DNA from: Nitrososphaerota archaeon
GTDB lineage: Archaea; Thermoproteota; Nitrososphaeria; Nitrososphaerales; Nitrosopumilaceae
Assembly: GCA_002317795.1 (NCBI GenBank)
Contig: NVWC01000012.1
Location: forward strand, 43,845-56,080
Direction of reading: 5' to 3'
Length of the DNA: 12,236 nt
Shown here: in pieces, positions 1-12,236 of the stretch
Layout: every line of letters begins with the position of its first letter
How positions within the stretch are numbered: position 1 is the first letter of the stretch
Made by a program: the position numbers and the translations under genes
Notes under the pieces: model-generated
Seen by the model: the letters and a program-made list of their open reading frames with translations, nothing else
What the model was told of the DNA's origin: nothing
Database searches by the model: none

Positions 1-1
1 T

Positions 2-661
2 AGACGAACCACAAACAAGATCATTGCAGATAGTGAACCTGATGAGAATGAAGATTCACAAATTTACAAAACACGAGATTCACTATACCGATTATTCTTA
101 GATTATGGTGATGAGATTCATGCATTAATTCCCAAAGCAAAACAACTCATCAAAGAACTATCAGGGCGGGAAATGAAATTATGGCTTCCAATAATCACTA
201 TGGCTCTATTTTATGAAATCCATGGAGTAGTAGGAATTACTGATAAAATTACGGCAAAAATGCTTCATACTTCTGAAGATAAGAAAATATCTGACATTGA
301 GGATAACATTGACTTTAAGATTTTACAGATTTTAGAGAAATTTGAGTCAATTCCTACACAATCACGCCTACTTTACAATGCAATTAATGATTCGTTATGG
401 GAACAGTGGAGATTAGAACCACTTGGCGATGCTAAAGTAAAACAATCTCTAGAAAGACTTGGATTTAGGAATAAAAGGGGAAACAAAGGTGTTGTATGGC
501 ACATTATTCCTGAAAAAATCCAAGAAGCCAAAGAACGGATAGGGTTGATAGAACCTACACAAGCTACATTGTCTGAAAGTGATTATAGTAATACAAGTGT
601 AGGAAATGTAGGGAATGTAGGTAGTGTACCCCATGATAGCATGGTGGATGGTGATGGGTAA
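2..661 (+). CDS. 3' part of a probable mobile-element replication protein (DUF3631-like C-terminal region); 5' end lies outside the window
   Basis: The frame is open from position 2 (RRTTNKIIADSEPDE...ELSGREMKLWLPIITMA), so the ATG at 173 is internal. LSGRExxLWxPI and VKQSLERLGFRNKRG recall DUF3631-type primase/helicase-associated Rep proteins. The tail VGNVGNVGSV is typical of such proteins. Family call is from memory. Confidence 0.5.
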   Translation, partial: RRTTNKIIADSEPDENEDSQIYKTRDSLYRLFLDYGDEIHALIPKAKQLIKELSGREMKLWLPIITMALFYEIHGVVGITDKITAKMLHTSEDKKISDIEDNIDFKILQILEKFESIPTQSRLLYNAINDSLWEQWRLEPLGDAKVKQSLERLGFRNKRGNKGVVWHIIPEKIQEAKERIGLIEPTQATLSESDYSNTSVGNVGNVGSVPHDSMVDGDG

Positions 662-666
662 ACGAA

Positions 667-1020
667 ATGACTAAAAGCGGATTGGAAGATATTGGAAGGA
701 ATTATTTCAAAAGAGAATACATATCAGAATTATTACCATTGCAAGACATATCATGTTTCAAACAGTTTTTTTGCAAGTATTTGCAAGAACAGCGACATGT
801 GAAAGATGATGATTTAGATGAAAGTTTTAGGAGATGGTGTAATCAACTAAGTAGTGGAAGAGCACCACTTGAAGTTAGAAGAATTGTAGTGTTTTCACTT
901 TGGATTCATTGTAGTTTAAAACAAATTCACATTGCACGATTGCTTGGTGTAAGTACCAGAACAATCAGAAGAGATCAGCGTGCAATACACCATGAAATTG
1001 GCAAAAGTGGACTCCCATGA
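667..1020 (+). CDS. Helix-turn-helix DNA-binding protein (C-terminal HTH)
   Basis: LKQIHIARLLGVSTRTIRRD is a canonical HTH. It starts 5 bp after the upstream stop, consistent with an operon. Confidence 0.75.
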   Translation: MTKSGLEDIGRNYFKREYISELLPLQDISCFKQFFCKYLQEQRHVKDDDLDESFRRWCNQLSSGRAPLEVRRIVVFSLWIHCSLKQIHIARLLGVSTRTIRRDQRAIHHEIGKSGLP

Positions 1021-1240
1021 CAAGACTTTACGTATACACATTGTCCGCTTTGTAAAATTTAGTTAGATGCCCTTATTTTTAATAAAATAATTGCTAGTCA
1101 GAGTATTGAACCAATCTATCAAATTTCTATGAGAGAATTAGAGTGCCAAACTAATTCTGTAAATCTCGCTCAAGGATTGGAATCACAAATTTTCCAAAAT
1201 TATACCATACTGTTTGAACATCCATCCTGACAAATCTTGA

Positions 1241-1400
1241 TTATTTGATGTATTTACGTAACGTCTCATTCAAAACACTAGAGAATCTTATTGACTTGTT
1301 TGTGTTTTGAATCTCTTTTACTTGAATATGCCTTATTTTTTTTGTCTAAATCATCATCTAGTATGATGGTGATACGTTTTGCTTTGCCCGATTTAATCAA
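1241..1400 (-). pseudogene. Frameshifted small ribbon-helix-helix-like protein (thaumarchaeal KRITIxxDDDLDKK family)
   Basis: TTG start at 1400 gives MIKSGKAKRITIILDDDLDKK. After removing one base from the A8 tract (T-run 1336-1343) it continues IRHIQVKEIQNTNKSIRFSSVLNETLRKYIK*. Span is 160 nt (3n+1). Not in the ORF track. Confidence 0.7.
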
Positions 1401-1620
1401 TATATGTCATGTTTTGTTTACGTCTAGATTTATTTCTTAGCCTTGTTTTACAACAAGGACATGTAACTTTGTTTGTAAAGAAAAACAGTGAACATAGAGT
1501 ACAATATTTCTGACCAGTATCATATCGAAAATTGTTAGGCAAAGATACTGTTTGTTTCATCTTCTCAGTAATTGCCTCTTTTTTGTATCTTTCACAAATA
1601 CCCGTACAAACCTGTGCCAT
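1393..1620 (-). CDS. Small Cys-rich putative metal-binding protein, copy 1
   Basis: CxGxC...RYxxGQKxCxxC...CPCCKTRLR motif shared with 2545..2763 and 5771..5962. Confidence 0.85.
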   Translation of the reverse strand: MAQVCTGICERYKKEAITEKMKQTVSLPNNFRYDTGQKYCTLCSLFFFTNKVTCPCCKTRLRNKSRRKQNMTYID

Positions 1621-1641
1621 ATAGTATCCAAAAATATGACC

Positions 1642-1695
1642 TAATTAAATCAGAAAGTTACAGTATGGTTAGCAGATAACAAAAACGTAAGTTAC
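1642..1695 (-). promoter_or_regulatory. Duplicated promoter/operator block, copy 1 (GTAAC/GTTA-rich, ending in a TATA-like TTTAATTA)
   Basis: About 45/54 identical to 2431..2483, including the exact core GGTTAGCAGATAACAAAA. The TATA-like box is about 21 nt upstream of the ATG at 1620. Confidence 0.65.
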
Positions 1696-1717
1696 AAAAT
1701 TTTGTAAAAAAAATATT

Positions 1718-1885
1718 CTAGTTTTTCTTTAGTGCTTCAGCTAGTATGGATGTCAGTTTACTTTTTAGATTACCCATTGCTTGCTCTTGTTGAATACTGG
1801 CTTGCATCTTCATGCCTATTGCCTCAACTACTGCATCGGATCCTTTGTCTATTGCTTCACCAAATTTTACTTGGAGTTTTTTTCT
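1718..1885 (-). pseudogene. Probable 3' remnant of a helical protein gene
   Basis: 55 stop-free codons (RKKLQVKFGEAIDKGSDAVVEAIGMKMQASIQQEQAMGNLKSKLTSILAEALKKN*) with protein-like composition and higher GC than the flanks. There is no start codon at the 5' end. Confidence 0.4.
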
Positions 1886-1912
1886 TTAGGATATATTTTT
1901 TGAATTAAACCT

Positions 1913-2395
1913 TCATACAACAGCCTTGTCCGTACGGGATTTGCCGGTTTCAACATAATGTTTTAAATCTTTTAGAGATATCTTCATGATTTTACCCATC
2001 TTGGATTTCATCATAAAACCCATCAATAGATTAAATGGGAACATTATTTCCATTTTAAAATCTAGAATTACTTTGGTTTGGTTATCTTCAAGGGATACTA
2101 CATTCCAAGTGTTTTTCAAATCTTTGACAAAAAATGGCATTTTCTCAACTTTTATATCAAAAGAAAGTTTTTTGTTCGTTTCATCATAATGTGTGATTGT
2201 CTCATCAACTTTACCGATATCTGTCATACATACACGACCAGAACATGGTGCTCCATCAAGTGGCGTGTTGTCATTTTTAACTTTGATAGAACTAATCATA
2301 CTTAGCCATTTATCGGCATTGCCAAATCCCTGACCTACTATATTCCATGTTTTCTCAGCTGATGCATTAATAATAATTTTATTTATAATTTCCAA
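1913..2395 (-). CDS. SRPBCC/START-like (polyketide cyclase/dehydrase type) ligand-binding protein
   Basis: N-terminal IIINASAEKTWNIVG..F...KW, central RVC...ETITHYDE, C-terminal helix LKDLKHYVETG. TTG start. Confidence 0.85.
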   Translation of the reverse strand: MEIINKIIINASAEKTWNIVGQGFGNADKWLSMISSIKVKNDNTPLDGAPCSGRVCMTDIGKVDETITHYDETNKKLSFDIKVEKMPFFVKDLKNTWNVVSLEDNQTKVILDFKMEIMFPFNLLMGFMMKSKMGKIMKISLKDLKHYVETGKSRTDKAVV

Positions 2396-2430
2396 TAAAC
2401 TTACTTCCTTTTTATATCTAAAAAAAATTA

Positions 2431-2483
2431 TATTTAAATTAGATAGTAACTATAGGGTTAGCAGATAACAAAATGTAAGTTAC
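2431..2483 (-). promoter_or_regulatory. Duplicated promoter/operator block, copy 2, between divergent SRPBCC and Cys-rich genes
   Basis: Near-identical to 1642..1695. It contains TAAC-N6-GTTA (2447-2460) and a TATA-like TTTAAATA on the minus strand. Confidence 0.65.
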
Positions 2484-2544
2484 TATGGTTTTGTTATTGG
2501 GAAATTTCTTAAATAAAATAATAAGTAGAAAAATTTGACAAGTT

Positions 2545-2763
2545 TTGGCTCAAGTATGTAAAGGATTATGTGAACGCTACAAAAAAGAATTAATTACTTC
2601 AAAATTGCGGCAAGCTGCAACTACACTTACAGGCAATTTGAGATATGGTGCAGGGCAAAAATGGTGTACCATATGTTCTCAGTTTTTCTTTACAGATAAT
2701 ATTTTGTGCTCTTGTTGTAAGACTCGTCTTCGATCTAAAACAAGATCAAAAAGGCGTGTATAG
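2545..2763 (+). CDS. Small Cys-rich putative metal-binding protein, copy 2
   Basis: MAQVCKGLCERYKKE...RYGAGQKWCTIC...CSCCKTRLR. Closest paralogue of copy 1. Confidence 0.85.
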   Translation: MAQVCKGLCERYKKELITSKLRQAATTLTGNLRYGAGQKWCTICSQFFFTDNILCSCCKTRLRSKTRSKRRV

Positions 2764-3130
2764 TAAATGTTTATGATGTTTATGGATATTTCAATCTAAA
2801 TTCAAAGAAAGAGAATTGAATTAATCGTTTTGTAATCCATGATAGTATTACAGATAAATTTTTGTAATTTAGATACATATGATGAATGTTGTAATAAAAT
2901 ATCACATCTAATTTTATGAATTTTCCAATAATAAAACATGATCTAGAATAAACCTACACAAGAAAATAAAATTTCAATGCTCTACTCACTACATAAATTT
3001 TTGACCTGTTTTGTACAACATATAATATCTAAAAATCTATGAAATTAAAAAACGTAACCCGATTGAAAATAACTTTTAGATTCGTAACCTATGTCCTTTT
3101 ATTTAGCTCGTCATATCTAAAAATAGGAAA

Positions 3131-3673
3131 ATGACATTTATCAAAACAATTCCAAAAGAAGAGGCACAATCGCCACTAAAGGAACTATACCAAGAAATCG
3201 AAGATGGGTTTGGTATGAAAAAAGTTCCAAATGCTTTTATTTCCTCAAGCATTGATCCTGAGATTACAAGATGGGTTTGGCAGGGAGCAAAAACCATCAT
3301 GTTTCGTGATTCTAGCATAGATATGCAATTAAAAGAGACCATTGCACTTGTTGTCTCAAAGAATAACGCATGCTCATATTGTGTTGGGGGTCATAACATG
3401 ATGCTAAAGTCTATGGGATACGATTCAAAAAAAATCGAAGAATTAAACAACGACTACAAATCATCAAGTCTTTCTGAAAAAGAAAAGGCAGTACTTGATT
3501 TTTCATTGAAGGTAACAAACGAATCATACAAAATTACTGAAAAAGATCATGAGAATCTAAAGAAATATGGTATGACTGAACAGCAAATTTTAGAAGTAAT
3601 TTCAGTAGCAAGTTTGTTTAACTTTATCAATCGATTTGTTGATGCCCTTGGTACAGACCTTGAGATAGTTTAA
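3131..3673 (+). CDS. AhpD/carboxymuconolactone-decarboxylase family peroxidase-related enzyme
   Basis: KETIALVVSKNNACSYCVGGH (E..A..VS..NxCxYC...H) and C-terminal SLFNFINRFVDALG. Confidence 0.9.
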   Translation: MTFIKTIPKEEAQSPLKELYQEIEDGFGMKKVPNAFISSSIDPEITRWVWQGAKTIMFRDSSIDMQLKETIALVVSKNNACSYCVGGHNMMLKSMGYDSKKIEELNNDYKSSSLSEKEKAVLDFSLKVTNESYKITEKDHENLKKYGMTEQQILEVISVASLFNFINRFVDALGTDLEIV

Positions 3674-3676
3674 TGG

Positions 3677-3699
3677 AAAAAGGAGTACCATCCTTTTTT
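3677..3699 (+). terminator. Hairpin plus T-run after the AhpD-like gene
   Basis: AAAAAGGA-gtacca-TCCTTTTT, 3 bp after the stop codon. Confidence 0.55.
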
Positions 3700-3740
3700 A
3701 TTCTAATTTACATTTGATGCGAACTGTAAATTAAAAGTAA

Positions 3741-4043
3741 TCCACACATGATGATGACAAAAAGAAATTAGAGTCACCAGAATTCTTGGCACAAATTCAA
3801 TTAATCGTAGATAGAATTGTTAATGTCGATAGAGTATTGGCACAAACTGCAATTGAGCAAGCAGGAGATAAAAAGTCTGACAAGGAAATAGACAAAGCCA
3901 ACAAAGAGATGGATAAAGCATTTGCTGAACTAGATAAAGAAAAACCAGACGAGGCAATTGATAGATTTGAGAAAGCATGGGAGCATGCACAAAAGGCAAT
4001 GAAACCTGATGATGACGAAGAAGATGAAAACGAAGAAGATTAA
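3741..4043 (+). pseudogene. Probable C-terminal remnant of a larger protein (helical AIDRFEKAWEHAQKA domain plus acidic tail)
   Basis: The frame is open from 3741 (STHDDDKKKLESPEFLAQIQ...), upstream of the TTG at 3786. From memory, this motif usually ends much larger secreted proteins. It could instead be a short intact CDS at 3786..4043. Confidence 0.5.
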
Positions 4044-4552
4044 ACTAGATTTAGATTAGTTTCAAATTTAATTATTTTATGCCTACCTGCGTCCATTTTA
4101 ACTCTAATTTGGTAGTGAGTACCCGTGGGTTGTACTCTTGAAATTAATACAACGTATCTAATTCTCACTTAAAATATGGAAATTAAATGAGTATTCTAAT
4201 TTAATTTTAAATTTTTTAATAAATGCATTGGTATTTGGGTCTAGATTAACGAGTAAATCACTACGGGTCCAAAGGATTTTGTATCTATATTTTTATCCCA
4301 AAAATGATCTGAATCCCTGTTGGAGTCATGCATAACCTTGTTGGAGTGTTAATATGATCTGACAAATCGCCCTCATAGATTCGTTTAATGATTTAGAGAT
4401 TTGAACCAATGGTAATTCCCCTTAAGAGAATCAAAGATTAGAGCATTAAACCAATTAAGCAAAGCTCACACAGAGAGTTAACTGCAATCATTTTACTTAT
4501 AGTTGGACTAGCAGTACCATCTAAATCAAAATCCACTTTCAAAGAAAAATCT

Positions 4553-4741
4553 TTGACTTGCAAGTATTGTAACTTTATTGCAATAACTGAGCATGAACTA
4601 CTCAAACACAACTCTGAAAAACATTTGGATAAATCACCATACGTATGTGAGCATTGTGATTTTATTGGAATAACTGAGGAAATTCTATGGAATCATTACA
4701 ATGATATCCATCCAGATAAGAAAAAGTGGAAATGGAATTGA
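4553..4741 (+). CDS. Tandem C2H2 zinc-finger protein (possibly 5'-truncated)
   Basis: Two CxxC-x12-H-x4-H units (CKYC...HNSEKH; CEHC...HYNDIH). The frame is open upstream to 4442 and encodes the hydrophobic stretch TAIILLIVGLAVP. Confidence 0.75.
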   Translation: MTCKYCNFIAITEHELLKHNSEKHLDKSPYVCEHCDFIGITEEILWNHYNDIHPDKKKWKWN

Positions 4742-4813
4742 ATTTGGAATGGTTTTCTGACATAATACAAAAATCGTTAACATTTTATTAAATTCCAAAA
4801 AAAAAAATGTAAA

Positions 4814-5053
4814 TTGATGAAAACAGTAATAATCATTGCAATATTACTCAGTATTTCAATTAGTATAGTGTTAGCAGTTTCTATTCCCGATTTCTCAGAT
4901 TTAGAAGGATTGCAAAATGCAATTGATGAATGTACCAATACAATTGACAATATAGGACCATCTAGTCGTGATTTAGAAAGTTGTTTGGATGATGCCTATA
5001 ATCAATATGGAAATATAGAACAAAAACAAGAGTGGTTTGATGATGAGCACTGA
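4814..5053 (+). CDS. Small secreted or membrane-anchored acidic protein with a Cys pair
   Basis: N-terminal hydrophobic helix (VIIIAILLSISISIVLAVSI), acidic domain, two Cys. Confidence 0.7.
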   Translation: MMKTVIIIAILLSISISIVLAVSIPDFSDLEGLQNAIDECTNTIDNIGPSSRDLESCLDDAYNQYGNIEQKQEWFDDEH

Positions 5054-5082
5054 GTACATTTTTGAATTCGAGTATTTTGATA

Positions 5083-5289
5083 TCATATTTTTGTAACATT
5101 AACAAATTTTTCTTTAAATTTAGTATATCGTGAAGATTTTCTTAATCTTTGATTACAACATGGACAGAATACTCCATCATATTCAATGAAAATATTACAT
5201 GAATTATATTTTTTTGACCGATATCATACTGTCATCCATATTTTGGTTTTTTTTGCACTATGATTTTGACATACATCATTACATTTCAT
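5083..5289 (-). pseudogene. Decayed fourth copy of the Cys-rich family
   Basis: MKCNDVCQNHSAKK...(shifted frame QYDIGQK)...YNSCNIFIEYDGVFCPCCNQRLRKSSR..KI*. It has an internal TGA, compensating indels in two A-runs, and Tyr at a conserved Cys position. Confidence 0.8.
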
Positions 5290-5415
5290 TATCTACAAAA
5301 ATAATATCTTCGTTTTATTAAAAATAATTCTATTTTACATTTATAAAATGATAGAATTATAATTGTCTAAAAAAATTCAATAAGATTCAATAGTATGTTT
5401 GTAATATTTTTCCAC

Positions 5416-5514
5416 ATGTCTAAACCTAAACAAATTGCAGCATGGATTGGAATTATTGGTGGTATGATTGGTTTCTTTTTCTTTTCAATAGAGATGGCAG
5501 AGTTTATGCGATAA
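5416..5514 (+). CDS. Putative 32-aa single-pass membrane microprotein
   Basis: MSKPKQIAAWIGIIGGMIGFFFFSIEMAEFMR*: basic N-terminus plus a Gly-rich hydrophobic helix. An alternative in-frame ATG lies at 5395. GC is higher than the flanks. Confidence 0.5.
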   Translation: MSKPKQIAAWIGIIGGMIGFFFFSIEMAEFMR

Positions 5515-5770
5515 TACTAAAAATTATCTTGTAATTATATATAATTAAAAAAATAATAATTCAAATTGAAAAGAAATTTAATTTCAAGAAAACATTCTTT
5601 TCTTTCTACATTAATGAAAAAGTTATGGTTACAATTTAATTTCATACCTATTTGTGTTCATTTCTAACCCCAAAAATGGTGGATGATTCTGCATGGATTC
5701 TAAATTATATCTTTTTTGTTTTCAAACAACTACTAGTCCTCTAAAGATTTGACATCTGAGTGTGAAATTT

Positions 5771-5962
5771 CTAGGTTCTCACTCTATTTCGATTTTTTGG
5801 TTTTGATCTTAATCTTGTTTTACAACAAGGACAACTTATTTCGGTAGTGGAAAAAAATTGCGCACATAACGAACATCGTTTTTGACCTAATTTGTACCGT
5901 AAACCATTTCTTGTTGAAGTTACTTTTAGACGTTCACATAACCCATTACACATTTGCACCAT
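5771..5962 (-). CDS. Small Cys-rich putative metal-binding protein, copy 3
   Basis: CNGLCER...RYKLGQKRCSLC...CPCCKTRLR. It starts 2 bp after the stop of 5965..6384. Confidence 0.85.
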   Translation of the reverse strand: MVQMCNGLCERLKVTSTRNGLRYKLGQKRCSLCAQFFSTTEISCPCCKTRLRSKPKNRNRVRT

Positions 5963-5964
5963 GT

Positions 5965-6384
5965 CTAAGTCTCAGATTCAAAGAATTTTAAAGCACATAC
6001 ATCAGATCCAATTTGTTCTACAGTAGATGTATGTTTAGCTGAGATCAATATCACATGATCATGTAGGGGAATTGTTATCATCAAAACATTACTCCTGTTT
6101 GTTGTGATGTAATTTATTGTACCTAAAGTATCATCGAAATCCTTGCGCATTGAAATTTCAAGTGTCATTTGCATGTAGAGTTTTCTTCTTTCTTCATCAG
6201 TTTCAATTAAATCAACACATTTACTAAATCCTCCAGCTATTAGATTTCCCATATTGTTTATTACACCAACAAAACGGATCTCATCATTACTAAAAAGTTT
6301 CTGACATTTATTTTCTAATTGTAGATATACATTAACATCTAGTGTTGACTTTAAATTTATTTTAAAAGTTAATTGTTTTTGCAT
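5965..6384 (-). CDS. Thaumarchaeal roadblock/profilin-like protein (DUF6659-like)
   Basis: IRFVGVINNMGNLIAGG...MRKDFDDTLGTINY signature of an expanded Nitrososphaerota family. The true start is uncertain. Confidence 0.75.
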   Translation of the reverse strand: MQKQLTFKINLKSTLDVNVYLQLENKCQKLFSNDEIRFVGVINNMGNLIAGGFSKCVDLIETDEERRKLYMQMTLEISMRKDFDDTLGTINYITTNRSNVLMITIPLHDHVILISAKHTSTVEQIGSDVCALKFFESET

Positions 6385-6400
6385 CGTTTAAAAGTAAATT

Positions 6401-6443
6401 ACAAATCAGAAAAAAAGGAAATTTTTGGGGAAATCTGATTTGT
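6401..6443 (-). terminator. Perfect 10-bp inverted repeat (hairpin) with a U7 run
   Basis: ACAAATCAGA (6401-6410) pairs with TCTGATTTGT (6434-6443). It begins 3 bp after the micro-ORF stop. Confidence 0.6.
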
Positions 6444-6446
6444 TAA

Positions 6447-6479
6447 CTATACTTGTTTTATTACCTCCTTTGTCTTCAT
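6447..6479 (-). CDS. Putative 10-aa leader peptide/micro-ORF MKTKEVIKQV (or an sRNA)
   Basis: The ATG lies 21 nt below a promoter that is 32/33 identical to the CBS gene promoter. An in-frame ATG at 6485 would give 12 aa. Confidence 0.4.
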   Translation of the reverse strand: MKTKEVIKQV

Positions 6480-6495
6480 GAACATACTATCATTT

Positions 6496-6537
6496 TGTAA
6501 TAGATATAGTGGTAGCAATACAGTGTAACACAATGCA
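6496..6537 (-). promoter_or_regulatory. Regulon promoter A: TGTATTGCTAC-N3-TATATCTA
   Basis: GTAGCAATACA at 6512-6522 and TATA-like box at 6501-6508. 6496-6528 matches 7031-7063 at 32/33. Confidence 0.8.
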
Positions 6538-6613
6538 AAGTACATCTGTTCATCCCTCATTACAAAAATCAATTATATGATAAAGATATTTTTGACCTGT
6601 TAAATAGCATAAA

Positions 6614-7012
6614 TTATTTTGCAAGTTGGTTTACCAGATCAGTGGATGTGATGATGCCAATAATTTTATCATTATTTGACACTGCAAGTTTTCTGATTTT
6701 TCCACTGCTCATCATATTTGCGGCAGAAGCGAGAGTAGCGGTATGATTAATTATGACTAAAGGTGAAGACATTATTTTTCCAACTGGAGTGTCTAACGGA
6801 AGATTGTTTGCTGCAATTTTTGTAGCAAAATCTCTATCTGTAATAATGCCAACAGGGTGGTTACTTTCTTTAACAATAATTGCGCCTATCCCCCCACGTT
6901 CCATCATTTTTGCTATTTGAAAAGACGTGGTCATAGGATTAACTGTGATCAGAGATTTACTCATTATGTCCTTGACTAGAATAGAATTCTGATTGAAATC
7001 CTCACGACTCAT
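6614..7012 (-). CDS. CBS-domain pair protein
   Basis: VKDIMSKSLITV, PVGIITDRD, VGKIMSSPLV, IIGIITSTDL. Confidence 0.95.
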   Translation of the reverse strand: MSREDFNQNSILVKDIMSKSLITVNPMTTSFQIAKMMERGGIGAIIVKESNHPVGIITDRDFATKIAANNLPLDTPVGKIMSSPLVIINHTATLASAANMMSSGKIRKLAVSNNDKIIGIITSTDLVNQLAK

Positions 7013-7030
7013 TACAAACTATACTGTTTC

Positions 7031-7067
7031 TGTAATAGATATACTGGTAGCAATACAGTGTAATGCA
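7031..7067 (-). promoter_or_regulatory. Regulon promoter B (CBS gene)
   Basis: GTAGCAATACA at 7047-7057 and TATA-like box at 7036-7043, 23 nt from the ATG at 7012. Confidence 0.8.
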
Positions 7068-7080
7068 GCATAAAATCTAA

Positions 7081-7521
7081 TCAGTCTTTTGTGGTAAGAA
7101 TATGGCAGTGTGCTTTATGATGAATCATATTAATTATAGAATCATAGTGATTTTCTTCAATCAATGAAAGTTTAGGATAATCAACTATTAGTAAATCAAC
7201 ATTATGTTCTTTAACATATTCAATAACCCAATGAGCAATTGACTCAGTTAAAGCAAATTTTGTATTGATTTTAACACCTTCTTTTTGTGCTAACTCTTTC
7301 CATTTTTTCAATTCTTCTTTAATCTTGAAAATTTGTTTCTGCATGATTTTTTTATCTGATTTTGTTTCAAAAAAATAAAATTTAGCAGGTGTCTTGTAAA
7401 CACATTCTATGATGGCTAAGTCACTATCAAATTTTTTTGCTAAGGTAAGCCCCATATCAAAAGATTGTTTTGTATGTGTTGGGGTAATTATGGCAACTGC
7501 AATATTTTTAAACAATTTCAA
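7081..7521 (-). CDS. Universal stress protein (USP) family, divergent
   Basis: FKNIAVAI...LAKKFDSDLAII...IEYVKEHNVDLLIV...IHHKAHCHIL. The canonical G-x2-G-x9-GS ATP motif is absent. Confidence 0.85.
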   Translation of the reverse strand: MKLFKNIAVAIITPTHTKQSFDMGLTLAKKFDSDLAIIECVYKTPAKFYFFETKSDKKIMQKQIFKIKEELKKWKELAQKEGVKINTKFALTESIAHWVIEYVKEHNVDLLIVDYPKLSLIEENHYDSIINMIHHKAHCHILTTKD

Positions 7522-7544
7522 TTAATTTTAACTCCATACAATTC

Positions 7545-7598
7545 TATATGAATTTGTAGCATACAGTGTATTGCATTGTATTGCTACTGGTTTATCCA
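7545..7598. promoter_or_regulatory. Bidirectional regulon promoter C (USP and TFB)
   Basis: Quasi-palindrome GTAGC-ATACAGTGTATTGCATTGTATT-GCTAC (7556-7587), flanked at 3 bp on each side by TATA-like boxes: TTCATATA (minus, 7545-7552) and TTTATCCA (plus, 7591-7598). Confidence 0.8.
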
Positions 7599-7633
7599 TA
7601 AAAAAGAAATTATCAAATGAAGGTTAATTAAAA

Positions 7634-8554
7634 ATGAATACTGTGCAATCTCATAGATGTCCTTCTTGTGGCAAAAATAATATCATTGTAGATGAATTAA
7701 TGGGTGAATCTTTTTGTAAACATTGTGGATTTGTAATTTCTGAACACGAAGTGAATGTAGGTGCTGAATGGCGTTCATTTGCAGGCGATACTAGAAATAG
7801 ATCAAGAGTGGGCGATCACACTTCAATATTGATTCATGACCTGGGTCTTTCAACTGTAATTGGTAAAACAAATCAAGACGTAAAAGGCAAATTTATTTCA
7901 AATGTGATGAAGCATTCTTTTGTTCGACTACGACAAGAAAATAGGAGAATCCAGATAAAGACTTCAACAGACAAAAATTTTGTACAAGCATTTTCAGAGA
8001 TGAATAATTTAAAGATAAAATTAGCTCTATCTGATTCTGTTGTTAAATCTGCAGCATACAGATATCGAAAAGTTATTGAAAAAGGTATGATTAGAGGAAG
8101 ATCAATTAATGCAATGGCTGCAGCATGCATTTATCTAGCATGTAGAAATACAGAAGTCTCAAGGAGTTTAAACGATGTTGCAAAGGCAATCAATGTAAAA
8201 AAAAGAGAATTAGCTAAAAATTACAGAACATTGGTAGTTGAATTTGAGCTTACAGTACCCATACCAAATCCTATAAGTTCAGTATCTAAAATTGCAAATA
8301 TTTTGGGTTTGAGTGAAAAAACAAAAAGAAAGGCAATTGAAATATTAGAAAAAGAAAAAAAGTTGGGAGGATTTGCAGGAAGAGAACCAAATGGATTGGC
8401 AGCTGCGGCATTATATTTAGTTGGAACACATAATGGTGAGGCAAGTTCACAACACCAAATTGCATTAGCAGCTGGTGTAACTGGAGTAACAATTAGAAAT
8501 AGGATTAAAGGGTTGAGTGAATCTACTTTAAAAGAATACATGGGCGTTAAGTAG
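7634..8554 (+). CDS. tfb: Transcription initiation factor IIB (TFB) paralogue
   Basis: Zn ribbon CPSC...CKHCG, B-reader GAEWRSF, HDLGLST, IRGRSI..AAAC, two cyclin repeats, C-terminal GVTGVTIRNR. Confidence 0.97.
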   Translation: MNTVQSHRCPSCGKNNIIVDELMGESFCKHCGFVISEHEVNVGAEWRSFAGDTRNRSRVGDHTSILIHDLGLSTVIGKTNQDVKGKFISNVMKHSFVRLRQENRRIQIKTSTDKNFVQAFSEMNNLKIKLALSDSVVKSAAYRYRKVIEKGMIRGRSINAMAAACIYLACRNTEVSRSLNDVAKAINVKKRELAKNYRTLVVEFELTVPIPNPISSVSKIANILGLSEKTKRKAIEILEKEKKLGGFAGREPNGLAAAALYLVGTHNGEASSQHQIALAAGVTGVTIRNRIKGLSESTLKEYMGVK

Positions 8555-8637
8555 ATGAAAATTACCCCATGATGAATGGTTATCTAAAATCAAGTGTTGG
8601 TATGTGTAGGACCTGGAATTAATTGTGAAACCATAAC

Positions 8638-8913
8638 ATGACATCGGTATTCCTTTTGATAAATTCTAAGAAAGATCATAAACCAGTATTGAAAGAATCC
8701 TTAAGAAAAATTAAAGAATTAATTGAGATTAATGAAACATTTGGCGTATATGATTTTGTTGCAAAAATTGAATCTCCTGATGAGGAAAGACTTCAAGAAA
8801 TTGTTGTGTGTAAAATCAAAAAATTAGATTCAGTAAAATTAGTAATGATTCTCAAAACGATAAAATCTACATCATATTATTCAATAAATAATACCGTTCC
8901 CCAGGATATCTGA
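8638..8913 (+). CDS. Stand-alone Lrp/AsnC ligand-binding (RAM) domain protein
   Basis: VFLLIN...ETFGVYDFVAKIE...KIKKLDSV; no N-terminal HTH. Confidence 0.85.
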   Translation: MTSVFLLINSKKDHKPVLKESLRKIKELIEINETFGVYDFVAKIESPDEERLQEIVVCKIKKLDSVKLVMILKTIKSTSYYSINNTVPQDI

Positions 8914-9030
8914 ACCACTGATACTATCTTGTAATTACATTTGATTTGAGGGAATATTTTTTCTAAATACAGTCCGATTACATTTTGTTTATAATATTAA
9001 ATTGAAATGTGCTCAAAAACTAGTCATTTT

Positions 9031-9501
9031 TTATTCTTTTTTATTACCAACAATCAAAATTGGGCATGTTACACATTCTAAAATTTTTCTAGTATTACTT
9101 CCTAGCTTAAGAAATGTTTTTTGGTCAGAATCCCTTTTTTTTGCCATGACAATCAAATCTACAGGATTATCATTATAAAATCTCAGTATTTCTTCATCTG
9201 GATTCCCATGTGTAATTTTAGTAACTGCATCAACTTTTTCACGTTTACATCGCAATACATGTTTCTCCATTTTTTTAAAAATTATTTTTTTAAAACTACG
9301 CGAAGTATATGTCAATTCATTAATCTTTTCCTTTTGTTCTACATCTGATATGAGATCTAATGGAATGGTTAATGATTCTACAACGTTTAAAATAGTAATT
9401 TTACCATTGCATTCTTTTGCAATATCTATTGCTTTTTCTAATGCAATATCACCTGTTTTTGTACCTGCATGAGGTACTAGAATATTTTTATATTCTAGCA
9501 T
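9031..9501 (-). CDS. Universal stress protein (UspA family)
   Basis: YKNILVPH...ALEKAIDIA...GNPDEEIL...VDLIVMA...LGSNTRKILECVTCPILIV. Confidence 0.93.
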   Translation of the reverse strand: MLEYKNILVPHAGTKTGDIALEKAIDIAKECNGKITILNVVESLTIPLDLISDVEQKEKINELTYTSRSFKKIIFKKMEKHVLRCKREKVDAVTKITHGNPDEEILRFYNDNPVDLIVMAKKRDSDQKTFLKLGSNTRKILECVTCPILIVGNKKE

Positions 9502-9725
9502 GTTTTAGTTACTCCTATAATTGATTTGAAAAGCATACTTGTGGGTTTCGTCATTAATTCATGATTTATCCTATTTTTTGTTAACGGTAGCATCATGTCC
9601 TTTGTATTTGTGGTTTTATAAAATTTATTAAATATGATACCAAATAAAAATAAAAACCGGGCAAACATATTATGTTGAATCGTATTTACAAACACATTTT
9701 GATTCTCACTTTTATTTGATATCAT
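9495..9725 (-). CDS. Hypothetical 76-aa protein upstream of the USP gene
   Basis: No recognisable domain. The ATG is 23 nt below the regulon promoter D TATA-like box, and the end overlaps the USP start by 7 bp. Confidence 0.5.
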   Translation of the reverse strand: MISNKSENQNVFVNTIQHNMFARFLFLFGIIFNKFYKTTNTKDMMLPLTKNRINHELMTKPTSMLFKSIIGVTKTC

Positions 9726-9748
9726 GTAAAGATATATCTAAAAAAATT

Positions 9749-9785
9749 AATAAAAAGTAGTAGCAATACAATGCAATACATCGTA
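9749..9785 (-). promoter_or_regulatory. Regulon promoter D
   Basis: AGTAGCAATACAATGCAATACA (9759-9780) is the exact reverse complement of 7567-7588. TATA-like TTTTTATT at 9749-9756. Confidence 0.8.
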
Positions 9786-9817
9786 AAAGTAGTCTATTTT
9801 TTATTCAAGTTTAATTA

Positions 9818-10369
9818 TTGAATAATGTGAAAGAAAAAATAGAATCAGTTAACAAGACAAAAACTGTATCATTTAGGTTATCATCATCTTTAATTAAAGA
9901 ATTAAAACAAGAGGCTGAAATTGAAAAGATAAATTTCAATGCTTTGATTTCAAAAATATTAGGAAATCACACTCTTTGGGAAAAATATGAACGAAAAGTT
10001 GGATTATTACCCATGACCAAACCTTTTGTTAAATATGCCATTCAAAAACTCACAGACAAGGAAATTATCTATTTAGCAGAAGTTATAGAAAAAGATACAT
10101 TTTCTGACATACTTAATTTCATGAAAGGAGAATACACAGTTGAGGATTTTATAGAAATTCTTCGTACATGGCTTAATGTTGCATGGATGCAACACCATAT
10201 AGAAAAGAATGAAGATACGGTAATCTTTAAAATTCAACATGATTTGGGGAAAAGCTGGTCACTATACGTGAAAACATTGGCTACTGAACTATTCTATGAT
10301 ATTTTAGGAAAAAAATTAGAAGTAATAATTACTAAAACCACCTTAAAACTAGTATTCCCTACAAAATAA
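9818..10369 (+). CDS. Putative transcription regulator: N-terminal ribbon-helix-helix plus a C-terminal alpha/beta (V4R-like) domain
   Basis: KTKTVSFRLSSSLIKELKQEAE...NFNALISKIL is RHH-like. IQHDLGKSWSLY is typical of an expanded thaumarchaeal family. Confidence 0.75.
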   Translation: MNNVKEKIESVNKTKTVSFRLSSSLIKELKQEAEIEKINFNALISKILGNHTLWEKYERKVGLLPMTKPFVKYAIQKLTDKEIIYLAEVIEKDTFSDILNFMKGEYTVEDFIEILRTWLNVAWMQHHIEKNEDTVIFKIQHDLGKSWSLYVKTLATELFYDILGKKLEVIITKTTLKLVFPTK

Positions 10370-10409
10370 TTCTACTAAAACCACCTAAATAATCCTAAAA
10401 TGTTTTTAT

Positions 10410-10793
10410 TTATTCTTGAACTTGCTCTATTTCCCATTGGTCATTTATCCATAATCCCACTACACTGACTTGTAATCTCCAGGATTTTACAATATTAATT
10501 GATTTTCGGATTTGTATTACGTGTATATCTTTTGTTGAAAGATTTGCGGCACAATCATGATGTCCTGAAACCACAACAAGTTTTGAATTATGAGCATTAA
10601 TTGAAATAACAACTTTGGATTTTATTTCGGCAATTCTATCAATATTTTTTTCAGCCATTACTTTATCTGAACCAGGATGTGTGATTACATCTACATAATC
10701 CACAGAGTATTTTTGCTTGATCCAATTTGAAATAAGTAATTGTATTCTACCATCTATACAATTAATGGAAGTAGCAAATTTTGATAAACTCAT
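10410..10793 (-). CDS. Small beta-class-like carbonic anhydrase
   Basis: Zn ligands NCIDGR (CxDxR) and GHHDCAAN (HxxC). Start reassigned to ATG 10793 (MSLSKFATSINC) because the ORF-track start at 10838 lies inside the promoter motif. Confidence 0.8.
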   Translation of the reverse strand: MSLSKFATSINCIDGRIQLLISNWIKQKYSVDYVDVITHPGSDKVMAEKNIDRIAEIKSKVVISINAHNSKLVVVSGHHDCAANLSTKDIHVIQIRKSINIVKSWRLQVSVVGLWINDQWEIEQVQE

Positions 10794-10820
10794 TTTACTT
10801 TGATTATTTTCTTTTTTTAA

Positions 10821-10874
10821 TTTATAAATATATAGCAATACAATGTACTACAATGTATACTGTAAATTCATATA
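10821..10874. promoter_or_regulatory. Bidirectional regulon promoter E (carbonic anhydrase and cupredoxin)
   Basis: ATAGCAATACAATGTACTACAATGTATACTGT (10832-10863), flanked at 3 bp by TTTATAAA (10821-10828) and TTCATATA (10867-10874). Same 54-bp geometry as 7545-7598. Confidence 0.8.
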
Positions 10875-10896
10875 CAATTTGTTTGAATTTAAATCG

Positions 10897-11790
10897 ATGC
10901 AAAGTAGAAAGATTACATCAATTGTATTATTTTTTACAATGATTTCAATAGTTAGTGTAACGCCCAGTATTTTTGCAGATCATCCGATAGTCACAATTGA
11001 AACAGCATTACAATCTGGAATGCCTGGTTGTGAAAACACTGATGATGGTTGCTACATTCCAAGTATTGTCGTAGTTGATGTTGGTGGAGATGTAATCATG
11101 TCAAATACGGATAATGGTTCAATGCATACGTTTACTGCAGGAACTGTTGAAAATTCTGTGGGTATGCCCAGTGGAATATTTGATTCTGGGATTTTATCTC
11201 CTGGTGATTCTTTTAATTATTCTCCAGATGTGGCAGGTGAAATTCCTTACTACTGTATGCTTCATACTTGGATGCAGGGCACAATCATAGTACAGGGAGA
11301 AGAAGAATCACACATTGAAGTAGTGGAAGAAATATCTGAACCTGTAATTATCATGGCAACTGTAGTGGAGCCTGATCAAATGATGGCTGAAATTATTACA
11401 GATGATGGAATTGCAAATGAGGTAATGACTATTGATCTTACACTTACAGATCTTGAAGGAAATGGGATCGAACATATCACATACATTATCAAAGCAGAAC
11501 AAGGATCTAATACTATCCTAGAAGAAGAAGGACACATGCACAAAGGTACTCTAACTAATAATCATGTAACTTCTGCTTTATCTGTAGATGCATCAGATGA
11601 GATGCCTGTAGTGATCACAGTTGAATCTGTAGGATTTGGCCACAATGAACAATATGTAGAATTTTCAGAGGAGATTGCAGTAAAACAAGTTGTCCCAGAA
11701 TTTGGTACAATTGCAATGATGATACTAGCTGTTGCAATCATAAGTATTGTTGCAGTAACTGCAAAATCTAGAGTTGTTCCAAGATTTTAG
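10897..11790 (+). CDS. Surface cupredoxin (plastocyanin-like type-1 copper) protein with a PEFG-CTERM sorting signal
   Basis: Signal peptide (MQSRKITSIVLFF..), PGCE..CYIPS, MHTFT, YYCMLHTWMQG (H/C/H/M ligands), C-terminal VPEFGTIAMMILAVAIISIVAV-TAKSR. Start reassigned to ATG 10897. Confidence 0.92.
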   Translation: MQSRKITSIVLFFTMISIVSVTPSIFADHPIVTIETALQSGMPGCENTDDGCYIPSIVVVDVGGDVIMSNTDNGSMHTFTAGTVENSVGMPSGIFDSGILSPGDSFNYSPDVAGEIPYYCMLHTWMQGTIIVQGEEESHIEVVEEISEPVIIMATVVEPDQMMAEIITDDGIANEVMTIDLTLTDLEGNGIEHITYIIKAEQGSNTILEEEGHMHKGTLTNNHVTSALSVDASDEMPVVITVESVGFGHNEQYVEFSEEIAVKQVVPEFGTIAMMILAVAIISIVAVTAKSRVVPRF

Positions 11791-11921
11791 GTCAGTAGAA
11801 TGACAAGAATAATTTCAGAGTTATCTTGGGGAATTAGACTTGATGAAATATGATTAAACAAATATTCCATAAATAAAATTGATGATTTATTTATCCAAAA
11901 CAATATTATTTTATTGATATA

Positions 11922-12236
11922 ATGTCGCAACAACTCCAAAATAAAGAAAAATGTCCTAGATGTGGAAAACATAATCTAGTCACTGATGGTGTATCTGGAG
12001 AAGTATTTTGTGGAAAATGTGGATTTGTTATTGATGAAAAAATTTCAGATAGTGGTTCTGAAAGAATATTCTTAGATAGTACAGCAAGTAAATCTCGTAC
12101 TGGAGATAGAACATCTCTAACAAGACATGATCAAGGTCTTAGTAGTATAATTAATCCAATCAACAAAGATGCATCAGGAAAGCCATTATCCTCATCCATG
12201 AAAGTATCTCTGAGTCAGCTTAGAAAATTAGATAGT
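11922..12236 (+). CDS. tfb: Second TFB paralogue, 5' part (runs off the window)
   Basis: MSQQLQNKEKCPRCGKHNLVTDGVSGEVFCGKCGFVIDEK...SRTGDRTSLTRHDQGLSSIINPINKDASGKPLSSSMK. Not in the ORF track. Confidence 0.93.
   Translation, partial: MSQQLQNKEKCPRCGKHNLVTDGVSGEVFCGKCGFVIDEKISDSGSERIFLDSTASKSRTGDRTSLTRHDQGLSSIINPINKDASGKPLSSSMKVSLSQLRKLDS

Follow-up and report, generated by a model that had tools for sequence, protein, structure and literature searches.

Which protein reads the promoter element that recurs upstream of several clustered stress genes in an ammonia-oxidising archaeon of the family Nitrosopumilaceae? The element lies in a 12,236-nucleotide stretch of contig NVWC01000012.1 (hereafter, we refer to this whole stretch as the window), where a sequence-only reading had placed it at seven promoters and had described it as a non-canonical BRE through which a dedicated factor jointly switches a gene set that resembles an energy- or oxygen-limitation regulon. 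In the present work, we re-analyze the window in the context of its genome (G000; 1,906,738 bp) and of ~280 relatives (80 of the genus and 200 of the family). Feature coordinates are collected in Table 1.

The promoter element

The element is a pair of 9-bp units with a centre-to-centre spacing of 10 bp, (TGT-N3-ACA)-T-(TGT-N3-GCT)-AC, followed by N3 and then by a TATA box. In 36 sites from relatives, the conserved element spans 21 bp in total with 10-bp periodicity, and conservation is maximal at the TGT, ACA and GCT triplets, not across the whole cassette. The core reported earlier is the proximal half of this tandem pair; its upstream unit, TGTnTTrCAy, had been overlooked.

Exact copies of the 11-mer TGTATTGCTAC occur at 6512-6522(-), 7047-7057(-), 7577-7587(+) and 9760-9770(-), and a copy with one mismatch at 10832-10842(-). 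Directly after every one of these five copies come N3 and an A/T-rich, TATA-like 8-mer, just as the sequence-only reading had noted. The genome has six exact copies in all, four of them within 3.3 kb of the window; neither of the remaining two (contigs C10 and C15) is followed by a TATA-like box. When up to two mismatches are allowed, the window holds 11 matches versus 4.1 expected, a count reached in one of 200 shuffles. A matrix scan of this genome and its relatives had been proposed in the sequence-only reading; we trained a 38-column matrix on the 36 relatives' sites only, leaving out the loci of this genome. Five matches in this genome reach at least 20 bits (44.5, 41.7, 36.9, 30.5 and 20.1), every one of them inside the window, and the site is conserved in Nitrosopumilaceae relatives; the best score outside the five is 14.5 bits, and the maxima in three second-order Markov genomes are 12.8, 7.9 and 12.8. 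The training sites had been selected by a pattern from loci of these very relatives; the scan of this genome and the paralogue control described below are the only unbiased tests. The motif is real, far beyond chance.

The claim of seven promoters holds for five. The "sites" of USP1 and the cupredoxin gene match only with a 1-nt gap (a deletion), give no score with the ungapped matrix, and lie on the opposite strand to the strong TFB and carbonic-anhydrase sites. By sequence, each of these two units is the far side of a bidirectional promoter cassette, and the two cassettes are homologous: an ungapped alignment of 7516-7605 with 10814-10903 in reverse complement has 66 identities in 90 positions, and S3/S7 and S4/S6 are therefore copies by descent rather than independent occurrences. 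S1 and S2, for their part, have 51 nt in common at 76%.

Recounting the spacing between the end of the TATA box and the start codon, given earlier as 21-27 nt (35 for TFB), gave the same figures: 21, 23, 23, 35, 23, 27 and 22 nt for S1-S7. The first base of the box after N3 is 29-43 nt ahead of the start codon (30-31 nt in most cases); the usual position is similar, TATA-type hexamers being most frequent at -28 to -32 across 3,228 generic upstream regions. The pattern is absent from the 142 generic promoters examined. The canonical archaeal BRE is a purine-rich stretch of 6-7 bp directly upstream of TATA; at -7 to -1 from TATA, the sites of the window and the 36 relatives' sites instead have CTAC followed by y-A-s. 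Because this stretch is not purine-rich, "non-canonical BRE region" is fair as a description of the sequence, and the element does overlap the BRE position. What we would revise is the reader, which is likely a ribbon-helix-helix (RHH) protein and not TFB.

Table 1. Coordinates of genes and promoter elements in the window
Feature	Position	Strand	Remarks
Zn-ribbon protein	5771..5962	-	63 aa; four cysteines, basic tail; second gene of S1 operon
DUF6659 protein	5965..6384	-	Pfam DUF6659 E 1e-12; commonest target in relatives
Leader hairpin	6401..6443	-	ACAAATCAGA ... T-run ... TCTGATTTGT; between micro-ORF and DUF6659 start codon
Micro-ORF	6447..6479	-	Leaderless, 10 codons; starts 21 nt after TATA; contains GGAGG
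S1 TATA box	6501-6508	-	TATATCTA
S1 N3	6509-6511	-	
Putative operator S1	6512..6532	-	Tandem units TGTGTTACAC + TGTATTGCTAC; 44.5 bits; orthologous site kept in relatives
CBS-pair gene	6614-7012	-	Pfam CBS E 9e-26
Putative operator S2	7047..7067	-	36.9 bits; TATA 7036-7043; would drive CBS-pair gene
USP1 (universal stress protein)	7081..7521	-	Pfam Usp E 7e-8; TTG start 23 nt after TATA
Bidirectional control region, TFB / USP1	7545..7598	both	
S3, USP1-side degenerate gapped unit	7556-7571	-	TATA 7545-7552; no matrix score
Putative operator S4 (strong)	7567-7587	+	41.7 bits; TATA 7591-7598; TFB gene
TFB paralogue, divergent	7634..8554	+	Pfam TFIIB + Zn_Ribbon_TF
Stand-alone RAM (Lrp/AsnC ligand-binding) protein	8638..8913	+	Pfam AsnC_trans_reg E 5e-7; downstream of TFB gene
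USP2	9031-9501	-	Pfam Usp E 2e-21; from S5
76-aa ORF	9495-9725	-	From S5
Putative operator S5	9760..9780	-	30.5 bits; TATA 9749-9756; would drive 76-aa ORF + USP2
Candidate regulator	9827..10369	+	180 aa; GTG start; TATA box 9798-9805
Pro_CA_2 (carbonic anhydrase)	10410-10793	-	Pfam Pro_CA_2 E 1e-46; from S6
Putative operator S6	10832..10852	-	20.1 bits; TATA 10821-10828; would drive Pro_CA_2 gene
S7, cupredoxin-side weak gapped unit	10844..10874	+	TATA 10867-10874; no matrix score
Cupredoxin gene (likely extent)	10897-11790	+	Blue-copper domain matches E 2e-7, 3e-4; PEFG-CTERM tail

Genes behind the element

The gene set described in the sequence-only reading is found again in other genomes, where USP, CBS, Pro_CA_2 and TFB-RAM genes recur as targets together with DUF6659, Zn-ribbon and CitMHS or Na/H transporter genes. 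For instance, the same TFB-RAM pair is behind a site in G182, the Pro_CA_2 orthologue of G159 (55% identity) directly follows regulator and operator, and the Zn-ribbon protein is 65% identical to the product of a 67-aa gene after the site in G023. Translation of the carbonic-anhydrase and cupredoxin genes likely starts at ATG 10793 and ATG 10897, respectively, and not at the starts of the longer ORFs, which extend into the operator; the sequence-only reading had missed this.

At S1, the leader itself is conserved: all 13 leaders that were aligned keep the ATG and the GGAGG of the micro-ORF unchanged, although GGAGG is in another reading frame in G076. The leader hairpin has a predicted 9-bp stem (RNAalifold) with compensatory changes in five of nine pairs; an Rfam search matched it to no family. 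The DUF6659 protein is modelled as a Roadblock/LC7/MglB-like fold (pLDDT 74.9), with the Roadblock alpha-beta-beta-alpha-beta-beta-beta order of elements (H17-30, E36-43, E48-53, H63-81, E93-97, E100-107, E110-116). Its best Foldseek match is an archaeal Roadblock protein (E 6e-7, TM 0.66-0.77), and the 114 matches at E<=1e-3 are led by archaeal Roadblock, p14/MP1 and MglB proteins.

A candidate regulator in the island

Several promoters share a cis-element that is also kept in front of related genes in other Nitrosopumilaceae, which implies one dedicated factor, as the sequence-only reading had supposed. We think it probable that the element is the operator of a one-component regulator encoded locally, the 180-aa protein of 9827-10369. 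This gene had been overlooked, as had its promoter, which shares the intergenic region 9726-9826 with S5; S5 is 17 nt upstream of the regulator gene's TATA box, which is on the opposite strand, and the layout is the same in G227. A truncated copy of the regulator gene is present on contig C4.

The protein is predicted to consist of an RHH domain (about residues 9-57) and a V4R/H-NOX/Bet3-like domain (58-180). In the structure model, helices at 20-33 and 37-58 belong to an N-terminal module of beta-strand, helix and helix (~45 residues) of the kind that characterizes the RHH superfamily, whose members are obligate dimers that insert a two-stranded antiparallel beta-ribbon into the major groove. 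Residues 9-57 superpose on the DNA-binding domain of CopA_SO with Z 6.8 and an rmsd of 0.9 A over 48 residues; other RHH matches are PutA bound to its operator (Z 6.5), NikR (5.8), AmrZ (5.8), SvtR (5.7) and also TacA. Of the 38 family members, 36 match Pfam CopG_antitoxin and 14 match RHH_1 at E<=1; the window protein's own Pfam RHH match is sub-threshold (21 bits versus 28).

For residues 58-180, the structural matches are Bet3/TRAPP (Z 8.5-7.6), the VirS ligand domain (8.0), H-NOX (7.6-6.4) and the V4R domains of PoxR/DmpR (6.5, 6.4), over alignments of 104-122 residues and with middling Z values, which can reflect a common arrangement. The best Foldseek match of this domain is H-NOX (E 1.6e-3). 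None of the 38 family members has a sequence match to V4R or H-NOX (Pfam V4R, HNOB) at E<=1, and the profile run against PDB sequences gave two chance-level rows only, with no V4R or H-NOX match. H-NOX heme sensors have a proximal histidine and a Y-x-S-x-R heme-propionate motif; in the family alignment here, H138 is invariant and H123 nearly so.

Type II antitoxins are small proteins whose genes are co-transcribed with a neighbouring toxin gene. Some databases label relatives of this protein as CopG/HicB type II antitoxins, and there are indeed weak Pfam matches to CopG_antitoxin and HicB over the N-terminal 45 residues. The label is very likely wrong, given the 120-residue sensor-like domain, the operator at many unrelated promoters and the surroundings of the gene: its neighbours are the divergent 76-aa ORF with USP and the convergent Pro_CA_2, and Pfam matches to toxin families are absent from the window ORFs and from the scanned flanks of the relatives' loci.

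Linkage of gene and motif in relatives

Nine of the 80 genus relatives encode a close regulator orthologue (63% identity or more), and in each of them the contig with this gene also has the strict pattern TGTRTTGCTAYNNNTWYWT, no further than 2.2 kb away. Genus relatives without an orthologue have any TGTRTTGCTAYNNNTWYWT match in just 4 of 71 genomes, never clustered. In the family, 27 of 200 relatives have orthologues at E<=1e-45; the strict pattern adjoins the gene in seven, and the motif or a variant is found at 19 of the 20 further orthologue loci, usually beginning ~10-180 nt past the stop codon, although all these counts overstate independence because the relatives are kin. Locus L058 has a decayed copy only. 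The paralogue loci (24-37% identity, 74 kb) have a site in none of 21 cases, with a top score of 2.4 bits. The 21-bp repeat is kept across at least nine genera, while flanks, leaders and downstream genes vary. The island is not syntenic in relatives.

Protein and DNA also vary together. All 11 loci with the predicted beta-strand QV(C/S)TLRL have TGTAATGCTAC, and loci with the strand T(I/V/N/M)(S/T)(F/L/V/I)R(L/I) have cores of the TGT(G/A/C/T)TTGCTAC type; this co-variation may reflect one single evolutionary event. In most genomes, the regulator's own promoter has no site, and autoregulation is therefore not general. G083, a genome that is 99% complete, lacks a regulator orthologue yet has a canonical site in front of the gene for ribosomal protein S26e.

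Other possible readers of the element

Adjacency alone does not separate a regulator from a target, and gene and motif are equally expected to travel together if the regulator gene is simply the most conserved target. The RHH gene might then be just a conserved neighbour or target, and the binder might be the Zn-ribbon protein, whose basic tail would fit nucleic-acid binding, the Roadblock-like DUF6659 protein, or an unlinked factor; the Zn-ribbon or DUF6659 gene is first behind the site in most Nitrosopumilus-type loci. We consider this rather unlikely, as the loci of genus g36 examined have Pro_CA_2 behind the site (identity confirmed for L060) and no DUF6659 or Zn-ribbon gene directly behind it, and still have the motif. 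The RHH gene alone is common to all systems, and its product has, by the model, a canonical DNA-binding fold, whereas the Roadblock fold is not DNA-binding.

In another reading, which builds on the non-canonical BRE of the sequence-only reading, the island's alternative TFB (7634-8554) would read the element and switch on a set including itself. The element's last bases and N3 do fill the 7 bp in front of TATA that TFB contacts, a stretch not rich in purines; a site precedes consecutive TFB and RAM genes both in the window and in G182, which represent two genera, a third TFB lies within the G067 cluster, and the generic promoters of this genome have no strong BRE. However, the TFB has no orthologue above 52% identity in the 80 genus relatives, though nine use the motif; TFBs at the 50% level occur in 60 of 80 genomes, motif present or not; and site-linked TFBs elsewhere are 44% and 38% identical, below housekeeping TFBs. 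Minimal systems (G003, G019, G023, G058, G068, G071) have the motif without a linked TFB, and a 21-bp element with 10-bp periodicity is some three times as long as a BRE. Reading by this TFB is thus improbable; the alternative TFB is likely a target of the element and the RHH protein of 9827-10369 its reader.

That no dedicated regulator exists, and that the conserved bases are a strong core-promoter variant spread by recent cassette duplication in a mobile island, would suit the inverted cassettes, the S1/S2 likeness, the missing synteny and the truncated gene on C4, but is very unlikely in view of a repeat kept across genera despite differing surroundings, with conservation peaking at triplets rather than over the full cassette and a pattern that is rare without an orthologue and absent at generic promoters.

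Proposed control and comparison with known systems

In the mechanism that we propose for the RHH protein, its N-terminal domain would bind as two dimers on the two 9-bp units. With the proximal unit ending 5 bp ahead of TATA, bound protein would touch or cover the TFB contact site. Binding would be switched by the C-terminal domain in response to a small ligand or to redox state. Repression via BRE/TFB occlusion seems somewhat the likelier direction; activation via TFB/TBP recruitment is a plausible but less probable one, and a mixture of both is unlikely. Five operator promoters would be co-regulated (the micro-ORF/DUF6659/Zn-ribbon operon, CBS, TFB-RAM, 76-aa ORF with USP2, and Pro_CA_2), and so, through shared intergenic regions, would USP1, the cupredoxin gene and the regulator's own gene. 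No RNA run was found to contain this DNA.

Arc, Mnt, CopG, MetJ and omega are RHH repressors with tandem operator units. The window system would share with them and with NikR the N-terminal fold (by the superpositions above) and short repeated units about one helical turn apart that overlap the core promoter, here an archaeal TATA/BRE promoter. As in NikR, a further domain follows at the C-terminus, here a putative sensor modelled as V4R/H-NOX/Bet3-like, in contrast to the ACT-like metal domain of NikR. Ptr2 and TFB-RF1, two activators from archaea, have their sites immediately ahead of the BRE; they resemble the present case in a site adjacent to BRE/TATA at promoters with a non-purine-rich BRE region, but belong to other protein families (Lrp-like and others), and activation is only one of two possible modes here.

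Another archaeal parallel is MsvR of methanogens, a redox-sensitive winged-helix regulator. MsvR is a one-component protein in which a DNA-binding domain is fused to a V4R-type sensor domain (V4R-like by model in ours); its binding boxes lie upstream of the TATA box and abut it, it is proposed to repress by covering the BRE there, and its targets are a stress operon and, partially, its own gene (PMC3729527). Three cysteines are reported as conserved in MsvR V4R domains, whereas no Cys is among the invariant columns of the window protein family. MsvR further differs in its helix-turn-helix instead of ribbon-helix-helix, in its boxes versus the tandem TGT-N3-ACA-type units, and in its hosts, methanogens rather than Nitrososphaerota; the window C-domain lacks a Pfam V4R sequence match.

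The analogy drawn in the sequence-only reading was with the mycobacterial dormancy regulon of DosR, a LuxR-type response regulator with a palindromic box and two heme kinases. A USP-rich stress set, one dedicated factor and a shared ~20-bp promoter element are the points of likeness, but nothing homologous to DosR or its heme kinases is present here. According to two reports, hypoxia and heat induce USP and CBS genes in other Nitrosopumilus relatives (bioRxiv 10.1101/2023.02.27.530229; PMC12974425), with which a hypoxia or energy reading of the gene set would agree only loosely. A genome-wide regulon is not supported: all strong sites lie within a single 4.4-kb island, and the regulon is local and portable.

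Genomic setting and gene content

In the source genome (G000, a draft of 1.9 Mb with 31% G+C and 37 contigs), the window is C7:43845-56080, and the gene calls of the sequence-only reading are borne out by Pfam and NCBIfam (see table). The names that databases give to its close homologues point to Nitrosopumilus/Nitrosopumilaceae. In 80 genus genomes the island is not conserved as a syntenic unit and its pieces are scattered; of these pieces, the gene at 9827-10369 has the closest relatives, and we refer to its 180-aa product, a candidate regulator, as the regulator. Window positions 1-1020 and 1900-5700 hold unannotated ORFs, a DeoR-like HTH ORF, a C2H2-like ORF and long A/T-rich gaps. This left-half content and the absence of synteny in relatives suggest that the regulon sits in a variable genomic island, perhaps beside a mobile element. 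At the cupredoxin gene, the 3'-terminal ~103 nt (11689-11791), encoding the PEFG-CTERM sorting tail, show 92-97% DNA identity in many genus genomes and the remainder ~70%, an unusually strong nucleotide conservation for a sorting signal.

Features of the window and of one related locus
Feature	Position	Strand	Support or remark
Zn-ribbon paralogue	1393-1620	-	
Zn-ribbon paralogue	2545-2763	+	
Zn-ribbon paralogue	5771-5962	-	
DUF6659	5965-6384	-	Pfam/NCBIfam
Leader with micro-ORF	6401-6479	-	
CBS pair	6614-7012	-	Pfam/NCBIfam
Usp (USP1)	7081-7521	-	Pfam/NCBIfam
TFB	7634-8554	+	Pfam/NCBIfam
Stand-alone RAM domain	8638-8913	+	Pfam/NCBIfam
Usp (USP2)	9031-9501	-	Pfam/NCBIfam
76-aa ORF	9495-9725	-	
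Regulator ORF	9818/9827-10369	+	weak CopG/ribbon-helix-helix match; absent from the sequence-only reading
Pro_CA_2 (carbonic anhydrase)	10410-10838	-	Pfam/NCBIfam; likely start 10793
Blue-copper (cupredoxin) protein, PEFG-CTERM tail	10843-11790	+	Pfam/NCBIfam; likely start 10897
Second TFB gene, zinc-ribbon N-terminus	11922-12236	+	begins at window end; no upstream operator
Zn-ribbon paralogue in locus L054	1956-2216		

A 21-bp tandem repeat next to the TATA box

It had been proposed from the sequence that seven promoters share an element three bases upstream of a TATA-like box, and that a dedicated factor switches them together. This observation is largely right: five of the sites are confirmed, the gapped ones at USP1 and cupredoxin not in the form described. 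TGTATTGCTAC is present at the expected places in four exact copies and one copy with a single mismatch, each followed by three bases and then an A/T-rich 8-mer; genome-wide, the exact 11-mer occurs six times, four of them in the island. A second, related 10-bp unit precedes each core, and the element is therefore [TGT-N3-ACA]-T-[TGT-N3-GCT]-AC-N3-TATA. The USP1 and cupredoxin "sites" require a gap and receive no matrix score; each is the opposite-facing side of a bidirectional region, and these two regions are mutually inverted copies (66/90 identical).

A matrix trained on 36 sites, all from genomes other than G000, was used to scan G000, and the strong sites proved to be concentrated in the window: all five matches of at least 20 bits lie inside it, all others score at most 14.5 bits, and the maximum in simulated genomes is 12.8 bits. 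A further site, at C6:127-150 and ~40 nt ahead of a DUF6659 paralogue's TATA box, was not counted, as its 13.9 bits are barely above the simulated maximum.

The 8-mer is a normally placed TATA box, starting 29-43 nt (mostly 30-31) before start codons; across 3,228 generic upstream regions, TATA-type hexamers are most frequent at -28 to -32. The likely starts of the carbonic anhydrase and cupredoxin genes follow from this TATA-to-start distance rule. Base-frequency profiles ahead of the first ATG in long ORFs lost definition through wrong start calls and were re-anchored on TATA hexamers. No strong BRE was found at 142 generic promoters anchored in this way, so the description of the element as non-canonical relative to the organism's own BRE cannot be sharpened.

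The element travels with the candidate regulator gene

In the genus genomes, TGTGTTGCTAC-N3-TATATCTA adjoins the regulator gene in every locus holding that gene. Of the 80 relatives, 13 have the strict pattern TGTRTTGCTAYNNNTWYWT and nine a regulator orthologue (at least 63% identity); in all nine, the pattern is on the same contig and at most 2.2 kb away. Matches in the four other genomes with the pattern are single or atypical. Among these, G083 (99% complete, without a regulator orthologue) carries a canonical operator plus TATATCTA immediately before the ribosomal protein S26e gene (L048, G083:C52, position 3282), which may be an orphan or a relic. A 169-aa ORF beside this site was considered as a diverged regulator and rejected for lack of any similarity.

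The association extends to the family, where orthologues at E<=1e-45 occur in 27 of 200 relatives and the strict pattern in 18. The two stand side by side in seven genomes, one of which, G227, has five sites within 4 kb. The element or a variant of it, such as TGTATTACAA-TGTAATGCTAC-tag-TATAAGTG, is present in 19 of 20 further orthologue loci, typically beginning right after the regulator stop codon and oriented toward the next gene; among these loci, L058 has only a decayed copy. The matrix finds a site in 35 of the 36 loci whose regulator was recovered by a regular expression, a count that is partly by construction because the matrix derives from those loci; two loci (L071, L072) escaped the regular expression yet have sites. 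The independent controls are the G000 scan and 21 loci of regulator paralogues (24-37% identity; 74 kb in total), where all matrix scores are at most 2.4 bits.

The predicted DNA-reading strand co-varies with the operator: QV(C/S)TLRL pairs with TGTAATGC in 11 loci, and strands of the T(I/V)(S/T)FRL type pair with TGT(G/A)TTGC operators. This co-variation, seen in sequence comparisons, may reflect a single evolutionary event.

The proposal of one dedicated factor for these promoters is supported. The TFB encoded in the island is another candidate for that factor, and TFBs do lie behind sites elsewhere, in G182 (44% identical to the window's) and in the G067 cluster (38%). The window TFB, however, reaches at best 52% identity among the 80 genus genomes, TFBs at about that level occur in 60 of the 80 irrespective of the motif, and several motif-bearing genomes have no linked TFB. 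We therefore disfavor it as reader of the motif and regard the TFB-RAM pair, found behind a site in the window and in G182, as a recurrent target. Sequence comparison points instead to the ribbon-helix-helix/V4R-like protein, missed in the sequence-only reading, as the most likely factor.

A putative regulator family with a probable V4R-like domain

In public databases the regulator is labeled "hypothetical protein" and occasionally "HicB family antitoxin"; the Nitrosarchaeum limnium orthologue bears the name Nlim_0950. A profile of 38 orthologues retrieves 1,246 clusters (50% identity) at E<=1e-3; at E<=1e-10 the number is 481, and almost all of the proteins are ~180 aa long. Look-alikes in the ESM Atlas are solely "hypothetical protein" clusters of Nitrososphaerota. 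In the AlphaFold model (mean pLDDT 78), residues 9-57 form a ribbon-helix-helix that superposes on CopA_SO at 0.9 A and also on the PutA-operator structure, NikR, AmrZ and SvtR. The remaining C-terminal alpha/beta domain of 120 residues has its best full-length matches (Z 6.4-8.5) in Bet3/TRAPP, the ligand domains of VirS and CdpR, H-NOX and the V4R domains of PoxR/DmpR; the best Foldseek match is H-NOX (E 1.6e-3). V4R and Bet3 have been reported as related, according to a title cited in PMC3729527. As no sequence-level match to this domain was found in PDB or Pfam, we grade its assignment to a V4R/H-NOX/Bet3-like fold, which comes from the model, as probable.

A 464-bp stretch on another contig of the source genome (G000:C4:9519-9982; L054 2520-2983) is 100% identical to window 10043-10506. 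It spans the regulator gene's 3' portion and the spacer that follows; the encoded product would consist of only the last 113 residues, with the DNA-binding domain missing. A pseudogene fragment, recent duplication or assembly repeat could each account for it. A 24%-identical paralogue lies near its own DUF6659 and Zn-ribbon genes (L084, G000:C5:32500-36500; 1568-3345), and the intergenic stretch that precedes this DUF6659 gene has a TGTGTTAC-containing repeat. Other paralogues may use related boxes. That every paralogue is paired with a DUF6659 gene was rejected as a general rule, since this is so in 1 of 21 paralogue loci (G000 C5) within the extracted flank and the neighbor is absent from the 20 others.

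Predicted target genes and a conserved leader

Sites precede DUF6659 genes in G067, G074, G076, G117, G227, G272, G262 and G068, frequently with a Zn-ribbon gene next in line, or else a USP gene, a 66-aa ORF and a CitMHS permease gene; the DUF6659 fold is modeled as a Roadblock/LC7/MglB domain. Other targets are CBS proteins (G227, G182, G148), a Na/H exchanger (G182), Pro_CA_2 (G104 and the examined g36 loci; the L060 protein shares 55% identity with its window counterpart) and, in some genomes, the regulator gene itself. The layout of G227:C45 matches the window almost module for module, with an extra CitMHS permease that the window lacks. One Zn-ribbon paralogue is the conserved second gene of the predicted regulated operon, and in G003, G019 and G023 members of this family are the only targets. 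The paralogous Zn-ribbon proteins have four cysteines, 63-86 aa and a basic ...CCKTRLRSK... tail.

Behind the regulator-adjacent site, 13 loci (the window, L002, L004, L008, L044-L046, L051-L053, L055, L057 and L062) have a leaderless micro-ORF of 9-12 codons with an invariant GGAGG, which in G076 is shifted to another frame. Next comes a hairpin, five of whose nine pairs carry compensatory changes and whose loops are mostly C-rich, then a T-run, and the main start codon lies ~20 nt further. No Rfam family fits the leader or the promoters at E<=1, the search returning three chance-level rows. By its sequence features, the leader looks like an attenuator or a small RNA.

Proposed mechanism and significance

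In ribbon-helix-helix operators, repeated units one helical turn apart suit dimers on one DNA face, and two regulator dimers would bind the matching units here in this way. Five base pairs separate the proximal unit from the TATA box, and the unit's last bases plus N3 occupy the BRE position, which is not purine-rich; this closeness and composition favor either TFB occlusion or TFB/TBP recruitment. The regulator could occlude TFB, as has been proposed for MsvR box B (PMC3729527), or it could recruit TFB/TBP to a weak BRE. Two studies describe genes of these kinds as responsive: UspA, CBS and Lrp/AsnC-ligand-domain genes are up in hypoxia in sponge-associated Nitrosopumilus relatives (bioRxiv 10.1101/2023.02.27.530229), and N. 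maritimus UspA-CBS operons are up at 32 °C (PMC12974425).

A more ambitious joint reading, which we consider improbable as a whole, is that the regulator is the first tractable member of a large Nitrososphaerota-specific family joining a ribbon-helix-helix to a V4R/H-NOX-like sensor domain, and that it governs a portable stress island in two tiers. The ligand sensed would be a gas, heme, redox or hydrophobic signal relevant to ammonia oxidation. The first tier would act at the BRE/TATA junction, with the private TFB paralogue as a feed-forward arm; the second would consist of the translated leaderless micro-ORF, the co-varying hairpin and the T-run, serving as an attenuator or small RNA ahead of the Roadblock/Zn-ribbon operon.

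Ammonia-oxidizing archaea rank among the most abundant microbes of oceans and soils and, to our knowledge, their gene regulation is almost uncharted. A full-text literature search found no description of the motif, the protein family or any defined Nitrosopumilaceae regulator-operator pair, and a 2026 paper states that UspA regulation in these archaea "remain[s] largely unknown" (PMC12974425). What we describe is an uncharacterized family of putative regulators with a clear putative operator and a portable stress regulon. It offers a testable triple: a 180-aa protein, a 21-bp putative operator with defined, predicted critical triplets, and a conserved target set (USP, CBS, Pro_CA_2, transporters, the Roadblock-like protein and the TFB paralogue). 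The labels "antitoxin" and "hypothetical protein", attached to hundreds of proteins of this family, are corrected as well. A TFB paralogue becomes the predicted output under a specific regulator's control, a point of relevance to the use that ammonia-oxidizing archaea make of their many TFB paralogues.
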